A stretch of 63,049 nt of DNA, the filler included, from Globobulimina sp. (lineage: Eukaryota), in assembly GCA_003354225.1 (NCBI GenBank). It is 47 parts of 47 records of this genome, joined end to end, with 100 filler letters (N's around TTAATTAATTAA, not from the genome) between each part and the next. Parts side by side here need not be neighbours in the genome. Positions count along the whole stretch, not along the records: positions 53,754 to 54,996 come from PIVH01020259.1; 46 more parts are not named here. The stretch is one strand, 5' to 3'. Every line of letters begins with the position of its first letter. Positions within the stretch are counted from its first letter, which is position 1. Below the pieces are notes generated by a model. It worked only from the letters and a program-made list of their open reading frames with translations, did no database searches and was not told the origin of the DNA. The position numbers and the translations under genes are program-made. This document shows, one piece after another, positions 1-63,049 of this stretch.

Positions 1-1245
1 TAGTCATACATTATGATCATTTGTATGATTCTTCCTCTTATAGGAGTTACCACTGTACTTGTTTTAAAGAAAATTATCAAAAATGTCGTTTAGCCTTACG
101 ACAACCACTAACAGCAAAAACATTTTTTACTGAAATTTTTGAAGACGAAAAGGGAGAACCAAAAAGAAAATATCCCTCCAATAAAGTAGGCGAAGAAATA
201 ATATCTCCACCACCACAACGTGGAGATAACCCTTTTGCAAATAAAGATAATCGTGTAATTGTATATTGTTTAGCTCGTACAAATAAATGGGAACAATTAC
301 AAGTAGAAATGAACCCAATGACAACTGCGACACTTCGCTGTAATACTTCAATGCAAGTGCTTACGACCGAGAGTCAAGCGAAAACTGCTGCATGCGAGTT
401 ATATTAGTAAAAATCCATTTGAATTACGTAGTTTGATACCTATTATATTACAAGCGGAAGAACAATATCGAAAATATGGTTCAACTGCAGAAGATAAATA
501 TGCACGCTCAAGAAAAGGTAAAAATATTATGCAAAAAATCCTTAATAAATCAAATGCGTTAGAAGTATCTTCACAACAAGCTGCAGCAGCTATTTTAGGA
601 TATGATTCTGGGATTTGCAGTCATGACTTTATTTTTGTGGAACCATGGTCAATAGTACATCAACACTGTCTACACTATGATAATATAGATGATGAAGAAA
701 TAACGTTAACTAATTTAGAATTTGATTTTTCTACTGGTAAAGCAACAAGCATTTCAAATTTAGAAAGATACTTACATCGTGGTGCTAAATTACAAACATT
801 TTGTTTATTTATGTACACAATGTTTTTTAGTTATCGTAAACTTAAAAATAAGGGAAATGTTAAAGTTAGCAGTGGAAAATCTGGTCGACCAAGAAATGCA
901 ACATTTCCTTTTGAAGAAAAATCAAAACCAGAAAAATGTTTAGAACAATGTGTCAGATCAAATGTAAAAATACCACGTATTTCTGGTCAACCTCCGCCAG
1001 AGTATCCAGGTAACAAACCAAAAGAAACTGAGGAACAACGGGAAATAACAAAGTGGGAGAATAAAGCAAAACAATTTGTAGAATTTTATTCTTTGTTATT
1101 TTTGCCTGTTGACGCAAAATTAATTCCAATAGAACCATATAACAATATTTTACCTTGGAACGAAGAACAATCTTGGGATAATTTTTGGAAAGTCTTTAAT
1201 GATTTTGAAAATAGTACAAATAGTTATGAATATACTATCTCATGT
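1..1245 (+). mobile_element. Helitron-like Rep/helicase fragment, frameshifted near 393-405
   Basis: HCTCFK, NPMTTATLRCNTSMQVL..AKTAA, (A)SYISK and EVSSQQAAAAILGY..CSHDF match the Rep motif-3 and downstream region of Helitron RepHel proteins. Confidence 0.75.
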
Positions 1246-1345
1246 NNNNNNNNNNNNNNNNNNNNNNNNNNNNNNNNNNNNNNNNNNNNTTAATTAATTA
1301 ANNNNNNNNNNNNNNNNNNNNNNNNNNNNNNNNNNNNNNNNNNNN
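1246..1345. other. Artificial contig spacer (44N-TTAATTAATTAA-44N), first of 46 copies about every 1.34 kb
   Basis: Identical linker giving stops in all six frames; it separates contigs of monotonically decreasing length. Confidence 0.99.
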
Positions 1346-1349
1346 TTTA

Positions 1350-2522
1350 GTGATTGCAATTTGTTTTATATTTATTATGTTTGGTATTGTGGCTATATTT
1401 GAAGCCAGATGTTGCCATAAAAATGATTATTTTGAAGCATTGAGGGTCATTTCAGCAGTAATTTCAATACTGGCCATGATGAGTTATATATTTTTTATTA
1501 ATGAAGTATGGCTGCATTTACATTTTAATGCTCATTTACAATTAACATTTCTGGCAATATTCACGTTATCTGTCATATGTTTAATAGTTCCAATGCTGGC
1601 ATCAATATATATTTTGTATTATGAGTCCACATCAAAATATTGGTTATTTAATGATCGTATCCGACATTGGAAGGTCAAATATACAGAATTATTATACTTT
1701 TATTCTGTGATTACAGGTTCATCATTTACAGCCATTGATATATTTAATTCGAATTTATTTGGTTTGGATTTATTTTCTATGGGAATACCACACCAAAAGT
1801 TATTACCTTTTATCATCAAAAAGGTGTATTCCATGATTTTATTTTCACATTTTCCGCAGTTTACGTTATCTTTTTTACATTGCGCACTTCTGTCAAAGTT
1901 ACATTTTATTCCATTCGTATCGATGATATTCAGTTCTTTGTCAATAATTGTGACGATCATAAATATTATCATACAAAAAGAAATCATCTATAAAACAAAC
2001 GATTACTTGTATATTACCGTGGAGGTTCAAGGAAAAGTCAAATCTGGACACAAATCGCAATATTATTGCAAGAATAAAATAAAACATATTAAAGCATATT
2101 TATGTGAGTCTGTATTTGGAATAAATGATAAATTTGTGCAGATTATGAGGCCGTATGATCATGATACAATAAGCAAAGGATTGCAATTACAAATTCATAT
2201 TACGTATACGCATGACAATGATAGTAATGACCCCTCAGATAAATACGAGGATGCATTGAACAATGCCATTGACAATGGACCATTACGACAAATTATTAAA
2301 AATGAATGGAAATTGTTATTTTTGCCACAAATGAAAAACATTTCGTGTCAGTTTGTTAAATCCAGCGCAACTCGCAATAAATTAGCACGTGAAAAAATTC
2401 AAACGGATGATGATTATTCTGTGGATGGTTCAGAATCCAATGACACAATCATGGATCGCTGGGTTCAATGCACAGAAATTGAGGAGAGAAATGAGTCCGA
2501 GTCTTTGAAGCCTGCCAATTAA
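1350..2522 (+). CDS. Multi-pass membrane hypothetical protein, 5' partial
   Basis: 390-aa ORF with several hydrophobic helices and a soluble C-terminus. Confidence 0.7.
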   Translation: MIAICFIFIMFGIVAIFEARCCHKNDYFEALRVISAVISILAMMSYIFFINEVWLHLHFNAHLQLTFLAIFTLSVICLIVPMLASIYILYYESTSKYWLFNDRIRHWKVKYTELLYFYSVITGSSFTAIDIFNSNLFGLDLFSMGIPHQKLLPFIIKKVYSMILFSHFPQFTLSFLHCALLSKLHFIPFVSMIFSSLSIIVTIINIIIQKEIIYKTNDYLYITVEVQGKVKSGHKSQYYCKNKIKHIKAYLCESVFGINDKFVQIMRPYDHDTISKGLQLQIHITYTHDNDSNDPSDKYEDALNNAIDNGPLRQIIKNEWKLLFLPQMKNISCQFVKSSATRNKLAREKIQTDDDYSVDGSESNDTIMDRWVQCTEIEERNESESLKPAN

Positions 2523-2691
2523 TTGTTAAATATATATTGTTTTCCTTTTTTTCTTTTTTTTTTCTCCTTTTTTTTGTTCGTATTTATTTTNNNNNNNNNN
2601 NNNNNNNNNNNNNNNNNNNNNNNNNNNNNNNNNNTTAATTAATTAANNNNNNNNNNNNNNNNNNNNNNNNNNNNNNNNNNNNNNNNNNNNT

Positions 2692-2856
2692 CATTTCCCA
2701 AACCTTGACGAAATGAATTCCCAATATATTCAACACGTGTTGAAGCTGACAAAGGGGAGGGTCGAAGGTCCGAATGCAGCAGCTGAAATACTTGGCATTC
2801 ATCCCAATACGCTTCGGGGCAGAATGAAAAAACTGGGGATCCTTCGTAGCCGGTGA
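2692..2856 (+). CDS. C-terminal Fis-type HTH of a bacterial sigma54-dependent regulator (not in ORF track)
   Basis: Manual translation HFPNLDEMNSQYIQHVLKLTKGRVEGPNAAAEILGIHPNTLRGRMKKLGILRSR*. Confidence 0.9.
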   Translation, partial: HFPNLDEMNSQYIQHVLKLTKGRVEGPNAAAEILGIHPNTLRGRMKKLGILRSR

Positions 2857-3271
2857 AAATGGATTCCAGCCGCAGATACACGCAGACAGAAACAGATTTC
2901 AAATTCAATCTTAACTTTACCAAAATTTTTACGATTCTTTTTGATGACACTGAAAATATTTCAGATCAGAAATGAAAAAACAACTTATCTTAAGAATTCG
3001 GTCTGATAGATTATAACATAGTATCTGCAAGGCAATCATCTCAATTCCCACCTTTGATCAGGTAAATAATCATAGGCGCAATTACCAATAGCCTATTTGC
3101 GATTTACTGGACATATATCAACATTCTATATGGTGGGTAGAAAGTATCCATGAATTAAATTTCAAAATTCAACAGATTTGTTTTGAGGTGTATGAATTGG
3201 GACAAAAAGAAGTTTTTGAACACCGTTTATATATTTTTATAATGGTGAGCGTATATTTTCGTAACTATTTG

Positions 3272-3935
3272 TCATTTGTTTTTTGGAATTTGTTTTTTGA
3301 TTATTGTTATTCTATCCACAATTTCTTCAAACCTGAATTCTCCGACCAGTTTGACAAGTGAATCGGCAACTGAATTATTAGATGAACGGATCTGCTCAAT
3401 TAGTTCGCTGGTCTGGCTCATGTTCAGAGCCAGAATGGCGGATTTCAGTTCATCCAGCAATTGTTCCGGCAGTTTGGCCAATACCTCCGGAGTCAATACC
3501 TCATCAAACAATAGCGCAGCAGCTTCTTTTTTATCGGGCTCTTCTTTATACAAAAATTCTACTCCAAGATGCCGGGCCATGGCATCAAATATCTCTGCTT
3601 CCTGAAACGGCTTTCGTATAAGGTCATTGCATCCTGCGGCAAGAATCTCTTCACGTTCTTCCTCAAAGGCATGTGCGGTCAGGGCAAGAATCGGGATATT
3701 TCGGATTTCGGATTTCGAATTTCGGATTTCCCGCGTAGCGGTATAGCCGTCCATCACAGGCATGCGCATGTCCATCCAGATGAGGTCGGGTTGCCAGCTC
3801 AAGAACAACTCGCCCCCCTCCTTGCCGTCTGTTGCCTCCTTAACTTCAAAACCAACTGATTGCATCAGCCTTCTCAATAAAATTCTACTTTCCTCACTAT
3901 CTTCGACAATGAGGATGCGGTAACGGGGTTGGTCC
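3272..3935 (-). CDS. Bacterial hybrid histidine kinase, C-terminal receiver domain, 5' partial
   Basis: RILIVED..PDLIWMDMRMPVMDG..PILALTA..KPF; frame is open to the contig edge. Confidence 0.92.
3696..3730. repeat. Heptamer tandem repeat (GGATTTC)-like x5 inside the receiver CDS
   Basis: atatttc ggatttc ggatttc gaatttc ggatttc; encodes EIRNSKSEIRNI. Confidence 0.85.
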
Positions 3936-4438
3936 NNNNNNNNNNNNNNNNNNNNNNNNNNNNNNNNNNNNNNNNNNNNTTAATTAATTAANNNNNNNNN
4001 NNNNNNNNNNNNNNNNNNNNNNNNNNNNNNNNNNNGTGTTGGTTTAAACTATGAGTGTTGTTAACGATGAATGAATTGTTTGTTTGTGATTGATTGTTCG
4101 TGCTTGAGAACAATGGCGAAAGGACGGTTTTACTTTACTTCACTAAGTTTAGTTTTAAAAATCGTTTAATTTTTTGCACGTAGATAAATATAGATTTTCT
4201 GTGTATAAATCATGTTTCATAATTGTAATAACCAACAGATTTAATTAAATCTATGTGTGAAGGATTGGTAAATAGAAAAAGTTATCTTCAAAACTTTAAG
4301 AAATCAATATGCACAAACATGGTATTATAAGCAAACCCAACATAATTAATCAAATTTTTTATTCCATAAGATTTTTATGGTAATAAATTAGTGTTTATAT
4401 ATGTCTCAGAAAGATAGTATGGAAAAAAAAAGTAATAT

Positions 4439-4511
4439 GGGGTTCTAGCTCAATCGGAAGAGTGCAACGTTCGCAACGTTGCGGCACCGGGATCGAAACC
4501 CTGGTTCTCCA
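4439..4511 (+). tRNA. tRNA-Ala(CGC), eukaryotic type
   Basis: Cloverleaf with G3:U70, D stem GCTC/GAGT, anticodon stem CAACG/CGTTG around loop TTCGCAA, T loop ATCGAAA, no encoded CCA, downstream T-run. Confidence 0.9.
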
Positions 4512-4728
4512 TTATATTTTTGATTGAATTGCATCCATACAAACTCATCTACTTTCACACATAATCACCATTTTCTTTATATGATATGAGTCATATGACG
4601 GTATTTAATGGAGATCTGGTTGCGCTAAAACCATATTTTGTTTTTTTTGCATATCATCATTGAACGTACATAAAAAGCCAAAGTATACAACATCTGTACA
4701 ATCCTTTTGCGTTGTATACAATATTTCC

Positions 4729-5280
4729 ATGTTTAAAAAACCTAAAAAACAGTTCGTACATTTTTTGTGCAGCATGCAGTCTGTTAAAAATAGTTTGAAG
4801 CATATCACTCGTAAGTCGTTTAATTGCAATTTGAACGTTAACCAAATAAGATTAAAAATTTCCAACGCCATTGATTTCCAATCTAACAAAGATTTGGTGC
4901 AAGCTTTTGTTGATATATTTGGTAAATACGGATTGGTTCTTTTAGAATTTGATAATTATGCAGAAAATACAGAGGAAACAATGGAAAACAATTTATTAAA
5001 TCTACAACATTTATTCGGCACTATCTCCCATTACGATAAAAGCAGTGATGCCAAAGGGCGAGGATTTGTTCATATAGATTCGCGTACTCCCAATGCCGTA
5101 ATCGATAAAGCAACAGAAACGTTTCCAGTGCATACAGATGGAACATATAAAGCAATGCCAGAAAAGATTCAAAGCTTAGGCTGCGTCGTTCCGGCTCGAC
5201 CATCCGGAGGAGGCAAATCCATATTCATTTCTGGCTCATATTTAATGGAATATATTTATCATTTATGTGATGGAAATGAT
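4729..5280 (+). CDS. TauD/TfdA-like Fe(II)/2-oxoglutarate dioxygenase, 3' partial
   Basis: FPVHTDGTY HxD motif followed by LGCVVPA..GGKSIFISG. Confidence 0.75.
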
Positions 5281-5380
5281 NNNNNNNNNNNNNNNNNNNN
5301 NNNNNNNNNNNNNNNNNNNNNNNNTTAATTAATTAANNNNNNNNNNNNNNNNNNNNNNNNNNNNNNNNNNNNNNNNNNNN

Positions 5381-6625
5381 TATTGCTAAGTTCGGGTTTT
5401 TGTTCCGATTTTGATAAATATTCGGAAAAATTTTTTGAAGAAGAAAATAAAGATCGAATTCTTTTAGTTTTTTCTTCAGAAGATAGATGTTCGAAGTCAT
5501 CGTCAGCTTTTCGTTTATCGGCGAAAGTTTGTGGTCGTCGAGTTATAGTATCGGATTTAGCTCCTCTAAATTGAGTTTCGAAGTTAGACCTTGAAGATGG
5601 TAAATCATACGAGATACCTGAAGCTCCTTGGCCTCGTCCCGTATTAGTTTGACGTATATTTTTGATATCCATTAATTCTTTATATTCTTTACTCCATGGT
5701 AATTTAGATAATGAGAATTTTGGATCATTTCGTTGATGGAAAAAATCGATTCGACGAATTCTGTTATCTTCGACATTTGTTGAAATTGGAATGTTTGGTG
5801 TATAGAGTGATATTAATAGTACTGATTGAAGTTTCATGTCTTCAAGGTTGTCAGATTTTCCATGAAATACTGACCATATACGAAACATGTTGTTAGTAAT
5901 TTGGGTTACTTTAGCAATTTGTGCTGTTGTTGCAATTTCGTAAGCATTTGTATATTGTAGACATTTATCTTTAATACAAATACCAATTTGGTTTTCGTAT
6001 TCTCCGTCTTTTTCGATTTTTTCGTGATAGATATTTTGATTTCGTTTAGCGTTGTATCCTATTCCGAGGCTTGTATCGAGAGATAGAAATTTGAAATCGT
6101 AATTTTCAAATTTTGATAGATAACCCAATAAAATTTCAAAGTTAGAATCATCTTTAACTCGTAAATCTAACCATTCATTGTATTTAGTAGTTTTGTATGT
6201 AGATGTAAATTTATTACAGTTTTCGTTCCAATTGTTGAAAGGTATAGCTTGTAGAATATATCGAAATTGGTCGTAAGTTTGATTTTGAGATAAAAGAGAT
6301 AGAAGTTCGAGATCGTTACAGTCCATGGCCATATGAGTTTTTAGATAATGATCGAACGATTGATAGATGATACCTTTTGGAAATGGGAAACCGAATTTAT
6401 CGTCACTTCCATCTATAGCTTGTTCTTTGGGAAATGGACCCCAAATTTCGACCATAAAGTGCCAACTTAGTGGATCATTTTTGACATTTCCAATAAAAAG
6501 ATCGTATTTCGTTCGTTCAGTTTGTTCTTCTTGATCATCTTCTTTTGTTATATCTGGAGATTCAGAGGAAGAAGTTGATTGAGCTTGTTCGAGGTCGTGA
6601 ATTTTTGTTCGCATAGCTTCGATAC
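5381..6625 (-). CDS. Hypothetical protein, possibly retroelement ORF1
   Basis: Intronless ORF of more than 400 aa spanning the contig; no recognised motif. Confidence 0.55.
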
Positions 6626-6725
6626 NNNNNNNNNNNNNNNNNNNNNNNNNNNNNNNNNNNNNNNNNNNNTTAATTAATTAANNNNNNNNNNNNNNNNNNN
6701 NNNNNNNNNNNNNNNNNNNNNNNNN

Positions 6726-6876
6726 ACAGTTTCAATCCGAAAAAAAACAGTTTCAAACTGCAAAAAAATAACTTCAATCTGAAAAAAAAATAATTTCAAT
6801 CTGAAAATTTGAGTTTCAAACTGCAAAAAAATAACTTCAATCCGAAAAAAAAATCAGTTTCAAACTGAAAAAAAAA
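6726..6876. repeat. About 21-22-nt minisatellite, about 7 copies, probably intronic
   Basis: Repeated (a/c)agtttcaa(t/a)ctgaaaaaaa units next to a minus-strand GTAC donor-like site. Confidence 0.8.
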
Positions 6877-6881
6877 ATGTA

Positions 6882-7969
6882 CGACAGACCAGTGAGTTGG
6901 TCGGAGATTTGTAGTATGTTCGTGGTTTTACTTCGATGCAAACCATAGCCGGTTTTCAACATTTGATTCTCGTAATCCCTCTCTTCCAACAACAGCATCA
7001 AATCATCCCTCTCTTTCTCCAACGCGCTGTTGCGCGAACCCAACATAATGATCTCTGAGCTCATTTTCTTGATATGCTCCTGTTGCTGCATCAGGTCTTC
7101 CTGCGCCATCTCTGCGAAACTGTCGATTTCGCGCTGCAGCCCTTCCTTTTCGTACTGCGCTCGCATGGCGGCGGTTAACTGCACCATCAACTCCTCGATT
7201 TTGGCGTTTTTATCCAACACTTTGGCCTGTTCGCTGCGGAGTTGCTGCAACAACCTCTTCTCTCCGGATGTCGCTGCCTGGCCATTCCCGTCCGTATCGT
7301 CCGCATTTAAGCGTTGTTGCAACTTCTTTTGATATGCCTTGGCTTGGTTCAATGCCATATCTTTTTGGTTCATATCATCCGTCAGCTCCGACAATTGCTG
7401 CTTTGTATTATTTACCTCTTCGCGGAATTTTTCGGTGTCGTCGCGGTACACTTCTTCCAACGATTTGGTCTGTTTATGTACAGTGCAAATGTATGGCAGT
7501 TGCAATCAGTGATAAATACAAAATGTGTTACCTTTTGATCCAATATTTTAACCTCAGTTTGTGCCGCACCTAACTGAGTGCGTAAGGTGTCATTGACCGA
7601 CAATAAATCTTCTTTTTCCTCTTCCAACTTTCCAATAATCTCAACCGCGGTGTTGCACTGTTCCTGGCTTTCACGCAATTTTATTTGAAGGTGTTTTAGC
7701 TCGCGTTCTAATTTCAGACTTTGTCCCTTTTTCTGCATTGCCAGTCTCGCCGATGGAGGCAATTCTTGCTGCATTAAGCGAATAACTGCCACATTTGATG
7801 ATGATTTGGATTTGGCGACAAAGCTTATGACTGCGCCATCTGTATTACGTCTGCGATGCCCTGAGGATCGCTTGAATGATTTGGTACTTTGCGTTTTGGC
7901 CGCGATTGATTGTGGCTGTGGCTCTTCATCTGTGTGGAATGTAGGTGGTGTGCGTACATTTTTAGCATG
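6882..7969 (-). CDS. Coiled-coil protein, partial, intron 7470-7531
   Basis: A 62-nt GTAAC...AACAG intron joins ILDQK to TKSLEEVY in frame; heptad-rich. Confidence 0.8.
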
Positions 7970-8071
7970 NNNNNNNNNNNNNNNNNNNNNNNNNNNNNNN
8001 NNNNNNNNNNNNNTTAATTAATTAANNNNNNNNNNNNNNNNNNNNNNNNNNNNNNNNNNNNNNNNNNNNGT

Positions 8072-8963
8072 GATTATAACAAAGCGTTTTTAGGAATTAA
8101 CACTGCGGATTGGTCATTTTTGTCGAATGAAATTGATGTAGTTTGTAACGTAGGCTCAAGAATGGGAGCTGCTATGCCATGGTCTAAAGCAGTGGATGGT
8201 GTATTTCATCCAACCAATGTTCTGATTGAATTAAGTCGAACTATTAAAATTAAACCGCTATTATGTATCAGTACATGTATCGCACGAATCGCATTGTATG
8301 CGCCACCCGGTCAAGGCATGAATCATGGATATTCTTTGTCAAAATATGCTGATTTGGAGAGATTAAAATATCTCCATTATTCGACTGGACATCCAGTTAA
8401 AGCAGTACTTTTACCACAAGTACTATGTAAAGAATTAGAATTTTCAACTTCGGATTTTATTCATGTTTTGTGGTGGTTTTGTTTAAAATTCGGTGTTTAT
8501 CCAATAGCGGATAATGTGAGAATGCAATATGTCTTTGCAACAGATTCATGTCAAAGTATAGTGAATAATGTCTCATTTAATACAAATGACGGTGTAGTTG
8601 TTGTTGGTGGATGTCATTCTCAACATAATATATTTTGGAATGATGTATTTTATGTAATGCAACGTGTAAAACCAATGAAATTAATATCAATGGAAAAATT
8701 CAATGAGATTTGGGTTAATATGGCACCAAAAGATAAACAGAAATTTTTGATTTCAACAAAATATGGACGTATTTTGTATTCAACTCCAGCCAATAATTTA
8801 CCAATGATTGGAGGACCAGATAGATAAAGAATTTTTGTTCAAAATATTGAAATATGTCAATAATATTTCATTGCAACAGTTAAAATCTGGAATAGATTCA
8901 CCATATTTTGGTTATCCATGGTGGAAAGAGGTGAATCATGATGGAAAGCAAAGCAAATTATAA
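8072..8963 (+). CDS. Thioester reductase (R) domain, NRPS/Lys2/CAR-type extended SDR; 5' partial, frameshift at 8819-8826
   Basis: FLGINTADWSFLSNEIDVVCNVG..MPWS..IKPLLCIST..GYSLSK (YxxxK)..DFIHVLWWFCLKFGVYP parallels the R-domain consensus. Confidence 0.7.
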
Positions 8964-9103
8964 ATTTATTTCAAATCATATATTATTTTATGTATCTATT
9001 ATCTATCATATATTATTTATTCTCTATGATCTATTACTTGATCGTATATGTTTGCTATGTGCCATAATAATTGACTAGTTTTCAGTAAAATTGTTTTGTA
9101 AAC

Positions 9104-9313
9104 ATGGCAAGCAGTTCAAACTCGGAAATTGGATTATGGGGTTTGGCAGTAATGGGTCAAAATTTTGCACTCAACATTGCAGATAAAGGATTTAGAATTT
9201 CTGTAACCAATCGAAGTGACCCGAAAGTTGAGGCCACCGTAGCACGGGCCAAGAAAGAAGGACTAGCTGATAAATTAACGGGCTTTACAGATAAAAAAGC
9301 ATTCATTCAATCC
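9104..9313 (+). CDS. PGD: 6-phosphogluconate dehydrogenase, N-terminus
   Basis: [26 protein letters not shown]. Confidence 0.95.
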
Positions 9314-9413
9314 NNNNNNNNNNNNNNNNNNNNNNNNNNNNNNNNNNNNNNNNNNNNTTAATTAATTAANNNNNNNNNNNNNNNNNNNNNNNNNNNNNNN
9401 NNNNNNNNNNNNN

Positions 9414-10657
9414 TACATAACCGTTTTTTCTCATTGTCCCAGCATCAGGACACTATGATAATTTTATCAATTCTGTCATCGGTTACATCCAACAAAGTCA
9501 TTGCGTGTCCAAGCGCTAATAAAATAAAATATAAATATGAGAATTTAATCAGTATCTGTCATTAACAAACCTTTTGAAGCATCAGTTTTGCCTTTACCGT
9601 CATGCGTGCATTGACCATATTGCCTTACATATTGCACATATTGCAATGGATCATTTTGCAATGTTGTATCCGCAAAAGTGACTAAATTGTTGGTGTTTCC
9701 ATGTGCTTTCATTTCAACGGTTTGGATTCGTGTTGCATCCGTATCGTCTAATAATTTTGATATAATTTCACCAACTCCTTCCAATAAATTATCACAATGA
9801 CATTGTTGTAAATCGCATGTATTGTCCAGAAGTATAATAAAATCAAATTTCTTTCCTTCTCGAATTTCATACGGACCTAAAAAATATATTGTGTCTATTT
9901 TATGTCATAGTTGCAATAAAAACACATACAAATATCTTGGATCGGAGACGGTGCTGCAATGTAATATTATCAATGAGAATTAAAAATGTATTTTATTATA
10001 TTGTATGCCACTAAATTAAATGAAATAAAATATGACAAAACTAGGTTTTTCTGTTGGCCACCTGCTAGGTTCAGGTGTAGGCCATTCTGTCGGTTCTGGT
10101 GTAGGCCATGGCGTTGGCTCAGGCGCTGTATTATGCATTACGCTGTATTCAATCCAATAAATCAGAGTGGAAACAATATTACAAAACTTGGCCATTCTGT
10201 TGGTTCCGGTGTAGGCCATTCTGTGGGTTCGGGTGTGGGATATGTTGTAGGTTCAGGAGTAGGATATTGGGTTGGTTCCGGTGTAGGATATTCAGTGGGT
10301 TCAGGAGTAGGCCATTCTGTTGGTTCCGGCGTAGGGTATTCTGTTGGTTCAGGTGTGGGGTATTCAGTGGGTTCTGGCGCTATATACATTTAATAATTAT
10401 AATAACAATACAATCTGCAATTAAAAAAACACTATGTCAAAACTTGGCCAATATGTAGGTTCAGGAGTAGGGTATTCCGTTGGTTCCGGCGTAGGGTATT
10501 GTGTTGGTTCAGGTGTAGGGTATTCAGTTGGTTCCGGCGTAGGCCATTCTGTTGGTTCCGGTGTGGGATATTGTGTTGGTTCAGGAGTAGGATATTCAGT
10601 GGGTTCGGGCGCTATATATATATAATAATTATAATATGGATACAATCTGCAATTAAA
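9414..10657 (-). CDS. PTPEPTE(Y/W)-repeat protein followed by a vWA-like domain, multi-intron, partial
   Basis: Phase-1 introns (e.g. 10380-10443) splice the repeats in frame; [28 protein letters not shown] resembles vWA; in-frame TGA at 9445-9447. Confidence 0.7.
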
Positions 10658-10757
10658 NNNNNNNNNNNNNNNNNNNNNNNNNNNNNNNNNNNNNNNNNNN
10701 NTTAATTAATTAANNNNNNNNNNNNNNNNNNNNNNNNNNNNNNNNNNNNNNNNNNNN

Positions 10758-12001
10758 ACATATGGTTCAGGAGCAATTGGGTCATCTGGATTTACTTGGG
10801 CTGCAAATCGTTTAGCCATACGAGTCCAGTTCGGTTTATCCATTCCGGCCAAATGTTGTTGTGCCTTCTCAAAATCAAAAGTGTTGACCTTCCGTAAAAA
10901 TTCTCGGCACATTCGTTCGTCTCTATTGTACATGAACTCACCCGGTGGATGTTTCTTATCAAAATAAACTCGGAAAATATTAGTGAATTCAGGAAGTGTT
11001 ATATTACCTTGTTGAAGTCTGTCGTAAGCATCAGCTGACGCACTTCGGTTGTTAGATGTATTACCGTAACAATCTTTTAACATACGAAGAGCCATATTAG
11101 GTCGAAAATTTTCCCCTTTTTGTCGGTATATTTGTTTGTATAATTCTTTTGGTTCTCCTCCCAGAAAAAGAAATAAAAATTCTTCAAGAAAGTTACGATT
11201 ACCCTGTAATTTACATACTAAACGGGCTTTATCAATCCAAGATTCTAAATTTTCATCCTGTGAGCCCGAAAAAATTAACTCTGGTGTAATAATACGATGG
11301 TCGAATCGAGGGCGGAATTTATCAACAAAAACCGTTCGATCGATTTTTGTGTCATTTGGTTTTGTTTCTAAACTATCGCATGATGAATACCCTTGAGCCC
11401 CTGATACTTGATCGACTTTTTCACAATCAACTTGACTAATATGCGATTGACCTTTTGTTGACAGTCCACGTTCACTCTGACGTGACTCGGTCTGTCGCTT
11501 AGGCAATGATTGATTATGACAGCCTAAATTAATAGGTACTTTTGTTTTAGTCTGCGTTGATTGAGGCAGATTTCCCTTTAATTTACCTGTGTCATGTACA
11601 ATTTGAGAGATCGGTTGAATACTCTGGGGCAATTTGGACGAATCTTGAATCTCTTGTGTCAAATGTTGACCAATTGGGGGGCTCGTTTGAACTTGAGGCT
11701 TGTACAAATTACCAACAGTAATATTGTTACCCAAATGATCTTGTGACGATCGTTGTGAATGTGATGATTCATTCCTATAAAAAGTTTGCATTCCTTGTAC
11801 CTTTGGATTATTGGCTAATGTCTGTATTGCATGTTGTAACAATTGTAATTGTCGTTCATACTCAGCAATTTCAAAATCGAACTGGCGCTTGCATTCATTC
11901 ATGAGTTTTAACTGTTCGATTTTTGTTCGTAACCGATCGCCTACAGCTATTATAGCCATTATTTGTTCGCCTAAATTTGGCTGATTTTGCTGATTATGCA
12001 A
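10758..12001 (-). mobile_element. LTR-retrotransposon (Ty3/gypsy-like) Gag, partial
   Basis: FSGSQDENLESW..FLGGEPKELY..LKDCYG..LQQGNITLPEFTNIF capsid/MHR-like pattern. Confidence 0.7.
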
Positions 12002-12268
12002 NNNNNNNNNNNNNNNNNNNNNNNNNNNNNNNNNNNNNNNNNNNNTTAATTAATTAANNNNNNNNNNNNNNNNNNNNNNNNNNNNNNNNNNNNNNNNNNN
12101 NGTCTTCTTTACTGAATTTACGGTTGACAAATAAACTGTTTTTTGAAGTTATTGTTTTTTAATTTCGTAAAGTAAATGTCTTTAAAATAAGCGAAATTCA
12201 ACTCCTAAATATACACTATAATGAGCACACTAACTCTTTCGTCATTTTGCTTGCTTTTTGAGTTGTTG

Positions 12269-13319
12269 TATTGTGTGTGTATTGCATCAATCAGATAGGT
12301 TCTAAAAGGAAAGACTTCAATTCTTTGATTTGACAAAGTTACAAATTGCCAAATTTTCACTTTTTAAAAAAGTTGATCGTAAGATTTTATTTTGTTTGTT
12401 ATGTGAATTGAAGAATGTATTTTGTTGTTTGGCGTGATATAGATAGCTCTACAAAGAATTTCAAACAGTTTCATTAACAGCAGATTTTTTAAAGTTAAGG
12501 GTGACATGATGCCTGGTCTCTGTTTTTTACACAATAATAATTTACAACCGAAAAGTCCATATTTTATATCATCAATCATATCGATCTTAGAAACAGAAAA
12601 TAAGGCTGAAAATAAAATGTAAATATACGCAAAGAGTATATGAAAAAGAACTAAAATGTATTTATTCATGCAAATAACACATACGATCGAAATATCAAAA
12701 TAAAATTCAGTAAAAATTAAATCAATTATTTGATGAGAATAACAATAATGATAATGATGTTAAGAAACAAAAATATGATCATACAGTGTTTGGTTGTAAA
12801 AATAAGAATATTGGAAGTAATTTAGAGTTATTATTCTGAACCGTTCCAGCAACAGATTATATGATTATGCATATTACGTGTAATTAAATTGGAAAAATGG
12901 TTTTATACGTTTCGTGGCGTAACATTCCATACTTGTTTACCACACACAATAAATTAATATTTGATAATAATTCTATTGTTTTCATGGATTGTTTTCTTTG
13001 CTTTTTTTGTAGGCGATGATAGCGCTTTTATTTTTGTTGCATATGTATATGTATATGGTCAAAATAAAAAAAACAGAGACGAGAGACCATGACAACCTTA
13101 ACTTCATAAAATCTGCTTTTAATGTTGTTTATATTGTAAAGTTGTTTATATTGTTCAAAACAACAAAATATATGCATAAATGCAGATAACAAACAAAATA
13201 GAAACTGGTGATCAGCTTTTCAAAAAAGTGAAAATTTGGTGATTTCTAACTTTGTCAAATCGAGGAATTGAAGTCTTTCCTTTTAGAACCTGTCTGATTG
13301 ATACAATACACACACAATA
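12269..13319. mobile_element. About 1.05-kb non-coding element bounded by about 110-nt imperfect inverted repeats
   Basis: 12269-12378 is the reverse complement of 13210-13319 (shared ggttctaaaaggaaagacttcaattc). Confidence 0.8.
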
Positions 13320-13445
13320 ACAAACACACAATAACAAACACACAANNNNNNNNNNNNNNNNNNNNNNNNNNNNNNNNNNNNNNNNNNNNTTAATTAATTA
13401 ANNNNNNNNNNNNNNNNNNNNNNNNNNNNNNNNNNNNNNNNNNNN

Positions 13446-14115
13446 GCGGTACGCAATTTCGCAACATATGGGAGGGCGTTTTGGCATACCTGACTTGGGA
13501 GAAACCTTTGTTTAGATGGCCAAACGCATTGTCATCGGCCATTTCGATGGTTTCTAGGATGACGCCGGTGATTAACAACAGCACCGTGTATGGCAGAGGT
13601 ATATGGAATCTATGCTGCAAGTATTTCAATAGAACGCCTATGAATAATACGAATGCGCAGTATAACACAAGGTAGACACCGTCGGGGATATGTTCATGTT
13701 CTTCGTGGTTGCCATCGTGAGTACAATTGAGGTCGTTGAATAGTTCAAGTTGGCTGGATATGTTTGCAAAGGATTCCGAGATTTGTGAAGTTGTATTACA
13801 ATTCCATGAGCCTTCGTTTGTTAAGGTTTGCAAGCGTCGACGGGTTGTGTTTGCATTTGTGATTGAAATATTTATCCAATGGGAATGTTCTTGATAGGTT
13901 GTGACAATTTCATCCATATGGGCTGAGATTTGAGATAGTCGGAAATTGTCGGTGGAATGTATGTTGGATTCAGATAACCAACGTCTATCAATCAATACGT
14001 TGGTATCTTGTTGAGATAATTCTGCGTCGTCATAGTCGTTTGATTCGACACATAGGCTTGTAAATATGCAGGAAATTAACATATATTTCATGATTTGCGG
14101 CTGAATGACAACCAT
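13446..14115 (-). CDS. CPA1 Na+/H+ exchanger (SOS1/NHE-like), N-terminus
   Basis: Signal-like N-terminus, then VLFIGVLLKYL..IPLPYTVLLLITG; GTATG donor near 13490. Confidence 0.8.
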
Positions 14116-14239
14116 GCTGATATTGCGTGATGATGGTTAGTTTAAATTACAGTGAAAAACATCAACATTAATTAAAGCATCCTCGCTTTATATAGGTTTA
14201 ATAGTAATTTGATTGGAACTGTTTATAGTTTATACCAAT

Positions 14240-14467
14240 ATGTCACGTCGTAGAGGAAGAGGAAATCGTAGGTTGCAATTGGAAAAAGCAATGCAAGAAC
14301 AAAGGTCTTTGGAATCCGAACTTGAGAAATTAAATACCGCCGAAGATCAGGAAGCGAGAGCTAAGGAAATAAAACGAGATGTAATTAATTGTGGGGATGA
14401 TCCGATGTTATCGGATGAGAATCCATTCAAGATTGATGGACCGGATTGTAAATGTACCATTCTTTGA
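14240..14467 (+). CDS. Heterotrimeric G-protein gamma subunit
   Basis: 75 aa with coiled coil, DPML, NPF and C-terminal CaaX CTIL. Confidence 0.88.
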   Translation: MSRRRGRGNRRLQLEKAMQEQRSLESELEKLNTAEDQEARAKEIKRDVINCGDDPMLSDENPFKIDGPDCKCTIL

Positions 14468-15074
14468 TATTTAACTAATGTCAATGTCCAATAATGAACT
14501 ATCAATATCATTCCATTATAACATTTATAAGCATATTGTCGATATCAGTCGCTTTATGCCATGCGAAAATGCGGGTGCTTTAATTTCTTTTTTTTTTAAT
14601 TCATTTTTCTAAGTGTTTATTGTTGTTTATATAATATAATATAGTATAGCTTCTGTTTTGTCACTTTTGTTTTTGTGTTTGTTTTTTAANNNNNNNNNNN
14701 NNNNNNNNNNNNNNNNNNNNNNNNNNNNNNNNNTTAATTAATTAANNNNNNNNNNNNNNNNNNNNNNNNNNNNNNNNNNNNNNNNNNNNTAAAACGTTGA
14801 AATAACTGACTGTAAAGTTGATATAATGAAATATAAATTATATAGACGGCGCAGCAGCAGCTTGCAACTTGACACTTGAGACCCTATTTCTGGGTGGTCC
14901 AATTCTACTTAATTAATTGTTAATTAATTAGTCATTGATTATTTTTAATTGATATCTTTGATTAATTAGTCAATCGCTAATTAAAATTAATGATTTGTTG
15001 ACACACAAAAATTTAACTAACTATAAATAGCTAGGAAATTTCATGCACATATCATTGTAAAATTATTTTTCATT

Positions 15075-16033
15075 ATGTTAACAAAATCTAAGAAGGAGAT
15101 TCTTGCAAAACTATTCTATGATAAATCAACTGGTTTTGTTTCGGCCAAGAAACTTTGGTTGCAAGTAAAGAAAGAAAACTCAACTGTTACACAAGAAGAT
15201 GTCAAACGATATTTGTCAACTCAACCAGCTTATGCAAGACATAAACAAGTACCAAAACCGAAAACATCTATTTGGAATCGATGGATCCTTGCTTCAAATC
15301 CTGGTCAACTTGTGGCAATTGATGGATGGTTTCTTGGCACTGGTACAAAATCACAATTTCAACATGCCCTCGTTGCAGTTGATGCATTTAGTAAATTTGC
15401 AGCTGTACAACCTATCAGAAATATGACAGCTGAAAACACAGCAAAAGCTATGGAAAAAATTATAAAAAATTTTAAATTTACAATTATTTCTACATACTCA
15501 GACCGTGGAAAAGAATTTGTTGGGAAACCATTTCGAGATATGATGAATCGATACAAAATTAGACAGATATTTACATCTGGTAACAATCCATCAAAAACTG
15601 CATTGGCTGAATCATTGATTCGTTCATTGAGAATTATACTAGGTCGACTTGTAACAAGTGGAGAATCTGGATGGAGTGCAGTAAAACATGCACTTGCCAT
15701 TTATAATAACTCTCCTCATCGTTCCATTGGAAACAAAACACCAAACAGTGTCACAAAGGCAAATGCAGGAAAATTTTTAAAATTTGTGACAGACAAGAGA
15801 GAGAAATTTATGGATAAACCTAAAATGCTAGCTCCACCAAAATTTGAAGTTGATGATGTTGTAAGACTTTTGGAACTAAATAAACAAGGAGCTTTCGATA
15901 AAATTAACATACCACGATGGAGCAAAGAATTGTATCGAGTATATAAAGTGTTGCACACTATCCCAAGACCCAGTTACATTCTGTCCAATCCAGTGAACGG
16001 TGCTATTTTGCCTGGAAGTTATCCAGAAAAATC
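15075..16033 (+). mobile_element. Polinton/Maverick-type (rve) integrase, 3' partial
   Basis: FYDKSTGFVSAKKL..VKRYL N-terminus; AID, SDRGKEF and AESLIR DDE triad; YNNSPHRSIG; PKFEVDDVVR..FDK..PRWSKELY. Confidence 0.9.
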
Positions 16034-16629
16034 NNNNNNNNNNNNNNNNNNNNNNNNNNNNNNNNNNNNNNNNNNNNTTAATTAATTAANNNNNNNNNNN
16101 NNNNNNNNNNNNNNNNNNNNNNNNNNNNNNNNNAATGGTGAATGTGAGTGATATTATATTATTCCACAGGATATCACAAATGCAATTAATGCGGTTCGAC
16201 AAATGAAATGTCTGAGTTTAAAACTAATCCAAAACCAATTATTTTCAATGAAGATCCTGATTTTAAGTTCAATTCAAGTTCAAATAATATGAAATCGGCA
16301 ATTTCAGGACATGCCTCAGGGGGTTATTATAATCAAGGTGCTAACGATTATGATCATGGATATCAATCACCTCCAACAGATCGGGCCATTAATACCAATG
16401 AAAAAGCTGCATTTTTTGAGGCTGTAGAAACTTATACAAAAAAATATTTTTACGAAGTGAGCGAGTAATCATAAATATAATAAATGTCTTCAAGTACAAT
16501 CTTTAAAATAAAATAATTCATAATAAAAAAATTAAAACAGCTAGGAAAAAAATAAAAAAATAAAGTAGAAAGTAGCTTTTTCGAATTCATGAATATCCAG
16601 TGTTTGAATCGGAATTTGTTGATTTACAT

Positions 16630-17377
16630 TCACGGCACATCCTCACATTGCCCAATGCTTATACTGTCACTATTACTTATACTCGTTTCTATAGCCACAT
16701 CAACTGTGCATGTACTACTTGTCATGGGCTCATCTTCCGCATCATTCCCAGTCTCATTCACTTTGGTCATTTCAACCCCGTATTCATCCGTTATATCATT
16801 TATAATTTCATCACAATCATCAAAATATTCCGTATGAATCAGCGTCGTATTATTATTATTGTTCGCTGCAGCAAAATCCAGATTATTTTGTGTATTACCC
16901 GGTGACACATAATAAGTTGAACTTTTCTTATTTTTTTTATGATTTTCAACCACTTTGACGTTCCGAACATGACTGTTTTCTCTCTCCGTCATGTGCCCAA
17001 ACATGGACATAATATGCATCATCGATTTATTATCATTATTGCTGTCCGAACAATACTTTTTATCTTCTGCCTCATTCTCGCGTTCCAAGTTTCTTTCATA
17101 TTCCTCATACTTTGCATTTTTTAACTTTACATTGGCCACAAACAAATTTTTCGGCGACTCACAATCGCGCGCTTCCATTGGTATATACTCCTCAAAATTC
17201 CGCAATGTACTAAATTTAACAAAGTGGTCGTGTCCATGTTTGGTACCAGATCCACGAATCATTTCTTGTATGCTTTTCCATTTTTGTTTGGCCTCCAATG
17301 AGTTATAATTTTCCTTCAAAACCTCAACAATGTCATCAATATCAAGCACATAAAACTCACTCCAGGTCAGACACCGA
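16630..17377 (-). CDS. Hypothetical protein, 5' partial
   Basis: ORF open to the contig edge, with an acidic low-complexity tail. Confidence 0.55.
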
Positions 17378-17477
17378 NNNNNNNNNNNNNNNNNNNNNNN
17401 NNNNNNNNNNNNNNNNNNNNNTTAATTAATTAANNNNNNNNNNNNNNNNNNNNNNNNNNNNNNNNNNNNNNNNNNNN

Positions 17478-18694
17478 TGTGCATCGGGTGTCATCACATT
17501 AGTAAGTTGTTCTGCATATTTCTGTTCATGTTCTACTGCTAAATTGCGTGATATATGCAACGAAGTAGAGGTCGAACAAAACAGCCAAATCGCAATATCT
17601 TCCCATTGTTCATGAATCCATTTATCACTCCCCGGTGATTTCCATGGTTTAAAAGTGCAAAAGTGTAAAAAAAACGGATCTTCCGCTAAAGTAGTTTTAT
17701 CAATATAGGACAACCTCGAAAATTTGCTATGTATATGCGTCCATTCAGAGTCTCCAAACTCACCGTTAGCAGTCATATAAAATTTGGTTAAAAACTTCTC
17801 ATCTGCTCCAAGAAAACATTTCCGATCTCCAATCCCGTGATTGTTTCTTTGCGAATATTTTAACTGTTTCAAAATATCATTAAACGTATTTTCGGAGGGT
17901 TCCACCATAAATAAACAGCCTCTCATCCCCCAATGCCTCTGATACGATCGCCTGACATCGCAATTTGGCACTTTGTTGCCATGTTTCTCGTTTTGTAACG
18001 TATTATTGAGCTCGCTGTAAAGGGAGCACATTCCGGCCGGACATGATAACTTAAATAATTGATCCGGATTTGTCAAACATATTTGGTCAGCATCTAACAT
18101 TATAATTCGACTGTATTTTATCAACATAAATACATAATATTTGTTAAACGCTGTATCGATCCAATCATAAATGCCGGACTCTGCGTATCTTTTCCACCGT
18201 TTCTGTATTGCAGTGTAACTTAACTTGTTTGGAATGACAAACTTTTCCGTAAAAAGCTTGGTTAAAGCAATTAATTCGCCATACTGTGCATCTATTTCTT
18301 GGTCAATAATAATGACACGATCTGCTTTGGAGCCACATGTCATCAATGACCAGGCCAATGTGAAAGCGCCGCATAAATATTCCGGATTGTTAATGACCAT
18401 CGTGGCATACGCACATTTCTCAGAGGATACGGATAGTGGTTGTTGCTGCGTATCACCATTGTGGCCAAATGAACGGGCTTTGGGTCTGATGCCATTATTT
18501 TTATGAGTATTGTATGATCTGTTGTATTGTTGTTGTGGTTGCGGGAATCTATGGGATGACGAGGCTTTGTTAGATTTGTTGTATTGTTGTCGGGGTTGCA
18601 ATTGATTGTATCTCCTATTATTGCTACGATTGCCTCTGCGACCTCCACTGTTCCATTTGTGATTATTGTAATTATTATGCTTATTTCTAGACAC
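17478..18694 (-). CDS. Glycosyltransferase family 8 (glycogenin/p13-like) with N/Q/R-rich N-terminus
   Basis: AYATMV..YLCGA..LAWSL; LDAD (DxD); GADE; HF..KPW. Confidence 0.88.
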
Positions 18695-18821
18695 ATTCTC
18701 TATTACTTCTTCATTATTTGCNNNNNNNNNNNNNNNNNNNNNNNNNNNNNNNNNNNNNNNNNNNNTTAATTAATTAANNNNNNNNNNNNNNNNNNNNNNN
18801 NNNNNNNNNNNNNNNNNNNNN

Positions 18822-19329
18822 GTCTATTTCCACTCCCTTCTTTTCCATCCTTCCATACGCCGTATAATGAACATTTTATTTTATTTCTTTTTCTTGTTTC
18901 ACTTAAAATATCCAATAAACCACATAATGGAAATTGATATGAACACCCTCGCCAAATATCTGTACATGTAATAACAATATGATTCAAATTTGGAAATAAA
19001 TTTATCAAATTACTCTTTGGATAAGATGTAACAAGTAAATACAAATTTATATTTAATGTTTTTTTACTATATCTAAACATATTAAATGTATCCTCAATAT
19101 ATGATGGGATTGATTTGTCGATCGGATTTAAATAATAAACCAATTATATCGGCATCTTTAATATATATAATAATCCTTTGATAACTCGTTGAATTGATTT
19201 GCATTCATTGATTGTTTTGCATTTGCATTTATTACTATCATCGATATCATTCATTTCTGTGTTTAAAAAGAAAGTAAAATCAATGTATGGTTTGGCTGTT
19301 TTGATACTTTTATTATCATTTGGTAACAT
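18822..19329 (-). pseudogene. Degraded hypothetical gene
   Basis: Two same-frame ORFs split by TAA at 19144-19146. Confidence 0.4.
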
Positions 19330-19568
19330 TTTGGTTGTTGTTGTTGATTATTGTCCATCACCATCGAAATTATTCGTCTTGAAATGTTAACTAATCCGAA
19401 GATAACTAAACTAATTTTAGTTTAACGATATATTCCGACGATAACTGGTTAACCCAATTACTGACCGTAGCTAATCCGTAACTGACTACTGATGGAATAT
19501 TTTTTTTGAAAAGGCGTTGCTGTGATGTACTGTTGTACTCAGTGAAAAAACACTCTCTTTACACCATA

Positions 19569-20065
19569 ATGTTTGGTGCAGCTTCAGCTGAAGACCGTAA
19601 AAAATGGAAGGTCGGATCGGCTCTGATGATATACTCCCGATCAGAGGATTATTGGTATAATGGTACTGTAAAACAAATAACTGGTCAAGAAAAAAAAGAA
19701 TGGCTTATAATAAAGTATGATAATGAGAAAAAACAAAAAAAAATGAAACGAAATTCCAAAGATTTAAATATTGATTATTTTGATGGAGAATATAGTGATT
19801 CAAAAGAAGATGAACCATCGCAAGCATCAGCAGCATCGGACAGTATTGAAACCTCTTCGACGTCGACGGATGACAATGCTCAGTCAAATGCATCATCCTC
19901 ATCCTCCAGCTCTTCATCGTCGTCTTCGAGTTCTTCTTCGTCAGACTCTGACAATGATAGATCAAAAAAGAAAATAAAAAAAGCAAAGAAAATAAGGAAA
20001 AAAGCCACAAATAAAACAAAGAGTAAAGATAAAAAAGCAAAGAAAAATATTAAAAAAAAAATCCC
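19569..20065 (+). CDS. Small aromatic beta-domain (Tudor/Agenet-like) protein with poly-Ser and Lys-rich tail
   Basis: WKVGS..IYSRS..W..G.V..I..EWLIIKY pattern. Confidence 0.6.
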
Positions 20066-20280
20066 NNNNNNNNNNNNNNNNNNNNNNNNNNNNNNNNNNN
20101 NNNNNNNNNTTAATTAATTAANNNNNNNNNNNNNNNNNNNNNNNNNNNNNNNNNNNNNNNNNNNNAGAGGCAATAGAGTGAGGACTATTTATTAATCCAC
20201 GCTGCTGGCAAGCAATCCTCTTAGACATAAGTAGACTTGAAATGTAACGGTCTCGAAAAAAACTTAGTTGGGCATAGTCT

Positions 20281-20405
20281 AATGGATCAATCGAAATTTT
20301 ATAGTATGTTAAAAATGGATCAATATATAATTTCCTTCGGCTACGCCTCGGAAATCATTTCTATTGATCCATTTTTTACATACTATAAAATTTCATTGAT
20401 CCATT
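20281..20405. repeat. Long palindrome (about 55-nt arms) with central TTCGGCTACGCCTC
   Basis: aatggatcaatcgaaattttatagtatgt... pairs with ...acatactataaaatttcattgatccatt. Confidence 0.85.
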
Positions 20406-20457
20406 CAACACTCCAAAATCATGTTAATTGATTGCACTCGACTCGACCCCGTTAGTT

Positions 20458-20670
20458 GGAAGGAAAATAGGTTAATAATAAAATGTTAAAGGTAACATTT
20501 AACTTTTTTGCTTTTCAATTTGAAATTACTGTTTTTTACTGTAAACTCTTTGAATTTACAGTTTTTTACATATTATTCAAAATGAAAACGTTGAAAGTCA
20601 AAATTGAATTGTTAAAGGTTGTGTTTCATCGGGAACCATTCACATTTTATTATTAACCTATTTTCCTTCC
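20458..20670. mobile_element. 213-nt MITE with perfect 29-nt TIRs and 8-10-nt TSD
   Basis: TIR GGAAGGAAAATAGGTTAATAATAAAATGT at both ends; CGTTAGTT duplicated at 20450-20457 and 20671-20678. Confidence 0.92.
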
Positions 20671-21095
20671 CGTTAGTTGCAACTTCTGATGACTTACAAC
20701 CGATAGATATCATTACAAAAATTATATGTGACATTTGTTGAATTTGTTGAATTTGTGGTCATAAATCATTTTGCTTTTAGTGGAATGCATCGTTTTATGA
20801 ATAATTTTAACATTTGGTTTAAATTCCAAATCGGATAATAATTGCAAACGGAGATTGTGACGGAAAACGTTTAGAAATAATTGATTTGGATAAGTTATGC
20901 ATCGTTGCAAGACATTACATTTATTATTATTTATTATTGACCAATCACACTGTTCCAGTTTGTTTGTTTGTTTGGATGTTAGAATACATGCTGATTTTAA
21001 ATGTAAATCAACAAAACAAAATAAAATTAACTATCAATTCTCAATCAATCAATCAATTTATTTATTTGTCATTTACTATTTATTATAAATTTAAT

Positions 21096-21354
21096 ATGTC
21101 TGGAAAAGGAAAGCGAGGCAGAGGTAAAGGAAAAGGAAAAGGAAAACAAGTTTCTCGCTCAGCCAGAGCAGGTTTACAATTCCCAGTTGGTCGCTTGGCC
21201 CGTTATTTGCGAAAAGGAGGTTATTCCAAAAGAGTGGGCGGCGCCGCACCAGTTTATATGGCAGCTGTTTTAGAATATATTGTGGCCGAAGTATTGGAGT
21301 TGGCCGGCAATGCTGCCAAAGATAATAAGAAATTGCGGATTATCACAAGACATA
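21096..21354 (+). pseudogene. H2A: Histone H2A truncated after RIITRH by an insertion
   Basis: [36 protein letters not shown]; homology ends at TA|CAGTAG. Confidence 0.88.
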
Positions 21355-21409
21355 CAGTAGTGTTCCCGATAAGAGGTACGCATATTAGTACTAATATATA
21401 TATTAGTTG
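21355..21409 (+). mobile_element. Putative DNA-transposon terminus (Tc1/mariner/pogo-like, TA target)
   Basis: TA|CAGTAGTGTTCCCGAT; an identical 18-mer occurs at 30178-30195. Confidence 0.65.
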
Positions 21410-23035
21410 NNNNNNNNNNNNNNNNNNNNNNNNNNNNNNNNNNNNNNNNNNNNTTAATTAATTAANNNNNNNNNNNNNNNNNNNNNNNNNNNNNNNNNNN
21501 NNNNNNNNNCCGCATGATCTTTTCTAACCTGGGTAGTAATCTTTAGCTATTATGATTCTACCTAATTTTCGCCTCCTTTAGAAAGAAAGGGGCAAAATCA
21601 CCACATTCCCATAATATTATCCCATGATAGGAGACATAGCATTTAGAAAGGGGAGGAAACGGGTAAACAATAAATGGGGGGAAAAGATAATCTATCACCC
21701 AACAGTCCACAAATTAGCAATTCGAAAAAAAAAAATTCCGACTGCCATGACCATCCATTCGACAAAAACCCATTCAGTGCATGAGAAAATTGACAGCAGT
21801 CCCACCTTCACTTCAAAAATTTAAAAAAATGGTAAGGGCAATAATTGAGCCAGAATGTCCGACAGATTACGCATATATCATAATGGACGCACAGCCTCAT
21901 AACCCTGCCCATTAGCCATTTTTTTTACATAACTGGGCCCTATGTTTTGTTGCCTACCTCCCGAGTAACTAGCACTCCAGAATTGACAAGATCCCGGTGC
22001 CCATCGCTCAGAATAGTCACAACTGATAGATGTTTGTTACTCTAAGTATTATCATTTAAGGAAGCCTGACGCAAAACTTAATAGGAGATTCCCCCAGTAA
22101 CTATGCATGATCTTAAGATAGAGAAAATTAAGAAATGAGGGAGTCACTAATTCTGATTACGTCTCACTGCACTATTATGAATCAAACAGATGATTGGTCA
22201 GCCCATCCGATCGTATCCTCATCCACCAAATCCAGTGCTGACTCATAAACCAAAATATTCATTATGGTCAGATGGTATTATCACTAATTTAGGACTGGAA
22301 TTGTGACTTTTCCCAAAAACAAAGATCTCATATAATACCACAATTTCCTTAATACTCCCAATTTTATTTAATTACTCAAATTGATTATGATAGCCCAAAA
22401 GTCTCCTTTTATATATAATTTTACTCATTAGTAGTAGTTTAGCCAAAATATAAAGATCAGCCCTCCCATAATAAATCCCGCCTAAGCTATAACTACTAAC
22501 AGACAAATCCTCTGGTCGCGATCCAGGAATAGTATTGTCAGTATTATAATTGACAGATTGTATAGTTAGCTCTGGCAGTATAGGTAGGCTACATAAATCT
22601 ACATCATTAGCTACTACAAATTGCTGAATATTAAACATTTGAAAAATAATTTGATAGTAATTTAATATGATTGTTAGAAAAAACAACTTGTCACCTAGCA
22701 CATTATCAGGCAATTGCTCATAGTCCATAGAAATCAATGACCATTTATTCAACNNNNNNNNNNNNNNNNNNNNNNNNNNNNNNNNNNNNNNNNNNNNTTA
22801 ATTAATTAANNNNNNNNNNNNNNNNNNNNNNNNNNNNNNNNNNNNNNNNNNNNTGTACGGATATTGGAGCCATATTTGCAATTACGTTATTCAAAAGAAG
22901 GCATTCTTGAACAGGGAATTGTAAATCGTACATATGTTATAACGGCTCACGGTATTCGGTCTATGTATAAGTTGCTTTGTTATTAAAAAAATCACTGTTT
23001 ATTTACATAGATATCAACTATATTACATTAGTTAC

Positions 23036-24033
23036 TTACATATATGTGAATAAAGTGTCTAATTTTTGACAATATGATGGTTCCCCTGCTATGATTGCCA
23101 AGTCACCAAGTTCACTATGTAAAATAAATTCTTCCAGAGTTCTCATTTCTTCGACAAACTTCCGTAGTGCAGGACTTATTTGAGAGTTTTTTAGAAATTT
23201 ATATTGAGGGATTTGATGAACGAATTCCAAAAAGTATTTGGCCTCCCTCGGTGTAGTGATTGTCAACGATTTTTTGCAATCGAAAATGTTTTCCAGTTCC
23301 CCGATATAGTAAAATCCGTCAACTTCGTACCTTCCAAGAGGGCCAAGTTTTAAATTAGTTAGTTCATCATTTAGTTTTAAGAAGTCTGAAAAATGTATTT
23401 TAACACATGGATTCGATAGTTTGATGTAGTTGACAACTTTACAACCTGACATTTTAGGTATACCCAAGTAAAACGAATAGTCCATAGATAAATCTGTAGC
23501 ACTTTCTATACGAAAAGTTAAATTTTTCATTCTCGATTCGCGTAAGTTCTTAAATAAAGTATCATAAAAAAAATCGCAATATCGGTAAGGGAAAGAATAT
23601 GGAAAATCCAACCCCATGGGATCTTTGTGTGACCTGATGAACAGTTTTTCCTTACAATACTGTGTAAATTCGTCTATAGCTATCCCTCCTTCTATAGACC
23701 ATTCTGAACATTGAAGGCAAAATAATTGTACTAATTTTGTAAAGTAAGTATTTTCTATAGGTTCGTTCTCAATTCGTTCCATAATGAAGGAGGCATATTC
23801 GAAGGCATCTTTAACCAATATTTGAGCCACTGTTGATAGTCCAATGTACACATTGAAGTACATTCTTGTCTACAAGAACAAATTAGTACATATTTTACGT
23901 TATTTTTAACAAAACTGCATACATTGAAATACTTTACAAGTTGAGGCACAGGAAAATCTTTGTCTTCGATGTCCGCGCTGTCTGAATCTTGTCCAGAACA
24001 GCTATCGGAGTCACTGTTGAAACTCTCAGACAT
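23036..24033 (-). CDS. Hypothetical protein(s); two overlapping ORFs, possibly one frameshifted gene
   Basis: ORFs 23755-24033 and 23036-23863; no motif recognised. Confidence 0.45.
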
Positions 24034-24197
24034 TATGAATCTTTTTTAAAACAACCAATCAAAGATTAGCAACGTCTCACGTGACCTAAATAAAAGTNNN
24101 NNNNNNNNNNNNNNNNNNNNNNNNNNNNNNNNNNNNNNNNNTTAATTAATTAANNNNNNNNNNNNNNNNNNNNNNNNNNNNNNNNNNNNNNNNNNNN

Positions 24198-25441
24198 GGC
24201 AACTTGATGAAACTAAGGCGTTTTATAAGTTGCAATGTCCCAAAATCTATGATCGCGGCATGGAACAAGATCGCGCCTTTATGACATTGTTAGCCGTGGG
24301 GCGGAAAAATAATTTTGAGTATGTGCAACATTTAGTGGACGATTATTTTCGTGCCAAAGTGCAGCATATCAATAATGAAGCATGGGATAAAAATAAATGG
24401 ATTCAAAGCCATCACCATTTCGCGCACTTAGCCACCATTGGCGGCAAAGTGTTGAATGAATCGACACCGTATGATTTAGCAATGAATGCAGTGCAGAGTT
24501 TTAGTGTCCGCTGTTGTCCACAATTAGTATTTGATGCATTGGCGGTCATTGATGACGACATCGAAGCCAGCATCAGATATATTGAATCAGTGACGGTATT
24601 GATTGCAAATGTATTTGACATCGCATCTGGTGATAAAACACAGCGCGCAGTGTGTCCATTTCAGATTGATTTATGTCTCGCAGCGGGTAAAGCAAAACAG
24701 TTGAACAAAACAGTTGAATTTAGTGGATATGAGGATGATGACGACGATGATGATGAAAAGAGTATGCATATGAATGGCGATGATGATTGGATTGATTGTA
24801 TTGGAAATATTGAAAACAAATTAAAACAAAATAAGTTACAGTATCAATGTGCGGAGATGGAGACTGGGCGTAAATTAAAGATATTTACAAAATTATTTAC
24901 TGCGTTGGAGAACCGGTCGGTTGCTGAAAATGAATGGTTTTATAACTTACACAGAAAAAGAATGGTTGCGTTTGTGGACAGACGAAGTTCAAAAAATGAG
25001 CAAGATGTCAAAGATACTGTTTATATGTTTCAACCGCCGGCGAATAGTTCGAATATTCCAAGTGATGCCTGCGGATTATGGTATATATCGGCGTCGAGAA
25101 CGTGTTTATTGCCGGATATGAAGTATGGAAATGGGTGCACTGAAAAAGAGAGAGACACAAAGAATACGGCAAAGAAATTACTCGAAGCAAATATTACGAG
25201 CGGGTTTCATTGCAAAGCTGGATTATTGACAATTAGTTTTCATGTTAAATCTAAAGATGAAGTTAAAATGTATTTATATTTTATGGGACAAATTATAAGG
25301 TTCATGCCTGAAGATATAACAACGTTATTTCCATTATTATTTAATATGGATTGTGACTTTGCGGATAATCGAGGATTTATTGCAAATCGTAATGAAATTG
25401 ATCCAATTATAAGTAATATACGCAAAGTAATTAAAGATGCA
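24198..25441 (+). CDS. Hypothetical protein, partial
   Basis: Open frame of more than 400 aa. Confidence 0.7.
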
Positions 25442-25541
25442 NNNNNNNNNNNNNNNNNNNNNNNNNNNNNNNNNNNNNNNNNNNNTTAATTAATTAANNN
25501 NNNNNNNNNNNNNNNNNNNNNNNNNNNNNNNNNNNNNNNNN

Positions 25542-26549
25542 TTAAGCACTCATTGTCGCTGTTTTGCATCGCCGCCCTTACCATAGCTCGAATGGCCTGC
25601 AATATGGCCACAATTAAGGAGCCCAAACAGACGGAACCAAAGGATGTTGTCATTGTACTTTTGGTATAAAATATAAAATATTTAATTGCAAACAGTAAAC
25701 AGTAAACAAACAAAGATATAATTAATCGTACCGTTTGAAAGCAGGCACTGTCGGACTGTCCATAATGTCTGCGGAGAAATACCACGTCGCAGTGACGCCG
25801 CATGTGGTGGTATGGGAAATGTTTTGGTTTACTTGAAAGCCCCAATACAACGAGACCAACAAGAAGAAAATGACCGCGTTATGCGGCTCTTCCACAGCCA
25901 CATAATACGCAGAGCTGCAAGCGCCCCAAATAAAAAGCCACATAATGTCGAAGAAAATGACACACAGAGAGACGAAGATGGTGCCGCCATACGCGGAGGT
26001 TATGGTGGACGACACCGCCAATAAGACGGAAGAAAATGGGATCCTGCTCCATACGCACCACGTATACAACGCGTAGAGCGCTGCGAAGATGACGCCGAGT
26101 ATTATTAGTATTAACTGCCAAAACAGCACGCCGACGATGGCGACAATGCACCAAATGGCGATGTTGAAGAACAGCATTGCTTTAATGATGCAGGAAGCGA
26201 ATTTTTTCATGATTGCCAACCAGAATAAACCAAAGACGATGCCGGCAAACAAACAGGCGAGAATGCCGACAAATATGCCGGTCAGAGAGATTTGAGAGTG
26301 CCAGTCGTCTTCGTTAGATTGGATGAGTGGATATTGGATCATCCACAAATAGGCCGCCACTCCGACTACGATGAAAATGTGAATGTAATAAGCAACCGCA
26401 AAGACAATATCTCGGCATTTTGGCGCCGAATATTCTAAACGTTGACCATAGTCTGGGATTGACGACTCGCCGAAATTGGAGCAGGCGGTGAGTGGCTGGC
26501 GATCGCTCATTTTATTGTTTTGCGTGGCGGCTAAAGTCGGATATTGCAT
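25542..26549 (-). CDS. Choline transporter-like (CTL/SLC44/Pns1) protein, intron 25658-25731
   Basis: CRDIVFA; RIPFS..LL; HTTTCG..ATWYF; spliced KRTMTTSFGSVCLGSLIVA. Confidence 0.92.
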
Positions 26550-26885
26550 TGTTTTGAACTGAAGCTAGCTATAAGATTTTTTTTGTTTTGTGTTTGTGTT
26601 TGTGTTAAAGCATATATTATAATATTTATGTTCCCATAATCTTATGACGGCATTATACTAACTTTCATAATCATTGTCGTTCATGTTTTAGGATCCATAT
26701 ACTTTTGGAAATTTGGAACTCTGCGATTCTGTTTATCAGCAACTAATTGACTATGCTCAACTAAGTGATTTTCGAGACCGTTACANNNNNNNNNNNNNNN
26801 NNNNNNNNNNNNNNNNNNNNNNNNNNNNNTTAATTAATTAANNNNNNNNNNNNNNNNNNNNNNNNNNNNNNNNNNNNNNNNNNNN

Positions 26886-28129
26886 AGATCGTCGACGACA
26901 AGATCCGTCAATACGTGCGGCAGCAGGAGAAGTTCGAAAAAGAGAAGCGAGCGTCGGAGATCCTGATGGAGAGCAAAATGGATAACGACATGCGCAAACT
27001 CAAGATCAAGCCGTCCAAAATGAACAAGGCGCGGCGCGACAAAGTGTGCGCATTGACCGAGCTCAAAACCATCGGCGTGTTAGGCAAAGGCGCCTTTGGT
27101 TTGGTGTCGTTGGTGGTGGATCCGCACAGCAATAAGTCGTACGCGTTGAAGGCCATTAAGAAGCATCAGATTGTCGAGTTGGGGCAGCAGGCGCACATTA
27201 TATCGGAGAAGCGAGTGATGGAGAAAATGTACAATAAGTTCCTGGTCAATCTGCACGTGACCTACAAGGACTTATTGCGGGTTTATTTCGTGTTGGATGT
27301 GTGTTTAGGCGGCGAGTTGTTTACCATTTTGCGGCAACGCCGCTATTTCGACGAGGCTACGGCCAAATTTTACACTTCGTGCGTGGTGGAGGCCTTTGCT
27401 TACATGCATTCCATGGACATTATTTACCGCGACCTCAAGCCGGAGAACTTGGTCTTGGACAATATCGGATATTTAAGGGTGACGGACTTCGGCTTCGCCA
27501 AGCAAGTGACGGATAAAACGTTCACTTTGTGCGGGACGCCGGATTATTTGGCGCCGGAAATCGTGACCGGCCAAGGCCACGGCCGCGCGGTGGATTGGTG
27601 GACATTGGGGGTGCTCATTTACGAGATGTTGGCGTCGTTTCCGCCGTTTTTCGACGATGAGCCGTTTGAGACGTATAGGAAAATCCTCCGGGGCCGGGTT
27701 AAATTTCCAAGGTATTTCACGCCTGAGGCCCGCGATTTGATTCGTGGATTGTTGCGGAATAAACCGACGAAGAGGTTGGGGATTTTGAGAGGAGGCGCCC
27801 AGAATATACGGAAACATGTCTGGTTTCGTGACTTTAATTGGCATAAATTGTATAAATCGACGCTTGTGGCGCCCATTATTAATAAAGTACGGAGTAATAC
27901 AGATTTATCAAATTTTATTAATTCGCAAGAAGATGAGGAGGATGAAGAAGCACTCCCTGTGGCTCCGCAAGATGATTTTGGTGACGATTTTGGTGATGAA
28001 TTTGCTAATAGGTACAGTCCCAACGACGCAAATATATTAATATTCAGTCAATTAGGATTAGAAGAAGAGTATAAAGCGAATCAGTCATTATTCAAATTTG
28101 CATCAAAAGAGGACGGCATAAATGGCATA
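26886..28129 (+). CDS. AGC kinase, cGMP-dependent (PKG-like) catalytic domain, partial
   Basis: LGKGAFG, ALK, YRDLKPEN, DFGFAK, TLCGTPDYLAPE, DWWTLG. Confidence 0.93.
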
Positions 28130-30176
28130 NNNNNNNNNNNNNNNNNNNNNNNNNNNNNNNNNNNNNNNNNNNNTTAATTAATTAANNNNNNNNNNNNNNN
28201 NNNNNNNNNNNNNNNNNNNNNNNNNNNNNTAGTATCATCAAAGGAAGCGAAAATATTTTCAAGGAAAGTGAATATAAATTGAGATTGAAAGATGTTAATT
28301 CTAGTTTAAGCAGTGACGACGAATGTTGAGTACTGTTTATAATGCAATATTTTTATTAAGCTAATCTTTAAAACGATACAGTTTACATAGGTGGTCATCT
28401 TTTATAATATTTTTGTGTAATTGTCTAAATTGCTCTAAAGGTACAGTATGTACAGTACATTATTTTATATGTGAATGCTGTCTCCATTACTTAAGCCGAT
28501 TAATCTTTAAAATGATAGAATTTAGTTATTGGTATGTTAGTAGGTATACAGTATACATACATCCATATTATCATGTTAGATTTTTGTGTAATTGTTTAAA
28601 TTGTATCATATATAATAGGAATTTGTGTCAATGTTGGGAAAAAAGCTCCATATTTGGAGCTTCTATTAATTATTGGAGATACAATATTGTATCTCCTCCA
28701 ATTTTTCTTCTTTCATTTTTCTCTACGATATTTTATGAACATAGGTCAAGTTGATACAAACGGTACATACCTTTTTGGTATTTCTATTGAGTGAAAGAGC
28801 CACAGTTTTGTCGCTTTTAGGATTTTATATAATTGTATCTAATAAGCTTAATGGATGTTATAATTGCATTATTATATTAAATAAATTTCTTGCTAAAAAC
28901 TCTATGTACTACGGCGAAAAAATGTACTGTATTTGTGTTTTTGCGATTACTAAACTGATCTATAAAGTAACACTTGAATTGCAATTAAATTTTTGATTTA
29001 AATCGAACTTTCAACTAAAATTTAGAATAAACAACGTCTTAAATTTAATGCAAATAAATGCTGGTGAAGTGTACAGACGTAATTTGTTTACATACTTTGA
29101 TATTTTTCTTGACCTAGGACTGACAGGAAACAAAAATTTACATATCTCAGTTCCTTTTTTTGTTGCACTTTTGCGGTCGTGTTTGTTTAATCGTAATATC
29201 GTTAATCATGGATGGCTCATATCGTTCATCAAGTAGTTACAGTCACCGTGATTCGTTTAGTCATGATCAAGAAAGATCTGCTCAATTTCGTACAAGTGAA
29301 ACTCAACGTTCATATGGTCAATATCCATCATCGGCGTCTGGAACAAGTTATGGTAGAGGTAAATCTTTTGATTATAAATTAGACGTGTAACAATCTTTTA
29401 CACCACTGGAAAGAAGGACGAAACCCACATATCTACCGTTTTACATTCCCGAAGGACATTTTTCCACTGGTATNNNNNNNNNNNNNNNNNNNNNNNNNNN
29501 NNNNNNNNNNNNNNNNNTTAATTAATTAANNNNNNNNNNNNNNNNNNNNNNNNNNNNNNNNNNNNNNNNNNNNTTAAAATGGGATATGGACTCTTTGTTC
29601 ATTATCTACATTTTTATACTAATACAAAGCACATATCATTTCTTTTATTTTACAGTGTATCTTCGTGCATGTACGTATTTTAATAAATATTTCTATTTCT
29701 ATTTTTTTTCTAATTTTATTATTGTAATTATTTTGTGATCAATGTGTTTGTAAATTAATAATATCATTTTTGTTTTCAAGTTGCACAAAAACAAATATCA
29801 TTGGGTTTTGATGACTACGCCATTTACCAAACAATATTTCACAAAACAGTACTAATATGTTCTCCCCTATTTTTATATGATTGCAAAGTAAGTATACCAG
29901 GTGGGATATGGCAATTTATTCGGAATAAATAATATGTTTGATTAACATTTTAGCATTTCAAAGTCTCTGAAAAATGTTAATTTGAAGACAAAATCATGCA
30001 ATCTCAATTTGAGTGTAATTGAATTAAACTTACTCTTGAAAGGTTTTCACAGAAAAAAAAAAGGAAGATTCGATGAAAGTATTAAGGTAGTTGTGTACTT
30101 AGTGTTGAGTGATTCAAAATATTTTCCGTAAACATTTGTGTTGCCTCATCGTATGATTGTCGTACGTGCGTATTGA

Positions 30177-30653
30177 TTACAGTAGTGTTCCCGATTGTGC
30201 CGATTTGCAACATGAAAATATTGGCTCTATAGTATTAAATAAATCAAATATGTTCTTAAATAAGTCGTCATCGTATAATAAATCGAGCAAATCTTGCTTA
30301 CTGTCTAAATATGGCTTGGCTCTGTCATCGTATATTAATCCTTTAATGTCATCCTTGTTTTTTGCGATAAATTCTAAAAGAAGATATTGATTGATCCATT
30401 TACGAGTGTTGCCCGGATCTGGTGTACCAACACGTAACTCCTCCTTCGGTAAGGCATCATCAACATAAATTTTCAATGCATCCTCATCTAATGCTACCCG
30501 TCGGAGCGCCGGATTTATGGATTTCAAAACACGCATTGTTATCCGGGTTCTTTTTATTTTCTCTTCCAAAATCTCAAATATTTTCATATAACATACAAAA
30601 TGATATTCATATATTACCAGCAAAATATCCATTATTCCATAAGTTATTATCAC
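30177..30653 (-). CDS. Hypothetical or transposase-like fragment ending in the CAGTAG terminus
   Basis: Stop codon overlaps the TA|CAGTAG motif; DDLFKNIFDLFNTIEPIF..KSAQS is weakly hAT-like. Confidence 0.35.
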   Translation of the reverse strand: MIITYGIMDILLVIYEYHFVCYMKIFEILEEKIKRTRITMRVLKSINPALRRVALDEDALKIYVDDALPKEELRVGTPDPGNTRKWINQYLLLEFIAKNKDDIKGLIYDDRAKPYLDSKQDLLDLLYDDDLFKNIFDLFNTIEPIFSCCKSAQSGTLL

Positions 30654-31298
30654 TGATTCAAATTAAAAATGTCAACCAAACCAATAATAATGACATAAAT
30701 GAAGGATATATTACTAAATTATATATGTCGGCGATTGATGCAATACCAAACCATTACAGACCACGTGGCCTTCCTCGTATTGTTACATCGTGTTACTATC
30801 TGCAATTAGTGGTTTGGNNNNNNNNNNNNNNNNNNNNNNNNNNNNNNNNNNNNNNNNNNNNTTAATTAATTAANNNNNNNNNNNNNNNNNNNNNNNNNNN
30901 NNNNNNNNNNNNNNNNNTCTTGATCTAGTTTGGATTTTGGACGCATGAAACCGGGTTTTGGGCCAGGCGGTTCTGGCGCTGTCTGGTTCTTTTTTAATTT
31001 TGATTTTTTGTTCCTGGCCATGAATAATTTATATATTTTTCGGTCTGATATTATAAGTATCAGTTATGATACATTCAATGATCATAATTCCTTATTCCAT
31101 ATCATGTCGCTATATATGATGACGAATTGATTGCATGGACCAGTGCTAATAATGCAATATATTCTATATTGGCCATGGTATGAGTTACCTGTGTAACATG
31201 TGTCAACGAAAGAATATTTTGTTGACATGGTTGCAGATCATTATTAATTTGGAGTTTTTGTTAAAATATTGGGAGTGACTTGCTTTGGTTTGAAGGCA

Positions 31299-32161
31299 TG
31301 ATTGTATGGCTATGGCTATGGCTATACACACTGGTTGTTGTAGCCTTTTCAGTGCCTATTGGAGGTATGGATATCCATAGCATCACATCAATACTCACCA
31401 TGAATAAAAGTTAGATAGAGTAGCATATTATGTCAGTAGATTTAACGACCAAATTGCCATAAAAATTGAACGAAAACCGCCATCATCTGATTGGAAGTTA
31501 GAGGAAACATTTTGGGCATTTGATAAACCAATTGATAATTGTATACCAATCACAGTATATTCACATCCAAATACAAATGGACATGCTATTACCCAATATG
31601 GCGATGAAAACATTATATTTTGGTTTTTTGCATATGATTCAGTAGAGTTAATAAAAATGCATTTATATTTTTCTTGTTAGGTACAGAAACATTATATGTT
31701 ATGTACAGATATCCCGCTCTCCGTCAAATAACACCAACACAATATGATGTATACCAAAATCATTTAACATTCTATATCTGGAAAAGTAGAGGTATTAATA
31801 CCTCGACATTACCAACAGACAATATCCTATTATTTACATTTTACGCATTTGAATATGACGGTATGTGTTCGTAGATAATTTGTTTACATCTGAATTACAT
31901 CGGAAATATACAGATAAATATTTACAAAATATCACTGTACACAACTGCAACAATTGCAGTTTGACGCCATCATTCCAATCAGAAATATATAGTTATTATA
32001 TTATTGTACCAGATGATGTACAGAATTTATATTTTAGCACCAAACCATCAGACAATGTGACATTTATTTTTGATGATCCAACATACATTTTAACAGAACA
32101 AGAAGCATTGGAAAAAAAAGTAAATGAAATTGTATCGTATAATGTTGATTCATTTGAAAAT
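31299..32161 (+). CDS. Secreted protein, spliced, with cadherin-like beta-sandwich segment
   Basis: Signal peptide MIVWLWLWLYTLVVVAFS then a GTATG donor; LTPSFQSEIYSYYIIVP. Confidence 0.5.
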
Positions 32162-32596
32162 NNNNNNNNNNNNNNNNNNNNNNNNNNNNNNNNNNNNNNN
32201 NNNNNTTAATTAATTAANNNNNNNNNNNNNNNNNNNNNNNNNNNNNNNNNNNNNNNNNNNNTCTTTGTTTACTACCGAAGGGCTTTAGCTGCAAGCGTTC
32301 TAAAAAGTGATTCTTGTCCCTTTGAAACATCTATCAAGATATATATATTCAAAAATTCATTTCAAAATTTGCTCTTACATAAAATTATTATACTCATACA
32401 CACCCATAAAAAGCATGGGGAATCCATAATACAGCATAATATATATCCTTGCATGTTATATAATTGTTTGATTGGTATTTTATGAAAAATGTATATGTTT
32501 TTTTTTATATAAAATTACAAAAGTATACAAACATATACAACAGAAACACAAACAAAAAATAATAGTTTTTATGATTAATAATATGAATAATAAAAT

Positions 32597-32663
32597 GTGA
32601 TAATTGGGATTTGAACCCAAATCTTCTTCAAATAGATGCTTTAATTCATTAAGCTATCATCAC
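32597..32663 (-). ncRNA. tRNA-like element with reduced anticodon arm (copy 1)
   Basis: GTGATGA-TAGCTTAATG..AAAGC..TTGGGTTCAAATCCCAA-TTATCAC; A-box and B-box present. Confidence 0.7.
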
Positions 32664-32689
32664 AATTAATAAATTAGACGCAATGTTGC

Positions 32690-33240
32690 ACCACAATTAA
32701 TAATCACTTTAAAAATGCAATTTAATTGATCCAAATTATCTTTATAGGACCGGCCTGGAAATAACGGCTGATGTTCTGCAAGATGAACAATAAGCGGATG
32801 GCTTCGCGTTGCACCGTGTTGGACTTCTCCTTTTTGCCCGTTTTCAAAATAGTCTCCGCGATCTGCCACCATGACGACGGCCGCGCTTTCTTTAAACCCA
32901 AGATCCGCTCAAAAGTAATCACCGTAATCCGCCATCCTAAACAGCGCACGCTCACATTTTTGAACTGCACCAATTTCAATATATGCTGCAAAGTGGCGAA
33001 TTTTTTGTTGTCGGGCACGCGGCGCACCAAATTTGCAAAGCAGCCAAACGAGGATTCCGTCACCATACGGTCCGATTTCTTGAAGTTCAGCGTCAGCGGT
33101 CATGGAGCCGTTCTTCTAAATCATTATTTTGGTCAACGAGACGGCCGCAGCACGGACTACCAACGAATGCGGATCGCGTAAATGTCGTTGTCTTTGACCA
33201 CACCCACTTTGGTCAATGACTGCGTAAAATCTGTGAACGA
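32690..33240 (-). pseudogene. Mosaic of a helical-repeat-like fragment and a MAPK-like fragment
   Basis: Stops present; frame switch into PLFPGRSY..DQLNCIFKVI (MAPK subdomain X-like). Confidence 0.4.
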
Positions 33241-34658
33241 TATGGCATTATGTTGGTTCACGTCGGCGTAACGAAAGGCGGATATTACGTTTCTGTAATT
33301 TACTGAATACATTCACATCGATGATGCGAGACTTGGTGGAGATTGATTTCATTTTATTCATCGCCACAGAGGCTCCTAACTGACCTATCCTATATTTCTG
33401 TGTATAGCCCTTGCTTTGCGTAGGACTCTCGGCGCCGTAGCCCGGCTTGATTTTGCTGGTCTGGACACTGCCATATTTTGGACAGCCCAGATTCATATCA
33501 TATTCNNNNNNNNNNNNNNNNNNNNNNNNNNNNNNNNNNNNNNNNNNNNTTAATTAATTAANNNNNNNNNNNNNNNNNNNNNNNNNNNNNNNNNNNNNNN
33601 NNNNNATCAGTAAGCTCCAGCCATCACCGCGATTATATGGCATATCACAGTGAATTACAACAACGCACGGCTGAGATATTTAGAAAGAACAGTCGTCCAT
33701 GGCTTGACATGCCAACGCCTGTCGATTACAATCAATACACTTTATTTGGGAAATTAAAGAAGAAGCCATTATCTCCAATCAATGATGATTACAATCATCG
33801 TGTCCCTCCATCCCAATTAACTGCATTTGATGAATTTCAGAATGATATTTTGGATGATTTGCAAGTCGGAGGTTGTGGCGATGAAAATGATATTTATCCT
33901 CCTCCCCATCCTCCCCCTTCTGCTGTACTACCCGATCAATTCTCAAGTATCCCACATCCGCTATTTACAAATTTGATTTATGATTCCGGTCTCGACAAAC
34001 ATGAAAACGATGAGAAATTTGAATGTTTGGATGATTCATGTTTATGATATTAATCATTTGTTCATGTTATATTATTTATTGATTTTTATTGCTGTCCATA
34101 CAAATGTTTTACGTTATTTTGTATTTGCAATTTTATCAAAGAATCATTTGCATCTCGTTCTGTTTTTTCTGTTGATAATCACTTCTATTTTCTAGTCCAA
34201 TTTCTTGATTTTTTGATTTTTTGTTTTTCTGATTGATTGCATGCATTTCTTTTCTCTTCTTTTCTTTTTATTTTTATAATCCAGCTGTTTCAATCCGTAG
34301 TATCATTTTTATTATTCTTTTTTGTTTGGACTCATTTAATTGGTGCCTATCTCCATCGTTTTCTTATTATCTCATTTTCGTTTTTATTTTTGGATTTGAT
34401 ATCACTTATCCTTTACTTTTATATTATCTTTTTATTTTTTGTGAACAATTTTTTCTTAATATATAGGGCTTTATTTCTTTTTATATATTATTTCCACAGC
34501 CTCTTTATTGATTGATTGATATTTTCTCCATATTATCCGTATTTATGTATTTTGTACGTGTTTTTTGTTTTTTGTTTTTTTGACACATGATGAAACTTTT
34601 TGTATTTCGTTTTTCTGATTTTTGAGTCAGTTAAACTTTTTATACTTAATTTTACTAC

Positions 34659-34698
34659 TGTCCTGACGAAGGCGACATTACTGCCCGAAACGTCGACA
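34659..34698 (+). ncRNA. Minimal type I hammerhead ribozyme (Penelope-like element type)
   Basis: TGTC-CTGACGA-A-GGCG/TGCC-C-GAAA-C-GTC-GACA: stem I, core, stem II, palindromic ACGT stem III and GUC site. Confidence 0.85.
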
Positions 34699-34949
34699 AT
34701 TTAACTCAAATATACTGTTCAACATTCACTTTTCCTAGAATCTAACACCACAAACCAAAACAAACATATTATTCTATTGTATCTGGCCATATCGAAAGTT
34801 GTTCGCTGGTGTCCAGCAATTACTGCCGAATCCAGACACGTTATTTAGGNNNNNNNNNNNNNNNNNNNNNNNNNNNNNNNNNNNNNNNNNNNNTTAATTA
34901 ATTAANNNNNNNNNNNNNNNNNNNNNNNNNNNNNNNNNNNNNNNNNNNN

Positions 34950-36193
34950 ATTTTCCCTTTCAATTGTATTTGTGTCCATATTCCATTGTTCAATTTGTGC
35001 AGTTGTTTCCATTTCGCCTTCATTAAGAATTTCATTGTCCGCATCATAGTCATAGTATGCACTGGAAATCGCAACATCCATTCGTTTATGCTTATTATTC
35101 AAAAATCTCTTTCCAACAAAAAATAATATAATTAAAAGCAAAATAAATATTATCAATATCAATAACCATAGCCACCACATTGGATTTGCTTCATTTTTAT
35201 TTGAATTTGCTGCCAATCCATGGCCCTCATTAGTTGCTTGCGATGCTGATGTTGCAAATGTGGATGAGATTATATCCTCATTGTCATGGTCATTGTCATT
35301 ATTATCACTAAACGTAATACATTTATACCAAATAGCTTTATCCATAGTAACTTCCCGTCCACGGCCATATTTATCCAACACTAAACATGCTTTATCTGTT
35401 AATCTAAATATATAAAAACAAAACAAGTTATACAGTATATCAAAAAGCGCATTTTTATATTTGTATACCTTAAAATGAGTCCATTTTTATTTTCATTTTC
35501 ATCATCATTTTCATTTTCATCTTCATCGTCCGTATAATTATTACTCCTCCACAATACAATGGGTTGTAAACCAATCACACCTTTAAACTTCTCCTCATAC
35601 ACTACAATTTCCTCATTTTCCAACACTAATTTCGAGACAGATTGGCCAGACATATTGAAAAGCGATGTATCTGTATTCCATCCATGATACCATCCATTCA
35701 CATTCACATTTTCTGCATCCTGTCGACTGCTAATATCATAAATATAATTTCAATGCTCATTTTTGGAAAACGGATCAAAATATCTACCAACCAACCCATT
35801 CACCACTAAGTCACCATTCTTTTGCATAGTCAATAAAAATCTGCAATTCTCAGAAACAAACGACTCACCGCCCCATAACATATCCTTTCGCTTTAAACTA
35901 AAAGAAGCAATCATTTCTCCTTTGAATTTAGCATAATGGCAAAGTGCCGTCGGTGCCGATGTTGGTGCTAAAGAAGGCGCCAACGATGGGGATACTGTTG
36001 GAGCTACACTCGGTGCTACACTCGGTGCCAATGTCGGAGCCAACGAAGGTGCCAATGATGGCGCAGCTGAAGGCGCTAATGACGGCGCCCATGCTGGTGC
36101 TAAACTAGGTGCTGATGAAGGGACCAATGATGGTGCGGATGAAGGTGCCAATGTTGGTGCTAACGAAGGAACCAATGATGGCGCTAATGACGG
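34950..36193 (-). CDS. Type I membrane protein: PSxA/PTxA repeats, bulb-type (B-)lectin-like domain, TM helix; spliced
   Basis: GESFVSENCRFLLTMQKNGDLVV, LWRSN, AIWY; TM WWLWLLILIIFILLLIILFFV. Confidence 0.75.
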
Positions 36194-36293
36194 NNNNNNN
36201 NNNNNNNNNNNNNNNNNNNNNNNNNNNNNNNNNNNNNTTAATTAATTAANNNNNNNNNNNNNNNNNNNNNNNNNNNNNNNNNNNNNNNNNNNN

Positions 36294-37537
36294 TCCCTAT
36301 CATATCTGATATTATTCCACATTATCGGGTAAGGTTTATTAGTAATATCATTATAAAATTGCACGTGGTCCTCAAAATACTGTAAGTGTTTCTGCGGTAT
36401 TTCTGTTTTATCATAAGATTGCAATTTGTTGTTAACATTTATTGCCATTATTTGATTATTTATCGGTTTTTGAATGAGTATCATTGGGGCAGGTTTAAGT
36501 GTATTTATTTCATCATAAGCGTGGTATTCGTGGTTAATTAGGGCAATGTCATCAATGTTATATGTATTTATGTTATTTTTATTGATAGTATTATCATTAT
36601 AAGTGATGGTTTTACATTTCTTTGTATTGAATTTATAGCGCCATTTATTACTATGTGTTTCGCAGATATTTATTAATTTATTTAAGTGTGATATCTTGTT
36701 AGCCGTTAATATGATATCATCAGCATATAATGTGCAGGCTATCGGTTCCTCAGTGTTTGGTGAGGCAGCACCGTAATTTGAGTTTTGTAGTTCATGGATG
36801 AGATCGTTAAGGAATGCAGCATATAAAACTGGTGAGAGGACTGAGCCTTGCAATACTCCATTATGGAGGAGGAATTTGTTTGTTATGAATGGTATATCAC
36901 GGATGGCGGACTGCGAGTTATTGTAAATCGCTTTGATCAGTTTGCAAATATGAAGGGGTATATCAAATTGTGTATGTAATTTGTACAAAAGCCCTTTCCT
37001 CCAAACTGTGTCAAAGGCTTTTTTTATGTCTAACAGCGCGCAGTATAATGGTAGTTCGCGCATTTTAGCGGTCTCTGCAATTAAATTGATTGCCCCTATT
37101 TGTTCAGGTACGCCTCTTTTGGATCTATTGCCACCTTGCAATATGTGCAAGTTTGCCCTGAATTTGTGTTTTATACTCATCTCCCATAGGATTAGTCTTT
37201 CATAGGCCTTGAAGATGATGGGTAGTAATGTTATGGGTCTATATTGGTTTGGCGTGTCTCCATTTTTCGTTTTTAAAATAGGTATAATCGAACCTAAGCG
37301 GCAGTAATATGGGATGAAATATGTTTTATTCCAGACATTGTAGAGGGAGCATAATAATTTATTAATGTGATAACTGTTGGTTTTAAGGTGAATGGCTTTA
37401 ATGCCATCATATCCCGGGGCACTGTTCTGATTCGCGTATGAGACTGCTAATTCAATGGATTTGTATTTATTTTTGTTATTATTTTTATCAATGGTCTCTG
37501 GCACATCTTCATATTCGCGTTTTTCATCAATTTCCTC
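36294..37537 (-). mobile_element. Non-LTR retrotransposon reverse transcriptase, partial
   Basis: APGYDGI, YRPITLL, LDIKKAFDTV, GVLQGSVLSP, YADD, FNTKKC. Confidence 0.96.
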
Positions 37538-38274
37538 NNNNNNNNNNNNNNNNNNNNNNNNNNNNNNNNNNNNNNNNNNNNTTAATTAATTAANNNNNNN
37601 NNNNNNNNNNNNNNNNNNNNNNNNNNNNNNNNNNNNNATTAGGGATGGGATGGGATGGGATGGGATGCAACGTATTGCATCCCTCCATCGACATACAGAA
37701 TTCAACATTTCGCAATTTTAGAATTCCTGCTTTATCTAAGAGTATATGGATGGTACATATTCCGACATTACTGAAATCCATTCAAAAATATATGTAATTC
37801 ATTCAAAATACAGTATATGGAATTTAGTGTCAGATTATGGGAATTATATTGAAATTATCATGCGCGGTTCAATTCTATTCCCTACATTGCCGCCAAAAGC
37901 TATTATTCGATTATGCAATGTTGCCATGAATGTATGGTAGGCAGTAAAACCATAAGATATAACATTTATAAATTCTCGTTTTTTGTTGCGTATTTCTCAC
38001 CAACTCCGCAATCGCCATCGTCGTTGCCTCCAACAGAATAAAGTTTATTCGGATGATGTTTGATGAGAAACCTCCAGAAATCCCAATATAATTCACTTAT
38101 ATCATGTAATAATTGAGAAAATGGCGGCAATATTTGGTACTTTAATGCTTATGAATCATGATTTAAACCAAACTCTGTGTATTATTGGTTTTTGTAATAA
38201 CTGGAATTAAATAATGGAATATTATATAATATTAGTACTGTATTATATAAATTCCTTCTTTAGTTCCGAGATTA

Positions 38275-38475
38275 TTATAAATATATACCTCCATATTCAT
38301 TCTTTCCAATGCCATAAATTGTAAATTGTTTTGGATAATATTTAAATATTACATCAATTATTGCTGATGGAATGACAGTTGCAATTGATAGACTCGCTTC
38401 TATTTGTCTCGCGTATCCAGATACCAACAATATGGCATGAACACGACAATTTACTATGTTAGATTTGGAAGACAT
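38275..38475 (-). CDS. N-terminal exon of an LLVSGY-motif/RCC1-like family gene, possibly degraded
   Basis: LLVSGYAR..IPSAIIDVIFKYY..IYGIGKNEYG, then a GT donor. Confidence 0.5.
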   Translation of the reverse strand: MSSKSNIVNCRVHAILLVSGYARQIEASLSIATVIPSAIIDVIFKYYPKQFTIYGIGKNEYGGIYL

Positions 38476-38981
38476 TACCTTTCAAAGTGACTCGACTAGA
38501 ACCTATGAGAAAAAATTCGACATCAACGAATCGTGAATTTAAATATAAAAACGCTACCAAACACAAAAAAACTAATTAAATACAGAATAATTCAGTTTAA
38601 ATATGTTGAAAGCAACATTTTGTTACTAGTACCATCACATTTTAATTCTTGCAATTCATCGTTGCTTTGGATGTCTCCATCATTGCATGTATTGTTACTA
38701 TGCATATCTTGCGCAGAAACAATATTCTGATTACAAATTGGACATTTATTGTTTATAAATAACCATTCATCACTGCAATGGACATGAAACTTATGATTAC
38801 ATTTTAAAATTCGGATTTTATCGTTTTCTGTGTAATCTTATAAACATATTATACACTGCGTATGCGAGGCATCGCCGCTTNNNNNNNNNNNNNNNNNNNN
38901 NNNNNNNNNNNNNNNNNNNNNNNNTTAATTAATTAANNNNNNNNNNNNNNNNNNNNNNNNNNNNNNNNNNNNNNNNNNNNT

Positions 38982-40076
38982 AGATTCATTGAATCCGGAA
39001 ATGATGCTCAATTACAACAGGAATTAAAAGGAGTTCAAATAAGATCAGAAAAAACCGGCTGGCCTCATTTTAGGACTTTGTACACGCCGTTTGGATATAT
39101 TTTGAAAGCTAATAACATTCTTGAATTCTTAAGAGAAAAACTTGAGCGTTTGGCTGCCATTCATTCAACAATCACAGTGTATGATGATGGCAAAGTGATA
39201 GGTATTGATCGTGGTAATAAAACAATTGCAATTCAGAGCATTTTTGATGAACAATGCACCAAAATTGGTTATGACAAATTATTAATTACTGCGGGACCAT
39301 GGACCAATCAGATAATGAATTGTATGGCACCCAAATTGCCGACAGTGCCTATCATTATATCGAATGAACAAACACAGGATTTTGGATTTTTGACAGATAA
39401 TGCATATGAAAGCATGCCTTTGGTCTCATTTTCCGACGGCGGATACACTTCATCCGGAGCAGATTACTGGTTTATGGTACCACATTGCAGTGATTCTATC
39501 CATATGCATGCTGATAAGAATAATGTAGATAAAGCAATGAAAGTTGGCTATCATCGGCAAGGTGATTTGATGCGAAATGATGATTTTCAAATTTCAGAAA
39601 AAGGATTGGATGAATTTAGGAGTAAATTGCCGCATTTAGGGAAAACAATGAGTGAGATACAATCATTTGGTTTAAACCCATTTATATTGGGCAAAGCAAA
39701 AGAAATGGTTTCAACACGATTTGGAGAGATTGATCCACAAAATGTAAAGATTTATATGCGATGTCTGTATCAAAATACTCCGGATAAGGAATTTATTGTT
39801 GGTTATCCAGTCGGTGTTGAAGCAAATGATAAAGATATAGTGATTGCGTGTGGTTTTAATGGTGGCGGATATCAACAGGCTCCGATGATTGCACGCTTTT
39901 GTATCCATTTGTTGTTACAAGACATTTATCCCAATTTAGTTAAAGATTGTTTAAAGATTGAGGAGTGTCAACCTGATTTTGGTGGTAAAGATTTTGAGTT
40001 TATGTCATTGTTTGAAGCAATGCGGATAAGGTTCGATCCATCGCGTCCTTCACTCGCAAAATATCAATCGTCATAA
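38982..40076 (+). CDS. FAD-dependent amine oxidase, sarcosine/pipecolate oxidase-like, 5' partial
   Basis: ITAGPW; CLYQNTPDKEFIVG; ACGFNGGGYQQAP. Confidence 0.85.
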   Translation, partial: RFIESGNDAQLQQELKGVQIRSEKTGWPHFRTLYTPFGYILKANNILEFLREKLERLAAIHSTITVYDDGKVIGIDRGNKTIAIQSIFDEQCTKIGYDKLLITAGPWTNQIMNCMAPKLPTVPIIISNEQTQDFGFLTDNAYESMPLVSFSDGGYTSSGADYWFMVPHCSDSIHMHADKNNVDKAMKVGYHRQGDLMRNDDFQISEKGLDEFRSKLPHLGKTMSEIQSFGLNPFILGKAKEMVSTRFGEIDPQNVKIYMRCLYQNTPDKEFIVGYPVGVEANDKDIVIACGFNGGGYQQAPMIARFCIHLLLQDIYPNLVKDCLKIEECQPDFGGKDFEFMSLFEAMRIRFDPSRPSLAKYQSS

Positions 40077-40323
40077 TACCGTAGAATGTTTTTTTTTCGA
40101 CATCTAATTTTCAAATATTGCTTTAGCTACGAAATGAACATAAGTGTTTCTGTGGTATATATATTGAGGAATATATGAGAGGGGTGTTTCTGTATTTTAG
40201 AATATCTAAATATATCTAGATATNNNNNNNNNNNNNNNNNNNNNNNNNNNNNNNNNNNNNNNNNNNNTTAATTAATTAANNNNNNNNNNNNNNNNNNNNN
40301 NNNNNNNNNNNNNNNNNNNNNNN

Positions 40324-40809
40324 GAAGGCTTGTTTGTATGGAATATATTTTTGCCAATGATGCCATTATCAATGGTCGGGAATAAGCAATTTAAGCAAAC
40401 ATTTAAATTGTATATGGATACAAAATTTGTAGATATGAATTTATGCTCCAATTTAAAGGATGTTTATTGGCCTTTTCTGCGGCTAATTATTATTCATTTG
40501 TTTGTACCGATTGCTGTTATCCAATCTCAATTATTTGCGTATGTTTGGAATAATTATAGTGATGTACTGAGGGCGAATAATTATAATAATCCGGATGAAT
40601 TATTAATATTTGAATATAATAAAAAATTTTATTTGAGATATATTATGAGAAAATTGTTGCAATTGAGATTATTTATTGCCTATAAAAGAGCGATTAAAAA
40701 TGGATGTAATAAAGTATGGGATCAGTTCATTAATGATCGATATGTTGTTGGTAAGAAATTAGTTAATTATTATTACAAAAAAAAGAATAAAGAAACAACA
40801 ATCACTTAA
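40324..40809 (+). CDS. Hypothetical protein, C-terminal part
   Basis: 159-aa ORF from the contig edge. Confidence 0.5.
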   Translation, partial: EGLFVWNIFLPMMPLSMVGNKQFKQTFKLYMDTKFVDMNLCSNLKDVYWPFLRLIIIHLFVPIAVIQSQLFAYVWNNYSDVLRANNYNNPDELLIFEYNKKFYLRYIMRKLLQLRLFIAYKRAIKNGCNKVWDQFINDRYVVGKKLVNYYYKKKNKETTIT

Positions 40810-41002
40810 TTCATAAAATACAACTATTGTTTTTCTACTCTATATAGCTTTTGCTAAAAATTCATATTTTTTGATTAGAAATGTTTCTTTCTTTTTAAGA
40901 AATAACTCAATAAAGTCGAAATCCGACTAACTAAGGTGTTGAGCTAAAATGTTTGAGTTTTTTTGACATAATGTACTTGGTTCTGTTGGCATTCTTTTAT
41001 TA

Positions 41003-41515
41003 ATGGCACTTTCTCGTTGCTATATAACTTTGAACAGATTATGCTTCAAGCAGTTGTTTTTAAAATGTAATAGATCAGTTATTGTAAAATATTCAGCGCG
41101 TTTATCATCAACAACAAACAAGAAAGAATGTATTGTGTCAAGTGAATATATGCCAAGAGCAGCTTATTCCGTTGCAACAAAAGCTAATGGTTTCATATTT
41201 ATTTCTGGTCAGTTAGGCACTCATACCGATCAAATGGAGAAATTTGTATCAGATAATGTAGAACAACAAACAGAACAGGTTTTGAATAAAATAAAAGGAA
41301 TTTTACAACAAGCTGGAAGTTCAATGAATGATATTACAAAAGTAACAATTTTATTGAACGATATCAATGATTTTGCAGCTGTCAATAAAGTGTATGCTGA
41401 TTTTTTTAATAAATGTGGTGTTGACAGCAATAATTTGCCAGCAAGAGCAGCTTATGCTGTGGCTGCCCTACCAATGGGAGCAAAAGTAGAAATTGAAGCT
41501 ATAGCAGCTGAATAA
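41003..41515 (+). CDS. ridA: RidA/YjgF enamine-imine deaminase with putative mitochondrial presequence
   Basis: YSVA..FISGQLG..KVTILL..FAAVNKVY..PARAAYAVAALPMGAKVEIEAIA; basic N-terminal extension. Confidence 0.95.
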   Translation: MALSRCYITLNRLCFKQLFLKCNRSVIVKYSARLSSTTNKKECIVSSEYMPRAAYSVATKANGFIFISGQLGTHTDQMEKFVSDNVEQQTEQVLNKIKGILQQAGSSMNDITKVTILLNDINDFAAVNKVYADFFNKCGVDSNNLPARAAYAVAALPMGAKVEIEAIAAE

Positions 41516-41666
41516 AGTCGAAATCCGACCACCTAAGGTTGAACTGAAGTTTTTAACTATTAATTANNNNNNNNNNNNNNNNNNNNNNNNNNNNNNNNNN
41601 NNNNNNNNNNTTAATTAATTAANNNNNNNNNNNNNNNNNNNNNNNNNNNNNNNNNNNNNNNNNNNN

Positions 41667-42061
41667 GACCCATTGTCGGAGTGTTGCGGCTGTTGATGGC
41701 ATTTGCAACGATTGGGTCGTATCCATTGTTATTCTGGATCAGCACAATCAGTTTGAGGAATTTAGTACAATTTACATCGAATAAAACAGAAAATTTAGCA
41801 TATTTTTTATTGACTGTTTGTATTTGGATTGTTGCTGTCAATGTATCGGGCGTTGGAATTTTGTTATCATTTTTTATATCGTTTGCGGGCAATCTGATCG
41901 TTTATATATTTCCTGCTCTGATTTATCACAAAGTTCTGCAAATGCAAAATAAATGCACCATTCAGATGAGTGTCATGTGCTATGCCATAGTTGCATTTGG
42001 TGTGATATGTTCGGTTGGTGGGACAATCAGCGCCATATTGAATTTTATTGGTTACGATTGA
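41667..42061 (+). CDS. Amino-acid transporter (AAAP/Aa_trans) C-terminus
   Basis: SYPLL..; LLSFF..AG..IVYIFPALIY; terminal TM helix. Confidence 0.7.
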
Positions 42062-43327
42062 TAAATATCATGGTGCTGGTGTGTAGACTAAATATCATTA
42101 TTGAAGACTCTAAATCGAACTATGTAAACTTTTTTTTCTCAGTTTGCGATCTGTAATTTTACTTTTTTTGTTCAGTAATCTAGTTTTACTTTTTTTGTTG
42201 ACAAATCATACATCCAAAAATCATATATTACATTGAGATTGGCGATCCGCACAATATATTTTACAATGCACATAGAATTAAGTGGCGCAACTCATTTTAT
42301 TTATGCATACAGCAGGCTGCGAGTTGTCTTATCGTAACGGATTTAATTGTTTATAAAAACACAATATATTCATTTCATTCATTTCCAATTGCAATTAAAA
42401 AAGCATCCATCTCATGATCAATATTAAGCAAATATTAATGCAATTAAATTAATATATTGAGGCCTTGGCAGCCTAATTCTGTGCCTCTCAGATATGCAAT
42501 ATCAATATGAAAGAAAGATCAATATGGATATACTCTTTCAATGCAATGGCACTCTCAAAGCTGTTCAAAATTTCATACTCGTTCATATGGATCGATCCTA
42601 TACGGCATAAAAGAACAAAAAAAAATACGTGTGTTGAAATGGAGTAGTTTTGTGCCGTTAGCTATGGATTTGCAATGGGATAAAGGAATGGATCAACTCT
42701 ATTTGTGTCTCATTCTCAAATACTCCAAGCAGTGACTCCCATAAGTGTTTCCGTGAAATAAGTAGCAATTATATATATGAGATTGAGTGACTGTTCAACT
42801 TTTACAGAAACAATATCTAACATAATTGACGGCTTAAACTTCTAAACACTTCTTTTGTGATTGGCAAGGTTTTTGGGTTAGCTAGAGTGATTGGCAAGCC
42901 TAAAAAGTCNNNNNNNNNNNNNNNNNNNNNNNNNNNNNNNNNNNNNNNNNNNNTTAATTAATTAANNNNNNNNNNNNNNNNNNNNNNNNNNNNNNNNNNN
43001 NNNNNNNNNGAATTAATAAATAAAAAACCAGCATCTGTATTTAAAGCATTCCAAATCGTACAACCAAAGGGTTCCATCAATGAATTTATTGCAAAGAATA
43101 AACAAAAATTTACAGAGAAAGGATGGTTTGTGAAGCAAATTGAATATGAAAATAAAGAAAGAGGATTTGAAAGTAAACGGACTTTATTAATACAAAAAAT
43201 GTAAATATTATATTTCTTGTTAATTATTATTTTTTGGAAAACCCTTTTTTTGATTGTCACAGAAAGGTTTTCACAGAAAGCGGATATATAAAAACTTTTT
43301 TAACATTACATTTCATCGCCGTACAAC

Positions 43328-44252
43328 ATGGGTACTTGCATGGGTCAAGGCCAAAGCCAAAGTGAAGGGAGCAATAATCTGGATTCCGGCTCCAATGCAG
43401 CCAAAAAAACCTCCACAAAATCCAACAATAACGAAAAACACCAAATCGAGACAAAACAAGCCAAGTTAGAAGATAGCAATATGGCCAACTATGGCTCCGA
43501 CGAACATAAAGCAGTGCGCAAAGATGCAGCGGGCAAAGAAGAGGCTTGGCTCAATATGGACAAAGGCGTTGGACTCCAAATCTGGCGAATTGAGAAATTT
43601 AAAGTAGTCCCTTGGCCTAAATCAAAATATGGCCAGTTCCACACTGGCGATTCATACATCATTCTACATACCGTTAAAGACAACGACACAGAGAAATTAT
43701 TATACGACGTCTATTTTTGGTTAGGCGCAGAAACCACGCAAGACGAAGCAGGCACCGCTGCCTATAAAACAGTGGAATTAGACGACTTTCTGGATGACGA
43801 ACCAGTGCAATATCGAGAAGTGCAAGGCAACGAAACCAAGAATTTCTTAGATTTATTCAGCAGAATGAAGATCTTAGCCGGCGGCATTGACAGTGGATTC
43901 ACACACGTTGAAAAAGAGCAATTTAGCACCAAATTGTTGCACGTTACAGGTTACGGTCAAAACATACAAGTGTACCAAGTGAAAGTGACCGTGGCTTCCA
44001 TGAACAATTCGGATGCGTTCATTCTTGATTGCGGTGAGATTATATATCAATTCAATGGGAATAAAGCCAGCAAGGACGAGAAATGGCGCGCTATGCAGAT
44101 TGTGAACGATATAAAAGCGGACCGAGGCAAATGCGAATTGATATTAATTGATGGCTTGAAGGATAAATCGAGTGAAGCGCAAGAGTTTTGGCAAATTATT
44201 GGCTGTTCCTCGGAGAATGATATCGTCGACGATGAGGAGCACAAAATGGACA
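43328..44252 (+). CDS. Gelsolin/severin-like actin-binding protein, 3' partial
   Basis: GLQIWRIEKF, FHTGDSYIIL, FWLG..TTQDEAGTAA..TVELDD, REVQG. Confidence 0.95.
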
Positions 44253-44647
44253 NNNNNNNNNNNNNNNNNNNNNNNNNNNNNNNNNNNNNNNNNNNNTTAA
44301 TTAATTAANNNNNNNNNNNNNNNNNNNNNNNNNNNNNNNNNNNNNNNNNNNNACTAATTTCTTGATTTTTCTATCTTCTTCGTTCTTGGACCTATGAACT
44401 TGTAACTTTCAAAAAATGATAATGGATATATTTGCTGTACCTGAGTACTTCTACGAGGTTCTAGAACTGCTTGCAAGTCGGTATACCATACCCATGATAA
44501 AATGACGTACCTCCAGTTACCTCCAGTTTTTACCAAAACAACATACCACCACCATGGCGAGGCGCAGACGCAAGAAGCCGACAAAGAAGAGAGCTATGGA
44601 GTTATATGTAGGTGGCACAATGGTACGCCGCATTGATACGTACCAAT

Positions 44648-44774
44648 GCTTATTTATTACGGTCTGGCGCATCCATTGGTACCGATAGTATTTATTATGG
44701 TACGCAGCAGCCATTGGTACTGCTTATTTATTATGGTACGCAGCAGCCATTGGTACTGCTTATTTATTATGGTA
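44648..44774. repeat. 36-nt tandem repeat, 2 perfect plus degenerate copies
   Basis: tttattatggtacgcagcagccattggtactgctta repeated. Confidence 0.85.
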
Positions 44775-44843
44775 GCGCCCGCCGTGGACAAAGCCAACGT
44801 GGTCATAGCGACGTGGACAGCTGCACGGTACAAATCTCTTCTT

Positions 44844-44906
44844 GTGATGATAGCTCAAAGAGAGCGTCTTATTGAAGAATATTTGGGTTCAAATCCCAAT
44901 CATCAC
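44844..44906 (+). ncRNA. tRNA-like element with reduced anticodon arm (copy 2)
   Basis: GTGATGA/TCATCAC acceptor, GCTC/GAGC D stem, TCTT-ATTG-AAGA mini-arm, TTGGG-TTCAAAT-CCCAA T arm, then T6. Confidence 0.75.
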
Positions 44907-45159
44907 ATTTTTTCACCAATATAAAATCACCAATGGAGGTTTTTGTAAAACTGGAGGTAACTGGAGGTAAATGTGATTTTTTTTTAAACTCGCCGGGACA
45001 AATTTTTTTTTTGGATTAGCTGTAGAATTCAATTATACACATTTAGCACCCAAAAGAATTTAAATAGCATCAACATTGCAAAAGTTACATCCATAATGAT
45101 CCATTTCTATTTTCGCAGATTAGTACATTCTACTGACAAAAATCCAAATTAAGTTCCAT

Positions 45160-45595
45160 GTGAATTTGTCATTTATTTGTAATTCAAAGTTTTGTAAATT
45201 AGGAACTAGATCAAAACGCATAAGTAGGCCAAATTGGACATTGCCTGGTTACCGACTCTCAGTCCACAAATCCCCGAACACCACCAATAATTTGAGAAAG
45301 GTCGGAGGCATACTAATTTACCACAAATCCACCTTAAAAAACAAAATTAAACTCATCCATAAAACCAGAGGCCATAATACAGTCTGGATATCAGTTTCCA
45401 GCCCACAACAAATAAAACCCACCTACATCGCCATAAATTATGCAAGAACCTATAAACCGGACCAAATAGCACGTAGCTCAAAATTTTACCAATTGCTCAT
45501 TGATGATATCACCCAATATAAGAATAAATGTGATAACATGTACGTGAATGGTGATTTTAATGCGACAATGGGTGCATTAACAATGGATCACAACA
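45160..45595 (+). mobile_element. APE-type endonuclease fragment of a non-LTR retrotransposon
   Basis: LPGY..GGILIY..VWI..YVNGDFNA. Confidence 0.8.
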
Positions 45596-45695
45596 NNNNN
45601 NNNNNNNNNNNNNNNNNNNNNNNNNNNNNNNNNNNNNNNTTAATTAATTAANNNNNNNNNNNNNNNNNNNNNNNNNNNNNNNNNNNNNNNNNNNN

Positions 45696-46113
45696 AAACT
45701 TCATTGAATGAGTCACTTAGTGTCATATCGCCCGCTGTGGGAATCTCATTAAACTCAAATGCGTTTCCACCAAAATGCCACTGATTGGGTGTGAATAGTT
45801 TTGTTGTGTGGTATAAGTTGTCTGTTGTTAATATAGCATTCATTTTATTGAAAATTATATCTTCCATTGGCTGATTGGTTGCATTTTCAGATGATTTGTG
45901 TGGATTTAATGCAGATAACTTTAGGTATGGATGTTGTGTTTGTAATTCATGTTTAAAATCAAAATCTACGCTATATTGGATTGTACGTGGTTGTTTTTTG
46001 AGTGTTTCAAATGGTTTCAGCTGTGATTGGGAGTTGTAATAATAAAGTGGTGAGATGGACATTGGGATATTACCTCCTTTGGAGAGATATTTTGGTAAAG
46101 GTCTAGTTGCCAT
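45696..46113 (-). CDS. Hypothetical protein, N-terminal part
   Basis: ATG-initiated ORF open to the edge, divergent from the RCC1 gene. Confidence 0.5.
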
Positions 46114-46164
46114 GCTATTTTATAATTAACTGTGTAAAAAACAAACCGAAAACATTCACACAAA

Positions 46165-46938
46165 ATGAACCATACTGTCAGGAAAAGACGGTCCCAATTA
46201 TTAGTAAGTGGATATGTTAGAAACTGTAGCACTCCATCCGTCCATACAGATATTATTAGTATCATTCATGCATTCCATTATTATATTTTATTGCTATTAT
46301 ATTCTATTGGTGAGAATACAGACGGACAACAAGGTAATGGACAAAATGAATATATTGAAAAAATAACAAAAATAAAAACATTTGAAAAAAAAATAAAAAA
46401 TATTGTTACTTGTGGTGCAGCAGCATATATTTTATTTGATGATGAAACATATGAATGCTGTGGCAATAATAGAAGGGGTGTATTAGGTGTTGGGCATTAT
46501 AATAATATTAATATATGGCATCAAATAAAAGATATGAAAATTAAAAATATATTTACAGCACCAAATGGATCAAATCACTCATTTTGTATTTCAAATGAGA
46601 ATAAATTATATGCTGTCGGATGGAATAAGAATAATCAATTTGGTATAAAAACAAATACAAGAAATAATAATAAATGGACACCAATTAATACAACATTATC
46701 GATTCAAAAAGTAGCCACATCAAGGCTATATACAACATTTTTAAGTGCAAATGGTAATATATACGTTGCTGGCGCTGATGATAATGGTTATGGTGGTTTA
46801 GGATTAGGAAAAGATATTAAGTCATCACCAAACATTCAAGAAATTCAAACAAAAATAAAATTTAAGGATATATATTGTGGAAGTGATCATACCTTAGCAA
46901 TTGATGATAATTATGGTGTTTGGTCGTGGGGATATGGT
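46165..46938 (+). CDS. RCC1-repeat protein with N-terminal LLVSGY motif, 3' partial
   Basis: YSIGENTDGQQGNG, GNNRRGVLGVG, GWNKNNQFG, IYCGSDHTLA..VWSWG. Confidence 0.88.
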
Positions 46939-47038
46939 NNNNNNNNNNNNNNNNNNNNNNNNNNNNNNNNNNNNNNNNNNNNTTAATTAATTAANNNNNN
47001 NNNNNNNNNNNNNNNNNNNNNNNNNNNNNNNNNNNNNN

Positions 47039-47939
47039 CATTTAAATTCATACCAAATAAGCCCGGAATATCTGAATCTTGATCCATATCCGTGTCTGTT
47101 GGCAAATCGCCACTTTGTTTTATATCATCCTGCTTTTTTCTCCGTGCATTGGTCTGTGCATTCGTCGTCCGGCTGGACCTCGGATTATTTGCATCCACAA
47201 TATTGGAAAATTGCTGTTTTGGGGGCTTCAACAGATTGACTTGAACCTGTAAACCCGTTTGGATGGCACCACAAAAACGTAAAGCAATTTTGATTAATTC
47301 TGCTTTATCTATTAACCTGCCCATTTTCCTATATTCAATATCACCCATTGTTGTTTTCACGATGTCTACGGATGTCAATAACATTGTGATTTCATGTATC
47401 ATTTTTCCGCAAATATCACGTAAATCTAAAAAAGTTTTAATTTCATCTTCCTGCATATTCCATTCATTCAATTTCTTATAATCAATATCATTCATTGTCT
47501 TATTCTCCAAATTAACATCATTCCGAATTCGTGTTAATTTTAATTTTACTTTTATGCTCGAATCAATAATTACCTGTTTAAAGTACGTAATTGTCTCCGG
47601 ATCCAATGTACATATCAAGTTTTGAAACAGTTGTGTTAATATGGTCACAACTCTCTGTTTCCTTTGATACGCATTCGTGCCAATATCATTCGTAAATGGT
47701 TGGATTAAATTAAAACAAACTTCAGCAATGTTATGCGGAATTAATACTAAATAATCAGCAGTCCATTTTTTAATATTAACCTGATCCTCCAATTTTTCCT
47801 TATTAAATTCTACTTTGTTATAAAAACCACCAAATACACAAACTGATTTGTATACTAAATCCACGCTCAATTTCTTCGCAAGATTTCTTTGCATATTTTT
47901 ATATCCACCTTGTTGTATTTTTGCTATTGATTGCAACAT
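47039..47939 (-). CDS. Hypothetical protein, possibly retroelement ORF1
   Basis: 300-aa intronless ORF; no motif recognised. Confidence 0.5.
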
Positions 47940-48381
47940 TTTTTATTTATTTTTAAATTTATTTGTTTGTATTTTTATGTAAATGTTTGTATTTTTCTTG
48001 CAACTGTTTGCAATTTTTACTGCTTCGTAGCCTACCTCCTTTCTTTTTATTTTTATGCTTATGGTAGTTACGATATTATCTTCTCTCGTTACTTGCAGTA
48101 TTTCCCCTGACGTTTAGTAGGGTAAAGAAAAGTTTCAACAAACAGTAATCAAACACCACACTCAAAAACACTTTTTCACAACAAATAACAGAAACACTTT
48201 CATCTCTAATTCAATGAAACCTCCGTTATAAAGTAACAATCAGCTTTATCATGACTTTTTTTTCTTTATCATGACATTTTTNNNNNNNNNNNNNNNNNNN
48301 NNNNNNNNNNNNNNNNNNNNNNNNNTTAATTAATTAANNNNNNNNNNNNNNNNNNNNNNNNNNNNNNNNNNNNNNNNNNNN

Positions 48382-48640
48382 GCAGCATTTGTATTATCAA
48401 AGTAATACCAACATGCGAACTTGGAAAAGCTGCTGTTGGTGCTTCTCCTATTTGTTGAACCCATTTTACAAGATATGCAAAAACTCCAGAACCCTCAATT
48501 TGATTCAAAGGTGCTTCGAAATAGAACTGTGGTCCTTCTGCTGGCAATAAAATAAATATCAGGTAATAAATAAAGTATGCTGAAAGCACTTGGTATGAGA
48601 AATATTCGAAAAAACTATTTCTTTTAAACCAAATAAAAAT
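48382..48640 (-). CDS. Bacterial PAP2-family (AUR1/IPC-synthase-like) fragment
   Basis: YYLIFILLPAEGPQFYF..GEAPTAAFPSSHVG. Confidence 0.8.
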
Positions 48641-49104
48641 CGCGTTAAAAATAGGAACCAAAACGGATGATAAATAATGTAAGCCAATGTTGAAAGTCCT
48701 AATCCGATTTTAAATGAAAAAAATAATGTTTTATAGGATAGATTAGAAATATATTTTAAAATAAAGTTTGACTGCAAAATTGTTGGGCAAAATACAGACA
48801 TTATGTGACCGAAATATAGCGCACTTTGCAAATAGCCGACTTGTAAAAATGTAATGTTAAATTCTTGTGCAAAAAAGATCGAATATCGACCAATAAACCG
48901 ATGCAGACTGTACGTTGCGAGCGTATTGAAAAATAATATATAAATGTATTTATTGGTCACTTGCAATTCAGGCTCGAGCTCACAATCTGAACCCGTACGC
49001 GTTGGTTTTTTTACATCGAGGCCTTCATTCATACCACCCGCTGTCTCATCTACTTCATATGTCTGCCTTCTTCCGCAACAACTACAACATTTATGTGACT
49101 GCAT
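48620..49104 (-). CDS. MFS-like transporter N-terminus, eukaryote-like
   Basis: FAQEFNITFLQVGYLQSA..WFLFLTRFLFG. Confidence 0.55.
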
Positions 49105-49115
49105 TAATAGTATAT

Positions 49116-49278
49116 TATTCATATGCAACTTTTTCGTTGTCGAGGATGAGTAACGTTTCCGAAAACACAGTTTTTGGCCGAGGGGGCTCCGGGGGGTGGT
49201 GGGTGGGGAGCCCCCAAGGCAAAAAACTGTGTTTTCGGAACACGTTACTCAGCCAAGATATAAAGTTGCATATGAATA
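49116..49278. repeat. Long palindrome with GC-rich centre
   Basis: tattcatatgcaacttt..gagtaacgtttccgaaaacacagttttt / aaaaactgtgttttcggaacacgttactc..aaagttgcatatgaata. Confidence 0.85.
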
Positions 49279-50623
49279 CGATGCTTTATTCCCAAAAATG
49301 ACCAGACAATTTTTTTTATCATCATAATAATAAAAATAATATATGCTTTCTGCTTTTTTGATTCAGTTTATGGGAAAAAATTGAAATACAAACATCCATC
49401 CATCTATCAATTCTCTCTATAATCCTACCATCCAACGAGACACAAACGATCGAAGACATCAAGCTGAAAGCAAAACTTTTGAGTCTTCTTAGCATCACAA
49501 ACAATGGATGCTAAGTCTCCGTACTATGGAAACTATGGATGGTACCTATGGCGGCGCAGCCGCCGTATTATCTTTCTTATGGTATTTCTGGCGGCGAAGC
49601 CGTATTTATTATCGTATCGATGGCNNNNNNNNNNNNNNNNNNNNNNNNNNNNNNNNNNNNNNNNNNNNTTAATTAATTAANNNNNNNNNNNNNNNNNNNN
49701 NNNNNNNNNNNNNNNNNNNNNNNNGAAATAATTCATACTGTTTCTCTGCGGGATATATATATATATACGTATATGCGTCGTCATACTTACTTACATAGTG
49801 AAGCAGTCAAATGTTAGTGAAAATGGAAAATTTAAATGTTGATTCATTAAATGAACTAAAAGCAAAAACTCTAATGAGATGGAAACGTTTTTTTACAAAC
49901 TGGTCCGAAACAAAATAACGGACTTTGGGAAATTATGCATTTCTCAGGAATGCATTATCATATCCTGCCATGCTATTAAATTAAATACATACATTTTTCC
50001 GGTTTGTTACAATATTTAAATATTAATTTAATGATCACATTTGACAATGATTGACACGCATATTAATAATAATTTTATTTGCTTATCTGCGTCTGTGACC
50101 GTTTCTTTTTTTCACAAAACATTCACAAACAATCATTCCGATCCAAATTAACATGGTGAATAACATTATTCTGTTTAAATGTATGTAAACCTGATCATAA
50201 TACAAATGATGATATATTGTGAGCATTGTCATCAGGCACAGAATCCGACAGATTTGAATGCATAAATATCTCAATATCACTTTAAAGGAAACATCTATCC
50301 AGAAATCCAAAATTCTTCGAATACAAAAATGGGGATCCTCTCTAAGAGCCGCTAAAAAACGGACGACAGCACTCTTAATAGAGTAGTTAGTACGCATGAT
50401 GTTTTTTGGTAGGTTTTTGAAGTTTTAAATTAAATCTGCCTCCTTTGCGAAATGTATTGGCGACAGGATAATCATTCAAATATCCGTGTTCTAATTGTGA
50501 CAACATATTTATAGCGAATTATGAAATTATGAATATTGGATGAGCAAGGAATGGTGATAATGCGTACTTTTCTTAGTGCGTATACTTCACTGAAGTGAAA
50601 ACTTAACAACTCTGGTTTTAATA

Positions 50624-50967
50624 ATGTTTCCACATTTAAGAAATCCGGGGAGATACAGTCAAAAATCATTGATATTTGGATATATTCGATTGAATTGCAA
50701 CCAACATATACCAGTTGACATCATACAAATATGTCACTTATTTTGTAATGAAATATTCAAATGGTCATTCGATATGGATAGGTTTCGAAATCAAAACAGC
50801 ATTTTATTCAAAGGCAACCAGTTTCATATCAGAGGCCATAAGTTTTTTTATCAAATAGAAGGTGACGAGGAAACCGATGATTATGACGAAAATGATTCAG
50901 ACAATAGTTATTTTTGCGTAGTTCCATCGACTGAAACATTATTAAATTTATCTCAATGTTTACTATA
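50624..50967 (+). CDS. Hypothetical protein with LIFGYIR..IPVDII motif, 3' partial
   Basis: Shares the N-terminal motif with the genes at 38275 and 46165. Confidence 0.6.
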
Positions 50968-51067
50968 NNNNNNNNNNNNNNNNNNNNNNNNNNNNNNNNN
51001 NNNNNNNNNNNTTAATTAATTAANNNNNNNNNNNNNNNNNNNNNNNNNNNNNNNNNNNNNNNNNNNN

Positions 51068-51622
51068 ATTAATATAAGGAGTCTTCTGTTTTATGAAATT
51101 TGACTCAAGGATATTTGATATTTCAAAAATCCCAATATTGGTGCCAATTAGTAGATTACCATTACTGGCTTCAGCAATACAAGTCATATTTCGTGGAACA
51201 ACAAAAGAATCATCAGGTGTATGCAAACCAACTTTCATAAATTGCCCATTGTGCGGATGAAAATAGTTCAGGGCATTGTCAGTTCCTATCCATAGCATAT
51301 TTCTGGAATCTTCGAAGACAAAGAAAACATCATTACTTGATAGCGAAAATTGATCTGAAGGATCCAACTCAAAAGAGTTAAATGTATATCCATCATACTT
51401 GAGAAGACCTCCATCTTTTGTTCCAACCCACATATATCCGTTGTGATCCTCAGTTAATGAGCTTATACGATAATGTGGTAAGTTGGCATTTTCACCAATG
51501 TTCTCAAAGTTGGGAAAGAAATATTTATTTGTAGGGTATAAATCTGTAACATCTATTACCTGTCCGAAAACCATGGTAATGGAAAGAAACTGAATAGCCA
51601 GTATTTTAAATAACCCTCTCAC
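51068..51622 (-). CDS. Bacterial two-component sensor, beta-propeller (Reg_prop) N-terminus
   Basis: Signal peptide; EDHNGYMWVGTKDGGLLKYDG, LSSNDV..EDSRNMLWIGT. Confidence 0.88.
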
Positions 51623-51721
51623 CTACTTAAGGCAAAAATAATATAATATGAATTGACCTTCGTGTAATGTGAAAATTTCACATAGCAATTTTTCACAAAC
51701 TGATGTTTGACGTGTTATTTA

Positions 51722-52310
51722 TTATGATTTTGTGTTTGCCACAGTACGTTTCAGCAATGTTGTATAAATTGGTTCATTACCCAATTGTGCTGTTACCACT
51801 GATGCAGTAACTGTTGTAATTATTAAAGGAAGGATAAGTTCATAATTTGATGTCATTTCAACGGCTAGTACCAATCCCGTTAGAGGGGCTCTTACCGTTG
51901 ATGCAAATATTCCAGCCATTCCTGCCACTGCATAAATACCAGGATGTGAAACAAGCCCTGGAAAATAGTGCTGAACAACACTTCCAAATAACATTCCGAA
52001 AACCACTCCAAGTGCTAGCATTGGTGCGAAAATACCACCGGGTACACCAATACCATAGCTTAGAATTGTTAGCAGGATTCTGCCAACAAATAGAATTAGC
52101 AATACATTTAAAGTATATGAATGATCAAGTACTTTGCCGATTGTATTGTACCCCCCTCCAATCATCTCAGGAAAAAATACTCCGATTATTGCTATTATTA
52201 CTCCTGCTGCAATAACACTAAATATCAGAGCAATTCTTGACAGATCCTTAAAGAAATCCAATGATACTACCAGTAGTTTATTAAAAAGATAACCCACTAA
52301 ACTAAATAAA
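51722..52310 (-). CDS. clcA: H+/Cl- exchange transporter, C-terminal part (bacterial)
   Basis: GVPGGIFAPML, VRAPLTG..EMT..LILP, PIY. Confidence 0.92.
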
Positions 52311-52768
52311 NNNNNNNNNNNNNNNNNNNNNNNNNNNNNNNNNNNNNNNNNNNNTTAATTAATTAANNNNNNNNNNNNNNNNNNNNNNNNNNNNNNNNNN
52401 NNNNNNNNNNTATCATTTTATTTTAATAATATATCTATTATATTAATAAGTTTCATTGGAGATTTAATTATTTTTTAAAAGAAAATGGGGGAAACATGGC
52501 CATGTTGGTTTTTAAAAAGTATATGGAAAGTTTATAAAGATATATACATATAACAGCTGTTTACCTGTTTTATTATTTATTTTTTATTATAAATCTCGCC
52601 CCTTTTTAAAGAGTCAATGTAATTGAAATAAGAATTGTAAATTCTAATTGAAATGAACACCCTCCAATTGTAATGTTCTCTGTGATTTTCTGGTTAGTTT
52701 TTAAGTTAAAAATCAAAACATTTAAAAAAACATTTAAACAATGGATTCTGAGTTGGCAAAGTAAATCA

Positions 52769-53221
52769 ATGTATTACAAGCCAACGCCAGATCCCACAAA
52801 AACCCCAACGCTGAAACCAACAAATAATCCATCAATCACACCTACCAAATATCCAACTATTGCTCCAACTCAGTATACAAAAACACCAACTATTGCTCCA
52901 ACAATGGTAACAATTGCTCCTACAACGCACAATCCAACGAGTGTTAATCCGACATTATCGCCCACGAGTTATCCCACTGCGATACCAACCATAAACCCAA
53001 CATCTGCCGACGCGATGGGAATATCAAAGGTGTTTAGTACGAATTTGGAAATAATATTATTTGGAGTGTTAGTAAGTGTTGTGATTGTTTTAGGAGTGTT
53101 GGTTGTGTATTTGTGTAAATTAAAAAAATCAGTTGCGTATAGAGAGGAAGAAAGGCCTATTTTGGAATTTGAACAAGCAAAAAAAAAGGAGAGAGTTCGA
53201 TATGTTGATGAAGGTCAATGA
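52769..53221 (+). CDS. PT-repeat mucin-like stalk plus TM helix (probably last exon)
   Basis: PTxx tetrapeptide repeats, then IILFGVLVSVVIVLGVLVVYL. Confidence 0.7.
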   Translation: MYYKPTPDPTKTPTLKPTNNPSITPTKYPTIAPTQYTKTPTIAPTMVTIAPTTHNPTSVNPTLSPTSYPTAIPTINPTSADAMGISKVFSTNLEIILFGVLVSVVIVLGVLVVYLCKLKKSVAYREEERPILEFEQAKKKERVRYVDEGQ

Positions 53222-53753
53222 AATCAAATTTATGTGTCAAAAATACACAGAAGGGTCGCCTTCGGCCACTGATGGCGACCCTTATTGAAAATTTATAAAT
53301 CCAAAAACAAAAACAAAAAAACAAAATACAACTTTTCGCAACAAAAAATGTTATTTCACAGTGATCACTATTGTGAAAAGTTGTATATTTATATAATACC
53401 CCTTTCGAATAAATGCGATCTCCGACACAGTGAAGTGAACATCCACAACATGATGTACCTAGTACCTAGTACCTAGTTCAAGGCTGCTGCATTTTCAAAT
53501 TCAGACTTATTATTACATTTTCAGGTTTTATAACAACAAGTTATTTATTTTGTATATATATATGAAATCTTAAAATATAATTTTTTTGTTTGAGAAAAGT
53601 TATTTTTTCTGTCATCTATAAAAATCATCAACGCCTTCATTTTTGTATTCATTNNNNNNNNNNNNNNNNNNNNNNNNNNNNNNNNNNNNNNNNNNNNTTA
53701 ATTAATTAANNNNNNNNNNNNNNNNNNNNNNNNNNNNNNNNNNNNNNNNNNNN

Positions 53754-54996
53754 GGATTTTATTGATCCAACTGTGCTTCCTCGCTGAAGTAAGGGAGATT
53801 AAGCCCGCATCTGTGAAGTGCGATTCTATTTATTTAGATTATATTTTGTTGGAGGGTCCACGCGGAATAAGTGACGCCAAAATATCAAGGAAAGCAGTGC
53901 CATTGTTATGGATATTATTTTATTTTACTCTCATCATATTGTATTTATTTCGAGTTGGAGGGATAAGCGGTTGCGCACCAGAACAAATTCAATGGGTTTT
54001 AGTGCAATGTGGTGTGTCTAATGAATTTTATGGCAGACATGGTAGTATGAATCATTTTAATTGACACACCGGAATTTGGTCGGATTGCTTAGTTATTTTG
54101 TAAATATATAAAAGTCAAATATTATTTTGCGAATTTGTGACATTGTTGAGTGATTTGTGATTTATGTGTTGTTTATTTTGTGTGTTTGGCGTGACTGTGA
54201 CTTAAGTAGTTTTTTGCTGATGTTTCATCAACAAAAAAACATTTCTTTACTCGCTCTTCATGTTTCAATGACAGAGTTTACTTTTTTTCTTTTTGTAACG
54301 GGAGTGTGCATTGCAGGAGGTGCTTATTTTGCATTACCCTGGCCTCGCTCTGTTATTATTATTATATTAATTAAATCGATTTTATTCATCAACATCTCAA
54401 CGGATTCCCAAAAATCCAAATACCTCTTTAGTAGGTTTAGCAACGAAATTCATCAAATCAACACTATAATTTCGCTATATTTTATTTATAATTTAATTAT
54501 TAGTCCTTTATGGATACAATGTGTATGGTTTGGACCAACCGATATGGGGTACGCATCAGTGGGTTGTTCTCAATCGACGTGGAGTATGTTAGTACCGCAT
54601 CTCTTTGATATTTTATTACTATCATTGAGCTATGAGTCTGTTATGGCATCGGTCGACATTAGAAACAACATTTTATGGTTTGTTTTAGTTTTTGAGCTGC
54701 CGCATGTTTTTGTTTGTCTTTGTGGTGGTAGCGGTATTCCGGGAGCGTTGAACATATTTTATTATTGGTTTTACATATTTTATTATTGGTATTATTGGAT
54801 TATTAATCAATTTTATTTTGTACATGTCATGGATTATATATTTTTAGCATTATTTGTACGGTGGATAACTCACAGAAGGATTTTATTGATCCAACTGTGC
54901 TTCCTCGCTGAAGTAAGGGAGATTAAGCCCGCATCTGTGAAGTGCGATTCTATTTATTTAGATTATATTTTGTTGGAGGGTCCACGCGGAATAAGT
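53754..54996. repeat. Contig with exact 119-nt terminal direct repeat: circular or tandem unit of 1124 nt
   Basis: 53754-53872 is identical to 54878-54996. Confidence 0.95.
54157..54996 (+). CDS. Hydrophobic multi-TM ORF continuing across the junction to the stop at 54064
   Basis: End of ORF 54157 (IQLCFLAEVRE..GPRGIS) equals start of ORF 53762..54064. Confidence 0.55.
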
Positions 54997-55097
54997 NNNN
55001 NNNNNNNNNNNNNNNNNNNNNNNNNNNNNNNNNNNNNNNNTTAATTAATTAANNNNNNNNNNNNNNNNNNNNNNNNNNNNNNNNNNNNNNNNNNNNA

Positions 55098-55975
55098 ATT
55101 GCAGAGAAACAGCGTGAATGGGATTGTTCCATTATTTTAGGCTCATTGTATGGTGGCACACCAAATGGATTTGTACCAACTGCAACAACTATGTATCCAC
55201 CCACAAATGCAGATATTTTAAACTCTGCAGCGCAGACTGTCAATTACTTTAAAACCGCATTCCCTTTGAATGTCGAAAATGATCAAGCTGGGGTTCCAGG
55301 TATTTATTTTATAGCTGTTTGTGGCATATGTTTGAACATAGAATAATATATATTTTTGTAGGTACTTTACTTGGACGGTATAAAGACGACAGATATCAGG
55401 GATGTGACTCAAACGGCGGCAGCAAAGGCCATGTTTGGATTTTGTGCAGCAATGCTTTGGCTGAATTATATTATAGAAACAGTAATTATTATTATAAACA
55501 GCGAGGAAACGCAAAGGATATATTATCTGTGCGATTATTAAAAATAATATCGGAAATTGTTGAGAAAGATCTACCGAATGCTGCGCAATATTTGAGGCAA
55601 TATATTGATGTTTTTGATAGTTTGGATGCGGAGACATTGACAGAAATAGCGACAAAGATTAGTGGTATATTTGCGTCGGAAGGGGATGGTCAGTTATTGA
55701 GAGTGGCTAAGTATGTGATTCCGTGTAAGGACCATATGAGCGAACAGATTTGCGAACAGATTGAAAGTAATGGTGGTGGACAGGAGATTGGCGCATACGA
55801 TTTAACCTGGTCGTATGGCACTGTTTTGTCGGCTATGTATTATCGGAATGTTGGACTGGATTTAGGGGTCAAACAATGGGATATTACTATTAATGATAGG
55901 ATTGATAGAGTTGGTTTATTTGGATTGCAAGAGGATTGTGATGCGAATATTTGTAGTGGACAATGTAAAGACTAA
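55098..55975 (+). CDS. Glucoamylase (GH15), 5' partial, intron 55300-55361
   Basis: GRYKDDRYQG..WILC..ALAELYY..MSEQI..AYDLTWSY. Confidence 0.92.
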
Positions 55976-56439
55976 TCTAATCAGACGACAGCGTTGATAA
56001 ACTTGATAATAACTTATAAGACCTTTTTTTACCGTACATGTATTTATATTTTATATCATGTAAATCTATTTCTTTTCAAATATTCATCAAAAAAAACACA
56101 TTCATTTTTTCCCATTTTTTAGAAACAAAAAAACCGACAGATTTGCTTATCATTTATTTGAAGTGGTGTTTGAATTCACTTGAAATTGTATTTCCGTTTG
56201 TCTTTGATCTTTCTGAGTTGGTTTTTCCTCTTCAATATCGAAGAAATCTTCTGCCATTTTTTCAACATTCAAATCATAACCACGACGAATATACGTGGTA
56301 ACAAAAAATGATGTGATTATATGCGTTGTTATACTGATCNNNNNNNNNNNNNNNNNNNNNNNNNNNNNNNNNNNNNNNNNNNNTTAATTAATTAANNNNN
56401 NNNNNNNNNNNNNNNNNNNNNNNNNNNNNNNNNNNNNNN

Positions 56440-57681
56440 CCACAACATCAAAACATTTCGTACAGATAAATTTATTGCAATTCTCACAGCATATTACGAG
56501 TGATTCGAATCCGTATATTGAAATATAATCAAATCCACATTCATCGCACATTTCATTCCGTATAATGCAAACATAGCAAACTGTTTCATCTCAGATTGAG
56601 TTTCCTTTTATTTCTCGACGGCAACAACCATTGGACACATAGCTATAGCATGATCCCAAAATTCTATTATTATTACATTCTCCACAAAAAAATCTTCGAT
56701 ATTCACCACATATTGCTTCAAAATATTGTGCATTTATCATAATTTGCTGTTTACTTAATTCATCCATATTTATTTTAATTTTATATTGATAAATTTTATT
56801 GCGAATTCTCTCGATATTGATTTCCATTTCACATTTGCTACAAATTAATTGTCCATAAATACCACATTTTGAACAAAATAATATTTTCTGACATATTTTG
56901 CATTGAATAGGTATTCATATTTGATTTCCATTCATACTCTCTGATATATCAAATTTTGTTGTTGCTCTCCGATGACAAAAAGTGCAACAAATATGATTTA
57001 AACAATATTTTGTTGCATCAAGATTTGAACATAGCTCACAATAAAAGAAAGCACGCAAATATTTCCCATGACAGTCGGCACAAATAAATCGATAGTAATT
57101 TCCATAGATTTTTTTCATTGATATATTCACATTCTATTTTATAAACAATTGGTCCGATTGGAAAATCAGAATTGCGTTTATAGCGTCGACGCCGTTTGCA
57201 ATGTAGCATTGATAATAAATCAAACTTTGTAGCAATAAATATTTCATTTGTACACGGCAAAAATTCTTTGATTTCATGAAATTGCATCAATGGTTGATCT
57301 CTTTCACAGTGATTGGTTTGGCATTGCACACTAACTCCAAATGAATATTTAGCAATTAATTCTGAAATAAATTGAGATTTTATAATTTCTTCAGCAAAAT
57401 TACTTTGTTTTATTGCTTGCAGAACAGACGTTGTTTCATTTTGAATGTGACATTTTTTACACATTGTATTAACATCACACTGTTTACATAAATGAATCTC
57501 ATATTTTGTGCATGTCGCAATATGAAAGTTTGCATCAGCCACAAATTAGATGATTGCCACAAAATGCTTTTATATCATAATTTGAACAGCAACACACATT
57601 CGAACAATGTCGCAGTTTGTTTTGGCGCAGACATTCATTTCATCACAAAATATCCGCATCTCACCAATTTCATCCTTTTCC
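56440..57681 (-). pseudogene. Cys-rich (CxxC) hypothetical gene, fragmented
   Basis: Several short Cys-rich ORFs in different frames. Confidence 0.4.
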
Positions 57682-58513
57682 NNNNNNNNNNNNNNNNNNN
57701 NNNNNNNNNNNNNNNNNNNNNNNNNTTAATTAATTAANNNNNNNNNNNNNNNNNNNNNNNNNNNNNNNNNNNNNNNNNNNNAAAATATCAACTATTCGTG
57801 CTCTAAAACAGCAATTTAGATTAAAATATGATAATGAATGTCAACATTCGCCTTTTTTGATCTCATAACAGTAGTTATAGCCTAGGGCCGCAAAGTGTAA
57901 ATTGTAAACAAAGATCTATCAATCCAATTGTCTCTAATTTATGATTTTAACTAATTTCACTTTTGGTATGATCCAAAACTTATTTTTGCTCAATCTGTTA
58001 TAATTTCAACTTTTCCTAAACTCAAACGTCTATCGAAAAGTTATTTTGCTCAACTGCCTACTAAAAAGTTATTGGCAGTCTACCGAAAAGTCATTTTGCT
58101 CAACTGTCTATGGAAAGTTATTTTTTGCTCAACCTGCTACGGTTCGGAGAACACACTATTATTATTCTACCTGTCACCACCTGTGTATGTTTATTTTCCG
58201 GTTTTATTCTTTCAATCAAATAAAATTACACATAGAACCCGAAAATCAAAGTAATATGTACTATACAATGACAACAGTTGATGAACCTTACTCCAGTGGT
58301 GCATAAACAATGATGAAGTGATCAACTATTGTATCAACTTTTCTCTATTTCACTGAATACTTTTGTCACAATCCAAATCAAAAAAATTTTTGTGACCACA
58401 CTATGTTTCCCGTTTTGAATAACTGATCCATAGATTGCAGTTAGACTTCTCAAAAATATTATCTTTTCACATTCTCTCTCTCTCTTTACCTCTCAATTCT
58501 GCTTGATGTCGGC

Positions 58514-58668
58514 CGGTCGGGGGAATTGTTCCCCCGACCGCCCATATTTTAACTTTTCACTCAAACCCCACACAGCGGCGAGGTCCTACGGACCTCGGCC
58601 GCTGTGTGGGGCCAACCCAACCCCTCCCCTCCCCTCCCCACCCAAGGGGGGTGGGGAGGGGGGAGGGG
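58514..58668. other. GC-rich cluster of three hairpins
   Basis: Stems at 58514-58540, 58566-58611 and 58621-58668. Confidence 0.85.
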
Positions 58669-59123
58669 CACGCGGGGCTGCATGCTCACTGCCGAAGGGG
58701 CATTCCCCCAGTTTTCACGATCAGAGAAAAACACGGAAAGGGTGTGTAGAAAGTTGGTTTTTACTGAACCTATAAATAAGTGGAACAAGTTGGAATATTT
58801 ATCAGTCTAACCATGTTGTTCTCCGATTTTGTGATAGGTTGCTCTGTCTGGACTGCAGCAACTAGAACTCTAGAAATTCACATATGTCAGGATTGTAAAA
58901 GACAAGTTGTATTTGTTTGGGGTGGTATTTATAAGTGTCCAATCTGTTGGCATGTCTTTGGTGATGGTCATTCGATGGCTATGCCGGACATTCATCATGG
59001 TTATGGTTTTGCTATTGGTGGTGNNNNNNNNNNNNNNNNNNNNNNNNNNNNNNNNNNNNNNNNNNNNTTAATTAATTAANNNNNNNNNNNNNNNNNNNNN
59101 NNNNNNNNNNNNNNNNNNNNNNN

Positions 59124-60365
59124 ACAACCGAAACAGAAGAAAAAAATAATCAAATACAATACGAAGATGCAAATGATGCAATATTACATTCGTCCGCAAT
59201 GTTTGATGCAGTGAAAATAATGGAGAGAGCGACAGTTTTAAATGCAAATTCCGAGAGTTATTCAGAATTTCGGTATTATTCCGATTCAGATTACAAACGA
59301 GGGTCATTTGTGAAACATTTATGGTCTTTTGAATATTCATCAGCTAATCAAATGATAACTTGTTTAGAATGGAATGCGGTCCATTTAGATTTGTTTGGTG
59401 CAGGATATGGTTCGTATAATTTTAATGAACAAAGCACAGGAATGATTTGTATATATTCATTAAAATCAACCGCCTATCCGGAGAAAATAATCTCTTGTGA
59501 GTCTGGTGTTATGTGCATGTCATTTCATCCAAAATATTCATCTTTGATTTGTGTTGGTTTGTATGACGGCTCTGTCGCAGTTTATGATATACGACATCGG
59601 GATTATGATTCCCCAATTTATTCGTCAAAAAACCCAGAAACGCATCATTTTGATCCAGTATGGGCTATTAAGTGGTATAGTGATCCATTGCAACACGAGT
59701 TGATATTTTATTCCATTTCATCCGATTCTGAAATAAAAATATGGAAAATGTCACAGAATGAATTAACGCATGAAACATTAATAAAATTAACCACTCCGAA
59801 AATTACTATTAATGATGGCGAGGAGGAAGAAGTTGATGAGAAGGTGATGGAGGATGAAGATGATGATATGTTGGCATTGTGTTCGTGTTTTGATTTTAAT
59901 CCATTTATGGAGCATTTGTATTTAGTTGGTACAGAGGATGGGCATATTATGGAATGTAACAAGACGTATAATGATGGATTTACACGCTTGTACAGCCATG
60001 CACATTATATGAATGTATATTGTATCAAATGGAATCTATTTCATGACAAAATATTTTTAAGTTGTTCGCAAGATTGGACAATAAAATTATGGGAAATAAA
60101 TAATAAAAAAGACTCACAAAAGCAAGAAGCAATAATTACATATGATTTAGGTAGCGGCATAAATGACATTGCTTGGGCACCATTCTCGTCTACAATATTT
60201 GCAGCAGTTACGTGTGATGGTCGTGTACATATTTTTGATTTAATGCAAAATAAAAATGCGCCACTTTGCACACAACAAATTACCAAAAAATCAAAAAATA
60301 TTAAATTAACAAAAGTCTCATTTCCTATTGGATTTCCATTGATTATTGTTGGTGATGAAAAGGGT
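59124..60365 (+). CDS. DNAI1: Axonemal dynein intermediate chain (WD40), partial
   Basis: DLFGAGYGSYNF..IYSLK..YPE; GVMCMSFHP; VGLYDG; HFDPVW; VGTEDG; FLSCSQDWT. Confidence 0.88.
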
Positions 60366-60465
60366 NNNNNNNNNNNNNNNNNNNNNNNNNNNNNNNNNNN
60401 NNNNNNNNNTTAATTAATTAANNNNNNNNNNNNNNNNNNNNNNNNNNNNNNNNNNNNNNNNNNNN

Positions 60466-61490
60466 AAAAAGGTCAAGTAGAATCCCTACTCTAAAATTCC
60501 ACCACCTAACCACAGCAGAACTGACAGCCCATTCATTGAACACATACAAACACATATTGATTGAATGCATGACAACACCCAACTGAAACAAAACCACTAC
60601 AAACACCATGCACGAAAGTCGAAATTCAGCTTTGTTGAACATCTTTTTTGCGAATCCCTTTTGTTGATGATTTCTGGTCGGTGCCGTTTTCGCCATCATT
60701 TTAGAATGCTGGTACGTTTTGTAAAACATGCAACCATACAGAAACAACAAAAAAATAGAACATACGCCACCTCCAAAACCCAAAACTGTTCCATAATATC
60801 GCATGAAACCCGGAAAATCATCCATTGTCACTATGAAACCAATGTTATTGTTATCGGCGTTTGGCAGCAAATCAAAGTTGATAGAATACAATGGGATAAT
60901 CATGAACCATGGAACCACCCACTGTGCGATCAAACATAATGTAATCGTTTTTGATGACCAAATTTCCTAAAAACAAACGACTACAGCTTTTAAAAACATG
61001 GACTTTGTGGAAAGTTAGTTGGCGAAATGGTACTCTGGTCATGTTTTCCCATGTGTACCCGATGAACTACCATCTCAAAACATATGCTGAGTGACTGTTT
61101 CTACAGCAATAAACGACAGAAACTTACATTGTGACGATTGTTGGACTTAGTAAGTGCCGTGTATCTGTTGATTGAGATGAGCAAAATACCCAATGACTCT
61201 GAATGAAGGACTGGATGTTCTGTGACCAACATTAACCAACCACAGAGTGGCTTGTCTAGAGCGACCAGATAACTAAAATAACCCCAGGACACCATGCGAT
61301 AGTAAACTTGAAACAAAATCAAATGAATCAAGTCAGCGGCCCCTAAACTCAGGCAAAGAGTCCAAAATGAACCATTGAACAGAGTTTTCTTGTATCGAAT
61401 GATTGTGATCAAGACCATGAAATACAGGGGTACCGATACACACCAAAATACTTGCCATATATATTCACCTATGCAAATGTAATCACACAT
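60466..61490 (-). CDS. Nematode-type serpentine chemoreceptor (Srv/Srg-like 7TM), intron 60967-61127
   Basis: SVPLYFMVL..FNGSFW.L..LGAAD; ISINRYTAL; spliced HN|EIWS..QWVVP; AEFRL. Confidence 0.75.
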
Positions 61491-61877
61491 TTTGAACAAG
61501 CCAATAGTCACGTTTATGATCACAAGACGTCGAATATTAGATAAGTTAGTTAATTAATTCCGGTTGCCTATTTCAAAAGATATCCTAATGGAAAATAGAA
61601 CAAAGAGTGCTTTCTAATCTATCAATAATACTAGAAGCATACGAAGGAAAGGAAGGAATGTTCTTAACTTGTTCTAGGTTTACATGTTACGCAAACATTT
61701 TAATCTGNNNNNNNNNNNNNNNNNNNNNNNNNNNNNNNNNNNNNNNNNNNNTTAATTAATTAANNNNNNNNNNNNNNNNNNNNNNNNNNNNNNNNNNNNN
61801 NNNNNNNTTTATAAAACAACAAAGTTTTGTCAGTTGAGTGGTAAGAATCAAAATTATTGACTTGTTCAAAGTAGTCA

Positions 61878-63049
61878 ATGGAGCCAGCCTTTCAAAGTAG
61901 TATTAACGTCCATGCGTGGAATCAAGGACACAATCAATTAGCAATCTCGCCAAACACACGCGATGTCTGGATATATAGTGCGAAAAATGCCAACGTGAAA
62001 TCGTGGAAAAAGATTCATGAATTAGAAGGTCATCAGATGCGCGTGACCGGCATCGATTGGTCGCATTGCACCAATGCCATCGCCACCTCCTCGCACGATC
62101 GCAATGCCTATGTCTGGACTGAGCATAAAAACGAATGGAAACCGACCTTAGTGGTCCTGCGGATCGGTCGCGCCGCAACGTGCATCAAATGGAGTCCCGA
62201 TGGGATGAAATTCGCAGTCGGCTCTGGCTCCAAACAAATACCAGTTTGCCATTATGAAAAATCGCAAGATATGTGGGTCGCTAAAATGATCAAAAAAGCC
62301 GGCAAATCGTCCATTTTAGCCCTGGATTGGTCGCCGAATAATATGTTTATTATTGCTGGTGGTTCAGACTTTAAATGCCGTTTATTTTCCGCCTACATAA
62401 AAGGCATCGATGCAGAGTTAAGTTTAAATCCATATGCATGGCCACGCAAATTCGCAATATAACTATGGCCATTCCACAGATGTAAAGTGGATGACTATGA
62501 CGGCGCCATTGATGGCAAAGCAGCCTCTTCTTTTGGTACATTATTGTGTGAGTTTGATACATGTAAAGGATGGATAGAATCGTGTGTGTTTAGTGGGAGT
62601 GGAATGCGATTTGCATTCACCGGACATGACTCGAGTGTACATTTTGGAAGTTTTGATGGCGGCGAAACCACGGTACAGAGTCTAAGGAGAAGGGAATTGC
62701 CATTGCGATGCATTGCATTTTTAACAGATACCGTCTGTGTCGGCGCTGGTTATGATTGTATACCGATATTATATGAGTATAGCGACGGGGAATGGATTGA
62801 AGCGGGGCCCATTGATACCGGCGCAAAATCCAAAGCAGCGCCAAAAAAAACAAAATCTGCATTTGGTTCTGCGTTTAGTAAATTTAATAAAGCGAGTCAA
62901 CTCGGCGGGGCTGGCAAGGCGGATAACATTGCGTTGCCGTTTCGACATCAAAATATGATCAATGACATCATTCCATATTCAAAAACACAATTTACCACTT
63001 CGAGCGTGGACGGACGGGTCTTATTTTGGGATTTGAAAAAGAAATATTA
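61878..63049 (+). CDS. ARPC1: Arp2/3 complex subunit 1 (p41-Arc), intron 62417-62479
   Basis: HAWN..AISPN; DRNAYVW; WKPTLVVLRI.RAAT..KWSP; after splicing the frame runs to SVDGRVLFWDL. Confidence 0.95.

What the first reader, a model, noticed from the sequence alone, without database searches (positions are those of the whole stretch)
53754..54996. 1124-nt circular or tandem unit almost entirely filled by one orphan membrane-protein ORF
Seen: the first and last 119 nt are identical. Joined, one stop-free frame covers about 1030 of 1124 nt (54157 through the junction to 54064, about 340 aa), is very hydrophobic and lies on a T-rich strand without introns. Known: an exact end overlap is how de Bruijn assemblers emit cycles, and 119 is a default MEGAHIT k. 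Inference: a one-gene minicircle (organellar, plasmid or viral segment) or a tandem gene array. A faint by-eye likeness to cox3 (W..PT..G, VP.L..LL.S, then HV about 77 aa later) is only suggestive.
Basis: partly seen in the sequence, partly recalled or inferred. Interest (0 to 1): 0.72.

Follow-up and report, generated by a model that had tools for sequence, protein, structure and literature searches.

The report
Penelope parasite with sham reading frame
The self-closing contig is one unit of a small non-autonomous jumping element that shares its insertion end with a Penelope-type retrotransposon in a probable foraminifer, and its long reading frame is kept free of stop codons even though the protein sequence drifts almost freely, which suggests that being translated matters more than the protein made.

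Summary
The 119-nt end overlap, 1124-nt unit and stop-free frame are real, but this is not a cox3 or organellar minicircle. A ~100-nt core (54445-54547) is shared with the terminal repeat (pLTR) of an autonomous Penelope-like element (PLE) in the same assembly, which has RT, GIY-YIG and a minimal hammerhead. Dispersed copies of both families are 5'-truncated and stop just behind the same box. One copy has an empty site on record; another splits a host gene. The contig's overlap lies inside the element body, so closure most likely reflects a head-to-tail PLE-type arrangement.

The unusual part is the ORF. It starts at 54268 (306 codons). It stays open for 261-405 codons in 7 near-full copies up to about 45% diverged, although neutral re-dealing predicts 8-21 stops. 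Yet dN/dS is 0.84 (0.67-1.09), against 0.08-0.17 for the PLE ORF. Long stretches are read in different frames, and the hydrophobicity follows from base composition. The element lacks the hammerhead, whereas two ORF-less sister units keep it.

Best reading: a ribozyme-less PLE parasite that needs translation in cis, as some viral defective RNAs do. This is inferred, not tested.

The parts
53754..54996 (+). Whole contig: one 1124-nt unit of a non-autonomous Penelope-associated element plus the 119-nt assembler overlap
   Evidence: 42 matches in G000 at 67-100% identity
53754..53872 (+). Overlap copy 1. Lies inside the element body and inside the ORF; not a biological end
   Evidence: L003, L004, L005, L008, L031 and L050 run linearly through it; a contig of run X7 bridges it with the expected 14 letters
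54878..54996 (+). Overlap copy 2
54268..54996 (+). ORF, first part, from the conserved ATG (protein begins MTEF). 306 codons in all
   Evidence: same start in L001, L002, L004, L005, L008 and L037
53873..54064 (+). ORF, last part after the overlap, ending in TGA at 54062-54064
   Evidence: L002 and L003 stop at the same place
54065..54267 (+). Non-coding part (203 nt, 44% T) that tolerates frameshifting indels; probable UTR/promoter region
   Evidence: promoter role is inference
54210..54238 (+). Short conserved hairpin upstream of the ATG
   Evidence: RNAalifold on 13 copies, no real covariation; coordinates
54402..54417 (+). 5-bp hairpin at about the spacing where the PLE has helix II of its hammerhead; no catalytic core. 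Remnant status is speculative
54445..54547 (+). Core shared with the pLTR and ORF start of the autonomous PLE and with ORF-less hammerhead units
   Evidence: blastn 75-81%; nhmmer E 5e-20 to 9e-12; 21 places in G000, control 0
54462..54469 (+). CACTATAA box that precedes the common 3' end of insertions in both families
54480..54502 (+). AT-rich zone where dispersed copies end: the true 3' terminus of the element
   Evidence: loose ends at 54495-54500 in runs X1, X5 and X7
54648..54657 (+). Second short block shared with the start of the PLE ORF

Best explanation
The unit is a non-autonomous element mobilised in trans by a Penelope-like retrotransposon (PLE) of the same, probably foraminiferan, genome. 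SHOWN: it shares the PLE's terminal ~100-nt signal; copies have one fixed 3' end and variable 5' ends; full copies are one unit plus a partial repeat; two insertion sites are visible; it has no RT, nuclease or hammerhead; its ORF is held open without detectable constraint on the amino acids. INFERRED: an RNA of about 1.4 kb is made from one terminal repeat into the next; ribosomes translate it from 54268; the PLE's RT and GIY-YIG nuclease copy it from its 3' end into AT-rich targets by target-primed reverse transcription; partial or full tandems then close into a loop in the assembly graph. The ORF is kept because translation is needed in cis, either to escape nonsense-mediated decay or silencing, or to sit on ribosomes where new PLE protein is made. 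Sister parasites that keep the hammerhead have no ORF. Confidence: about 0.88 for PLE-mobilised element, about 0.6 for translation-not-protein, about 0.75 for chromosomal rather than free circle.
For: Shared core: nhmmer E 5e-20 to 9e-12; 21 places in G000 (9 of this family, 12 PLE-type), reversed-pattern control 0. Helper: 1384-codon ORF whose RT-EN part hits RVT_1/HTH_animal/GIY-YIG clusters at 0.93-0.94 and a PF26215/PF28514 protein at E 1.7e-27; L089 has terminal repeats at both ends; minimal hammerhead at 37 places in 34 loci, 0 of 23 loci of this family. Fixed 3' end: 14 box copies of this family stop behind the box and 9 run on (one duplicate row dropped; L032 and L033 may be one insertion); PLE type 23 stop, 12 run on, 4 hit contig ends. 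Empty site in 5 of 8 fetched contigs for the L005 copy; L050 copy = unit plus 170-nt repeat inside a host coding region. ORF: 261-405 codons in 7 copies; re-dealing the observed changes gives 7.7-20.8 stops, stop-free in 0-3 of 2000 for each of 9 pairs; dN/dS 0.84 (0.67-1.09) pooled over 3 disjoint pairs versus 0.075-0.17 for 4 PLE pairs; up to 211 aligned codons read in another frame; GRAVY within the shuffled range. PLE traits as described in PMC8557442, PMC3846280, PMC4209133. Precedent for translation needed in cis: PMC4395149 introduction.
Against: No transcript ends, ribosome data or mobilisation assay; runs X6 and X7 are only guessed to be RNA. Pfam itself did not name the helper's RT and its single-sequence fold failed. 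One of 21 pairs has a dN/dS interval below 1 (L008-L037, 0.23-0.85, 88 codons). Amino-acid identity exceeds re-dealt values in 3 of 7 pairs and changes are conservative in L001-L002, so weak protein constraint is not excluded. L005's ORF ends early (261 codons) and the L031 fragment has an internal stop. One of 28 listed variants in the ORF would make a stop on its own; it shares a codon with a neighbouring change in X7 and is unresolved in X5. Firm homology to the PLE is limited to about 105 nt plus one 10-nt block; the origin of the rest is unknown. No clear target-site duplication was seen. Pairs are not independent and alignments at 50-60% identity are uncertain.
Confidence: 0.6

Rival explanations
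1. PLE-mobilised element whose protein does act, but needs only length and general hydrophobicity or is under diversifying selection (for example a selfish poison/antidote-like or membrane-anchoring product; the analogy to fission-yeast wtf genes is recalled, not tested).
For: Stop-free frame under strong selection; conserved ATG and N-terminal stretch; 2-4 hydrophobic windows per copy and slightly raised amino-acid identity in 3 of 7 pairs; pooled dN/dS point estimate below 1.
Against: Hydrophobicity equals that of shuffled bases and of the +1 frame; ORF-less sister units are equally T-rich, 42%; all three codon positions diverge alike and 130-211 aligned codons of L037 are in another frame; AlphaFold pLDDT 39 on a 6-row alignment (weak evidence).
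Confidence: 0.22
2. A host gene captured between PLE terminal repeats and amplified in trans, as described for Adineta vaga, now decaying neutrally.
For: PLE repeats can carry host genes in trans (PMC3846280 passages); dN/dS near 1.
Against: No parent gene: the protein search of G000 returned 31 matches, 30 on contigs of this family and one marginal hit at E 0.01; 1 hit among 1.84 billion representatives, itself a family member. Neutral decay would bring 8-21 stops. The ORF begins inside and runs through the terminal signal.
Confidence: 0.08
3. One-gene organellar minicircle (cox3, cob or cox1, perhaps edited or recoded).
For: T-rich intronless ORF, self-closing contigs, high polymorphism; by-eye likenesses only.
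Against: No Pfam, PDB or hhalign support; 12 TGG and no TGA in the frame; foraminiferan mitogenomes described so far are 22-50 kb multi-gene molecules (PMC10127745, PMC13421374); PLE core and nuclear insertions.
Confidence: 0.03
4. Autonomous plasmid, viral segment or Obelisk/viroid-like circle of a symbiont.
For: Circular-mapping unit of about 1.1 kb with one ORF; present in 4 studies.
Against: Not rod-like: circular fold -254 kcal/mol versus -245 to -277 for 3 shuffles, 21 hairpins; no Rfam match of note; 0 hits in viral and metagenome contigs; no replication protein; chromosomal insertions with a PLE-type end.
Confidence: 0.04

Closest known systems
Non-autonomous Penelope-like elements (MRC1 and other non-autonomous Chlamys elements; PMC8557442, passages)
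   Same: pLTR-type partial tandems and head-to-tail copies, 5' truncation, likeness to the autonomous family confined to the terminal region, no canonical hammerhead needed
   Different: This element carries a 260-405-codon ORF under selection against stops; its helper is a C-terminal-EN PLE with a minimal hammerhead; the host is a probable foraminifer (the words foraminifer and Rhizaria do not occur in that paper)
Non-LTR retrozymes (PMC7229834, passages; bioRxiv 10.64898/2026.07.22.740005, parts 1-2 of 5)
   Same: Tandem units related to PLE pLTRs, low GC, presumed PLE mobilisation
   Different: Retrozymes are defined by a type I hammerhead in each unit and encode no protein; this unit has no hammerhead, has a long ORF and is larger (1124-1387 nt versus 51-972). 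The sister units L035 (800 nt) and L046 (663 nt) do fit the retrozyme description
Defective (interfering) RNAs of coronaviruses and arteriviruses that need an open frame in cis (PMC4395149 introduction; van der Most 1995 and Molenkamp 2000 seen as reference titles only)
   Same: Works like it: a helper-dependent parasite keeps a long ORF whose sequence seems not to matter
   Different: Those are RNA-virus derivatives copied by an RdRp; this is a chromosomal retroelement, and the requirement is inferred from evolution, not tested
PLE-framed host genes of Adineta vaga (PMC3846280, passages)
   Same: Non-PLE coding sequence moved in trans by pLTR signals; empty sites; junctions by microhomology without TSD
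   Different: Those cargoes are recognisable host genes; this ORF has no parent, overlaps the terminal signal and shows no clear protein-level constraint

Membership tests
Non-autonomous Penelope-like element | Terminal sequence shared with an autonomous PLE of the same genome | tested here: met
   (E 5e-20 to 9e-12)
Non-autonomous Penelope-like element | Autonomous partner with one ORF, RT plus C-terminal GIY-YIG, and pLTRs | tested here: met
   Pfam scan alone was blank
Non-autonomous Penelope-like element | Fixed 3' end and variable 5' truncation | tested here: met
   14 stop, 9 run on
Non-autonomous Penelope-like element | Partial tandem (pLTR) or head-to-tail copies | tested here: met
   L050 unit plus 170 nt, L005 unit plus about 250 nt; 5 of 9 core-bearing contigs close on themselves
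Non-autonomous Penelope-like element | Insertion shown by an empty site | tested here: met
   (5 of 8 contigs); host coding region split in L050
Non-autonomous Penelope-like element | Target-site duplication | tested here: inconclusive
   Two junctions show short microhomology and a few extra bases; TSD is optional in PLEs
Non-autonomous Penelope-like element | Mobilisation by the PLE enzyme | not testable with these tools
   needs a trans-mobilisation assay
Non-LTR retrozyme | Type I hammerhead in each unit | tested here: not met
   0 of 23 family loci; 0 of 7 units with a widened core pattern, positive control found
Non-LTR retrozyme | No protein-coding frame | tested here: not met
Mitochondrial cox3/cob/cox1 minicircle | Detectable homology to the respiratory protein | tested here: not met
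   a reliable fold comparison was not possible
Obelisk/viroid-like circular RNA | Rod-like self-complementary fold | tested here: not met
Conventional protein-coding gene family | Purifying selection on amino acids and one conserved frame | tested here: not met
   (0.84 versus 0.075-0.17 control)
Free extrachromosomal circle | Physical covalently closed DNA or RNA | not testable with these tools
   only contigs were available

The most novel reading that the evidence does not exclude
A retrotransposon parasite has evolved a sham gene: about 300-400 codons kept open only so that its RNA is translated, replacing the ribozyme/circular-RNA route used by its ORF-less sisters. One PLE would then support two parasite strategies (hammerhead without ORF; ORF without hammerhead). 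This would be a natural probe of what the still obscure PLE replication cycle needs from its RNA, and a reservoir of translated, unconstrained sequence.
Probability: 0.5. Interest if true: 0.78.

Novelty: new variant of a known kind. Interest (0 to 1): 0.63.

Why it matters
Non-autonomous retroelements are usually described as non-coding. Here selection keeps a long frame open while the protein drifts, which points to translation as a cis requirement, a principle known from viral defective RNAs. I did not find it described for a retrotransposon in my searches (open-licence library only). The element marks a ~100-nt cis signal and a precise 3' end for a PLE, and comes with a natural comparison (hammerhead sisters without ORF), so the PLE cycle becomes testable. 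It also warns that a long hydrophobic orphan ORF on a self-closing contig need not be a gene for a functional protein or a minicircle.

Tried and rejected
Pfam scans of 11 family frames and fragments at E<=10: only noise. PDB profile search: 0. Word search with alignment A1: 0 of 4931 candidates. Representatives: 1 hit, a family member. ESM Atlas for the 402-aa paralogue: best 0.79, no family. AlphaFold: pLDDT 39 for the paralogue and 31 for the helper RT, so no fold search was run. By-eye likenesses to cox3, cob and cox1 were rejected (for cob and cox1). Organellar genes in G000: one ordinary cob fragment, one TGA=W cox1 that looks ciliate-like by recall, one nad1 fragment, no cox3; host mitochondrial genes may simply be missing from the assembly. 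Tables 4 and 6 do not open the unit into an endless frame. Rfam: nothing of note. Rod-like fold: no. RNAalifold of the region around the ATG: 1 of 52 pairs with a double change, so no structural support. Metagenome and viral pattern scans: 0. No RNA holder listed. No look-alike among earlier findings by sequence or words. Hairpin- and HDV-type ribozymes were judged by eye only and did not fit. Supplements of the cited papers (PLE consensus lists of PMC8557442, preprint tables) were not seen and may hold rhizarian PLEs or ORF-bearing non-autonomous families.

Full report
CONTEXT. The window is 47 unrelated contigs of about 1.24 kb joined by spacers, from a 70-Mb, 48,370-contig assembly, G000. 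The host is probably a foraminifer: the best hit with an organism name for a window gelsolin is Ammonia, and the assembly holds a many-copy nitric-oxide-reductase-like gene (the link to foraminiferan denitrification is recalled). Other organisms are mixed in. That the element belongs to the foraminifer is inference from its insertions beside eukaryotic genes.

OBSERVATION. The end overlap is exactly 119 nt and the unit 1124 nt. One frame is stop-free for 344 codons round the join, against a median of 97 and a maximum of 196 in 300 simulations. End overlaps of 119 nt occur in 8 of 33 whole contigs that match the unit, in 0 of 40 evenly picked contigs and in 0 of the 46 other window contigs. The overlap is not a biological junction: six other contigs run straight through it, and a contig from another study bridges it with the expected 14 letters. 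The stretch is held by 9 listed runs of 4 studies; the best may be the source sample.

A FAMILY. A DNA search of G000 gave 42 matches. L001, L002, L008 and L037 are one-unit loops of 1124, 1143, 1387 and 1235 nt; L002, L008 and L037 are 92, 71 and 57% identical to L001. All share an ATG at window 54268 and read 306, 314, 405 and 327 codons from it. L004 reads 272 codons to its contig end, L005 reads 261, and the 5'-truncated L050 copy has 364 open codons. The protein has no Pfam, PDB or outside homologue and no match to the cob or cox1 in the assembly.

IT IS A MOBILE ELEMENT WITH A FIXED 3' END. Many matches are fragments inside ordinary nuclear contigs. They begin at various places but end 10-35 nt behind a CACTATAA box (54462-54469): 14 box copies stop there and 9 run on (one duplicate row dropped; L032 and L033 may be one insertion). 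L050 is one unit plus a 170-nt direct repeat and splits a host coding region whose two sides read on as one repeat-type protein by eye. In L005 a copy sits in another repeat, and 5 of 8 fetched contigs show the empty site, the other 3 ending at that point. No clear target-site duplication was seen.

THE HELPER. Window 54445-54547 is shared with a second family (nhmmer E 5e-20 to 9e-12). A 23-nt core pattern occurs at 21 places in G000, 9 of this family and 12 of the other, with 0 for the reversed control. The second family is a Penelope-like element. L088 holds a 1384-codon ORF that starts in the core. Its residues 570-1290 hit RVT_1, HTH_animal and GIY-YIG clusters at 0.93-0.94 and a PF26215/PF28514 protein at E 1.7e-27. 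Pfam alone did not name it. L089 has the terminal repeat at both ends. PLE-type copies stop behind the same box: 23 stop, 12 run on, 4 reach a contig end. Upstream of the box lies a minimal type I hammerhead with a U3-A8 core, one extra base before helix II and a palindromic helix III, at 37 places in 34 loci (41 hits in 82 loci, 4 of them unrelated; 2 hits in the window as background). These features match those described for PLE hammerheads (PMC4209133, parts 1-2 of 4 read). 5' truncation, partial tandems, non-autonomous head-to-tail copies and action in trans are described PLE traits (PMC8557442 and PMC3846280, passages). The finding's family has no hammerhead: 0 of 23 loci and 0 of 7 units with a widened pattern. 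Two ORF-less loops, L035 (800 nt) and L046 (663 nt), keep it and fit the retrozyme description (PMC7229834 passages; bioRxiv 10.64898/2026.07.22.740005 parts 1-2 of 5).

THE ODD ORF. Openness is selected. Re-dealing the observed substitutions and indels at random gives 7.7-20.8 stops, and a stop-free result in 0-3 of 2000 trials for each of 9 pairs. The other two frames carry 10-28 stops each. In four public runs, 9 of the 12 best-supported indels are 1-2-nt indels in the 203-nt non-coding part; the 918-nt ORF has one 3-nt deletion and one +1/-1 pair 5 nt apart (40 more not shown). The protein is barely constrained. dN/dS spans 0.50-1.25 over 21 pairs, only one interval excluding 1. Pooled over 3 disjoint pairs it is 0.84 (0.67-1.09), against 0.075-0.17 for 4 pairs of the helper ORF by the same script. 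The three codon positions diverge alike. Copies carry 2-17 frameshifting indels that compensate, and up to 211 aligned codons are read in another frame. The PLE core is read in three frames among copies. GRAVY lies within the range of shuffled bases, and the ORF-less sisters are equally T-rich. Against this: amino-acid identity exceeds re-dealt values in 3 of 7 pairs, which clustering of changes could also cause, and changes are conservative in L001-L002; the L031 fragment has a stop; 1 of 28 listed ORF variants is a possible stop.

MECHANISM (inferred). An RNA runs from before 54268 through one unit to the box of the next. The PLE's RT and nuclease recognise the shared end and copy it into AT-rich sites from the 3' end, giving truncated copies, unit-plus-repeat copies and tandems that an assembler closes into loops. 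Because the ATG lies upstream of where the PLE has its hammerhead, a working ribozyme there would cut the ORF; its absence fits. The simplest reason for an open but unconstrained frame is that translation is needed in cis, for RNA survival or for access to newly made helper protein. A review passage states this principle for some viral RNAs (PMC4395149; the primary papers were seen as titles only).

COMPARISON AND NOVELTY. It passes the tests I could run for a non-autonomous PLE and fails those for retrozyme, organellar minicircle, Obelisk-like RNA and conventional gene family. Described foraminiferan mitogenomes are 22-50 kb and multi-gene (PMC13421374 part 1 of 6; PMC10127745 passages and Results parts 1-2 of 3). 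In nine literature searches (listings only, except the papers named) I found no non-autonomous retroelement with such an ORF and no PLE described from Foraminifera. The library lacks most subscription papers and I saw no supplements. Earlier AI notes on this genome report PLE hammerheads and other self-closing repeats, but none on this family.

VERDICT. Real feature; new variant of a known kind. PLE-mobilised element about 0.88; translation rather than protein about 0.6; free circle undecided. Interest 0.63.

Noticed in passing
L088:70-4221, L089 (whole), L090, L091, L104: An endonuclease-bearing Penelope-like family with RT, C-terminal GIY-YIG, long acidic C-terminal tail and a U3-A8 minimal hammerhead in a probable foraminifer; canonical C-terminal-EN PLEs are described as nearly confined to animals (PMC8557442).
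   Followed up: partly
L035 (800-nt unit), L046 (663-nt unit), L043: ORF-less self-closing units that keep the hammerhead and the start of the PLE ORF: retrozyme-like derivatives in a protist.
   Followed up: partly
L005:165-1214; L158-L165: The target of one insertion is itself a high-copy repeat whose 80-nt piece lies at many contig ends; another repeat family sits at L005:460-630.
   Followed up: partly
L050:1-1023 and 2510 onward: A host gene with a protease-like part and RCC1-like repeats (by eye) split by a full copy of the element; a related RCC1-like frame lies at window 46138-46986.
   Followed up: partly
L022, L024-L030: A 799-codon nitric-oxide-reductase-like gene (COX1 family hit) with at least eight further diverged or frameshifted copies; three of these contigs also carry short pieces similar to flanks of the element's copies.
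   Followed up: no
L023, L020, L051: A TGA=W cox1 with a long insertion (ciliate-like by recall), an ordinary cob fragment and a nad1 fragment, probably from prey or contaminants; no host-type mitochondrial genes were found.
   Followed up: partly
L040 (4095-nt unit): Self-closing contig with a sugar-transporter-like gene, a 558-codon frame and only short pieces of the element: closure also happens for nuclear segments.
   Followed up: no
window 15027-16085 and 36242-37585: Integrase-like frame and LINE-type reverse-transcriptase frame (by eye) on other contigs of the window.
   Followed up: no
window 3272-3979, 51020-51622, 51722-52354: Bacterial-looking frames (response regulator, sensor propeller, chloride channel; by eye): the assembly is mixed.
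   Followed up: no
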